This document shows positions 1 to 32,000 of a DNA stretch of 32,000 nucleotides, in pieces. Below the pieces are notes generated by a model. The model saw only the letters and a list, made by a program, of their open reading frames with translations. It was not told the DNA's origin and did no database searches. The stretch is taken from NCBI GenBank assembly GCA_943789275.1, contig CALSTM010000002.1, positions 1 through 32,000 on the forward strand. The letters run 5' to 3'. Each line of letters begins with the position of its first letter. Positions within the stretch are counted from its first letter, which is position 1. This DNA is from Candidatus Poseidoniaceae archaeon (GTDB lineage Archaea > Thermoplasmatota > Poseidoniia > Poseidoniales > Poseidoniaceae). A program made the position numbers and the translations under genes.

Positions 1-63
1 CTTCGTGAACTTCCAGCGATGAAGGGTAGACCTCCTCTTGAATGGATTTGAAAATCGCTTCAT
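1..63 (-). CDS. hypothetical protein, N-terminal fragment that runs off the window edge
   Basis: The ATG at 63..61 overlaps the TGA (65..63) of the upstream 73-aa ORF by 1 nt (TGATG). It reads MKRFSNPFKRRSTLHRWKFTK... to position 1 with no stop. A GGGGTGG SD-like motif lies 5 nt upstream. Not in the ORF track because it is truncated. Confidence 0.35.
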   Translation of the reverse strand, partial: MKRFSNPFKRRSTLHRWKFTK

Positions 64-284
64 CAAAACCACCCCTGCTCATATCCACATCGATAGCACC
101 AGTAGGAGAAGTGCTTGTATTCATCATTCCATTTCCTTGCTAGTCGAACTCGGTAATTCCTACCATTAGATCTGAACCAACATTTTCCTGTCGGGCAAGG
201 TGGGAAAGCGATGATTCTCCCATCTCGAACCACTGCACCCATCTTCTGATGCCATTCGACATCGTACGGAACATCATCGTTCAT
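63..284 (-). CDS. small Cys-containing protein (73 aa), possible zinc ribbon (CPTGKC ... CYRC)
   Basis: ORF-track entry. Its ATG (284..282) overlaps the TGA of the upstream 55-aa ORF as ATGA. GAGGAGGTGG lies just upstream. Four Cys are arranged as CxxxxC ... CxxC. No family recognised. Confidence 0.5.
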   Translation of the reverse strand: MNDDVPYDVEWHQKMGAVVRDGRIIAFPPCPTGKCWFRSNGRNYRVRLARKWNDEYKHFSYWCYRCGYEQGWF

Positions 285-448
285 TCTTCCACCTCCTCTG
301 CGTGGAGATCACAGCCTGCGGGACTGCCGTAAATGTAGTAATTACATGGGCAGGCATCACAGCATTCTAAACACCAGTAGCATCCACAAGAATACTCAGT
401 CCTGCTGAGATTACCACACGAAGTGCACCGGATTACTTTGCTACTCAT
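281..448 (-). CDS. Cys-rich miniprotein (55 aa, 10 Cys) with an acidic C-terminus
   Basis: Hand-translated; below the ORF-track cutoff. Sequence: MSSKVIRCTSCGNLSRTEYSCGCYWCLECCDACPCNYYIYGSPAGCDLHAEEVEE. GGAGGTG lies 7 nt upstream of the ATG at 448. There are ATGA overlaps at both ends (447..445 with the upstream ORF, 284..281 with the downstream ORF). Confidence 0.5.
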   Translation of the reverse strand: MSSKVIRCTSCGNLSRTEYSCGCYWCLECCDACPCNYYIYGSPAGCDLHAEEVEE

Positions 449-603
449 TCACACACCTCCTTTGAAGGGTGCAATGGATAAGATGCCTCACAGTATGGAC
501 AGAAGAATGCTGCTACATCGAATCCCCAAATGGATTCACGTAGATCATCAACCATCGGTTTGCCACATCGGTAGCAATTGACACGGATTTCGATGGTGTT
601 CAA
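445..603 (-). CDS. zinc-ribbon miniprotein (52 aa, CxxC ... CxxC), putative TTG start
   Basis: Hand-translated: (L/M)NTIEIRVNCYRCGKPMVDDLRESIWGFDVAAFFCPYCEASYPLHPSKEVCE. The TTG at 603..601 is preceded by GGAGGTGA (615..608). An in-frame TAA upstream excludes a longer ORF. The only in-frame ATG (555) would remove the first CxxC. The stop overlaps the next ATG. Confidence 0.4.
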   Translation of the reverse strand: MNTIEIRVNCYRCGKPMVDDLRESIWGFDVAAFFCPYCEASYPLHPSKEVCE

Positions 604-726
604 ACCATCACCTCCAAGAAGGTCTTGAGAACTGACTTGGCGTTACGATTGTTACCTTCTTCCAAGTCCTTCAGAGATTGCTCGATATTCTTGAGCAAAC
701 GAGTGGTAAAGATGTCATCGACCAGT

Positions 727-3700
727 CTATCGTTTATGGTCCCCGCTCCCAGACTTGAACTGGTGACCCGTAGTGCCAGTTACCTGTTCGAACGCGTTGT
801 CAATCGTTTGAATCCACTTATCCTCTGGTATTTGTTTCCAGAGGTGTTTTGGGATTTTTTCTCTCATGAAAGGTGGCAAAGGAAAACTTTGGTCAAAGGA
901 ACGGACCAAATGAGGTGCGAGTTCTTCTGTTATCCACTTAGGAGGGGATTCAATGTCTTTCCAAACACGATCCCTCAATTCCCGTAATTGTCTCGCACGA
1001 ATTCTCAGTTCAAGATCTGTCCAAGCGATGTCATTTCGTCGATGGAGTGCAATGCTTCGACTTGCGGCTTCGGACATCAAAGCTTTTCTGAGGTCTGGAT
1101 TCTTTTTCATTTGGCCCATTTGCACTGCCGTCTCCATTAGGTCTCGAATCCATGACAGTTCAGTTTTGGCGTCACTCTCTTCTTCTAACCCCGCTCGTTG
1201 TTGAATAAGAAGTTGGCAGAGGCGGAAGAATTGGAAATATCGCTCGAAGTCTGGTATTCTGCCACTGTCGTCAAACAACTTGGATGGGGGTTGAGAAAAC
1301 TGTTCACCTAATTTTTCCACATGACAGCAGAATGCAGTGTATGTGTAGTCCTTACTCAAGAAAAGTATGTGTCGAAGAAGAATTTGACCAAAATCGTAAT
1401 GCAAGAGCATCAATTCATGTCTTGACTCTGATTCGATTGAGAGTGCCTCTTTTGAAGCGATTAAAAGGGCGATTTCTCGTTGGGCATGTGATTCAAACAT
1501 CAGTAAATGCTGGGCTTGGTAATTAATTTCTTTCATTCTCCAAATGTTTTCAAGTTCTGGGTCATTTTTGAGAAACGTATTTTTTGCCTCCTCTTTGAGT
1601 CGATTCCATTTATCTGTTTTCCAGAATTCATCCATGCTAAGATATGACCCTTTCAACCATAATTGATAGATGAGGGCCGCTTTGGCTGGATTGGATGTTT
1701 GGAATTTGTCCATGTGTGCGATGATAAATTCACCAAGGAATTTGCAAGTTGATATTGAGAGGCTTGGAATCCTGCATCTCAATTCAAACAAGATTTGATC
1801 TGGTATTTCTTCGATTGAGTCCATCATTTTCTTGGGGTTTTTGAACCATATTTTCAATTCATTATCCAGGACGTTGGTTTTTTGATTGGTTCCTGCCCGA
1901 AGGATTGAGAGTAAGTATTGGCCAGTGAACTTTCGCTCTTCATTCTCAATGGGCTGGTTAATTCTGATTTCCATCTCAGAGTTATCGTACCCGTCGGAAA
2001 GGTAGGGCATTTGACCTGTTGGATCGATGGCTAAGAGGGCGTTCATTGCAAAGCGCATTGCTAAAGCAAGATCTTTGTGTTTCTCCCAACGCTTCACCTC
2101 TTCTGCAACGTAGGTGTTGATTGTGAAGGCAGTGAACAGTTTTGTGAAGATAGGGTGCTTTGGTAGCGCAGGGTTGTTTGGGTCGTCTAAGTCGATCAGA
2201 GCTTGCATATCCTCATCGGGGATTGTGATGTCTCTCAGGAATGCTGGAATTTTTTCCAGGACGTCGTGAAATTCATCTTCGCTGGGGATTTCATCTGAAT
2301 CAAACCAATCTTGCAGGATGTCAAGCGAGCATAGTGTTTCAAAAACACCGCTTTGGGTTTGAACAACACCTTCCTTGGCCAGTTTATCCCAAGCAACCAT
2401 GCATCGGAGTTTGCACGCAATCGGTGTTTCAAGTTCAGAAATCATCTGTATGGCAAGGATTTCTTCATCTGAAATGGTTGATAATCGATTCAACAGCGGG
2501 GCATCTCTGGGACACTCGAGCAGGTCCAGATTGGTGTTTGAGTTGACAAAAGAGTCAACAAATTTTGGCATCCCAAAGAATGTGCTGTTCATGCGCACAC
2601 AAAGGTTCAGAGCTTCTTCCATGCCAAGTTGAACACCAAAATGAGTATCCATGTAACCTGCTAAACTAACCGGAGTCATGGTATGTGGTTTTAGATGAAT
2701 CAATTCATCAGGGTTCAAACCAAATTTCTCGAAAGGAAACATATACAGCCCCATATGTTCTTGCCTCTCTCTGGTTATGAGGAGTAGGGGAACAACTCTC
2801 GAGATTTGCAGTAATGTTTCAAAAATACCAGTCCCAAAGTGATTAATCAGCACCTCCGCATCGTCGATAATCAATGGTAAGAGCGGTGCTTGGTCAATTC
2901 TCTCCAGTTGGTCTTTGATGGTCTCTACTGTCTTTAGGAGGGGGTCATGTCGTGCTGATTGATAGCAAATTTCAATCAATTCGGTGTCGAAACCAAGAGT
3001 TTGAAGAGCGAGCTTACTGATTGAGGTTTTTCCAGTGCAAGCGGGTGCTGACATGATGTAGAGGCCAGCAGAACCAGGCGAGAGATGTTCACAAATCATG
3101 GTATGATTATGAATATCGATGAATGGTGGGTGGAATTCACCTGGCATAACACCGGGGATTACAATGTTTTGAGATGGTATGATGCATCCGTCCCTTCTCG
3201 ATTCAAAAAGTGCATACGCCAACCAACATGCATCACGATTTGGGTGAAGTGATTTCAACCCCTTTCTTGCAAAAAGAACCGCTGAACGCACATCAATGGA
3301 ATATGCTTTTTCGGTGGAGATTTGAGGTATGGCCTGAGTCACATGCGTCCAGAAACCGATGCTGAAATCTCTGGCTGCCACGTCCCAAATCTCCCAACGT
3401 GTAGCAACCACGGCGTCAACGCCTCGTATGCAGAATTGTTCTGCTATAGGTCCACTTATCCCGGAAATGTCAGTTTCAACCGAAGTATCTCCACTTTTGC
3501 AAGCATTGAGGATGACAAGTCGTGGAGGTCCAGCACGGCAACATGAAGCAACAAATTCTGTTGCTGTTAGTCCCCCTGAGTGACCAATATAATGCCCGTC
3601 TTCGACGCTCATGTGGCCACAGAAGTGAATGATGTCCCAATGATTGGATGCAAGGATGGATCTGAGATTTTTTGGATCTTCATCTTCACGTGCACAAACA

Positions 3701-4149
3701 ACTGTTGTGTCAATGCCTCTTGATTCCATCAGTTGTTGAATTGTGTATGCCTCTTCTTGCGCTTTTGACAGTTCAATTGAAGATTCCAGATTGATGATCA
3801 AAGCCTTCTGACTGCCCCAGGGCAATCTGGGAATCCTTGTTTCAACCTTGAGGGGAATCACTTTGTACAATCCTTGGTAGGTGTCTTCATGCGGTTGAGA
3901 TTCTTCGATATCCTGGTTTGGAATTAGTGGATACATTTCGGGATTTTCTTGATTTCTCACGGCCCAATTCACCCAAAACTTTGCATTTCCACGGAAATCA
4001 AGCTTTGATGCCACCATCTCACCAAAGGCGTCGTTGAACTGTTCCGCATTGAACTTGTTGGCCCAAATGGATTCTGGGGATCTCCTGTTTGGAGTCGACC
4101 AAATTGAGTTTATGAGCATACTCAACGGAATCGGCCAGATCTCATCCAT
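727..4149 (-). CDS. CHAT (caspase-like) protease domain fused to a STAND/NB-ARC-like P-loop NTPase and a long helical C-terminal region (1140 aa)
   Basis: Long uninterrupted ORF. The CHAT dyad motifs are WDIIHFCGHM (aa 171-180) and RLVILNACKSG (Cys217). Walker A is SAPACTGKTS (aa 366-375) and Walker B is LPLIIDDAE (aa 424-432). These are followed by PLLLITRER, which resembles the NB-ARC hhhTTR motif. The remaining ~650 aa are helix-rich with no motif I recognise. Confidence 0.8.
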   Translation of the reverse strand: MDEIWPIPLSMLINSIWSTPNRRSPESIWANKFNAEQFNDAFGEMVASKLDFRGNAKFWVNWAVRNQENPEMYPLIPNQDIEESQPHEDTYQGLYKVIPLKVETRIPRLPWGSQKALIINLESSIELSKAQEEAYTIQQLMESRGIDTTVVCAREDEDPKNLRSILASNHWDIIHFCGHMSVEDGHYIGHSGGLTATEFVASCCRAGPPRLVILNACKSGDTSVETDISGISGPIAEQFCIRGVDAVVATRWEIWDVAARDFSIGFWTHVTQAIPQISTEKAYSIDVRSAVLFARKGLKSLHPNRDACWLAYALFESRRDGCIIPSQNIVIPGVMPGEFHPPFIDIHNHTMICEHLSPGSAGLYIMSAPACTGKTSISKLALQTLGFDTELIEICYQSARHDPLLKTVETIKDQLERIDQAPLLPLIIDDAEVLINHFGTGIFETLLQISRVVPLLLITRERQEHMGLYMFPFEKFGLNPDELIHLKPHTMTPVSLAGYMDTHFGVQLGMEEALNLCVRMNSTFFGMPKFVDSFVNSNTNLDLLECPRDAPLLNRLSTISDEEILAIQMISELETPIACKLRCMVAWDKLAKEGVVQTQSGVFETLCSLDILQDWFDSDEIPSEDEFHDVLEKIPAFLRDITIPDEDMQALIDLDDPNNPALPKHPIFTKLFTAFTINTYVAEEVKRWEKHKDLALAMRFAMNALLAIDPTGQMPYLSDGYDNSEMEIRINQPIENEERKFTGQYLLSILRAGTNQKTNVLDNELKIWFKNPKKMMDSIEEIPDQILFELRCRIPSLSISTCKFLGEFIIAHMDKFQTSNPAKAALIYQLWLKGSYLSMDEFWKTDKWNRLKEEAKNTFLKNDPELENIWRMKEINYQAQHLLMFESHAQREIALLIASKEALSIESESRHELMLLHYDFGQILLRHILFLSKDYTYTAFCCHVEKLGEQFSQPPSKLFDDSGRIPDFERYFQFFRLCQLLIQQRAGLEEESDAKTELSWIRDLMETAVQMGQMKKNPDLRKALMSEAASRSIALHRRNDIAWTDLELRIRARQLRELRDRVWKDIESPPKWITEELAPHLVRSFDQSFPLPPFMREKIPKHLWKQIPEDKWIQTIDNAFEQVTGTTGHQFKSGSGDHKR
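2700..3090 (-). other. P-loop NTPase core of the 1140-aa protein (approx. aa 355-480)
   Basis: The Walker A Lys373 codon is at ~3033..3031 and the Walker B Asp429/430 codons at ~2865..2860. Domain borders are approximate. Confidence 0.6.
3190..3810 (-). other. CHAT/caspase-like domain segment of the 1140-aa protein (approx. aa 115-320)
   Basis: The His codons of HFCGH lie at ~3627..3613 and Cys217 at 3501..3499. The His-to-Cys spacing of ~40 aa is typical of caspase-fold proteases. Domain borders are approximate. Confidence 0.6.
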
Positions 4150-4276
4150 CCAATCAAGCGACGGATGACACTCTCTCGAACCGAACGTCGTACGAGTTTT
4201 TTCAGAGCAATTTCGATGTTCGTTGCCCTTTTGTGAAAGGATTGGGATACTTCAAACGCGATATTGAACATCATCC

Positions 4277-4573
4277 TCATGCATCGTTCGATCCAAATGT
4301 TTCTTCATCCATTTTGAGGTAGACCTCCCCTTCATCTGAAAGCAGAATCCGTTCATCCTCGCTGATGTATCCCCAAGCACGATAGTTGAGGTATGAAGAA
4401 TCTCGAACGCCAACTCGCAATGCTGGTTCAGGTGGGCGGAACGTACCGATGTCGTCCTCGTTCAACGGAACCAGTGGTCGTGTGTCTGCATCGTAGTCAT
4501 CGGGTTGCTCGTTGAGGAGCTTCAGTTTGTCGATCAGGTCATCGGGCAGTTCGTCGTTTGTGTTTCTGCTCAT
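4277..4573 (-). CDS. highly acidic small protein (98 aa), unknown function
   Basis: ORF-track entry. Its ATG (4573) overlaps the TGA of the upstream HNH ORF as ATGA, which indicates translational coupling. It is rich in D/E (DELPDDLIDKL, EQPDDYDAD, LNEDDIG, SEDERILLSDEGE). No family recognised. Confidence 0.55.
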   Translation of the reverse strand: MSRNTNDELPDDLIDKLKLLNEQPDDYDADTRPLVPLNEDDIGTFRPPEPALRVGVRDSSYLNYRAWGYISEDERILLSDEGEVYLKMDEETFGSNDA

Positions 4574-5334
4574 GGTAGCAATCCTCCAAAGAATTCAACC
4601 AGTGCTTTGGCGAAATCCACTTGGTCGCTTTTCGCCTGATTGTGGGTTTCGCAATACAGCGTGAGGTTCCAAATGCGTTGCGGCCCTCCCAAAGAGAAGG
4701 GAATGAAACGGTGGTCGTACTGCAACCTCGTCGTTGCCGTGCATCGTTGCCTGAAGTGGTCGATGTGGGTGCAGCGGCCCCGATCTCGCAAGGCGACGGC
4801 AATCTTCACATCCTGTGGAATGTGCCTCGAAATCTCTTGATGGAGGATGTTGCGTTGGACGAATCGCATCGCCGTCAAGTAAGCCTCTTCACCTGCTTTG
4901 GCGATGATGCTTACTTCGTCACCCTCGTCCCTGAGCACGCTTTGCTCGACGGAATGCAACACCTGGTCAAACCGTACATTCCCTAAATTCAGAGACATTG
5001 GAGGAGGTGGTTGAGTTGGCGGAACCACTGGTGCAGGAAGTGGTCGTGGTTGCTGAATCAACAACAAGCAATCCGGCATTCCTTCCCACGCCTTCAATCG
5101 AAATCCGAGCCCTCTCACGAGGTAGATCTGTGAGGATGGTCGGGTCGCCTTTGGATTCAGTGGAACCATGGTGGCCATGGATTGACTGACCATGGCGGAC
5201 CATTCCGCAACGTGCATGCTACGGCGAAATTTCCCTGATTTGACCGTCACTTTGCTGGCGTTCGTGATGATTTGGAGCGATGCGAACTTGGCCAAAACAT
5301 CACCACCTCTCTGCATTGGGCAATGTTCGGTCAA
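4570..5334 (-). CDS. HNH endonuclease domain protein (254 aa): unknown N-terminal domain, Pro-rich linker, C-terminal HNH
   Basis: The C-terminal sequence RDRGRCTHIDHFRQRCTATTRLQYDHRFIPFSLGGPQRIWNLTLYCETHNQAKSD fits the HNH pattern (C..C ... DH.iP.s.GG ... NL..lC...N..K), at roughly nt 4614..4785. The linker is QQPRPLPAPVVPPTQPPPP. The start could instead be Met7 (5316). Confidence 0.7.
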   Translation of the reverse strand: MTEHCPMQRGGDVLAKFASLQIITNASKVTVKSGKFRRSMHVAEWSAMVSQSMATMVPLNPKATRPSSQIYLVRGLGFRLKAWEGMPDCLLLIQQPRPLPAPVVPPTQPPPPMSLNLGNVRFDQVLHSVEQSVLRDEGDEVSIIAKAGEEAYLTAMRFVQRNILHQEISRHIPQDVKIAVALRDRGRCTHIDHFRQRCTATTRLQYDHRFIPFSLGGPQRIWNLTLYCETHNQAKSDQVDFAKALVEFFGGLLP

Positions 5335-5596
5335 CCTTCGACCGAACTTCGGTCAACGCTCGGTCAATCTTCGGTTGAACTTCGGTCGAAAAGGCGGCGA
5401 GGAGGCTGGTTGCCTCGTCGATGAGTCCTGCTTGGAGCAAGGCGTGAGCCGACCGAATGGTTGCTTCGAGTTGAGCCACTTGGGTTTGGGGAGCGGAGAC
5501 TGGTACGTCCGCCACCAACTTTGAGTCCGTACCCTCTGATTGGATTTGAAGACTGAAACAAGACGGTTTTATTCGGGCAGTACCCATTGCGGCCAT
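5300..5596 (-). CDS. hypothetical protein (98 aa), doubtful
   Basis: ORF-track entry in the same orientation as its neighbours. It overlaps the 139-aa ORF by 28 nt and the HNH ORF by 35 nt. Its C-terminus (TEVQPKIDRALTEVRSKVDRTL) is simply the translation of the 11-bp repeat array, so the region may be non-coding. Confidence 0.3.
   Translation of the reverse strand: MAAMGTARIKPSCFSLQIQSEGTDSKLVADVPVSAPQTQVAQLEATIRSAHALLQAGLIDEATSLLAAFSTEVQPKIDRALTEVRSKVDRTLPNAERW
5325..5390. repeat. six tandem copies of an 11-bp unit (consensus CTTCGGTCAAC; copy 2 reads CTTCGACCGAA, its complement strand carries the core as TTCGGTCGAAG)
   Basis: Read directly from the sequence: GTTCGGTCAAC / CTTCGACCGAA / CTTCGGTCAAC / GCTCGGTCAAT / CTTCGGTTGAA / CTTCGGTCGAA. 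The copies are contiguous with an exact 11-bp register. The array straddles the annotated start (5334) of the HNH ORF. Confidence 0.85.
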
Positions 5597-5988
5597 TCTT
5601 CATGGTCGGAAGAATTGCTGACAACAACCAAGACCGGCCGCTGAACGGTCGAAAGTACATCGTTTAAGTTTCGATGAGTTGATGGAGTAATGACGCCGTC
5701 CCTCATGTCAACTGCCAGCCATGCTTCGGGATATTGGCCCTTCCAAGCCTCCAGTTCAGCTTCAATACCTTCAGGAGGTATTCCTTGGCGTACGCTCGCA
5801 ATGAATCCCCATTGCGGAGGGCAGCGACGTTCCGCATCTGTCCAAAGAAACATTCGTGGCTGTGAAGGGAGACGACCCAGTTGGGCTATGGCTTCTTCGA
5901 GGGTCACGCAAACGGGCCGATTCGGCATTGGCATCGGCAGTGAATGACGCCAAGTACGGTCCAAATCGAGTGGTTCTCGGCGGCGCAT
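5569..5988 (-). CDS. hypothetical protein (139 aa)
   Basis: ORF-track entry with an ATG start at 5988. It is the first gene of the co-directional minus-strand block and diverges from the DUF106 gene. No recognisable motif. Confidence 0.45.
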   Translation of the reverse strand: MRRREPLDLDRTWRHSLPMPMPNRPVCVTLEEAIAQLGRLPSQPRMFLWTDAERRCPPQWGFIASVRQGIPPEGIEAELEAWKGQYPEAWLAVDMRDGVITPSTHRNLNDVLSTVQRPVLVVVSNSSDHEEWPQWVLPE

Positions 5989-6035
5989 GTACGGCCTATG
6001 CTTGTCTCTCGTTTCAATCCCTCGGAGTATCGAGA

Positions 6036-7037
6036 ATGATGGAGGTCCGTAAGAAATCGAAGCGAACCTTCATGCCCCATGTGCGCTGCCATCGAATCAT
6101 GTCCAGTGGTAGCGCACCTCCACCACCTCAGCCGCCAGGCGGCTCAATGCTGATGATGCTGGGTGTAATGGTCATGATGACATTGCTCATCATGAACCCC
6201 GATATACGAACAACACTCGGTGATGTTGCCGACCCGATTCTTGACCCTATTTTACCACAGGAAGCTTATTTCGTACTCACAGTTCTCATTCTTGGTAGTT
6301 TCTCGATGACCATGAACACTGTTCTTCGAAATTTCTTCACTGACCCAATGGCTCAAGCACACATCGGTCACCGACAAGGCCAAGTCCGACGAATGATGAA
6401 CGATGCACGAGTCTCAAGAGACCCAATCTTGCAAGAGAAAGCAACCACTCTGCAACAGCAAATGATGCCTGAGCAACTTAAAGTGCAGATGGGTGCAATG
6501 AAACCAATGATGTTCACGATGGTTTTCATCATCGGTATTTTTGCTTGGTTAACCACCGCCGTGGAAAGTTTCCGAGTTGATTATGTCTCTTTACCATGGG
6601 CATCCGAATGGAATCTTTTGGAAGACAAGTTCTTCTTTTTCCCTGCTTGGATCTGTGCCTACATCTGCATGAGTGCACCTCTTGGAAGAGTCATTGACCG
6701 ACACATCAAATTATTCCGCTACAGAAAACACCCGTTGGTTACTGCTGGTGAGACACTCAAAGAACCACTACTCCACTTGGTCGCATCGACTGGAACGCCA
6801 AAAGGCGGGGATGCACAACGAAGGCAACAACGAAACCAAAGAAACACAAATTCGAACCGCCGGAAATCCAAGTCCAACAAAAAAGATTCATCCAAAGTGG
6901 AAGAATCCAACGAAGGAAAGTCCGATTCGGTTTGGGATTCAAATTCCAACGAATGTCCAAAATGTGGACTCACTATGGTCACCAGGATGGGACCTCGCAC
7001 AAGAAAGTGTGATGTTTGCCGTCATGAGTGGGTGTAA
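6036..7037 (+). CDS. DUF106 / Oxa1-superfamily (EMC3/YidC-like) membrane protein with a basic C-terminal tail and terminal zinc ribbon
   Basis: It has the DUF106-type layout: a TM helix, a long Q/M-rich helical hairpin (QEKATTLQQQMMPEQLKVQMGAMKPMMFTMVFIIGIFAWL), then further TM helices. It holds the conserved position immediately upstream of archaeal cmk. The track start at 5856 is a GTG that overlaps the opposite-strand ORF, so I use the first ATG (6036). ATG 6099 is also possible. Confidence 0.7.
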   Translation: MMEVRKKSKRTFMPHVRCHRIMSSGSAPPPPQPPGGSMLMMLGVMVMMTLLIMNPDIRTTLGDVADPILDPILPQEAYFVLTVLILGSFSMTMNTVLRNFFTDPMAQAHIGHRQGQVRRMMNDARVSRDPILQEKATTLQQQMMPEQLKVQMGAMKPMMFTMVFIIGIFAWLTTAVESFRVDYVSLPWASEWNLLEDKFFFFPAWICAYICMSAPLGRVIDRHIKLFRYRKHPLVTAGETLKEPLLHLVASTGTPKGGDAQRRQQRNQRNTNSNRRKSKSNKKDSSKVEESNEGKSDSVWDSNSNECPKCGLTMVTRMGPRTRKCDVCRHEWV

Positions 7038-7039
7038 GC

Positions 7040-7576
7040 ATGCTACGTATCACCGTTTCAGGGCACCCAGGAAGCGGTACGAGTACCCTCGTAAAGGCGC
7101 TGATGGCTCATTACTCCTGGACATCACTCAACGGTGGAGACGTCTTTCGACAGGAAGCGGCGCGCCGTGGAATGAGCCTTGGTGACTTTGGAGAGTTGTG
7201 CAAATCTGATTTGAATGTCGACCGTGAGTTGGATCAACTGCTGCAACAACAAATGCAGGATGGCTCATCGCAAATCGTCGAATCACGACTTGCTGGATGG
7301 TGGGCGTATCGACTTGAAATGCCATGTGTTCGGCTCTGGCTTGATGTTGATGAAACTGAAAGGGCAAATCGAGTTGTTCGCCGGGAAGGAGGTTCTATAG
7401 AAGAAGCCTTAGAGGCGAATAAAAAACGCTCCTCGGTGGATGCAGAACGCTTTATGGAACTGTACCAAATCTTGCCTGAACAGCGAGAACCCTATACCAC
7501 AGTACTTGACGCGACAAACCTCGGCAGTGAGGAAGTCCTTGCTGCGGTCATATCAATTTTGGAGGAAAAAGCATGA
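7040..7576 (+). CDS. cmk: cytidylate (CMP) kinase, archaeal type
   Basis: P-loop ITVSGHPGSGTSTL, LNGGDVFRQEA, ESRLAGWW and LDVDETERANRV, at ~178 aa, match archaeal Cmk. The ATG at 7040 directly follows the DUF106 stop; the track start at 7028 is a GTG. The stop overlaps the cbf5 ATG as ATGA. Confidence 0.85.
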   Translation: MLRITVSGHPGSGTSTLVKALMAHYSWTSLNGGDVFRQEAARRGMSLGDFGELCKSDLNVDRELDQLLQQQMQDGSSQIVESRLAGWWAYRLEMPCVRLWLDVDETERANRVVRREGGSIEEALEANKKRSSVDAERFMELYQILPEQREPYTTVLDATNLGSEEVLAAVISILEEKA

Positions 7577-8541
7577 CACTACACGTTCTTGATGCAGAAG
7601 CAAAAACCAACCCTTCAATCGGTGGAAACCCAGATGAACGTGACGTGGAAGAGCGCCTAGCCTCTGGATTTATTCTTCTCGACAAGCCTGCTGGACCAAC
7701 ATCACATCAACTTGCTTCTTGGGCTCGTGACCTGTTTGGTCTTGAGAGACTTGGCCACGGTGGTACGCTTGACCCCTTTGCAACAGGCGTGTTACCATTG
7801 ATGGCAGGAAAATCGATGAAGTTGACCAAGAAGATTCTAACCCACAAAAAAACATACATCTGCGTATTCAGATTTGCATCAAAGCCAGATGAAGAGCAAC
7901 TTGGTAAGGTGATGAAGCAACTCACCGGACGTGTTTACAATGTACCTCCGGAAGTTTCTGCAGTCAAGGTTCAAGTCCGAACTCGAAAAATATTCACTTT
8001 TGAGAAGTTAGAGATGAAAGCCAATGATATGATTGCTCGAGTCTATTGTGAAGCGGGTACATACATTCGAACCATTGCCCGAGACATGGGTTTGCTCTTG
8101 GACATGAAAGTTCAACTGAAGGAATTGCGTCGAGAAACGACAGGCGTGTTCAAACTCGAAGATTGCATTACCATGCAAGAATTAGCTGACGCAGTTTGGC
8201 TCTGGAAAGAACGGGATCAGCCCGAAGCACTTCTGCGCGTCATACACCCAATTGAAAAATTACTGTTGGACTTGCCAACTGCCACGGTCAAGGACAGTGC
8301 CGCAGCTGCACTGGCACATGGAGCGCCGTTGTTACGGCCAGGATTAGTCGACATCCAAAGCGGCGTCAAATCCGGCAAAGACATCATGATTCAAACGCTC
8401 AAAGGCGAGGCGGTTGGTATTGTAACGCTCACGCTGGGAACGGATGAACTTGTAGCCATCGACGAAGGTGAAGTCGCACGACCAAACATGGTCTTGCTCG
8501 ACGAAGGATTATACCCTCGTCGCTGGAAGTCTCCAGAATGA
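7573..8541 (+). CDS. cbf5: tRNA/rRNA pseudouridine synthase Cbf5 (TruB family with C-terminal PUA domain), catalytic subunit of the H/ACA RNP
   Basis: Motifs LLDKPAGPTSHQ and GHGGTLDPFATGVLPL (catalytic Asp motif). The C-terminal PUA-like segment is ATVKDSAAAALAHGAPLLRPGL. GGAGGA lies upstream of the ATG. Confidence 0.9.
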   Translation: MTLHVLDAEAKTNPSIGGNPDERDVEERLASGFILLDKPAGPTSHQLASWARDLFGLERLGHGGTLDPFATGVLPLMAGKSMKLTKKILTHKKTYICVFRFASKPDEEQLGKVMKQLTGRVYNVPPEVSAVKVQVRTRKIFTFEKLEMKANDMIARVYCEAGTYIRTIARDMGLLLDMKVQLKELRRETTGVFKLEDCITMQELADAVWLWKERDQPEALLRVIHPIEKLLLDLPTATVKDSAAAALAHGAPLLRPGLVDIQSGVKSGKDIMIQTLKGEAVGIVTLTLGTDELVAIDEGEVARPNMVLLDEGLYPRRWKSPE

Positions 8542-8653
8542 ATCAAGGATTCACGCTTCAACGTATTCTTCGTAAATATATTCTTCAGTTTCTATTCGTA
8601 TTTTCAATACAGACATATGATTCCCACATCCACTTTGTCAACGGGTGTTGAAC

Positions 8654-8681
8654 GGCCCCCACGGCCTCAAAGCAATTTTTT
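8654..8681 (+). terminator. possible cbf5 terminator: short GGCC-N5-GGCC hairpin followed by T6 (8676..8681); a second T6 lies at 8714..8719
   Basis: Read directly from the sequence. Archaeal RNA polymerase terminates at oligo-T tracts. These are the first T6 runs after the cbf5 stop, but they lie 135 nt downstream of it. Confidence 0.3.
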
Positions 8682-8772
8682 GTGAGACGGTCTCCCTATG
8701 AAGTTTGAGGGTGTTTTTTGCGTTATCCGACACCCGATGTTGGAATGAGGCTGTCCATCGCTGCGTCTTTCA

Positions 8773-11166
8773 TCACTGCAATTTTTTGATCTTTGGAGGA
8801 GTCAAAAATACAAAGGCACCGACAATTGCTAACAGTGCGACAACCGTGAGGCCCCAGAACATTCCTTCTGAGACTCCGTCCGAACCTGAGGCAGAATCTT
8901 CACTGGCGGGTGAGGCTTCAATGGCGATAGCAATCTGGGCCTCATTGTTGTCTTCAATTCCCTCAGAAATTTCGGAACCTCGGTCGATGACGGCGCGTAA
9001 TTGCTTCTGCCCACTGTCTTCGGGAACTTGCCAGTCAAACGTTACGTAGGCAACTGAGCCGGGCTGAAGAACGGGAATCGTATCGTAATCAATCAACTGT
9101 GAGTCAACCTCACAACGAACTGAAATCATGGATGCTTCTGCCTGTCCAATGTTGCGGACAAATACTCGGATGGACAGAATATCTCCGGCACGGATTTCTT
9201 CACTTCCAACATCAATTTCTTCGACAACCAGGTCAGGTAAGGAGAGTACTTCCAAATCCATTATTCGCTCATGGCATGAGTTTTGGTCGCACAGAGACAC
9301 GAGGACCGAAGTAAAGCCAGGAGTCGGCGGGACAACAGTGATGGTTTTGTTGAAGACATCAATCGATGCCCATGACCGGTTGGTCGAGGCTGTAAGTCCC
9401 GTTGAATCAACATCTGAGTAATCAAAAGGAAGAACAGTAGAAACGGCCAACTCGACTGGAATTAAAGACTGGAATTCCTGCAAAACTGGCGTATCATCAA
9501 CAGTGGCAACATTGGTGATGAATGTTTCACTCCACGTGTTTCCTGAGGAATCTACGACGGTTGTAAGAATTGTAGCCTGTCCGCTTGCTTCAGGTTGAAG
9601 AGAAATTCGAATATCACCTTGAGTTAAATCAACCGTGACCAATTCCGGATTTGAGTTGGTGAAACTGACCACGAGGTCTTCACTAACGGTTCGGTCATCC
9701 GTGCATCGATACAAGAACGGAAGGATACGCCCTCCTCCATCTTCAGTGAGGGATTGGTCACCAACTGGGATGCATTCAGGGTCTTCATCCCATTCGATGT
9801 CGTAGCCTCCCGTAACGCTCATGGAAGTGATTTCCAAAGCAGTCGTACTTTCATTGCCAAGCGAATCCCAGGTAAACCATGACTTCAGTTCGACTTTCAA
9901 GGAAGTATCACCAGCGTCCATAAACTGCCCGACAGGGAAGCTATGGGAAAGCGACGGATTGAGGGCAACCGCTTCGTTGGTTACCAGCTCATCGTTGACG
10001 AACAGAAGCCAGCGTGAATAGACCGGGTCGAGCCCATCGACATCTCCAAAAATCCGTCCTTGAAGTGAAAGGGTTGGGTCGTTCACATCGACGGTAATAT
10101 CGGAAATACACGCATCGGTCGTGGTGAAGCGAAGTTGTGTGTAAGCCTGGTCTGGAAGCAACATATGCTCATCCATTGCAGCAAAATCTGAGAAGCTCAT
10201 TCCATCGCTTGAGAAGGCGTATTCCAAGAGTACGTCATCTTGAGATTCGTTGTCCAATGAATAGTGAACACGCCCAATCCGTTGCTGAGGTGGCGTCGCT
10301 ATGATCTCGCTGGTCCATGCGCCACTGGTTCCACTGACGCTTGACTGGAGGCCACAATCGGAGAGAGCCATGTTGTTGGAGTTTCCCTTCTCCAAGTCAA
10401 GAGCCATTACGGGCATGGAATGGCCGGAGAATTCAGCCTGTGCTGAGCCGTATTCGCCTCCATACCATGGAGTCCTCATTGTGACTCGCATTCCAACTGC
10501 ATCCACCTCCAATCGTGTATCGTCGGTTGAACCAACCGAGACATAATCCAAAGTGAGAATCGAGGACTGGAGCGATTCCCATGTCCATTCGGTCAATTCA
10601 GAAACGTTTGATGACCAAGGATTGGACAGATAAGCAAGGGAACTTTGCGTGTTGGAAAAAGTCACTAACGATTCATATTGTCCGCCGTAATTGATCGAAA
10701 ATCGGACCGAATCTTGGTAAAGTGGACCTGGAACTGAAAAGGCAACAACAACATCCACCGCTAGAATCTGGTACTGCGTTGAACCGAAAGCATTGAACGA
10801 TGTCAATTCAATCACCGGCCCAGTTGACCAGGAGATGGACCCATCTGGCATGCCGAGGGAGTTGTTGGATTCTGTAGGCGTCGATTGGGCCCAGAAGGTC
10901 ATGCTGTCAAGGTTTTGAGGTCGGTGATGAACCATCGTCATTCGTTGGTCAGCGACCATGGCCTCGGTATAGGTCGCCGGGTCTTCTGAAAAAGATGTGA
11001 ATGCACCAAGGCTCCACTCTGACGGTTGGGAAAAAGAACCATCCGGAAACAAATCCACGGTGTTTGTTTGATGGACTGAACGCCCAGCTACCGAACCAAA
11101 TGGTGCCAACAGAAGTATTGAAAGAAGAAAAACGACCGTTGTGAACCTTGCCGTGTTCGCTCGCAT
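8773..11166 (-). CDS. large secreted surface protein with a CARDB-like domain and a C-terminal TM anchor
   Basis: Signal/anchor peptide MRANTARFTTVVFLLSILLLAPFGSVAG from ATG 11166; the track's longer start is 11241. The CARDB-like segment is LPDLVVEEIDVGSEEIRAGDILSIRVFVRNIGQ...VTFDWQVPEDSGQKQLRAVID...NNEAQIAI (~8926..9245). The C-terminus is an S/D/E-rich linker, then FWGLTVVALLAIVGAFVFL, then PPKIKKLQ. Confidence 0.8.
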   Translation of the reverse strand: MRANTARFTTVVFLLSILLLAPFGSVAGRSVHQTNTVDLFPDGSFSQPSEWSLGAFTSFSEDPATYTEAMVADQRMTMVHHRPQNLDSMTFWAQSTPTESNNSLGMPDGSISWSTGPVIELTSFNAFGSTQYQILAVDVVVAFSVPGPLYQDSVRFSINYGGQYESLVTFSNTQSSLAYLSNPWSSNVSELTEWTWESLQSSILTLDYVSVGSTDDTRLEVDAVGMRVTMRTPWYGGEYGSAQAEFSGHSMPVMALDLEKGNSNNMALSDCGLQSSVSGTSGAWTSEIIATPPQQRIGRVHYSLDNESQDDVLLEYAFSSDGMSFSDFAAMDEHMLLPDQAYTQLRFTTTDACISDITVDVNDPTLSLQGRIFGDVDGLDPVYSRWLLFVNDELVTNEAVALNPSLSHSFPVGQFMDAGDTSLKVELKSWFTWDSLGNESTTALEITSMSVTGGYDIEWDEDPECIPVGDQSLTEDGGGRILPFLYRCTDDRTVSEDLVVSFTNSNPELVTVDLTQGDIRISLQPEASGQATILTTVVDSSGNTWSETFITNVATVDDTPVLQEFQSLIPVELAVSTVLPFDYSDVDSTGLTASTNRSWASIDVFNKTITVVPPTPGFTSVLVSLCDQNSCHERIMDLEVLSLPDLVVEEIDVGSEEIRAGDILSIRVFVRNIGQAEASMISVRCEVDSQLIDYDTIPVLQPGSVAYVTFDWQVPEDSGQKQLRAVIDRGSEISEGIEDNNEAQIAIAIEASPASEDSASGSDGVSEGMFWGLTVVALLAIVGAFVFLTPPKIKKLQ

Positions 11167-11250
11167 AGTGGTGCTAGACAACCGAATACACTTGAATGCA
11201 AGGGTGCTATGTGCCCCTGATTTGTCAATTGAGACAAACATCCCACTGCG

Positions 11251-11263
11251 GATTATTGAAATA
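11251..11263 (+). promoter_or_regulatory. possible TATA-like element (GATTATTGAAATA) upstream of tRNA-His
   Basis: It is the only AT-rich element in the 11167-11293 intergenic region and lies ~31-43 nt upstream of the mature tRNA 5' end. Not otherwise supported. Confidence 0.25.
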
Positions 11264-11293
11264 CCACGCGCATAACCGCGAGTTACCTCTCAT

Positions 11294-11366
11294 GGCTGTG
11301 ATGGTGTAGGGGTTAGCACGGCAGATTGTGGTTCTGCCAGCCCGAGTTCGATTCTCGGTCACGGCC
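11294..11366 (+). tRNA. tRNA-His (anticodon GTG) with an encoded G-1
   Basis: Folded by hand. Acceptor stem GCTGTGA/TCACGGC. G-1 (11294) pairs with discriminator C73 (11366), the tRNA-His hallmark. D stem GTGT/GCAC. Anticodon stem GCAGA/TCTGC with loop TTGTGGT (anticodon at 11328..11330). The variable loop is 4 nt. T arm CCGAG-TTCGATT-CTCGG. No CCA is encoded. A T4 run follows. Confidence 0.85.
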
Positions 11367-11375
11367 CCTTTTACT

Positions 11376-12011
11376 TCAGACCAGTTTATCTTGGTCAATT
11401 TCATGACCCATACGTTCCACTTTCGTTTCGAGGTAGGACCGGTTTTGGTCACCAACACCGACGACAAGAGGTATGCGTTCTGCAACTTCTATTCCGTGAG
11501 TTTCAAGTTGCTCTTGCTTGTTGGGGTTATTCGAAAGGAGGTTCACACGAGGCACACCTAATGAGGCAAGCATGCTTGCAGCAATACTGTAATCTCTTCC
11601 GTCTGCTGGAAATCCAAGCATGAGGTTTGCATCCAAGGTATCTGCGCCTTGGTCTTGAAGATGATAGGCTTGAATCTTAGCATGCAAGCCGATTCCTCGA
11701 CCTTCTTGACGTAAGTAGAGGAGGCAACCCCATCCATGAGCTACGATGGTTTTCAATGCCGATTCAAGTTGCGGTCCACAATCGCATCGCAGGCTGCCCA
11801 AAACATCGCCAGTGAGACATTCTGAATGAAGGCGAACGAGGACCGGGTCTGGACCGCTCATGTCCCCCAAGGTGAGAGCAACATGGTCGTAACCGGTTGA
11901 GGCTTCATGGAACACACGGATTTGGAAGTCGCCGTGGATGGTTGGCAATTGTGCCTTGCTCGGAATTGAATCGCGTTCTACTAATTCTACAGGCACTGAG
12001 TTCACGGTCAT
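11376..12011 (-). CDS. ribA: GTP cyclohydrolase II (riboflavin biosynthesis)
   Basis: Motifs RLHSECLTGDVLGSLRCDCGPQL (zinc-binding Cys motif), YLRQEGRGIGL and NLLSNNPNK. The protein is a stand-alone 211-aa GCH II. GAGGTGA lies upstream of the ATG. Confidence 0.9.
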   Translation of the reverse strand: MTVNSVPVELVERDSIPSKAQLPTIHGDFQIRVFHEASTGYDHVALTLGDMSGPDPVLVRLHSECLTGDVLGSLRCDCGPQLESALKTIVAHGWGCLLYLRQEGRGIGLHAKIQAYHLQDQGADTLDANLMLGFPADGRDYSIAASMLASLGVPRVNLLSNNPNKQEQLETHGIEVAERIPLVVGVGDQNRSYLETKVERMGHEIDQDKLV

Positions 12012-12274
12012 TGCGTCACCTCGATGAGAAATCGATACTCGCCGGCACGCTCCTCAACCGAGAGGATTTCCACTCCACCTCGATGTGCAAGCAAGGGCAT
12101 GTCATGCACCGTTTCCGGATCATCAGCCCATACTTCGAGAACTTGGCCAATCTCCATTCCTGCAATCGCTTTTTTGGCTTCCGCTACGGGGACTGGGCAA
12201 AAAAAACCAATGACGTCTAAGCGGTGAGTCGGAGAAGTTGTCGAACCTTCTCCAAGCATGACAACCTCGACCAT
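12008..12274 (-). CDS. TusA/SirA-like sulfur-carrier protein (CPxP motif)
   Basis: LDVIGFFCPVPVAEAKKAI contains the conserved Cys-Pro-x-Pro of the TusA family, at 88 aa. The stop overlaps the ribA ATG as ATGA. Confidence 0.7.
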   Translation of the reverse strand: MVEVVMLGEGSTTSPTHRLDVIGFFCPVPVAEAKKAIAGMEIGQVLEVWADDPETVHDMPLLAHRGGVEILSVEERAGEYRFLIEVTQ

Positions 12275-12392
12275 GGCCGTTCCTGCACTTCATCCCTTTC
12301 AAGTCCTCCGAACTAAGTGCATCAACAGATATCCTCGCTGAAAGTATCGCATTGTACCGCACCTTGATGAGGAAGGACGCCTACGCAAACCC

Positions 12393-13469
12393 ATGAGCAC
12401 GAACGTCAAGTCATCTTCCTCTAAGGATGATTTAGCGTGGTCAGAAGTCGGCCAACTTGGACTTCGCTACGCTCGCATCCCACTCGCGTTGCTTTTGGTT
12501 GAAGCATTTTATTGGTTTTTAACGCAGCCTTCGGACACCTTAGCACCGATTCAAGTGACCGAAGCATGGATTTGGAATGAGATTACCAATCTCCTCTACA
12601 GCGACGGCGAATACGTCGCCTCAACCCTTTCAACGCACAACGGTTGGATGACACGAATTGATTTCTATCATCCCAAGTTCCCCGGTAATTACGACACTGT
12701 AGGACTCTATGTTTCAGATGAATGTGCTGGCGTTCATGAAATGATATTCTTATCGACCTTAGTCGCCATGACCGAAGGCGTACCTCAACGCATCAAAATA
12801 CGTTCAATTCTGGTCATGTGCAGTATCGTCTATGTCCTTAACATAATGCGGTTAGTGATGTTTTATCCGATTGCTCGCAATGATTGCGTCGCCAATCCAA
12901 ACCAAGCCGAATGTCTTGGAGGAATGTGGGAGTTTCACACTGCGGTCTATGAATGGGGGTTTTTACTGGTCTTAGTCACCATGTGGGTCCTCTGGTTTTG
13001 GAGAGTAGGAGGTCCAGCTCGAACACTCGATGCAAGCAGTGCAGGGGATGAGAAGTGGAGATTGAAGTTTCGTCAATCATGGTCGAAGACGCAATTCCTT
13101 CTCATTGCAGGTGCAGTGCTACTCATGGTCTTCGCAGTCCAAAACGTCACATCAAATGAAGAAGCAATGTCGGCAAAAGAGACCCTGGAATTCTGTTACT
13201 TCTCTGAACTGGTGACCTCAGAATGTGGACAAGCCCAAAACCGATGGGATGATGCAATCGGCTATGCTTGGTCGCTTTCAGCACTGGGTATTGTCGTACT
13301 CGGTGCCACTTCGTTTGTCATTCAGCGACCGGATGAAAACGGCAAATGGCCGGTTAAAGAATCGAAAGTCACACCCAAAGAAACGGCAGCCAAACAAGAA
13401 CCAACTTCGCGTCATTCAAGCAAGAAATCAGGCTCGTGGAAGAAAAACAAGTCGACCGAAGAGGAATAA
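12393..13469 (+). CDS. exosortase/archaeosortase-family membrane protein (putative)
   Basis: Polytopic membrane protein. Candidate active-site Cys in VGLYVSDECAGVHEM (Cys111) and Arg in VLNIMRLV (Arg153, N-x-x-R motif, 42 aa after the Cys). A His lies in WEFHTAVYEWG. Order and spacing match the Cys/Arg/His arrangement of archaeosortases as I recall it. Not verified by search. Confidence 0.55.
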   Translation: MSTNVKSSSSKDDLAWSEVGQLGLRYARIPLALLLVEAFYWFLTQPSDTLAPIQVTEAWIWNEITNLLYSDGEYVASTLSTHNGWMTRIDFYHPKFPGNYDTVGLYVSDECAGVHEMIFLSTLVAMTEGVPQRIKIRSILVMCSIVYVLNIMRLVMFYPIARNDCVANPNQAECLGGMWEFHTAVYEWGFLLVLVTMWVLWFWRVGGPARTLDASSAGDEKWRLKFRQSWSKTQFLLIAGAVLLMVFAVQNVTSNEEAMSAKETLEFCYFSELVTSECGQAQNRWDDAIGYAWSLSALGIVVLGATSFVIQRPDENGKWPVKESKVTPKETAAKQEPTSRHSSKKSGSWKKNKSTEEE

Positions 13470-13470
13470 A

Positions 13471-14892
13471 TCACTCTGCGACTGTTCCAACGACCTTTTG
13501 GCCGCTCATCTCGTGCTTATCGAGTGCTTTCAAAGCAAGACCGACCTTACTGGTATGAATGCTGATGAAAGTCGAACCGCTATCGAAATGGACATCTCCG
13601 ATAGCCATTTCATCGCATCGCAATGAATTCTGGAACCAATTTGCCACGGTACGGGAGGAACCGGCATCGGACTGAGAAATGTTCAGTTGAAGGGTTACAA
13701 AGCCGAACACATCTGCTGTTTCGCCAAAATCATCCTGACGTTTTACAGGGTCTCGGTCAATTCCGTCAGGAAGTTCAGGGACCTCAGTTGGGACAATGTC
13801 AAGGCCGTATGTTGCCATAATCTTGGAAAGTTGAGGGGAATCGTCTCGAGATACAAGACTCCATGCTGCTCCCTTGCGACCAATACGTCCAGTTCGTCCA
13901 ATGCGATGAACAAAGGAATCGGTATCAACCGGAAGGTCGTAATTAACCACGAGCGTAATTCCGTCAACATCGATACCACGTGCAGCAACATCGGTTGCCA
14001 CGATGGTCTTCACTTCGCCTTCTTTGAACCGACCGAGAATCTTTTCACGCTGGTTTTGTGAGAGGTCGCCATGGAGACCTTCGACGACAAATCGGTGTTT
14101 GTTAAGTCGTTGGACAGCGAGGTCAACCATCCGCTTTGTGTTGCAGAAAATGATGGTTTGATCTTCGTCGTTCATCCTGCACATCAAACGCCCCAAAGCC
14201 CACAATTTGTTGGCTCTACCAATGTTCACACTGTACATGTCAATTGGCGGAATGTCGAGTTCTTCAGAGTTTGTAAGTACAAACTCCGGCTCGTTCATGA
14301 ACTCATGAGCAGCATCAATGATTTCTTGTGGGAACGTAGCGGAGAACAGAAGCGTTTGTTCACGGTTCTTCATTCGCTCGACGACCCACATGATGTCAGG
14401 GAAGAAACCCATGTCGAGCATTCGGTCCGCTTCATCAAGGCAGAATAAGGAGAGTACTTCCAAATCAATGTGGCCACGCTCTGTCATATCCATGACTCGG
14501 CCAGGAGTACCGACGATGATGTCGACGCCACCTGCCAGTTGCTTGGCTTGCTTTTCTAAATCAGTACCACCGTAGACCGTTTGAATGGAAAGTCCTGATT
14601 CTCCTTGAAGCGTTTGGAATTCTTGTGCCACTTGGTTCGCAAGTTCACGAGTTGGCGTAAGGACAAGCGCTTGGAGCTGACCGGTCGGTTGACATCGTTC
14701 AAGCAAAGGTAGGCCAAAAGCGGCAGTTTTACCTGAACCGGTGCGGGCTTGACCGATGACGTCTCGGCCTGAACGGGCCAATGGAATCGTATCCTTCTGA
14801 ACTTGAGTAGCAAACTCCCACTCGATTGAACTTAGACTGTCAAGCAGGTTTTGAGGAAGGTCCCAAGAGTCGAAGCGGGTATTTGTGAACAT
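13471..14892 (-). CDS. DEAD-box ATP-dependent RNA helicase with a C-terminal DbpA/GUCT-like RNA-binding extension
   Basis: Motifs ARTGSGKTAAF (motif I), PTRELA, LDEADRML (DEAD), SAT and HRIGRTGRIG (motif VI). I use ATG 14892 (MFTNTRFDSW). The track's start at 15006 would overlap the neighbouring small ORF. Confidence 0.9.
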   Translation of the reverse strand: MFTNTRFDSWDLPQNLLDSLSSIEWEFATQVQKDTIPLARSGRDVIGQARTGSGKTAAFGLPLLERCQPTGQLQALVLTPTRELANQVAQEFQTLQGESGLSIQTVYGGTDLEKQAKQLAGGVDIIVGTPGRVMDMTERGHIDLEVLSLFCLDEADRMLDMGFFPDIMWVVERMKNREQTLLFSATFPQEIIDAAHEFMNEPEFVLTNSEELDIPPIDMYSVNIGRANKLWALGRLMCRMNDEDQTIIFCNTKRMVDLAVQRLNKHRFVVEGLHGDLSQNQREKILGRFKEGEVKTIVATDVAARGIDVDGITLVVNYDLPVDTDSFVHRIGRTGRIGRKGAAWSLVSRDDSPQLSKIMATYGLDIVPTEVPELPDGIDRDPVKRQDDFGETADVFGFVTLQLNISQSDAGSSRTVANWFQNSLRCDEMAIGDVHFDSGSTFISIHTSKVGLALKALDKHEMSGQKVVGTVAE

Positions 14893-14957
14893 TTGATCAT
14901 CTCCGTCTCGGTGTTTCGAGTGGGTCGCCGAGACGGTGGCAACCCCTTCGAGTGGAA

Positions 14958-15170
14958 TCAGTAGTTGTCTCGCTCTTTGATTTCGGCTTGGAGCTGACCC
15001 ATCCAATACTTTCGTGCATTGTCACGGGTGAGGGGTCGACGCATCTGTCGAACATGTTCCAAAATGTATTGTCGGAACTTGAGTGATTTATTTCGATTGA
15101 TGCCTTTCGGGGTGATTCCATCCCACAAGCGTTCGAATTGCTCAGCCTTATCATTGAATGCCTCATCCAT
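14958..15170 (-). CDS. hypothetical small protein (~70 aa)
   Basis: ORF-track entry 14958..15227. The likelier start is MDEAFNDKAEQFERLW at 15170. It is co-directional with the helicase and the HEAT-repeat gene. No motif recognised. Confidence 0.4.
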   Translation of the reverse strand: MDEAFNDKAEQFERLWDGITPKGINRNKSLKFRQYILEHVRQMRRPLTRDNARKYWMGQLQAEIKERDNY

Positions 15171-15265
15171 CTTATTCACCTCTAAGCAATCGGCCCACTG
15201 ACACACCCCTCTTAACCATACCGACAAGAGTGGTGAGGGATTGGACAGAGAAAATCAGTCAGATT

Positions 15266-16633
15266 TCAGAAATAATCTGCATCGTCGTCGGCCTCTTCAT
15301 CTTCGAAATCATCATCGTAGCCCATCATTTCGTCTTGACTTACAGCTCGGTACAGGGGCGCAGCATCCGACTTTGAATCATCAGCAGGTGGTGACGATTT
15401 CACAGCGCCAGGGATTGCTGCGGGGTCTGGCTTCGAGACCGGTTGCGCATCGGTTGAACGAATCGGTTCCAAGCCAACTCGGACACCTTGAGCCTCAGCC
15501 ACTTCTCGGTCAAGAGCCGGCACGGGTGCTGATGGAGCGAGTTGAGCGTTCTTTTGGGCCTCTGTTCCCTCCAACGACACGTCAAAGACCATTTCTTTGA
15601 GTGAAGCGATGATTTTGTCGTTGGTTTCTGTGGTCAACAGTTCCGCAGCCATTGTACGCAGTACATCTTCACCAAACAGGCGAGGAAGTAAATCGATACA
15701 AGCAGAACGAACCTTGATGTCCTTTGACTTCGTTCCGCGAACGACCAGTTCACGGGCACGACCGTGGTCAGTATCCATGACTTGGACTGCCTTGATAGCG
15801 CTCAAACGAACTTCCGAATCGGAGTCGACAAGAGCGCGCTCAGCGAACAGAGTTGCCATTCGAGATTCTTTACGAGCCAAAGCAGGAAGATTTTTTGCAG
15901 CAATACGTCGAACTTCGACTTCTGCATCGTTCAGCGACCATGAGATGAGATCCCAAACTGCGGAATCACCCTTGTTGACGATACGCTTGAGAAGAGCCGT
16001 TGCTTTCTTACGAAGGGCAACTTCTTCTTCAAGAAGTAACGAATCGACATGGTCGACAACCACTTCCGGCCATGTGTCGCACAAACCAGAGAGACCTGCC
16101 CAAGCAGCATCACTACGGTGGCTGACCGTTGAGCGAAGTTCATTGGCGAGAATCGAATGGACACCGGATGGAAAAATCGGGGATGTTGTCGTTAGGCATC
16201 GACTGGCTGCTTTGCGCACATGGACATCTTCATCATCGAGTAAAACCGAAAGCCAGTCAAACAATTCATCGGATTTGAGAACGGCCACTTCCGGCAACAC
16301 GTCGAGGGCAGCAACCCGCTCCTCAGCAAGTTCAGATTCAAGGTACTTCAGAAGAAGCGAATGTGCTTGGTGTATTCTCGACCCATGGAAACGTCCGAGC
16401 GCCCGAAGTGCATCGACCCTGTGAAGAGTCACTGAGCGACTGTCCCAACGAATGACGGCAGATTCAGATTCTTTGTTGAGAAGAGAAAAAACATCATGAT
16501 CGGAGAGGGAAACCCACGGTCCGGTTTTTTTCTCGATTTTTCGAGAAGATTTTCGAGGCTTAGCGACGTGAATTGGAAGGCCTGTTCGCGGATCTCGGGC
16601 GATGTATTCACGTGACATATCTGACTCCTCCAA
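15266..16633 (-). CDS. HEAT-repeat (PBS-lyase-type) protein with an acidic C-terminal tail
   Basis: Repeated D..V/E.VR.xA...L units: DEDVHVRKAASRCL, DAEVEVRRIAAKNL, DSDSEVRLSAIKAV, SKDIKVRSACIDLL. The C-terminus is DDDFEDEEADDDADYF. Confidence 0.7.
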   Translation of the reverse strand: MEESDMSREYIARDPRTGLPIHVAKPRKSSRKIEKKTGPWVSLSDHDVFSLLNKESESAVIRWDSRSVTLHRVDALRALGRFHGSRIHQAHSLLLKYLESELAEERVAALDVLPEVAVLKSDELFDWLSVLLDDEDVHVRKAASRCLTTTSPIFPSGVHSILANELRSTVSHRSDAAWAGLSGLCDTWPEVVVDHVDSLLLEEEVALRKKATALLKRIVNKGDSAVWDLISWSLNDAEVEVRRIAAKNLPALARKESRMATLFAERALVDSDSEVRLSAIKAVQVMDTDHGRARELVVRGTKSKDIKVRSACIDLLPRLFGEDVLRTMAAELLTTETNDKIIASLKEMVFDVSLEGTEAQKNAQLAPSAPVPALDREVAEAQGVRVGLEPIRSTDAQPVSKPDPAAIPGAVKSSPPADDSKSDAAPLYRAVSQDEMMGYDDDFEDEEADDDADYF

Positions 16634-16765
16634 AGGGTCGCATAACCCCTAACCGAATGAACCTATGGCTTCGGCCACAAGAACTGACATCCACCCTTCT
16701 TGAACTTTCGAATATATCAAACGCGAATGAGTAAAGGTATTGAAGCCAGTGCATTTCCAATAACC

Positions 16766-19700
16766 ATGGGCAACAGAGTGCTTGGTGCAGTCTTGATGGT
16801 GAGCATCATGCTCATCACTCCTTTCGCCTCTATGGCAAGCCATACGCCACTTGCTGACTCAGAACTTGATGCCACCGATGAAAGGCTCCTCGCGATTCAT
16901 TACGACCAGGATTTCAACACCTCTGATGGATTTGCCCTTTCGAACATCACCATTGACGCTTCAACCGGTGAAGCAGAGATTGACCACCCGACGCTTACAT
17001 GGCAATCCATTGCCAATCCAAGTTTGAGATACCCGCGTGCTGCTGGGTGTGCAGCATACATCGAAGATACGGAGGAGATTTACTTGATGGGTGGTCGATA
17101 CGATCCAGACCCCGTACAATCTGGCGATGAAACCTCGACACGGAGCATTGAGGTTTTTAGCCAAGCATCCACATCATGGCAACTCAGCGGTAGCCAAATG
17201 CCGGTCGAACAGATGTACTTTGATTGCGCTGCTATCGGCTCGGTCATTTATGCGGTTGGGGATTATCATCCGTTCGCAACGCCTGAAGTTCGTGCAGAAG
17301 GCATTTTACAAATTTACAACACAAGTAACAACACATGGAGTGAAGGTGCATTCATGCCAGGCAATACCGGTGTTGGACTGGCAAGTGTTGACGACCTTGG
17401 CGGTTTTATTTACACCGCAGGTGGTGTAAGCAGGAAAGATCGCTCAGATATTTCGAACGCCACGCTCCGATATAATCCGCAAACCGACACATGGGACCAA
17501 ATGGCCGATATGAATGTCGCTCGGCATTCGTTCACACTTACGGAATTCCACGGTAAACTGTATGCGCTCGGGGGTATTTCTCGACAGTACGACCCGGTTT
17601 CCAACCAATACTTCATTGCCCCTACGAACCATACAGAGGTGTACGATGCACAGACCGACACCTGGACAAACCACACCGATTTACCGTTCGAAATTGCAGC
17701 TCATGCCTCGACCGTCTTCAACGATGAAATACTCATTTCTGGCGGCGTAACCGGTTCAGGATGGGGCGCACAAACCAAAGAAGTGCATGGGTACAATCCC
17801 CTCACACAGACGTGGACAATACATTCTGATTTACCGCATGACATGTACGACCATACCATTACTGCAATCAACGAATCCGTCGTCTATGCCACTGGCGACT
17901 CCTCTTCATACCGGTTTTCCAGTTGGTCCTCGAACTACAGAGACGTAACTGGAATCTACAATAATTCTGATTCACAGTCCGGCTGGATTACATCGAATGT
18001 CATTGACCTTCGCCAGAACACAAATGGAATCGCCTCACCGGTTCGATTGGAATTTGGTGGCGCTGCTCCAGCGGATACGGAACTTCAACTGCAATACCGA
18101 GTGGGGTTGAACCCTTCCGAGGTGAGTACAACTTTGTGGAGCCCCCTCGGACCGGGAAACATCTCTCAATTTTTCCAACCTGGAGAGTTTTCATTGGCTG
18201 CTTATGGTGAAGGCATGTCGTTCATCCAATACCGCATCCAAATGAGTACATCAGAACTCGTCGAATGGTCCACTCCCGATTTAGATTCGGTCGAGATTTT
18301 CTCAGAAGAGGCCACACTTCTCTCACCCATACCACCATCAATGCATCCAAATGCGGCCCATATCACGATTGAATCGTTCCACTCCTCTTTTGGTGCAAAC
18401 GCCAACTACACGCTTCTTTTGCACCAAACAAATGCTGATGGATTTAATCTGCCATCTGAAGATTCGGCTAAAATCACCTGGAACAACACCACATCGACGT
18501 ATTCCATCGAAGACCAAGGAGGCATTCTACGTCAATCCAGTGTTGATGTAACGGTACATTCTTCCACGCTCCAAGGCGATACAATGCATTGGGACTTAGC
18601 TGTCAACGAAGGTTTTGCAAGTGATTATTTGGTCCTTGAAATCCAAACTCAAAGTCAGCTTCACAGCGCCTATCGCTCGTCATCCGCCATTGAGATTCAA
18701 AGTATACTCGATGTCAGCGCCATTGATTATTCTTCCAGTTTTTCGAGCAATGGAGACGAATCGCTATCGAACCTCGAAGTGTTTCCTGATGGCGCTGAAA
18801 TCGAAGTAACCATCGATCACAGTTTCAATGAATCAGGGACTCAACTGCTCTATGGAACTGTAGAAGCACGTCTCCATATTGACATCGAGAATCCTCATTC
18901 CGGATGGTTCAATACGACCAGCACCTGGGAGGAACTCACAACTGGAGAAGAAACTGTACTCCTTTACACGCTAAACAACGACAGTTCAGGTCATGCGAGC
19001 ATATGGATTGAAGCAAGAACGCAAGATGACCTCACCCTCAATGTTGACCCTTCCTTCAAACACATCCTGGTGAACGTCGATGCACCCGTGCAGATGTCGA
19101 ATACTCCACTCATTGGCTCTTACCTCAACGAGGAAGCAGCACGTTCGGTTGAATTTGAGTTCTATGATGTAGGTGGATTCAGTACCGAATCGGTCCAAGC
19201 ATATCTATGGATTGAGGCATTGCACGATGCAAATGAAGACGGGGAGTATGCTGCATCCGAACACATCCAGACAGAAGTTTTCATTTCGAATGAAGAGAAC
19301 AACTGGTTGCTCAATCTGACCGTAAACGATACTGCAAACGACGACCATCAAATGGTCTATGTGACCTTGGAAGGCACAAACTTGGCAGGAAAGAATATTC
19401 GAGAATCAACACTTGACCCGAACAGTGGTTCCACTTCATGGATGAGTCGAACACCGGAAAACGCAAACATTTCCTCTCTTGAGCCGTTTTCGGAACTTGT
19501 AGAAAGTGGTATACAGCGTATTGAGCCGACCGGAAGAATCGGTTGGAACGTGGTCGTTTCGGATTCAAATGCACTTACGGACATCTTCGAAGTTCGGTTG
19601 ATTCTCGGCAAGGACGAAACACTCGGAATACGGTATGTACCAACACAAAACATTTGTGAATCTCTCGACGCACGTCTTTTGATTGACAGCACATGTTTTG

Positions 19701-21307
19701 CTACTCAAGTGAATGAATCCTATTCCATTGACTTCACTGCACAGATCGATTGGGCATTTACTGCTTCAGGACTCGACATCGGACACCTTGAGGTTCAAGT
19801 CGATGATTACGACGGAACGCAAACAATGGAAGTACTCAACCAATGGAGCCTTGAGCGTGAGTTGAGTGTCGAACTTGATTCACTCAAGGACGTTGATGGC
19901 ATCGTTCAAGGCGAACTCTCGACGGGATGGAGCATTGTCGCCGGTGATTCAATTCAAGTGAATGCAACGATTAAGCATTTGACCTCGAACACATCGTACA
20001 ACGGACCTGTATCCGTGTTCTGGAGAGGTAAAATCCAGGAGCAATTCTTCTCCGAGAGTTTCTCTGTGGAAGTCGTTGACGGTGAATTATCCGCACAAAT
20101 ACAGGCACCAACCGGTGCGGGATTATGGCATCAATCGATTCTTGAGATTTGGGACCCTTACAATTCAGAACAATTTTACTCCATGGATTTGCCAAATATG
20201 TTGCTCGATAACAGTCCGCCTTTGCTCATTCCTTCAGCCATGACCGCAGGCATATCTCGTTACCATTTGGAAGCGGTCGAGATTGGGGTCAACATCGATG
20301 AGAGCAGCTCCTGGTCTGGAAACCTCACCCTTCACTGTCAAGTCCGCTCGTTGGATTTCGAATGGCCAATTCTCACACAAATACGGGAGCCAACTACGGT
20401 ATTCGATGGAAAAACAATGTTCAGTTTCATGTTCAATTTTGCCGAACAGGGTGACCCCTCTACGCTTTCCACACAATCAAACATTGTCTGTTGGGCGCTG
20501 GGATTCGATGATGCTGGACTCGAACTCACATCATCCAACGGTAATTCAGAGAACAACCCTTGGCTGTCCACTGCATTGAGTAACATTGGACCGGACCTCG
20601 CCATCCAAACGGTCGGCTTTGAAGGAGGCGACTCAAAAGGTTCCAAAATGAGAATAGCCGTAGAAGTCGTCAGCCTAGGCGAAACGATTGAAACTCGGTT
20701 TAACGTCACCTTTAGCATTGTTCAAGACGGGGTGACAAACGTCGTTGGGCGGGAACTGATTCCAGGAATGCAAGAGAACGCTGAAGTGGAAATTCGTTCA
20801 ACACTTACCGTTCCGAGTGGCGATTGGACACTGCTCATTGAGATCGATGCAGAACAACACATTTGGGAACTCAGTGAAACAAACAACGTATGGTCAAAGA
20901 ATTATTCTCAAGAGAACGATGGATCTTCTTTTGCTGCCCCTGCAGCAGCCGGCGGTGGAGTGATACTGCTCGTCGCATTGGTGATGTTGATGAGAAAAAG
21001 AAACGGTTCATCAGAGGACGATGTGGAAACTCTTGAAGACAGAAAGCCACTGAAAGGACCGCCACCTCGTGCCCAGCCCTCCACCCTTCCTGGCCACCTT
21101 GCCGGTCCCCCTCAAATGGCCGTGGAAGAAACTGCAGGTGAGCAACAAGAAACCCATGCCGTTGAATTCGAAACCGTCGAAAGTTATGCACAGTTACCCG
21201 GAGGCGGTGATTACCGGTATGACGAAGGGCAAACCATCTATTCTGGCACAGGTATTGGTACTTGGAAACAAAACCCAGACCAAACCTTCACACGTATCGA
21301 AGAGTGA
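16766..21307 (+). CDS. giant surface protein: signal peptide, six-bladed Kelch beta-propeller, long Ig-like region, CARDB-like domain, TM helix, ~110-aa Pro-rich cytoplasmic tail
   Basis: Six Kelch-type blades: YLMGGRYD, IYAVGDY, IYTAGGVS, LYALGGIS, ILISGGVTG, VYATGDSS (~17030..17900). The CARDB-like segment GPDLAIQTVGFEGG...NNVWSKNY lies at ~20589..20905. The TM helix AAPAAAGGGVILLVALVMLMRKR lies at ~20932..21000. The track start at 16700 is a TTG. Candidate ATG starts are 16727 and 16766 (MGNRVLGAVLMVSIMLITPFASMA). An AATATATC TATA-like element at 16711..16718 favours 16766. Confidence 0.8.
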   Translation: MGNRVLGAVLMVSIMLITPFASMASHTPLADSELDATDERLLAIHYDQDFNTSDGFALSNITIDASTGEAEIDHPTLTWQSIANPSLRYPRAAGCAAYIEDTEEIYLMGGRYDPDPVQSGDETSTRSIEVFSQASTSWQLSGSQMPVEQMYFDCAAIGSVIYAVGDYHPFATPEVRAEGILQIYNTSNNTWSEGAFMPGNTGVGLASVDDLGGFIYTAGGVSRKDRSDISNATLRYNPQTDTWDQMADMNVARHSFTLTEFHGKLYALGGISRQYDPVSNQYFIAPTNHTEVYDAQTDTWTNHTDLPFEIAAHASTVFNDEILISGGVTGSGWGAQTKEVHGYNPLTQTWTIHSDLPHDMYDHTITAINESVVYATGDSSSYRFSSWSSNYRDVTGIYNNSDSQSGWITSNVIDLRQNTNGIASPVRLEFGGAAPADTELQLQYRVGLNPSEVSTTLWSPLGPGNISQFFQPGEFSLAAYGEGMSFIQYRIQMSTSELVEWSTPDLDSVEIFSEEATLLSPIPPSMHPNAAHITIESFHSSFGANANYTLLLHQTNADGFNLPSEDSAKITWNNTTSTYSIEDQGGILRQSSVDVTVHSSTLQGDTMHWDLAVNEGFASDYLVLEIQTQSQLHSAYRSSSAIEIQSILDVSAIDYSSSFSSNGDESLSNLEVFPDGAEIEVTIDHSFNESGTQLLYGTVEARLHIDIENPHSGWFNTTSTWEELTTGEETVLLYTLNNDSSGHASIWIEARTQDDLTLNVDPSFKHILVNVDAPVQMSNTPLIGSYLNEEAARSVEFEFYDVGGFSTESVQAYLWIEALHDANEDGEYAASEHIQTEVFISNEENNWLLNLTVNDTANDDHQMVYVTLEGTNLAGKNIRESTLDPNSGSTSWMSRTPENANISSLEPFSELVESGIQRIEPTGRIGWNVVVSDSNALTDIFEVRLILGKDETLGIRYVPTQNICESLDARLLIDSTCFATQVNESYSIDFTAQIDWAFTASGLDIGHLEVQVDDYDGTQTMEVLNQWSLERELSVELDSLKDVDGIVQGELSTGWSIVAGDSIQVNATIKHLTSNTSYNGPVSVFWRGKIQEQFFSESFSVEVVDGELSAQIQAPTGAGLWHQSILEIWDPYNSEQFYSMDLPNMLLDNSPPLLIPSAMTAGISRYHLEAVEIGVNIDESSSWSGNLTLHCQVRSLDFEWPILTQIREPTTVFDGKTMFSFMFNFAEQGDPSTLSTQSNIVCWALGFDDAGLELTSSNGNSENNPWLSTALSNIGPDLAIQTVGFEGGDSKGSKMRIAVEVVSLGETIETRFNVTFSIVQDGVTNVVGRELIPGMQENAEVEIRSTLTVPSGDWTLLIEIDAEQHIWELSETNNVWSKNYSQENDGSSFAAPAAAGGGVILLVALVMLMRKRNGSSEDDVETLEDRKPLKGPPPRAQPSTLPGHLAGPPQMAVEETAGEQQETHAVEFETVESYAQLPGGGDYRYDEGQTIYSGTGIGTWKQNPDQTFTRIEE

Positions 21308-21345
21308 ATGCTTAACTTCTTTTACAGGGAACAGTTGTTTGAGCC

Positions 21346-21927
21346 GTGGCCAGAGAAGACATCGAGGATGTACGGCGTGTACTCGCCATATGTTTCCGGG
21401 ACGGCCAATCGCTCGATGCCCTCGACATAGAACGAATACTTTCGTTTGACATGGAATGGATTTCTCCAGACGAAGCAGAAAAAGCAGTTCAAGCACTTGT
21501 TCGGAAAGGCTGGTTGGCCGGAGAAGAAAACGCATTGAAACCAACTGTATCACTGGAGGGAGTGCAATCGCCTCTGGGATGGTTCCCTCGCCCTTCACGG
21601 CTCATCATGCCGGTATCACCAACCGATGAAGAACCAGTACCAGTTCAGGCGGCTACAATCCCTGAGAAAATCGCTGTCACCGTCGCCTCAAAGCCCAAAG
21701 CACATTCCTCTCCAGTTGATACCAATGACCCTCGTGCAAGACTTGTTCAACGTTTGACGAAATTCATCGCTAAATCATCACAAATACCCGTTGATGAAGT
21801 CGAACGGCGTGCACAGCGAAAGCAACAAGCACTGGGATATGCGACCCTTTGGATGTGTTTAGCATTGGTTGCAAGGGAGCAAAATCTATCGATGAAAGAA
21901 ATCATCGACGCATTATCAACGCTTTAG
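21346..21927 (+). CDS. hypothetical protein, resembles archaeal DUF2240-type proteins
   Basis: GTG is the only possible start because an in-frame TGA lies at 21340. The pattern ILSFDMEWISPDEAEKAVQALVRKGWL, together with a C-terminal helical module (VERRAQRKQQALGYATLWMCLALVAREQNLSMKEII), matches my recollection of DUF2240. Unverified. Confidence 0.5.
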   Translation: MAREDIEDVRRVLAICFRDGQSLDALDIERILSFDMEWISPDEAEKAVQALVRKGWLAGEENALKPTVSLEGVQSPLGWFPRPSRLIMPVSPTDEEPVPVQAATIPEKIAVTVASKPKAHSSPVDTNDPRARLVQRLTKFIAKSSQIPVDEVERRAQRKQQALGYATLWMCLALVAREQNLSMKEIIDALSTL

Positions 21928-24519
21928 TTAACCTTCAAACACAATGGGTTCGGGTGTTTCAATAACTTCCTCTTTATTGCGCGCTGATAATTCAATCAAG
22001 ACTGGAAGTAACAGGAGAGCCAACAACAACGAGAAGAAGACCGTCACTGCAGTGATGAGACCGAAGTCTTGGATTACCGGCATTGGAGAAAACATCAGCA
22101 CGAGGAATCCAAAGGCCGTTGTCAAAGCGCTCATAATGAGGGCAACACCGGTTGTTGAAAGTGCTGCGCGTAGTGCTTCCCAGTGGGTATCTCTCCGTGC
22201 TAATTCGACCTCAATGCGACGCCACATGTGAATGGAGTAATCAATACCAATTCCGAGCGTAAGCGCAGTAACCATCACCGTGAGAACGTTCCATTTGAGA
22301 GATAAAACGAACATCGAACCTGCGACCCAAAGCGACGCTAATGCAACCGGTAGGAGCACGGCCAGTGCAGGAACCACACGCCGGGTGAGAATCAACAAAA
22401 CGAGGAAGGACACACAAAGAGAAATGGCAGTTGATTTAATCTGTGAAGAATTCAAACCCTCGAGAACCGTTTGTAGAATAACCAAGTCCCCAGTGATGTG
22501 AATTTGGGCTTGACCGTCCAAATTATACCTTAATGATCCAGAAAGGGAAGTCGAACCAATTTGTTCTTCGATGCTCGAAATCACAATGTTGGATTGATCG
22601 GAGGTTGACGCTTCAACACGGATTTCATTACGTAGATACGTGATTTCTTGTCCGTCCAAGTACACGGTCTGTTCGATGCGCTCAGCCCATGTCTCACCGG
22701 ACAACACATCAGCAACCGTCGCGTTGGTTGAAAGCGCTTGGAACATTGGACCGAGATTACAGCCCTGACTGGTGTTGATGACATAGACATCGCCAGCATA
22801 AATCTCAAGGTTATGCACTTCGCCGAAAGTAGCGTTACGCAAGATCGCATCCCGTAAGACAACATATGGCCCTTCATACGAAGGCGATGAAGGTGAATCA
22901 TCGGTACCAACGACGTAGTGGTTGGTTTCCAAGTCTTTGTGCAATCCTCGCATTTCATCGAGCATTAATGCATCACCTGGTATCGATTCTTGATCGACAG
23001 CAGGCTCCAAAAGAATGTAAATCAACTTCCAAGCTGCACTGTCGTAACTTGTATCCATGTCGTCGCGAACTTGCATGATTTCCATTTCTGGGTCGACAAA
23101 GTCGGCGAGGTCAAAATCAGTCTCCAGGGAAGCAACTCCGAAAATCGAAACACCGGAAATCAGTATTGCTGCGAGAAGTACCATGACTTGCTGCTTCTGT
23201 TGGACGGTGACGATTGAGTTCACAATGCCAGGCATTGTGATGGCCACAGCGTTTTCAGTAATCGAGATTTTATTCCGTGCCACATGCAGTGCTCCAACGA
23301 CAACGGTGGATGAAGCAAAAGCACAAACGACACCAAAGGCAAGGGCGTATCCAAAGGTCGCCAAAGGCGGTAGAGGAGAGATAATGTTGGCGAGGAAGGC
23401 TGCAACGGTTGTCACTACAGCCAAGCAAAGTGGGACTGAGAGTCTTGCACATGATCGCAGCCATGCTTCTGCAGGGTCATCAACCTCTTTGCGGATGGCA
23501 GAGAATGCACGTTGCAGGTGAATGGCATAATCAATACCAAGACCCAGAACCAAAGGAGCAACAGCCACTTCCAACGCTGTAAATCGGACGCCAAGGGCAT
23601 TGAGTACACCGTACGTCCAAATGAGCGCAAACGACAAGCCAATCAATGGGAACGCGACATCATTGAGCGAACGGAAAGCAATAGCAAGCAGAACGACCAC
23701 AACCACCAACGCCAAAACCACGAGCAATGCGAGATTGTCAAAAGTTCCTTGATCGATATCGTATGAAATGAGGTCAAGTGAAGCAACACCGTAATTCAAG
23801 TCTGAATTCTTTGACAATTCTGAAAATTCAGCACGGAATTGGTCTTGGATAATTTTTCGCTCTTCCTCATCCATTTCCGGGTCAATCTCAAGAACCCAAA
23901 GTGTGGAGTTCGCAGCAGGTGCTCCGTCACCGGTACCATCGCTCAAGTAGGTGCAACTCGCATCGATGTTCAGGTCCGAATGAAGCAATGCAGAAGAGGC
24001 ATAACGAGCCGCTGAGAGGAGTTGGTCATCAGAAGTCAGTGAACAAACGGTATCTTCATCGAACAATGCGTCAAGGATTTCGCTCCATGCTTCGACTGAC
24101 TGTAAATCAGTTCCGTTTCCTTCCTCATCAAGAGCGAGTTGGACTATACCCGGTGCCGTAGTCCATACTGCCACGGCCTCTTGACGCTTTTCCGATTCAT
24201 TTTCCATGGAATGAAGATGGTTGTCCATCGTCTTCAAGTGTTCTATAGATAACACATTGCTCCCATCATCTGCGGTAACATGGATGAAGAGCGGGCGAGC
24301 TTCATTCGGAAAGAACTCGTGGATTCTATCGTGAGCATTACGTGACTCAGATTCCGGGGCAAAATCTCCCAAATCGGTGTTGAATGTCGGTGGTGAGACG
24401 ACCAAATGTGCGCTGATGGCAACAGTAAACAAGACCACTACGACCAGTATTGCCGGAGTCCATTGCTTGAAGTGAGATGACCAAAGGGCCATTCGTTCCT
24501 CCAGCGCGGAAGTATCCAT
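21928..24519 (-). CDS. RND-superfamily / MMPL-type exporter (two 6-TM bundles with two large extracytoplasmic loops)
   Basis: Duplicated motif LGLGIDYAIHL / LGIGIDYSIHM within two TM bundles. The N-terminal TM is WTPAILVVVVLFTVAISAHLV. Size is 863 aa. Its stop abuts the convergent DUF2240-like gene with 0 nt between them. Confidence 0.85.
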   Translation of the reverse strand: MDTSALEERMALWSSHFKQWTPAILVVVVLFTVAISAHLVVSPPTFNTDLGDFAPESESRNAHDRIHEFFPNEARPLFIHVTADDGSNVLSIEHLKTMDNHLHSMENESEKRQEAVAVWTTAPGIVQLALDEEGNGTDLQSVEAWSEILDALFDEDTVCSLTSDDQLLSAARYASSALLHSDLNIDASCTYLSDGTGDGAPAANSTLWVLEIDPEMDEEERKIIQDQFRAEFSELSKNSDLNYGVASLDLISYDIDQGTFDNLALLVVLALVVVVVLLAIAFRSLNDVAFPLIGLSFALIWTYGVLNALGVRFTALEVAVAPLVLGLGIDYAIHLQRAFSAIRKEVDDPAEAWLRSCARLSVPLCLAVVTTVAAFLANIISPLPPLATFGYALAFGVVCAFASSTVVVGALHVARNKISITENAVAITMPGIVNSIVTVQQKQQVMVLLAAILISGVSIFGVASLETDFDLADFVDPEMEIMQVRDDMDTSYDSAAWKLIYILLEPAVDQESIPGDALMLDEMRGLHKDLETNHYVVGTDDSPSSPSYEGPYVVLRDAILRNATFGEVHNLEIYAGDVYVINTSQGCNLGPMFQALSTNATVADVLSGETWAERIEQTVYLDGQEITYLRNEIRVEASTSDQSNIVISSIEEQIGSTSLSGSLRYNLDGQAQIHITGDLVILQTVLEGLNSSQIKSTAISLCVSFLVLLILTRRVVPALAVLLPVALASLWVAGSMFVLSLKWNVLTVMVTALTLGIGIDYSIHMWRRIEVELARRDTHWEALRAALSTTGVALIMSALTTAFGFLVLMFSPMPVIQDFGLITAVTVFFSLLLALLLLPVLIELSARNKEEVIETPEPIVFEG

Positions 24520-24681
24520 TGTTCGTGCGAAGCCAAGACACTAAAAAAGAGGCGTGGTTGATTTGTACGGCGAACTGCAGTTCTATCGGATTGGTTCCAA
24601 CTTGCAGCGATTTCTTTTCTCCTCCAACTCGACGGTAGGAGAAGGTTCAAAACAAGTAGGCAGGTGGCAAGAACGATTGCA

Positions 24682-24939
24682 ATGCCTGTCAAAGTCCTCC
24701 TCAAAGAAAAAAATGAACTGCGATTGCGAGTCATTGGCGAGAGCCACACCGCCTTGCAAATGCTTCGTGAACGACTCAACAGCAGCAGCAAAATCGATTA
24801 CGCCAACTATTTCCCTGGCCACCCAGAATTGGATGACCCAGAATTTTACATTCGAACCTCCGGCAAAAACAACTCAGAGAAAGTGTTGAAGGAAATCGTA
24901 AGTGGAATCTCTTCTGAATTCGAAAGCATCAGCCTCTGA
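24682..24939 (+). CDS. rpoL: DNA-directed RNA polymerase subunit L (Rpo11)
   Basis: NELRLRVIGESHTALQMLRERL ... ANYFPGHPELDDPEFYIRT matches the Rpo11/RpoL signature (gEdHTlgN.L ... HPl.d.p.l.I.T). I use ATG 24682; the track start at 24664 is a GTG. Confidence 0.8.
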   Translation: MPVKVLLKEKNELRLRVIGESHTALQMLRERLNSSSKIDYANYFPGHPELDDPEFYIRTSGKNNSEKVLKEIVSGISSEFESISL

Positions 24940-26356
24940 ATGGGGTGTTGCAGTGACAACATGGACGGATTCTTTAGCAGAATCCATTGGCCTTGACGGC
25001 TATGCAACCTCGACAAAGGGTATTGGCGGCGTACTTAAGGCCCGAGTCACTGATTTCCGTGTTGAAGAGATATCGACTGCGGTTCATCTTGACAACAAGG
25101 GAAGATTTACGGTCGCTAAAATCATGCTCACAAACTGGGAGACAAATCGGTTTTGCAACACCTTAGCAAAGGCCCTTTCGATACCACGAAACCGAATATT
25201 CTTTGCCGGAACAAAGGACAAGCGTGCTGTGACCAAGCAGTTGTTTGTCATCGATGCACCAAAAGCGAAAGTAGCAGCAGTCGACATTCCAGATGTGGAA
25301 ATTGAAGTGATCGGCCGAACCCATCAAAAAATTGGTTTTGGAAACCATCGAGGAAACCGCTTTACGATTGTCGTACGAGGTTGTGCAAACGAAGACGGCA
25401 CGCCAATGTCAGCAGAAGATGCCCTGGAACAAGTGAAATCGATTGAAGAAGAAATGGCAGAGAAACTTGGCGACAACAAATTCCCGAATTGGATTGGTCC
25501 GCAACGGTTCGGCTCGGGCCGCCCGGTTACCGCTGAAGTTGGACGTCACGTGATTTCTGGGGACTGGAAACAAGCAGCACTCACATACATCGCCATGGAA
25601 GGTGAGTCGGAAAACGATGATGTCGCCGCATTCAGGAAGCATGTTCGAGACAACGGCCCCACAGAAGAAGGGCTCGAATTGGCTCCTCGATGGTTGGGAT
25701 TTGAACGAAAGATGGTGGAACATCTCCTCCATCGCCCAGATGATTACATTGGCGCATTTCGAAAGCTTCCAGGAAACCTGCAACTCATGACCGTCCACGC
25801 ACTTCAATCCGTCGTGTTCAACAAATCATTACACGCTCGGCTGGCTGCTGAGCATCCGATAAGTTGGCCGGTTGCGGGCGACATGGTTGGCAGAATCGAC
25901 GAAAAGGGTCAGTTGGACGCCTCAAGTTGTGTTGTTGTTGAACAACGGACTCTCCCCCGCATTATACGTAATTGTCAACTTGGTCGATTGTCGCCTACAG
26001 GCCCTCTGCCCGGTACCGAAATCAAGACCTGCGAGGGTGAAAGCGGTGACATTGAGAAGGACATCATTGACCAAATGGGACTTTCCGACGTGGATTGGCA
26101 AGTTGAAGCCATTCCTCGACTCTCAACTCGGGGTACTCGACGCTCGCTGGTAACCAGTTTCAATGAATTGAGTGTCGATACTGTACCGCTTGCTGATGAC
26201 GAGTCGATGGGCGAACGTTGGAAGGCCGGTCCGCTTGCGAACAGCAGATGGCATCCCGAGGGTGCTTGCATCCGATTCAGATTCACGCTTGCTTCAGGAA
26301 GCTACGCAACAACATTGTTGCGTGAATTTATGCGCTGCCCGCTGCATCAATTGTGA
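24902..26356 (+). CDS. truD: tRNA pseudouridine synthase D (TruD/Pus7 family)
   Basis: Motifs FFAGTKDKRAVTKQ (catalytic Asp motif), NRFTIVVRG, FPNWIGPQRFG and TRGTRRSL. The start is uncertain. GTG 24902 overlaps rpoL by 38 nt, an in-frame GTG at 24953 is the alternative, and no in-frame ATG lies nearby. Confidence 0.85.
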   Translation: MESLLNSKASASEWGVAVTTWTDSLAESIGLDGYATSTKGIGGVLKARVTDFRVEEISTAVHLDNKGRFTVAKIMLTNWETNRFCNTLAKALSIPRNRIFFAGTKDKRAVTKQLFVIDAPKAKVAAVDIPDVEIEVIGRTHQKIGFGNHRGNRFTIVVRGCANEDGTPMSAEDALEQVKSIEEEMAEKLGDNKFPNWIGPQRFGSGRPVTAEVGRHVISGDWKQAALTYIAMEGESENDDVAAFRKHVRDNGPTEEGLELAPRWLGFERKMVEHLLHRPDDYIGAFRKLPGNLQLMTVHALQSVVFNKSLHARLAAEHPISWPVAGDMVGRIDEKGQLDASSCVVVEQRTLPRIIRNCQLGRLSPTGPLPGTEIKTCEGESGDIEKDIIDQMGLSDVDWQVEAIPRLSTRGTRRSLVTSFNELSVDTVPLADDESMGERWKAGPLANSRWHPEGACIRFRFTLASGSYATTLLREFMRCPLHQL

Positions 26357-26362
26357 AGCGGA

Positions 26363-26635
26363 TCAAAGAAGTCCCATTGAAAGAACTTCGATTTCTCCAA
26401 CGCCAGTAATTGCTGCTATCTTTGTTTCAAGAGCGTCAGCAAGTCCTTCGCCGTCATTCATGACCACGTGGATTTGAACGAATTTAAGACCGAAAGCCAA
26501 AGGCTTGACTTCGACAGATTGAACGTTGTAGACATCATCGCTAAGAGCTTGGACAGAAGCCGCAATGGCTTCTGCATTCACATCTTCAACATCCGAGTCA
26601 GGATTGATTTTGTACGTCATTGCTACCATACCCAT
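26363..26635 (-). CDS. translation elongation factor aEF-1 beta
   Basis: A 90-aa protein with VKPLAFGLKFVQIHVVMNDGEG ... ITGVGEIEV, matching the aEF-1beta pattern (piAFGL ... D.eg ... i.gV...ev). GGTGAT lies upstream of the ATG. Confidence 0.85.
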   Translation of the reverse strand: MGMVAMTYKINPDSDVEDVNAEAIAASVQALSDDVYNVQSVEVKPLAFGLKFVQIHVVMNDGEGLADALETKIAAITGVGEIEVLSMGLL

Positions 26636-26644
26636 GCAATCACC

Positions 26645-26812
26645 TCAGGGTCCCTGATATTTGCAGCTCGGGCAGGTGTAGAGAACACCTTGGTTTCGGC
26701 AGCGTGGGCTGCGGCCAATGGCTGCACCGCAGCCAGGGCATGGGAAAGAAGTTGAGCCGGTCTCCTCAAGAGGGATGCCGGATGATGTACAATTTACTGC
26801 TCGTTCAGTCAT
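26645..26812 (-). CDS. Zn-ribbon protein (COG2888-type, usually found upstream of aEF-1beta), 55 aa
   Basis: Hand-translated; below the ORF-track cutoff. Sequence: MTERAVNCTSSGIPLEETGSTSFPCPGCGAAIGRSPRCRNQGVLYTCPSCKYQGP. Both the Cys pattern and the position directly upstream of aEF-1beta are conserved in archaea. Confidence 0.65.
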   Translation of the reverse strand: MTERAVNCTSSGIPLEETGSTSFPCPGCGAAIGRSPRCRNQGVLYTCPSCKYQGP

Positions 26813-26931
26813 GATAAGTCCTCAGGAACAAATGGCCCACGCCCTCCCCTTCTTTATGCTTGCGTGCAGAATCACCTCAGGTGAGGCCATAGAATTGCAG
26901 ATGTGCTGGTTGTTGGATGAGATGTACATCT

Positions 26932-27273
26932 TTATCGATTCAGGATAGAGAGCCTACCCTTTTTCCCTGTACTGACCACCAATTCACCGTTTTTTTCACG
27001 GCACCAACCCGATTCAATCACCAGAATATCCCCCACGTTAACCCTTTGAATTTGTTCGTTCCAAAGGATGAGGCCGATAATACCGGTCTCGTCCCGACCG
27101 CATGCAGCTGCAACCGGGCCAACATAGTGTTCGGAATATACCATACGTCGAGGGTACACTCTGAGAACAACCAATTCGAGCCGCCGTACGGGTGAATGAG
27201 GGGTCAGGTCGGCAACTTTTTGCCGTGTATGCTTGATTTTATGCGCTTTTGTAACGGGTTTGGATTCTTCCAT
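26932..27273 (-). CDS. single OB-fold nucleic-acid-binding protein (RPA/SSB-like)
   Basis: GRDETGIIGLILWNEQIQRVNVGDILVIESGW...NGELVVSTGKKGRLS fits the archaeal short-RPA OB pattern (DeTG.i.ltlW ... GD.v.i ... g.l.l..g..g.i). The start is at 27273 (MEESKP) or 27294. Confidence 0.6.
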   Translation of the reverse strand: MEESKPVTKAHKIKHTRQKVADLTPHSPVRRLELVVLRVYPRRMVYSEHYVGPVAAACGRDETGIIGLILWNEQIQRVNVGDILVIESGWCREKNGELVVSTGKKGRLSILNR

Positions 27274-27305
27274 AGTGCGGGAAAAACGCTCCAAACCTCT
27301 TCAAT

Positions 27306-28046
27306 CTATTCAGCCGACTTTTTTTTGCGGACCGAAAATGAGGAAGTAATGATTTCAGGTGCTTCTTCGATATCATCACCGCCAAGTTTGACGTTAAGAG
27401 CAGTTTCATAACTCTCCAGAATGTTTGTTTTCTTGAATTTCCACGGCATGAAATTTCGGCAAATCAAGTAGACTTCTGAGGAAGAGTTTCGTGAAGCATG
27501 GGGTGAAAAGCGGCGAACATCAGAGAAAAAAGGTTTCACGACATCAATCAACTCTTCAACACCTACGCCTTGAAACAGTTTGGTCACAAATGAGCCACCC
27601 TTGCAAAGAAGGGGCAGTGAGAAATCGTAGACAAGAGCTACCAGCGTCATTGCTACGGCTTGGTCCATATCCCATTTCCCTGTAATGTTGGGGGAAATAT
27701 CGGATATAATCGAGTGTAAAGGTCGTTCGTTCAACTCTTCAAGCACGCGCTGCTGGGTGTGTGGGTCCGTTATGTCGCCGACAAGCAGTATTGAGCCTTC
27801 AACCGGTTGGCAGGCTTCCAAATCCACACCGATGACCCATCCAGTTTCTCCAACGATCTCGGTAGCGACTTGTGCCCAACCACCAGGATGGCAACCTACA
27901 TCAAGAATGATGTCGCCTTCACGCAGAAGATTGAATCGCTCTTGGATTTGTTTCAATTTGAAAGCAGAGCGTGCTCTATAGCCGCTGGCTTTGGCTTGAC
28001 GCCGCCATGAATCACGTTTGTGATTTTCAATCCAGTGGTCTGCCAT
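27306..28046 (-). CDS. rlmE: 23S rRNA 2'-O-ribose methyltransferase RlmE/FtsJ family
   Basis: Motifs YRARSAFKLKQI, ILDVGCHPGGWAQV (SAM site), ISDISPNITG, FVTKLFQG and SSEVYLICRNF. The K-D-K-E tetrad is recognisable. Confidence 0.85.
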   Translation of the reverse strand: MADHWIENHKRDSWRRQAKASGYRARSAFKLKQIQERFNLLREGDIILDVGCHPGGWAQVATEIVGETGWVIGVDLEACQPVEGSILLVGDITDPHTQQRVLEELNERPLHSIISDISPNITGKWDMDQAVAMTLVALVYDFSLPLLCKGGSFVTKLFQGVGVEELIDVVKPFFSDVRRFSPHASRNSSSEVYLICRNFMPWKFKKTNILESYETALNVKLGGDDIEEAPEIITSSFSVRKKKSAE

Positions 28047-28158
28047 AGAATCCCTCTAATGTACCCTCACCACGCACTGTTGATGAAACCTCCCTTCAAA
28101 ATACGGTCCAACAAAGGGATGAAGTGGGTCGGCATGTTCGTTCGGCTCAACGGGAGGT

Positions 28159-29124
28159 ATGGTGATGAAATCAACGGCCTTCGCACTGTTCGCTCTGTTC
28201 TGTATCATGGGTGCGGGCATTGGTGGTGGAGCTGCACAGGCAAAAGTCATCGACCCCAACACGCCGTTGAATGAGCCGGTTCAATCAAGTTTGATTGGCC
28301 GCAGTGTTTTGATAGAAGAAATAACAACCACTTGGTGTGAAAGTTGTGCAGATATTGATCCTTATCTTATGGGTGTAGCAGACGCACACGGTTCAAGAAT
28401 TGCCATGGTCGCCTACCATCCTTCGGACAATCTCGATGCTTTTCAGCCCCCTGCTGCACAGCACAGAATTGATCGACTCGGGCTTCTTCACGGCAACTTA
28501 CTCTCGACACCGACGTTCTTTGTTGAAGGTGAAAACCCACGCACAGGCCTTGAAGCATGGAACGAAGTTCAACGGGACATTCTCGATGCTGAAGTCCAGC
28601 GCCAAGAAACCACAACCTTGCAGTTTGAAGTGGTTCAAATCGAAAACATCACGACTGCTCGCATTCTTTCGTTTGAATCAAACGAGGAGCAACTTCATCA
28701 GACTCAATTGACATTCTTGGTGATGCAACACGGGAAATCTGTCCCCATGGATGCGATTAACCCCGGTGAAGCGACGCGTGACCGGGTCGTTGTTGCAACT
28801 GCTGAATGCAGCATCAACACAACCTCAGTCACCAACCAAATCGGCATGCTGTCATCGGCAGTCAACCAATCGTGTACACGTGATTTTTCGGTCTCCTTTG
28901 AAAGTCTCGAAGAGTTTAGCGTACTGCTCCTTCACGAAAATACCATCGAATCCATTTCTGAAGAGAATGCTGGGCTTGGCACCCATGGGGCCGTTGAGAT
29001 GGCATTCCGGTCTCGAGAAGTTCAGGAATCGAATTCCTTCACTTCCGCTTTACTTGCCCTCGCCGCAGGTGCTGGAATCATCGCCATACTCCCCCGTAAA
29101 GGTTCAAAAAAACCCACTCAGTGA
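28159..29124 (+). CDS. secreted thioredoxin-like protein (WCESC motif) with a C-terminal TM anchor
   Basis: Signal peptide MVMKSTAFALFALFCIMGAGIGGGAAQA. The redox motif is LIEEITTTWCESCADIDPYL. The C-terminus is FTSALLALAAGAGIIAIL followed by PRKGSKKPTQ. With GGGAGGT at 28152..28158, ATG 28165 is an alternative start. Confidence 0.6.
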   Translation: MVMKSTAFALFALFCIMGAGIGGGAAQAKVIDPNTPLNEPVQSSLIGRSVLIEEITTTWCESCADIDPYLMGVADAHGSRIAMVAYHPSDNLDAFQPPAAQHRIDRLGLLHGNLLSTPTFFVEGENPRTGLEAWNEVQRDILDAEVQRQETTTLQFEVVQIENITTARILSFESNEEQLHQTQLTFLVMQHGKSVPMDAINPGEATRDRVVVATAECSINTTSVTNQIGMLSSAVNQSCTRDFSVSFESLEEFSVLLLHENTIESISEENAGLGTHGAVEMAFRSREVQESNSFTSALLALAAGAGIIAILPRKGSKKPTQ

Positions 29125-29222
29125 AGGAATCGCACTGAATCGCGCCATTATACACCCAATACCGGAAGTATTGTGAGACAATTCAAGCGAGGATTCATAA
29201 CCTACCGTGACAATGTATAACC

Positions 29223-29492
29223 ATGGCAGAGTCATGGGAAGACGTAACATGGGACCAAGGCAGACCACTCAAGGAGTGGGCTGTAGAATACACAGTAGCA
29301 GTGGATGGTGAAGAATACCATCATCTCAACATACTGTTCGGAGAAGACGAAAGCGCGGTGCAGAAGAGCTTGCTCGATGAATTGAGGCAAACTTATGTCC
29401 GCAACGAGCGTATCGATGTAACCCTTCATCGTATGGAAGAAATCAAGGAAACACCCAACGCCGATATTTTCGAAGGATGTTTCACGCCTTAA
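29223..29492 (+). CDS. hypothetical small acidic protein (89 aa)
   Basis: ORF-track entry with an ATG start. Its stop overlaps the convergent gene's stop (TTAA at 29489..29492). No motif recognised. Confidence 0.4.
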   Translation: MAESWEDVTWDQGRPLKEWAVEYTVAVDGEEYHHLNILFGEDESAVQKSLLDELRQTYVRNERIDVTLHRMEEIKETPNADIFEGCFTP

Positions 29493-30118
29493 GAGGAGCG
29501 AAGCCGATAGTGGACTTCGATGATTTCACCGTTCTGAAGCAGATAATCGTCAAAACTCGATACGAGGTTTTCCTCAGCGGCAGTCTCATCTGAAGCAAAC
29601 ACGTGCATGGCCATCTCATGGGTTGAATTCGCACGGTAATCAAAGATTCCAGTTTCATCAAAGTGGTATCCCCATATATCAAAGAAAACGCCAAGGGAAA
29701 TCTCTCCTGCATCGTTTAATTCAATGTGAAGTCGACCTGCGTCGTCATGGGTGTGAATGGCGTGCATGTAATCCTCATTACCGTTGCAGACATCGGTTTG
29801 GATACCAACTGCAGACTCGATGAGTTGTTGTTCTCCGTTGACGTATATTCGCAGAGTAACATGGTCATGGCGGCTCAGTTGTTCACCGTGTTGAACGCAT
29901 TCGAAGGCGAGAGGATCAGGGGTGTCTGCAGACGAGTTCATTTGCGTTTGAGTTTCGTTGGTCGTCGATTCCTCTTGTTCACTGGACGATTGGTCATCCG
30001 TATCAAATAACCCTTTGTCACTTGCCAGAAGGAGAAGTAGCCCAGCAAGGGCAACCGCTGTAACAACACTCCAAAAGGTCGTCTCTCGGTCCATTTGAAT
30101 CAACTTTCTTGGTTCCAT
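29489..30118 (-). CDS. membrane-anchored secreted protein with His-rich motifs (HDHVTLRIYVNG ... HAIHTHDDAGRLHIE)
   Basis: The N-terminal anchor is FWSVVTAVALAGLLLLLAS, followed by an acidic/Ser linker and a ~130-aa domain. The motif H.H..L.I.vnG ... C ... HTHD..G.lH.E resembles uncharacterised proteins I recall near DsbA/VKOR genes; unverified. The start is at 30118 or 30094. Confidence 0.5.
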   Translation of the reverse strand: MEPRKLIQMDRETTFWSVVTAVALAGLLLLLASDKGLFDTDDQSSSEQEESTTNETQTQMNSSADTPDPLAFECVQHGEQLSRHDHVTLRIYVNGEQQLIESAVGIQTDVCNGNEDYMHAIHTHDDAGRLHIELNDAGEISLGVFFDIWGYHFDETGIFDYRANSTHEMAMHVFASDETAAEENLVSSFDDYLLQNGEIIEVHYRLRSS

Positions 30119-30693
30119 TCACCCGATTCATTGAGCTTCATCAGGCGGTAGAACCCAATGAATGCTGCAACGTTAGCAATGTGAGCAGTTGTACAGTATT
30201 GGCATATTTTTTCCATCTGAATCTCATAGGAGACAAGCAATCCGATGACGAGGAAACCACCAAAGGTGAGCGCTGTACCAAGTTTGAGATAATTATCGAC
30301 CCATGTCGAGTTTGGTTCAAGTGAGGTTGAATACGCCAAGTAGAGGAGGACACAGAAGACGGCCGCTCCAATTCCGCCCCATGGGATTCCGAAGATTGGG
30401 TCGGTATTGTATGCAGTATTCCCGATGACATCATCGCAAGAAAATACCGTGCTTGATGCACAAAAGTTGCCACCTTCACTCACCTTGGAAGAAATCCAAA
30501 GCGTTTGGATGGAGACAGCAAAACCGGCGACACAGGTCAAAAGAAGTCCTGAAAGCACTCGGCCACGTTCAGTAGCAAAAGACGGGAGCGTTTCCTCTAA
30601 AGAACTTGCAATTACCCTTCCAGTCGGCAGCACAAGGAACATACCGATGAGCGTTGGTATGAGGTAAATCAACAGTTGAATGTTCGAATCCAT
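30100..30693 (-). CDS. vitamin K epoxide reductase (VKOR) family thiol-quinone oxidoreductase
   Basis: The loop Cys pair and conserved segment are NFCASSTVFSCDDVIGNTAY...IFGIPWGGIG. The active-site CxxC lies in a TM helix (KICQYCTTAHIANV). I use ATG 30693 (MDSNIQLL), 1 nt after the upstream gene's stop; the track start is 30789. Confidence 0.75.
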   Translation of the reverse strand: MDSNIQLLIYLIPTLIGMFLVLPTGRVIASSLEETLPSFATERGRVLSGLLLTCVAGFAVSIQTLWISSKVSEGGNFCASSTVFSCDDVIGNTAYNTDPIFGIPWGGIGAAVFCVLLYLAYSTSLEPNSTWVDNYLKLGTALTFGGFLVIGLLVSYEIQMEKICQYCTTAHIANVAAFIGFYRLMKLNESGEWNQES

Positions 30694-30694
30694 A

Positions 30695-31420
30695 TCAAGC
30701 ACCACCCGTATCTGCACTCTCTCGAGTGACGAGACTGAGAATTGCATCTCGAGAATCTTCTCCAGGGTTTTCAGATGAACTCCAGGCAATAATCCCGTCC
30801 GGTTGAATCAGGTAATAACTTGGGGTGCCACCGACTTTCCACTCCTTCATGTTGTCTTGGTCCAGATCATCGATGTAGGGGAATGTGTGTGCTGAACCGG
30901 GGCGACTGCCGCAATCTGAACCTGCACATGATTGGCCGGAATCAGCAGTCTTGTCTCTAAATGCCACGATTTCGGCTCGGCTTGAGTCGTGACCGTTTAT
31001 GTCGAGTTCAGTTGCACTTGCCATGAAGTTGACAATGGCACCGTTCCATTGAGGGTTGCTTCCGTCAAAATCAGCAGCGTTCAACGACATGTCTTCAGCG
31101 GAACGTACACAATATGGACAATCCGTGTCCATGAATTCAAGAAAAACCCACTGCCCTGATACGTCGCCTTCTTGCCAGTTGGAATCCCAGTAGGATTCAA
31201 GATTGAAGGTTTGCCAACCTCCGCTGCCGTTGTAGAACTTGCCCTCTAAGGCAGGTGCTCTTTCACCGGCTTTGGTCCCAGTTGCAATTGGACTTGTTGT
31301 GGCTGCAATTATGATGAGGCCAACAAAAAACAGGCTCATGACCCGAATGGCGGCTTTGGTACGAACATCAGCTTCATCATCGTATATGTGTTTCAATTTC
31401 TCATCTCCTTGGCATTCCAA
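30695..31420 (-). CDS. membrane-anchored thioredoxin-fold protein (TlpA/ResA-like, CPYC motif)
   Basis: The N-terminal anchor is VMSLFFVGLIIIAATTSPIA. The redox motif is WVFLEFMDTDCPYCVRSAEDM, followed by GGTPSYYLIQPDG (the cis-Pro region of the Trx fold). An alternative start is at 31339. Confidence 0.7.
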   Translation of the reverse strand: MECQGDEKLKHIYDDEADVRTKAAIRVMSLFFVGLIIIAATTSPIATGTKAGERAPALEGKFYNGSGGWQTFNLESYWDSNWQEGDVSGQWVFLEFMDTDCPYCVRSAEDMSLNAADFDGSNPQWNGAIVNFMASATELDINGHDSSRAEIVAFRDKTADSGQSCAGSDCGSRPGSAHTFPYIDDLDQDNMKEWKVGGTPSYYLIQPDGIIAWSSSENPGEDSRDAILSLVTRESADTGGA

Positions 31421-32000
31421 TTTCTTCTATCAGAGCGCGTGCAGTGTGGCGTATGGCCTCTTCACTGTTGTACCGTACATCATATCCTGAGGAAAGCATC
31501 TTATCAATCCCAAGCATTGCCCGAGGAATATCACCAGCCCACCCACGGTCACCACCTGTGTACTCGATGGATGCATCATGGCAACCGGTTTCTTCAACGA
31601 CTATTTCGGCAATTCGTCGAACAGACGCAGTATCGTGTGAACCGAGATTAAACAGATTCAGCGGTTCATCGGTATGCTTCATGACATGAAGGATTCCATC
31701 AACGCAATCTTCGACTTCCATGTACGACTTCTCTTGCCGTCCGTTTCCGAGAACCTCAAGCCGAGAGGGGTCGGATTTGAGTTTGTGGATGAAATCAAAA
31801 ATTACACCGTGCGTACCTCGAGTACCGATGATGTTTGCAAAACGGAAGATCCATGCTTGGAGTCCGAACGTCCCGACCCAACTGCTGATGAGACCTTCTC
31901 CGGCCTGTTTGCTTGCACCGTAAAGTGAAATGGGCATGCAAGGACCGTGGTTTTCAGGTGTTGGGAGTGGAGCATCTTCACCGTAAACAACCGAAGAGGA
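31401..32000 (-). CDS. NAD-dependent epimerase/dehydratase (extended SDR, GalE-like), C-terminal part; the 5' end lies beyond the window
   Basis: The frame stays open to position 32000: SSSVVYGEDAPLPTPENHGPCMPISLYGASKQAGE contains the SDR S ... YxxxK catalytic motif. The Met at 31937 in the track is therefore internal. Confidence 0.8.
   Translation of the reverse strand, partial: SSSVVYGEDAPLPTPENHGPCMPISLYGASKQAGEGLISSWVGTFGLQAWIFRFANIIGTRGTHGVIFDFIHKLKSDPSRLEVLGNGRQEKSYMEVEDCVDGILHVMKHTDEPLNLFNLGSHDTASVRRIAEIVVEETGCHDASIEYTGGDRGWAGDIPRAMLGIDKMLSSGYDVRYNSEEAIRHTARALIEEIGMPRR

What the first reader, a model, noticed from the sequence alone, without database searches (positions are those of the whole stretch)
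1..5988. Co-directional block of nine or more ORFs with no housekeeping identity next to the DUF106-cmk-cbf5 array: candidate defence island or virus-derived element
All ORFs from 5988 down to position 1 lie on the minus strand, and many are joined by 1-4 nt overlaps (ATGA at 4573/4570, 448/445 and 284/281; TGATG at 65/61). The content is: unknown 139 aa, doubtful 98 aa, HNH nuclease protein, acidic 98-aa protein, CHAT-NTPase, then four Cys-rich or small proteins. None resembles a core archaeal gene. In many archaea the DUF106-cmk-cbf5 trio is preceded by secY and adk at the distal end of the ribosomal-protein super-operon. Here that position is taken by this divergent block, only ~47 nt from the DUF106 ATG. 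A nuclease plus a STAND-like protease plus tiny zinc-finger proteins is typical of defence islands and of archaeal virus or provirus genomes. The left border lies outside the window.
Basis: partly seen in the sequence, partly recalled or inferred. Interest (0 to 1): 0.7.

Follow-up and report, generated by a model that had tools for sequence, protein, structure and literature searches.

The report
Mosaic mobile element arm at tRNA-Arg
The block is not a host operon but one arm of a composite mobile DNA element inserted into a tRNA-Arg gene of a marine group II archaeon, carrying a nuclease gene and a truncated protease-ATPase gene of the anti-virus type, which gives a first precise look at integrating elements in this abundant uncultured group.

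Summary
The co-directional minus-strand ORFs and their 4-nt overlaps are real. They are not one unit.

- **Host gene:** the 139-aa gene (5569-5988) is conserved. It sits divergently next to DUF106 in nearly all of ~80 Poseidoniaceae loci.
- **Element boundary:** the foreign DNA ends at 5500-5540, a 41-bp copy of the tRNA-Arg(TCT) 3' end plus downstream sequence. One relative (L012) has this site unoccupied next to the 139-aa gene.
- **Two fused modules:** they come from two integrative elements, both found complete elsewhere.
  - Module A (763-5499) holds an integrase-tail remnant, an HNH nuclease, a frameshifted 150-aa gene and a 3'-truncated CHAT-NTPase.
  - Module B (1-762) starts at a 26-bp tRNA-Tyr att core. 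It holds a second integrase-tail remnant and three zinc-ribbon genes that lead to a CRESS-like Rep beyond the contig end.
- **Intact A island (L101):** it carries Argonaute, a radical-SAM enzyme (PADLOC PDC-M51A), p206 and full-length CHAT. This supports "defence island on a mobile element".

The secY-adk displacement premise is wrong for this lineage. No window protein matches PADLOC, and the CHAT copy here may be inactive.

The parts
1..124 (-). 5' part of the next small core gene (p64 in gene calls of sibling loci), cut by the contig end. An alternative ATG at 63-61 in another frame cannot be excluded.
   Evidence: Gene calls at L001-L006 10161-10355. Window 1-758 is 100% identical to L002, L004, L005 and L006. 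Sequence read. Window position 1 is the end of the 819,666-bp contig.
63..284 (-). z73, a 73-aa Cys-rich protein of the module-B replication core.
   Evidence: The exact protein is indexed in 335 collection blocks. In L001-L006 it is always followed by p64 and a 423-427-aa Rep. It is 100% identical in L001-L007.
281..448 (-). z55, a 55-aa Cys-rich (zinc-finger-like) core protein.
   Evidence: 100% identical in all seven loci. 4-nt ATGA overlaps on both sides.
445..603 (-). z52, a 52-aa protein with a CxxC...CxxC zinc-ribbon pattern; first core gene after the att(Tyr) site.
   Evidence: Weak zinc-ribbon Pfam hits. 100% identical in all loci.
600..761 (-). Remnant ORF for the C-terminal tail of the module-B integrase (Int443 type): SSSLGAGTINDRLVDD...EVMV*. 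In a circular element it would be joined to the integrase through the att core.
   Evidence: In L102 the integrase ORF runs through the 26-bp core (...PPPHSSSSLGAGT...). The same frame continues in the window. The integrase clusters show many C-terminal length variants, 430-474 aa.
737..762 (-). att(Tyr) core, CAGTTCAAGTCTGGGAGCGGGGACCA: the 3' end of an intron-containing tRNA-Tyr(GTA). It is the joint between modules A and B.
   Evidence: The intact tRNA-Tyr ends with this sequence in L003 (9447-9548) and L102 (122-225). It forms perfect 26-bp direct repeats at L102 200-225 and 11290-11315. Sequences shared with sibling variants begin at window 758, 763 or 767.
727..4149 (-). CHAT', a 1140-aa protein: caspase-like CHAT protease, then a P-loop NTPase of ORC/STAND type, then a helical C-terminal region. 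It is 3'-truncated. The last 11 codons and the stop come from the att(Tyr) core read in another frame.
   Evidence: Pfam CHAT E=2.7e-15. Invariant H175/H179, C217, G373-K374 and D429-D430. AF2 model pLDDT 78, pTM 0.70. Foldseek hits to ORC/Cdc6, SAVED-CHAT 8tl0, Avs4 8dgf and AVAST5 9nc9. It lacks the ~75-aa tail present in all 27 homologues. 99.8% identical to full-length L101 CHAT over residues 1-1131.
4122..4573 (-). p150 gene, broken here by a 1-bp deletion near 4280 into a 98-aa ORF (4277-4573) and a 52-aa ORF (4122-4280). Acidic N-terminus; function unknown.
   Evidence: Alignment with the intact 150/151-aa genes of L001 and L005. L101 p150 is 100% identical to that of L001. A distant HNH + 143-aa pair lies at the edge of another island, L096/L097. 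Whether the frameshift is real or an assembly error is unresolved.
4570..5295 (-). HNH241: a folded N-terminal domain (1-81), a Pro-rich linker and a C-terminal HNH nuclease domain. A backbone gene of module A.
   Evidence: Invariant D194-H195, N210, C215 and N219. Distant family members carry PF01844. The best Foldseek hits are all HNH domains but weak, E 0.07-0.5. pN/pS 0.04 against L001, from 24 synonymous and 3 non-synonymous changes.
5300..5497 (-). Tail of the module-A integrase (Int401 type), 65 codons (VSAPQTQ...NAERW*), separated from the integrase by integration.
   Evidence: It shares the frame GTDS[K/R]LVADVP with the Int401 C-terminus across the att core. 92-95% identical in L095, L099, L100 and L101.
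5500..5540 (+). attL(Arg): the last 15 nt of tRNA-Arg(TCT) plus 26 nt downstream. This is the element/host boundary. Only 41 of the >=103 bp repeated in L101 are recognisable here.
   Evidence: 95% match to L012 1824-1864, which overlaps the intact tRNA-Arg at 1763-1838. Repeats at L001 4709-4747 and 16364-16398 with tRNA-Arg at 16384-16459. L101 103-bp repeats. Unique in the window, 0 expected by chance.
5569..5988 (-). p139, a conserved host gene of unknown function, divergent partner of DUF106. Not part of the element.
   Evidence: tblastn finds it at 58-94% identity directly upstream of DUF106 in 78 of 80 related loci. No Pfam or PADLOC match.

Best explanation
Window 1-5540 is one arm of a mosaic integrative element. 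The element sits in the 3' end of a tRNA-Arg(TCT) gene, next to the conserved p139-DUF106 pair of a Poseidoniaceae (marine group II) archaeon. The arm joins parts of two element types.

**Module A (763-5499).** This is the att-proximal end of a tRNA-Arg-specific island. Its tyrosine-integrase ORF crosses the att site, so integration leaves the integrase tail at 5300-5497. It is followed by the backbone genes HNH241 and p150, and then by the first gene of a CHAT-NTPase / p206 / radical-SAM cassette.

**Module B (1-762).** This is the att-proximal end of an ~11-kb tRNA-Tyr-specific element. It replicates with a CRESS-like HUH+SF3 Rep, which lies just beyond the contig end.

**The joint.** It lies at B's 26-bp att core (737-762). 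The fusion cut off the last ~75 codons of CHAT and removed p206, the radical-SAM gene and, judging by L101, an Argonaute gene.

**Shown:** the boundaries, the att fragments, the identities with complete copies, the truncation, and absence from this locus in relatives.

**Inferred:**
- Integrase-mediated or illegitimate recombination at B's attP made the hybrid.
- The element excises and replicates by rolling circle.
- The full CHAT cassette is an NLR-like anti-virus system, in which a helical sensor drives NTP-dependent assembly and then CHAT protease activity.
- The copy here is probably impaired.
For: **Host and locus**
- The host is Poseidoniaceae.
- p139 is conserved across relatives, while all other block genes are absent from the 80 related loci.
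- L012 has an empty attB next to p139.

**Complete sibling copies**
- L001 holds the same arm, 98% identical over window 1-5528, inside an 11.7-kb element. It is flanked by att repeats, with tRNA-Arg and a 401-aa integrase at the far end.
- L101 is a complete A island: tRNA-Arg, 103-bp repeats, integrase, pAgo, radical-SAM, p206, full CHAT, p150, HNH and tail.
- L102 is a complete B element between perfect 26-bp tRNA-Tyr repeats.

**The joint and the truncation**
- The att(Tyr) core sits exactly at the junction where sequences shared with sibling variants begin.
- The CHAT tail is missing.
- Partner genes follow CHAT on seven other contigs.

**Module B replication**
- Rep matches Viral_Rep and RNA_helicase above the Pfam cut-offs, and CRESS virus Reps at E~1e-16.

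**Defence cargo elsewhere**
- MTase, PbeA and PbeC on L006.
- pAgo and PDC-M51A on L101.

**Composition**
- The arm deviates in tetranucleotide use and in GC3.
Against: - The window holds no integrase, no Rep and only one att(Arg) copy. The contig ends inside module B, so the far arm is inferred from L001 and L095, which differ from each other.
- The window's attL keeps only 41 of >=103 bp, so excision may no longer work.
- Only one of 80 relatives (L012) has tRNA-Arg next to p139.
- There is no evidence for a free circular form. My attP-type pattern cannot separate attP from attL, because the repeat is long.
- No window protein matches PADLOC.
- CHAT' is truncated, p150 is frameshifted, and the L095 copy of CHAT has three 1-bp indels. 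These may reflect decay or long-read assembly errors.
- Defence activity has not been tested for any of these genes.
Confidence: 0.85

Rival explanations
1. The block is the accessory arm of a true provirus. On this view the B-type element is a temperate, membrane-enveloped (pleolipovirus-like) virus of marine group II archaea, and the window holds its early or accessory genes.
For: - Complete B copies carry, after Rep, a run of genes for proteins with signal peptides, C-terminal anchors or several membrane spans. These are followed by a 248-aa P-loop NTPase and an integrase, an order reminiscent of pleolipoviruses.
- L095 joins the same left arm to this module.
Against: - There are no PHROG or Pfam hits for the putative structural genes.
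- The NTPase has no tblastn match in 50,697 phage and archaeal-virus records.
- No relative was found in IMG/VR, by Rep or by a core 46-mer.
- L001, the closest complete copy of the window's arm, lacks the whole module.
- No capsid or virion evidence exists.
Confidence: 0.3
2. The block is a decayed, immobile remnant. It was once delivered by mobile elements but is now a fixed variable-region scar in this strain, and its genes are drifting.
For: - attL is truncated to 41 bp.
- p150 is frameshifted.
- CHAT is truncated and has an extra 48-bp deletion relative to L001 and L095.
Against: - The B part is 100% identical to copies in many samples, and CHAT' shows 0 differences in 3378 nt against L001. 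That points to very recent spread, not old decay.
- HNH241 is under strong purifying selection.
- The single-base frameshift could be an assembly error.
Confidence: 0.2
3. The block is a chromosomal defence island built in place, not on a mobile element.
For: - It carries a nuclease and a CHAT-NTPase.
- Sibling loci carry pAgo, Pbe and RM genes.
Against: - The DNA is bounded by tRNA-derived att repeats and travels with integrases to different genomic contexts, including Peptidase_S8, ftsZ and p139 flanks.
Confidence: 0.05
4. The block is an assembly chimera at a contig end.
For: - The window starts at the end of an 819-kb contig, inside a sequence that is repeated across many contigs.
Against: - The A-B joint is reproduced in independent assemblies from other samples, L001 and L095.
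- The host-att joint has the structure expected from L012.
Confidence: 0.03

Closest known systems
tRNA-targeting integrative elements and genomic islands of archaea with tyrosine integrases whose att site lies in the integrase gene (SSV-type; SNJ2-type integrases of temperate pleolipoviruses, PMC5861418, listed)
   Same: - Integration is into the 3' end of a tRNA gene, with direct repeats that rebuild the tRNA.
- The integrase ORF crosses the att site, so its reading frame changes on integration.
- The element is present or absent among strains.
   Different: - Only the last ~50-65 codons, downstream of the catalytic region, are split off, not the bulk of the gene.
- Two different integrase/att systems (tRNA-Arg and tRNA-Tyr) are combined in one hybrid.
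- The host is Poseidoniales, for which only a few low-quality, unclassified proviruses (PMC11706807) and the unrelated Charybdis elements were found in the literature I searched.
pCRESS integrated plasmids of bacteria and CRESS-DNA virus Reps (Kazlauskas et al. 2019, PMC6668415)
   Same: - Rep has an HUH nuclease (HLQGY, YCTK) plus an SF3 helicase (GTGKS, LLLDD).
- It matches Viral_Rep and RNA_helicase, and CRESS virus Reps at 25-28% identity.
- It is carried by a site-specifically integrated element.
   Different: - The host is archaeal. The pCRESS groups in that paper are bacterial.
- The element also carries a membrane-protein module.
- Rep lies outside the window.
Avs/AVAST and other STAND (NLR-like) anti-phage proteins with N-terminal effectors; CHAT proteases of CRISPR- and CBASS-linked systems (SAVED-CHAT 8tl0)
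   Same: - The domain order is effector (CHAT) - P-loop NTPase - helical C-terminal region.
- Catalytic His/Cys and Walker A/B residues are invariant.
- Foldseek hits include Avs4, AVAST5, EfAvs5, Dark, CED-4 and SAVED-CHAT.
   Different: - There is no PADLOC match.
- Outside the CHAT domain there is no sequence relative among 1.84 billion representatives.
- The best fold hits for the NTPase are ORC/Cdc6.
- The protein normally sits in an operon with a ~206-aa protein and a B12-type radical-SAM enzyme.
- The window copy lacks the conserved C-terminal tail.
PADLOC candidate defence family PDC-M51 (model PDC-M51A)
   Same: The radical-SAM partner of the CHAT gene in L101 matches PDC-M51A at E=8e-149.
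   Different: - That gene is absent from the window.
- CHAT and p206 match no PADLOC model.
- I found no paper describing PDC-M51.
Charybdis elements of Poseidoniales (bioRxiv 10.1101/2025.08.03.668216)
   Same: - They are mobile elements that integrate next to tRNA genes of marine group II archaea.
- They combine an accessory module with a putative structural module.
   Different: - Charybdis elements are ~4.6 kb and have no recognisable replication gene.
- The elements here are ~11 kb, and B encodes a clear Rep.
- No sequence comparison was possible.

Membership tests
tRNA-integrating element with tyrosine integrase (genomic island / provirus) | Direct repeats (att) that include the 3' end of a tRNA gene and flank the element | tested here: met
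   - The window has one copy of each att type: Arg at 5500-5540 and Tyr at 737-762.
- Both copies are seen in complete siblings: L001, L101 with 103 bp at 98%, and L102 with perfect 26 bp.
tRNA-integrating element with tyrosine integrase (genomic island / provirus) | A tyrosine recombinase gene next to one att site | tested here: inconclusive
   - The gene is not in the window, because the contig ends first.
- It is present in siblings. Int401 matches PHROG integrase at E=9e-13 and Pfam Phage_integrase at E=6e-6, just below the cut-off.
- The window keeps only the two split-off tail ORFs.
tRNA-integrating element with tyrosine integrase (genomic island / provirus) | Presence/absence polymorphism with an unoccupied target site | tested here: met
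   - The block genes are absent from 80 related DUF106 loci.
- L012 has tRNA-Arg plus att directly next to p139.
tRNA-integrating element with tyrosine integrase (genomic island / provirus) | Excision to a circular form (attP junction) | tested here: inconclusive
   The pattern search found four contigs. However, the att repeat is >=103 bp, so the pattern also matches attL.
STAND / Avs-like NLR defence proteins | Central STAND-type P-loop NTPase | tested here: inconclusive
   - Walker A and B are invariant.
- nSTAND_NTPase5 matches weakly in 4 of 28 members, best E 7e-4.
- Foldseek finds Avs4, AVAST5, Dark and CED-4, but ORC/Cdc6 rank equal or better.
STAND / Avs-like NLR defence proteins | N-terminal effector domain | tested here: met
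   - The CHAT domain is found in 28 of 28 members.
- His and Cys are invariant.
- SAVED-CHAT is a fold hit.
STAND / Avs-like NLR defence proteins | Match to a described Avs/AVAST/bNACHT family model | tested here: not met
   PADLOC gives no hit for the window protein or for the full-length L101 protein.
STAND / Avs-like NLR defence proteins | Protection against virus infection | not testable with these tools
CRESS-like Rep replicons (HUH + SF3) | HUH nuclease and SF3 helicase domains in one Rep | tested here: met
   - This was met in sibling loci only.
- Viral_Rep scores 28 bits (cut-off 26) and RNA_helicase 23 bits (cut-off 21.5).
- The motifs are visible in the sequence.
- CRESS virus Reps match at E~1e-16.
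- The gene lies beyond window position 1.
Pleolipoviridae | Homologues of the conserved spike, membrane and NTPase proteins | tested here: not met
   - No PHROG hits.
- No tblastn match of the NTPase in the phage collection.
- Only the gene order and predicted membrane topology resemble pleolipoviruses.
Ribosomal super-operon end (secY-adk-DUF106-cmk-cbf5) | secY and adk directly upstream of DUF106 in this lineage | tested here: not met
   Upstream of DUF106 lies p139 and then a 1041-2826-aa surface-protein gene, followed by ATP_bind_1, OTCase and UbiA.
HNH endonucleases | The beta-beta-alpha-metal motif with catalytic His and Asn | tested here: inconclusive
   - Pfam scores are below the cut-off, E~0.02.
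- D-H, N and C..HN are invariant.
- Distant relatives carry PF01844.
- The top fold hits are all HNH domains, but E is 0.07-0.5.

The most novel reading that the evidence does not exclude
B-type elements may be a new family of temperate, membrane-enveloped viruses (or vesicle-borne plasmids) of marine group II archaea that replicate with a CRESS-type Rep. A-type tRNA-Arg islands may be integrase-only defence islands carrying pAgo and CHAT/p206/radical-SAM. The hybrid in this window would then capture an A island borrowing B's replication module through recombination at B's attP. That would be a natural route by which defence genes move onto a self-replicating, possibly particle-forming vehicle in the ocean's most abundant surface archaea.
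Probability: 0.25. Interest if true: 0.75.

Novelty: new member of a known kind. Interest (0 to 1): 0.5.

Why it matters
Marine group II archaea are among the most abundant microbes of the surface ocean. They are uncultured, and almost nothing is known about their temperate or integrating elements. The one survey I found excluded its 11 proviruses as too poor to classify (PMC11706807).

This locus yields:
- Two precisely delimited element types, with their att sites (tRNA-Arg TCT and intron-containing tRNA-Tyr GTA).
- An unusual integrase design in which the ORF crosses the att site.
- An archaeal integrated element with a CRESS-like Rep.
- A lineage-restricted CHAT-NTPase / p206 / radical-SAM cassette that travels with Argonaute.

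These give concrete sequences for read-recruitment studies of lysogeny and defence turnover in the ocean, and candidates for biochemical tests. For the window itself the result is more modest: it holds a truncated arm of such an element.

Tried and rejected
- **Extending the contig leftwards.** Not possible, because window position 1 is the contig end. I used sibling contigs instead.
- **Rep in IMG/VR.** No relative found. A 46-nt core pattern in IMG/VR also gave no match.
- **attP search in JGI metagenomes.** Four hits. I rejected them as proof of circular forms once L101 showed the att repeat is >=103 bp.
- **PADLOC on all window proteins.** Nothing meaningful.
- **PDB sequence search with the CHAT family profile.** Only a chance-level hit to ADP-dependent phosphofructokinase.
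- **Rfam scan of 1-6100.** Only two chance-level hits, and the tRNA fragments are too short to score.
- **PHROGs on element B genes.** Only the integrase matched.
- **NTPase248 against the phage collection.** No match, so the pleolipovirus link rests on gene order only.
- **HNH241 model.** Only moderate quality (pLDDT 62). It gave weak HNH hits and nothing for the N-terminal domain.
- **Idea that 4277-5334 and CHAT form one fixed three-gene system.** Rejected. HNH and p150 also sit next to an RCC1-repeat gene (L005) and next to PLD/helicase cargo (L096). CHAT normally pairs with p206 and radical-SAM downstream.
- **Literature on PDC-M51.** None found.

Full report
**Observation**

The window is the first 32 kb of an 819,666-bp metagenomic contig, and position 1 is the contig end. 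The ATGA/TGATG overlaps at 4570-4573, 445-448, 281-284 and 61-65 are also present. CHAT is a solid Pfam match in the 1140-aa protein (E=2.7e-15). HNH is only a weak match in the 254/241-aa protein. On the plus strand follow DUF106/EMC3-like, cmk and cbf5.

**Host and synteny**

A scan of species-representative genomes with the DUF106 protein returned 80 loci. Nearly all are labelled Poseidoniales or Poseidoniaceae.

- The 139-aa protein (5569-5988) is found at 58-94% identity, divergently and directly upstream of DUF106, in 78 of these 80 loci.
- HNH241, the acidic protein, CHAT, the three small Cys-rich proteins and Rep are found in none.
- So p139 is a conserved host gene and the rest is variable at this locus.
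- Beyond p139, relatives usually carry a 1041-2826-aa surface-protein gene (DUF11). After that come ATP_bind_1, an ornithine/aspartate carbamoyltransferase, UbiA and a permease, not secY-adk.

**First boundary: tRNA-Arg**

Window 1-5528 is 98% identical to part of another contig, L001.

- In L001 the homologous DNA lies between two copies of a ~35-bp repeat, at 4709-4747 and 16364-16398.
- The second copy overlaps an intact tRNA-Arg(TCT) and the 3' end of a 401-aa tyrosine integrase.
- The window copy of the repeat is at 5500-5540. It is unique in the window, with no matches expected by chance.
- It matches, at 95% over 41 bp, the 3' end of tRNA-Arg plus downstream sequence in the relative L012. 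There the tRNA lies 186 bp from the p139 stop and no element is present.
- L012's other flank (Metallophos, tRNA-Ala) matches L001's right flank at 86%.
- L012 is thus an unoccupied site, and the window carries the distal junction.

The integrase ORF runs through the att core. In a circular element, 5497-5300 would therefore encode the last 65 residues of the integrase.

**Second boundary: tRNA-Tyr**

The segment shared at 99-100% with many other contigs starts at window 758, 763 or 767, depending on the contig.

- That point is the 3' end of an intron-containing tRNA-Tyr(GTA). The tRNA is intact in L003 directly before the first core gene.
- In L102 an 11.1-kb element lies between perfect 26-bp repeats of this sequence, at 200-225 and 11290-11315.
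- The L102 element carries, in order: the three zinc-ribbon genes, p64, Rep, a 191-aa gene on the other strand, eight or so genes for membrane or secreted proteins, a 248-aa P-loop NTPase and a 469-aa integrase.
- That integrase ORF also crosses the att core.
- In the window the core is 737-762. The tail of this second integrase is the unannotated ORF at 761-600, which overlaps the z52 start.
- Integrase clusters with many C-terminal lengths (430-474 aa) fit this design.

Rep has the HUH and SF3 motifs. It passes the Pfam cut-offs for Viral_Rep and RNA_helicase, and matches CRESS-DNA virus Reps at E~1e-16.

**What lies between the two att fragments**

A JGI contig, L101, holds the complete donor island.

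- It has tRNA-Arg(TCT) at 46-121 and 103-bp repeats at 107-209 and 10931-11033 (98%).
- Its genes, all co-directional, are: integrase; an 814-aa long Argonaute (PADLOC PprPIWI 7e-77; PDB CpAgo 8e-27); a B12-type radical-SAM enzyme (PADLOC PDC-M51A 8e-149); p206; a 1210-aa CHAT protein; p150; HNH; and the tail ORF.
- The window's CHAT is 99.8% identical to it over residues 1-1131, but ends in QFKSGSGDHKR*. That ending is the tRNA-Tyr att core read in another frame.
- All 27 homologues keep a conserved ~75-residue tail that the window protein lacks.
- On seven other contigs CHAT is followed by a 202-210-aa protein and the radical-SAM gene. In the window both are gone.
- L001 and L095 have the same joint, 48 bp further into CHAT.
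- L095 continues into a B element with the membrane-protein module, whereas L001 lacks that module. The window's missing arm therefore cannot be specified.

The acidic 98-aa ORF is the front of the 150-aa gene, interrupted by a 1-bp deletion.

HNH241 shows 24 synonymous against 3 non-synonymous changes relative to L001 (pN/pS 0.04). CHAT' shows no change in 3378 nt. This pattern indicates mosaic, recent assembly of the hybrid.

**The CHAT protein**

- The family is small: 27 clusters, and 6 representatives among 1.84 billion proteins. Outside the CHAT domain it has no detectable sequence relatives.
- The caspase-type His and Cys and the Walker A and B residues are invariant.
- The AlphaFold model (pLDDT 78, pTM 0.70) resembles SAVED-CHAT in the protease part. 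In the NTPase part it resembles ORC/Cdc6, Avs4, AVAST5, Dark and CED-4.
- It therefore looks like an NLR-like protein with a protease effector. It matches no PADLOC model, so I do not file it under a named Avs family.
- In L089 the CHAT/p206/radical-SAM trio lies between an intact tRNA-Tyr and a second ~85-bp copy of the tRNA's 3' portion. It is thus itself island-like.

**Is it a defence island?**

- In sibling elements, the DNA joined to the left of B's att(Tyr) core holds different content. It is a type II methyltransferase with PbeA and PbeC (L006), an RCC1-repeat protein (L005), large unknown proteins (L002, L004), or simply the tRNA itself (L003).
- The intact A island carries Argonaute and a PADLOC candidate defence gene.
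- This supports a defence-cargo reading for the element family.
- For the window itself, the evidence is only a selected HNH nuclease and a truncated CHAT-NTPase that may no longer work.

**Composition**

- Region 1-5540 is further from the rest of the window in tetranucleotide use than any of 42 (overlapping) host 5.5-kb windows, z about 3.9.
- GC3 is 0.59-0.61 for the integrase tail and HNH, 0.44 for CHAT, and 0.45-0.49 for host genes.

**Literature**

- A 2025 survey of Poseidoniales viruses found only 11 short, low-quality proviruses and set them aside (PMC11706807).
- Charybdis elements integrate in Poseidoniales but are ~4.6 kb and lack a Rep.
- Integrated plasmids with CRESS-like Reps were described for bacteria (PMC6668415).
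- I found no description of the elements reported here. The search covers open-access papers only.

**Verdict**

The block is one arm of a hybrid of two integrative elements at a tRNA-Arg site, not a unit of nine genes, and the secY-adk premise is wrong. It is a new member of a known kind (a tRNA-integrating element with defence-type cargo). Its interest comes mainly from the host group and from the complete sibling elements it led to.

Noticed in passing
window 5569-5988; L008-L087: A 139-aa protein with no Pfam match is conserved (58-94% identity) as the divergent upstream neighbour of the DUF106/EMC3-like gene across Poseidoniaceae. The fixed pairing suggests a shared promoter region or a linked function.
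   Followed up: partly
L101 1266-3710: An 814-aa long prokaryotic Argonaute (PADLOC PprPIWI 7e-77; PDB CpAgo 8e-27) sits on a ~10.8-kb tRNA-Arg island of a marine group II archaeon, next to the integrase and the radical-SAM/p206/CHAT cassette.
   Followed up: partly
L088, L089, L090, L092-L094, L101: There is a conserved three-gene cassette: CHAT-NTPase (~1150-1210 aa), an unknown ~202-210-aa protein, and a B12-type radical-SAM enzyme matching PADLOC PDC-M51A. Only the radical-SAM gene is in PADLOC. In L089 the trio lies between an intact tRNA-Tyr and a second ~85-bp copy of the tRNA's 3' portion.
   Followed up: partly
L006 363-6140: A sibling element carries a type II methyltransferase (E=8.5e-147), PbeA (8e-104), a 78-aa gene and PbeC (2e-14) in the DNA to the left of B's att(Tyr) core. 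This is a Pbe-like module on a marine archaeal mobile element.
   Followed up: partly
L011 892-9372; L028 6354-9479: Downstream of p139, most relatives carry a giant ORF (2826 aa in L011; 1041 aa with DUF11 in L028). Many MAG contigs end 1-3.5 kb upstream of DUF106, which suggests a hypervariable or repetitive surface-protein gene.
   Followed up: partly
L003 9447-9548; L102 122-225; L089 4249-4348; L001 1263-1449: The tRNA-Tyr(GTA) genes carry 26-28-nt introns, and a tRNA-Trp(CCA) carries a 111-nt intron. Default ARAGORN settings missed them, and they were found only with intron search.
   Followed up: yes
window 6036-7037: The DUF106/EMC3-like protein has a long Asn/Lys/Ser-rich extension and a C-terminal CxxC...CxxC zinc ribbon (weak Zn_ribbon hits), unusual for this family.
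   Followed up: no
L002-L006, L102-L106 (about 3-9.5 kb downstream of z73): Element B carries a conserved run of genes for proteins with an N-terminal signal or anchor and C-terminal membrane spans (163, 86-90, 278, 92, 187 and 198-219 aa), then a 248-aa P-loop NTPase. None matches PHROGs or Pfam. The order recalls pleolipoviruses.
   Followed up: partly
L096/L097 10001-19531: A distant HNH (35% identity) plus a 143-aa partner lies at the edge of another variable region. That region carries a PLD-family protein, a 1190-aa AAA_11/AAA_12 helicase, a kinase-like protein and a radical-SAM enzyme, and it sits next to a TFIIB gene.
   Followed up: no
L091 1439-5710: A divergent CHAT-NTPase homologue (31% identity) sits back to back with a 1423-aa protein that has a weak NACHT match.
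   Followed up: no
window 763 vs L001 9470-9517: The window lacks 48 bp (16 CHAT codons) that L001 and L095 keep just before the att(Tyr) core. L095's CHAT has three 1-bp insertions. These are either real decay or long-read assembly errors.
   Followed up: partly

Follow-up and report, generated by a model that had tools for sequence, protein, structure and literature searches.

The design in which a caspase-superfamily protease is combined with a STAND switch and a C-terminal repeat sensor is established in bacteria (PMC13581612; PMC7159879). The bacterial systems resemble the archaeal protein described here in having a caspase-superfamily effector at the N-terminus, a STAND-type P-loop switch in the middle and, at the C-terminus, a repeat sensor that forms a superstructure, and the same logic is predicted for them, with effector activation depending on oligomerisation (PMC13581612, PMC7159879). 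They differ in their sensor, which is a beta-propeller rather than an alpha-solenoid, and the family analysed here is set apart from them by its archaeal host, a dedicated 206-aa partner and its usual linkage to a B12-binding radical SAM gene. The initial annotation had described the sensor region as novel in appearance. Fusion of a caspase-like protease to a STAND module being already an established bacterial theme, the novelty is reduced. Neither the NTPase nor the sensor has a detectable sequence relationship to any described clade.

Avs proteins offer a second comparison. EfAvs5, a SIR2-STAND protein (PDB 9jap), likewise places an effector, a NOD and a helical sensor in a single chain, and Foldseek aligned it with the window protein over 1033 columns (E 3.9e-3, probability 0.96), with low TM-scores of 0.20–0.25 that leave the layout as the only shared feature. 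Avs effectors are SIR2 domains or nucleases, whereas the window protein carries a CHAT protease and has no PADLOC Avs match. In SAVED-CHAT and in TPR-CHAT/Csx29 (Craspase), a fused or bound sensor switches on a CHAT protease, which then cleaves a specific protein encoded by a neighbouring gene; activation in these systems comes from cyclic oligoadenylate or from a Cas effector bound to target RNA rather than from an NTPase. SAVED-CHAT (PDB 8tl0) is also the best structural match of the window protease domain (Foldseek E 3e-4). Those systems, however, combine a SAVED or TPR sensor with CRISPR-cas, whereas the window protein has no SAVED or TPR Pfam match; neither a CRISPR array nor another defence gene is present in the 32-kb window, whose annotated ORFs include no cas genes.

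We consider it reasonably likely that the CHAT-NTPase-solenoid chain is a STAND/NLR-type effector-switch-sensor protein, specific to Poseidoniales and with a putative immune mechanism, and that the allele in the window is derived. Judged from sequence and structural models, it would be an archaeal version, isolated in sequence, of the protease-STAND-sensor immune design already known, represented in the window by a possibly decayed allele.

A small gene family of Poseidoniales

The window (the whole analysed stretch of 32,000 nucleotides) contains an ORF of 1140 codons at 727..4149 on the minus strand, a truncated allele encoding a CHAT protease, a P-loop NTPase and an alpha-solenoid. An identical product is recorded from an 819,666-bp contig. 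The DNA had been described as archaeal, which is borne out by neighbours in the window (Cbf5 with DKCLD and PUA domains, an archaeal cytidylate kinase and EMC3/DUF106) and by the relatives of the protein found in Poseidoniales MAGs. Housekeeping genes surround the ORF, and the 820-kb contig is chromosomal.

We found 27 homologous protein clusters with 31–92% identity, all of about 1140–1200 aa, the intact relatives being 1166 aa long. A scan of 1.84 billion proteins returned no members beyond the Poseidoniales family, which by sequence is very small and limited to marine Poseidoniales (Marine Group II). Residue invariance is given below as counts over the 28 family members in the alignment. 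A chance ORF is excluded because there are 27 homologous clusters, because the motif residues are invariant in 28/28 sequences and because codon changes relative to the related locus L003 show a synonymous excess (163 synonymous, 97 non-synonymous).

Most homologues begin at the position equivalent to M45, and the sequence MVASKLDFRG found there is the start of P0002, of P0005 and of the NCBI-called 1166-aa Ca. Poseidonia alphae product. The true start of the window gene is therefore probably M45, at window position 4017, with codons 1–44 (4018..4149, minus strand) forming a putative untranslated leader.

The CHAT protease domain

The CHAT domain named in the initial annotation was recovered by Pfam well above the gathering score of 24 bits (PF12770, aa 126–272, E 2.7e-15, 57 bits), and PF12770 is present in all 27 homologues. 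From the Pfam match, the invariant residues and the Foldseek results we place the domain at aa ~99–329 (3163..3855, minus strand). Both parts of the proposed His/Cys dyad lie at the positions originally given, IIHFCGH at aa 173–179 and LVILNACKSG, with Cys217, at aa 211–220. The catalytic-motif residues H175 (3625-3627), H179 (3613-3615) and C217 (3499-3501), all on the minus strand, are invariant (28/28). Besides SAVED-CHAT, Foldseek matched the protease region to a coral caspase (6wi4, E 1.8e-2), and pLDDT is mostly >80 across this region of the AlphaFold model. Sequence and model thus support a CHAT domain with a caspase-like alpha/beta fold, which we regard as a putative peptidase.

The part of the chain before this domain is modelled less confidently. 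Residues 1–48 of the model have pLDDT below 50, and aa 45–98 (3856..4017, minus strand) form a low-confidence or disordered segment that contains conserved W..WG..NQ, PES and IPRLPWGS motifs with near-invariant residues in the family consensus.

A STAND-like P-loop NTPase

Motifs, residue invariance, the core of the model and Foldseek together delimit a P-loop nucleotide-binding domain (NBD) at aa ~345–489 (2683..3117, minus strand). Its Walker A motif (APACTGKT, 3025-3048, minus strand) contains G373 and K374 in 28/28 sequences and T375 in 27/28; the longer segment SAPACTGKTS had been correctly recognised, but lies at aa 367–376 and not at 366–375. The Walker B motif (PLIIDDAE, 2854-2877, minus strand), whose reported position was right (LPLIIDDAE, aa 424–432), retains D429, D430 and E432 in 28/28 sequences, with two adjacent acidic residues as in the STAND definition of Leipe et al. 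2004, from which our STAND criteria were taken. R460 (2770-2772, minus strand), also invariant (28/28), ends the LLLI strand that follows Walker B, within PLLLITRER (aa 454–462); we call it sensor-1-like by its position alone. All 28 sequences therefore keep both the His/Cys and the Walker residues.

Two narrower labels were not supported. PLLLITRER had been likened to the NB-ARC ‘TTR’ motif, but the Thr before R460 occurs in only 11/28 sequences and there is no PF00931 match. For NACHT there was no Pfam, NCBIfam or PADLOC match, and hhalign comparison with the NACHT domains of neighbouring proteins gave probabilities of 1–6%, with the Walker A motif as the sole match.

Profile searches with Pfam, NCBIfam and PADLOC, which had recovered the CHAT domain (Pfam), yielded no P-loop match for the window protein. 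Within the family, weak matches came from its most divergent member alone (P0026/L010): Pfam AAA at 21.6 bits (cut-off 21.2), and nSTAND_NTPase5 and AAA_16 at 20.6 and 17.3 bits, for which the cut-offs are 34 and 32.6. The AlphaFold (AF2) model, with a pLDDT of 81.4 and a pTM of 0.74, contains the CHAT domain, an NBD with a beta-alpha-beta core, a lid, winged-helix-like modules and a solenoid. Foldseek matched its NTPase region to ORC4, Cdc6 and RFC (E 7e-4 to 1e-2), ATPases that are alike in their NBD, lid and winged-helix fold but lack a protease domain and a long solenoid, have a different biological role and show no detectable sequence similarity to the window protein.

STAND proteins and ORC/Cdc6 have a common NBD-lid-WH layout, so these structural matches do not discriminate between them. 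This bears on the idea that the NTPase is a conventional AAA+ module of the ORC/Cdc6 or clamp-loader type, which would make the protein an ATP-fuelled protease or remodelling machine instead of a STAND switch. Orc4, Cdc6/Orc1 and RFC subunits are indeed the best matches of the NTPase region, and one family member passes the Pfam AAA cut-off; nSTAND_NTPase5, however, was matched at the same level as AAA in that member, the EfAvs5 alignment extends over 1033 columns, and the protein displays the STAND hallmarks of a Walker B of the form hhhhDD.E, an invariant Arg after the next strand, a long C-terminal solenoid and an N-terminal effector. We find the AAA+ interpretation improbable. Based on architecture and fold, the window protein is filed as STAND-like, and only as that, without assignment to a named STAND clade, because it has no significant STAND-profile match. 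What stands of the original ‘STAND/NB-ARC-like’ description is thus an NTPase with invariant Walker motifs, a confident model and Foldseek matches to ORC/Cdc6/RFC and EfAvs5, and not the NB-ARC or NACHT label.

The NBD is followed by a helical lid and two small winged-helix-like alpha/beta modules, assigned from the secondary structure of the model (aa ~493–689; 2083..2673, minus strand). A GxP-like motif within them, GMP at aa 526–528, is partly conserved (G in 18/28, P in 21/28). About 640 helical residues come after the P-loop module, and the helix-rich C-terminal region first noted from the translation is modelled, with high pLDDT, as an all-helical alpha-solenoid, a putative sensor (aa ~694–1130; 760..2070, minus strand). 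With the N-terminal CHAT effector and a C-terminal alpha-solenoid of about 500 residues (Pfam, model), the chain has a STAND-like layout. The solenoid is its least conserved part (0.49, against 0.67 for CHAT and 0.63 for the NBD).

Partner genes and a proposed mechanism

A survey of homologue neighbourhoods, suggested in the initial annotation, brought out a conserved three-gene cassette with variable flanks. In intact loci the CHAT gene is followed by the 206-aa gene and usually then by the B12-binding radical SAM gene, in tight same-strand order in six divergent loci, with start/stop codon overlap in the CHAT/206-aa context in L004, L009 and L016. The gene of the 206-aa protein is found nowhere except next to the CHAT gene, and the protein diverges in step with its CHAT neighbour (35–41% identity); searches with the 206-aa protein found no recognisable fold. 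Family members in the clades L005/L010 and L011 have no partner genes, and in two clades (L010 and L011) family members adjoin NACHT-TPR giants.

The radical SAM protein matches PADLOC PDC-M51A almost from end to end (E 8e-149 and 3e-153), and its gene lies beside the CHAT gene in L002, L004, L008, L009, L012-14, L016 and L019; no PDC-M51 component A was present among the ORFs of the window. PDC-M51 is a candidate system only, for which a literature search found nothing, and in intact loci only its component A is matched: the CHAT and 206-aa proteins match no PADLOC model, the search returning 0 families for the window protein as well as for its intact counterpart in L002. The radical SAM protein is unusually conserved (51–61% identity across archaea and bacteria), it stands alone among housekeeping genes in L015, and the copies within cassettes resemble one another no more closely than they resemble the L015 copy; its linkage could therefore reflect synteny rather than function. 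Bacterial homologues occur in defence-island-like settings, and in one bacterial locus (L017) the gene is paired with a P-loop kinase-like gene.

The tight gene order of the cassette would also fit a family of regulatory or maturation proteases in a B12-radical-SAM pathway, which might, for example, process or control the 206-aa protein as a substrate modified by the radical SAM enzyme, with the NTPase as a chaperone or switch. The radical SAM protein is conserved like a metabolic enzyme, also in a housekeeping context, and its nearest NCBIfam models are natural-product and RiPP C-methyltransferases, but the scores of 95–115 bits fall far under the cut-off of 700, and the CHAT and 206-aa proteins are absent where the radical SAM gene stands alone. 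The very narrow distribution and variable flanks of the family, the two CHAT clades that lack the radical SAM gene and adjoin NACHT-TPR proteins, and the match of the enzyme to a defence-candidate model also speak against such a pathway, which we regard as unlikely.

Under the STAND-type reading that we favour, the resting protein would be an auto-inhibited, nucleotide-bound monomer. A trigger, probably a virus or mobile-element protein, would bind the solenoid and induce nucleotide-dependent oligomerisation, bringing the CHAT domains together and activating them; the protease would then cleave its target, and the infected cell would be arrested or killed. Among possible targets we favour the co-evolving 206-aa protein, whose gene lies just downstream in intact loci, host proteins being the alternative. 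We propose the 206-aa protein as a substrate because the SAVED-CHAT and Craspase proteases cleave neighbour-encoded proteins; as it has no recognisable fold, casting it as either substrate or effector is guesswork. The B12-binding radical SAM enzyme completes the cassette in most clades. Ligand-triggered oligomerisation and proteolysis leading to abortive infection, as originally predicted, are made more plausible by the variable-island context, the NACHT-TPR neighbours in two clades and the partner that matches PDC-M51A.

Truncation at a tRNA-Tyr gene

Family homology of the window ORF ends at codon 1130 (window position 760), and its last 10 codons derive from a tRNA-Tyr fragment. Comparison of the window with L001, L002 and L003 places the 3' end of a tRNA-Tyr(GUA) gene (T-arm, acceptor strand and CCA; 737..762, minus strand) in frame with codon 1130, giving the fused tail QFKSGSGDHKR and a stop at 727-729. 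The tRNA-Tyr(GUA) gene at the junction is of the intron-containing type (Rfam tRNA match of 52.9 bits on L020) and is a mobile-element integration hot spot. The junction motif occurs on >120 metagenome contigs, mostly as a tRNA end, and was missing from the collection of viral contigs. The remaining DNA (1..736, minus strand) is that which follows intact tRNA-Tyr in other Poseidoniales contigs (90–93% identity to L020, L071, L083 and L121), and contains small Cys-rich ORFs (445-603, 281-448 and 63-284, minus strand).

The C-terminus is intact in L002 and P0200/P0204, and the window protein lacks the last solenoid helices. The conserved C-terminal ~72–80 aa, with their near-invariant residues, are absent from the window in every frame, as are the 206-aa and radical SAM genes, homology stopping at 760 and no Radical_SAM ORF being present. 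On this sequence comparison the window ORF is a 3'-truncated derived allele, in which recombination with the tRNA-Tyr T-arm removed the last ~72–80 residues together with both partner genes. Independent assemblies contain the tRNA-fused allele repeatedly: P0203 is found on 35 contigs, and P0197 and P0207 are further examples. The window allele has an additional, in-frame deletion of 16 codons.

Without its two partner genes and the last part of its solenoid, the window copy may be inactive or deregulated. It is quite conceivable that it is a decaying relic without present function, in which stop codons have not yet accumulated after the rearrangement. These losses would be expected of a relic, as would the early stop that shortens ORF B, upstream, from 150 aa to 98 aa and the 5 non-synonymous to 3 synonymous changes relative to the intact L002 allele, set against 97:163 relative to L003. 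That contrast is not significant, however (Fisher p = 0.27); the remaining 1130 codons are uninterrupted and keep all catalytic and Walker residues, the further deletion stays in frame, and the fused allele is common across independent assemblies. The clades that naturally lack the partner genes imply, moreover, that a stand-alone protein may work.

Upstream genes and mobility

Upstream of the CHAT gene lie three small minus-strand ORFs. ORF B (4277..4573) encodes an acidic protein without a family match on profile search; it is 150 aa long in L001, L003 and L019, and is cut short by a premature TGA in the window and in L002. Its start overlaps the stop of ORF A (4570..5334, 254 aa), likewise found in L001, L003 and L019, in which three HNH Pfam models gave sub-threshold matches (E 0.017–0.08, aa 196–240), suggesting an HNH-like C-terminal motif. 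A 71-aa ORF (5300..5515) is the first gene of a conserved block: strain-to-strain homology begins there, and near-identical strains carry the block with three different upstream flanks. Serine recombinases are encoded near the family loci in L012 and L019.

The whole block (71-aa ORF, HNH-like ORF, ORF B, CHAT gene and partners) might instead be mobile-element cargo that serves the element and not the host, for example in addiction, in excluding competing elements or in counter-defence. Near-identical blocks in three upstream contexts, the junction with an att-like tRNA-Tyr fragment, the nearby recombinases, a GC content of 41–46% against about 49% and the reported integration of small elements beside Poseidoniales tRNAs all point in this direction. 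Genes for an integrase, for replication or for structural proteins were absent from the block, though, the window belongs to a chromosomal contig among housekeeping genes, and the viral collection lacked the tRNA motif; we therefore give this explanation little credence, and a cargo role and a defence role can coexist. The 71-aa ORF also contains an internal 11-nt periodic repeat.

Sequence and distribution of the CHAT protein family

The CHAT-family open reading frame, 1140 codons at positions 727-4149 of the window (minus strand), encodes every motif that the initial annotation had named: IIHFCGH at aa 173-179, LVILNACKSG at 211-220 (with Cys217), LPLIIDDAE at 424-432 and PLLLITRER at 454-462. 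The Walker A motif SAPACTGKTS is present as well, at 367-376 rather than at 366-375 as first given. Among 5.8 billion clustered proteins, 27 clusters proved to be homologous, at 31-92% identity, all of about 1140-1200 aa and all with a CHAT domain. In the resulting 28-sequence alignment H175, H179, C217, G373, K374, D429, D430, E432 and R460 are invariant; homologues thus keep the His/Cys dyad and the Walker residues, the lack of which had been named as speaking against the proposed architecture. Comparison with the 91%-identical gene of locus L003 counted 163 synonymous and 97 non-synonymous codon changes; the CHAT gene is real and under selection.

The host is archaeal: neighbouring genes in the window encode Cbf5 (DKCLD and PUA domains), an archaeal-type cytidylate kinase and an EMC3/DUF106 insertase. 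A record of the identical protein exists on a contig of 819,666 bp. All genomic relatives of the CHAT gene come from Poseidoniales (Marine Group II) MAGs. A profile of the NTPase and helical region without CHAT, scored by HMMER against all 1.84 billion representative proteins, matched 30 at E <= 0.001, six of them full-length family representatives and the remainder fragments. In GTDB, at one genome per species, there were seven family loci, all in Poseidoniales or unclassified Thermoplasmatota/Euryarchaeota MAGs.

The predicted fold has a STAND-like layout

The CHAT domain was recovered by Pfam as predicted (57 bits against a cut-off of 24, E 2.7e-15, aa 126-272). The P-loop profile that had been expected beside it was not: Pfam, NCBIfam and PADLOC returned none for the window protein, and PDB sequence-profile searches with the full-length and the NTPase-only profile gave chance-level matches alone (an ADP-phosphofructokinase at E 0.01, a GST at E 0.44). 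Weak P-loop matches appeared solely in the most divergent clade (cluster P0026, locus L010), to AAA (21.6 bits), AAA_22, nSTAND_NTPase5 (20.6 bits, cut-off 34) and AAA_16. We therefore dropped the NB-ARC/NACHT label of the initial annotation, since no profile in these three libraries supported it and hhalign against two genuine NACHT domains of neighbouring genes aligned only the Walker A motif; the protein fits no named STAND clade.

We modelled a full-length relative, P0002, which is 88% identical and whose numbering equals that of the window protein minus 44. The AlphaFold2 model (mean pLDDT 81.4, pTM 0.74) predicts a disordered N-terminus to about residue 92 (window numbering), a CHAT alpha/beta domain at ~99-329 with low confidence in the loops after the catalytic His and Cys, a beta-alpha-beta nucleotide-binding core at ~345-489, a helical lid with two small winged-helix-like modules at ~493-689, and an all-alpha solenoid from ~694 to the end. 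Its top Foldseek match in the PDB was SAVED-CHAT (8tl0, E 3e-4), and further matches were Orc4, Cdc6/Orc1 and RFC subunits (E 7e-4 to 1e-2), the SIR2-STAND protein EfAvs5 (9jap, 1033 columns aligned, E 3.9e-3) and a coral caspase (6wi4). Among the motifs, Walker B has the form hhhhDD.E, the strand that comes next is followed by an invariant Arg, and a GxP-like GMP motif is partly conserved; the N-terminal effector and C-terminal repeat solenoid are also STAND hallmarks. On the model, the Foldseek matches and these motifs, we assign the protein a STAND layout with several STAND hallmarks. Conservation, as mean majority fraction, is 0.67 in CHAT, 0.63 in the nucleotide-binding domain, 0.50 in the lid and winged-helix region and 0.49 in the solenoid. 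Higher conservation of the enzymatic parts is the pattern that would be expected of a conserved engine with a faster-evolving sensor.

Intact relatives encode a small partner protein and often a radical SAM enzyme

Locus L002, whose DNA is 99.4% identical to window 757-4459, carries a CHAT ORF of 1210 codons (1166 aa from the consensus start) and keeps a conserved C-terminus that is absent from the window. Downstream on the same strand follow a 206-aa ORF and a gene of ~470 aa for a B12-binding radical SAM enzyme. The intact cassette has minimal intergenic gaps, often with overlapping stop and start codons, and the same trio is found in L004, L008, L009, L012-14, L016 and L019, with CHAT proteins just 33-41% identical between clades. 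In two of these relatives the intact cassette is followed, within a few kb, by genes for serine recombinases (resolvases), at L012:7030-7818 (minus strand) and L019:18530-19540 (minus strand).

The 206-aa protein diverges in step with the CHAT protein (35-41% identity), occurs among the fetched loci solely beside a CHAT-family gene and forms a family as small as that of CHAT (24 clusters). The radical SAM family exceeds 1355 proteins and remains 51-61% identical even to bacterial members; its cassette copies are no closer to one another than to a stand-alone copy found among housekeeping genes on another archaeal contig (L015), and it also occurs in defence-island-like bacterial settings (L017, L018). 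Because of this contrasting divergence and distribution, we regard the 206-aa protein as a tight partner of the CHAT protein, while the frequent radical SAM link could be functional or merely syntenic.

The predicted structure of the 206-aa protein is all-alpha (pLDDT 87, pTM 0.86), with no fold match in the PDB (best E 0.6) and no match in family libraries. We considered a HEPN-like or gasdermin-like effector and rejected both on these searches; the HEPN idea came from reading the conserved E.H.R and RHN motifs alone and was unsupported. The radical SAM enzyme matches PADLOC PDC-M51A, a component of a candidate defence system, across almost its full length (E 8e-149 and 3e-153). Its genes lie at L002:4615-6024, L004:4313-5737, L015:2169-3521, L017:5201-6544 and L018:7001-8404, and a literature search on PDC-M51 found nothing. 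In L017 its stop codon overlaps a 204-aa P-loop kinase-like gene. An 1851-aa CHAT protein near the L018 homologue was discarded as a family relative, having no similarity outside CHAT. The L010 and L011 clades are without both partners, and there the CHAT gene directly adjoins genes for giant NACHT or NACHT-TPR proteins of 1423 and 1502 aa (L010:1439-5710, minus strand; L011:3723-8231, plus strand).

The window allele is truncated at a tRNA-Tyr

Family homology in the window ends at codon 1130 (window 760), where the junction reads GGGTCAC followed directly by CAGTTCAAGTCTGGGAGCGGGGACCA. This 24-nt sequence, CAGTTCAAGTCTGGGAGCGGGGACCA, recurs in more than 120 marine metagenome contigs, usually as the 3' end of a gene starting ...GCTCAGTTGGTAGAGCACCTGACTGTAG. 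In Rfam that gene matches tRNA over its full length (52.9 bits, E 7e-11); its anticodon is GUA and its anticodon loop holds 31 inserted nt, which makes it a tRNA-Tyr gene with an intron. The intron also explains why ARAGORN detected no tRNA in 20 motif-bearing loci. Across loci L020-L139, Poseidoniales tRNA-Tyr(GUA) has an encoded CCA and an intron of ~26-31 nt, and the 3' fragment in the window lies at 737-762 (minus strand). We rejected the possibility that this fragment belongs to the tRNA-His of the window or to a complete local tRNA.

Window 2-767 shares 90-93% identity with the sequence downstream of the intact tRNA-Tyr in L020, L071, L083 and L121, and the 5' part of the tRNA is absent from the window. 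The 3' end of the CHAT gene has therefore been joined to the T-arm of tRNA-Tyr, and both partner genes, for the 206-aa protein and the radical SAM enzyme, have been lost along with the last helices of the sensor. A frameshift was rejected as the cause, since the ~72-80 missing residues are encoded in none of the six reading frames and the gene passes cleanly into tRNA sequence at the junction. An assembly artefact was rejected because the same fused end is found in many independent assemblies: the UBA124 MAG (L001) has the same junction with 16 more codons kept, and the tRNA-fused product (...SATDQFKSGSGDHKR) is present in protein clusters P0197, P0203 (35 contigs) and P0207. The window allele is the L001-type fused form with a further in-frame deletion of 16 codons. 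It differs from the intact L002 allele by five non-synonymous and three synonymous changes, a ratio suggestive of relaxed selection at a level short of significance (p = 0.27).

Many contigs carry the tRNA-Tyr 3' fragment alone, behind unrelated DNA, and in L045 and L070 a distance of 3-3.4 kb separates a full copy from a fragment. Such full copies and lone fragments are the signature of an integration hot spot. This agrees with the report that small elements integrate next to tRNAs in Poseidoniales (bioRxiv 10.1101/2025.08.03.668216), and the window flank might be one of them. A search for the tRNA-Tyr motif in viral contigs gave no match.

A model for the intact system

Bacteria are known to have STAND and iSTAND proteins with a caspase-like peptidase in the effector position (PMC7159879), so the protease-STAND design is not new. 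What is new is a family of archaeal proteins specific to Poseidoniales; an NTPase and sensor with no detectable relatives by sequence; a dedicated 206-aa partner whose fold is not recognised; the repeated association with a B12-radical-SAM gene, in PADLOC only a candidate defence component; and a natural truncation at a tRNA-Tyr hot spot.

In this family a caspase-like protease domain that keeps its dyad is joined to an intact P-loop, with accessory parts laid out as in STAND proteins, and to a long solenoid that varies comparatively strongly; a small partner co-evolves with the protein, and the setting is a variable island. By analogy with Avs, NLR and Apaf-1 proteins and with sensor-activated CHAT proteases, a trigger would bind the solenoid, nucleotide-dependent oligomerisation would follow and the protease would be activated by proximity, cleaving the 206-aa partner or host proteins and leaving the infected cell growth-arrested or dead. 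For the family as a whole we think this sequence of events reasonably probable. Activity of the window allele is doubtful because its sensor end and partners are missing, though the CHAT protein may be able to function partner-less, as two natural clades exist without partners.

A more specific and rather improbable proposal is that the intact locus is an undescribed three-component immune system specific to Marine Group II archaea. Here the STAND-like sensor would activate its own caspase-like protease, which would cleave the co-evolving, novel-fold 206-aa protein into a toxic or signalling fragment, while the PDC-M51A-like, B12-dependent radical SAM enzyme would either be another effector or modify the substrate or trigger. 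If true, caspase-like proteolysis and radical-SAM chemistry would for the first time be functionally connected in antiviral defence, in a host group among the most abundant archaea of the surface ocean.

More generally, the family would be an archaeal, sequence-isolated case of the protease-NLR design that ties prokaryotic immunity to eukaryotic apoptosome and inflammasome logic. The weight of this is limited by a general architecture known from bacteria, a function that we infer and an incomplete window copy. The 206-aa partner is a concrete, testable substrate candidate and the linked radical SAM gene a second such component. Turnover of the locus is visible in nature, as a common natural allele is cut off at the tRNA-Tyr integration hot spot; this fused allele is a ready-made 'sensor-truncation' variant whose frequency could be set against virus pressure in time series of metagenomes.

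Upstream block and flanking DNA

Three same-strand genes precede the CHAT gene in the Poseidonia clade, encoding 71, 247-254 (HNH-like) and 150 aa. The conserved block starts with the 71-aa ORF (window 5300-5515, minus strand), which contains an 11-nt periodic tandem repeat at 5321-5387 and a peptide repeat like TEVxxKxDRxL. Next is a 254-aa ORF (4570-5334, minus strand) whose C-terminal HNH-like motif gave sub-threshold matches to three HNH Pfam models and a weak match to the IscB HNH region; it is kept upstream of the CHAT gene in the Poseidonia clade only. The third, ORF B (4277-4573, minus strand, and 4150-4276), is 98 aa in the window and L002 owing to a premature TGA, while its copies in L001, L003 and L019 lack this stop, extend to 150 aa and overlap the upstream ATG of the long ORF. 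It matched no known family.

Upstream of the block, near-identical strains have three different flanks: an EMC3/cmk/cbf5 cluster, a Tudor/EF-hand protein or an MFS transporter. The Tudor-like plus EF-hand proteins, at L001:2059-3657 (532 aa) and L003:5403-6350 (315 aa), are an unusual combination for an archaeon. At 41-46% GC, the CHAT gene and the flank downstream of it (window 1-4000) lie below the remainder of the window, which has about 48-50%; the difference is consistent with a foreign or island origin. Three small Cys-rich ORFs (52, 55 and 73 aa) with zinc-ribbon-like CxxC pairs lie at 63-603 (minus strand), in DNA that normally follows tRNA-Tyr; this stretch could belong to the chromosomal flank or to a small element that has integrated. 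Otherwise the window is ordinary chromosome and contains neither a CRISPR array nor a gene recognisable as a defence gene. It encodes two large predicted surface proteins with CARDB domains (8773-11241, minus strand; 16700-21307, plus strand), one of 1535 aa with Kelch beta-propeller repeats, which flank tRNA-His (11295-11368) and housekeeping genes.
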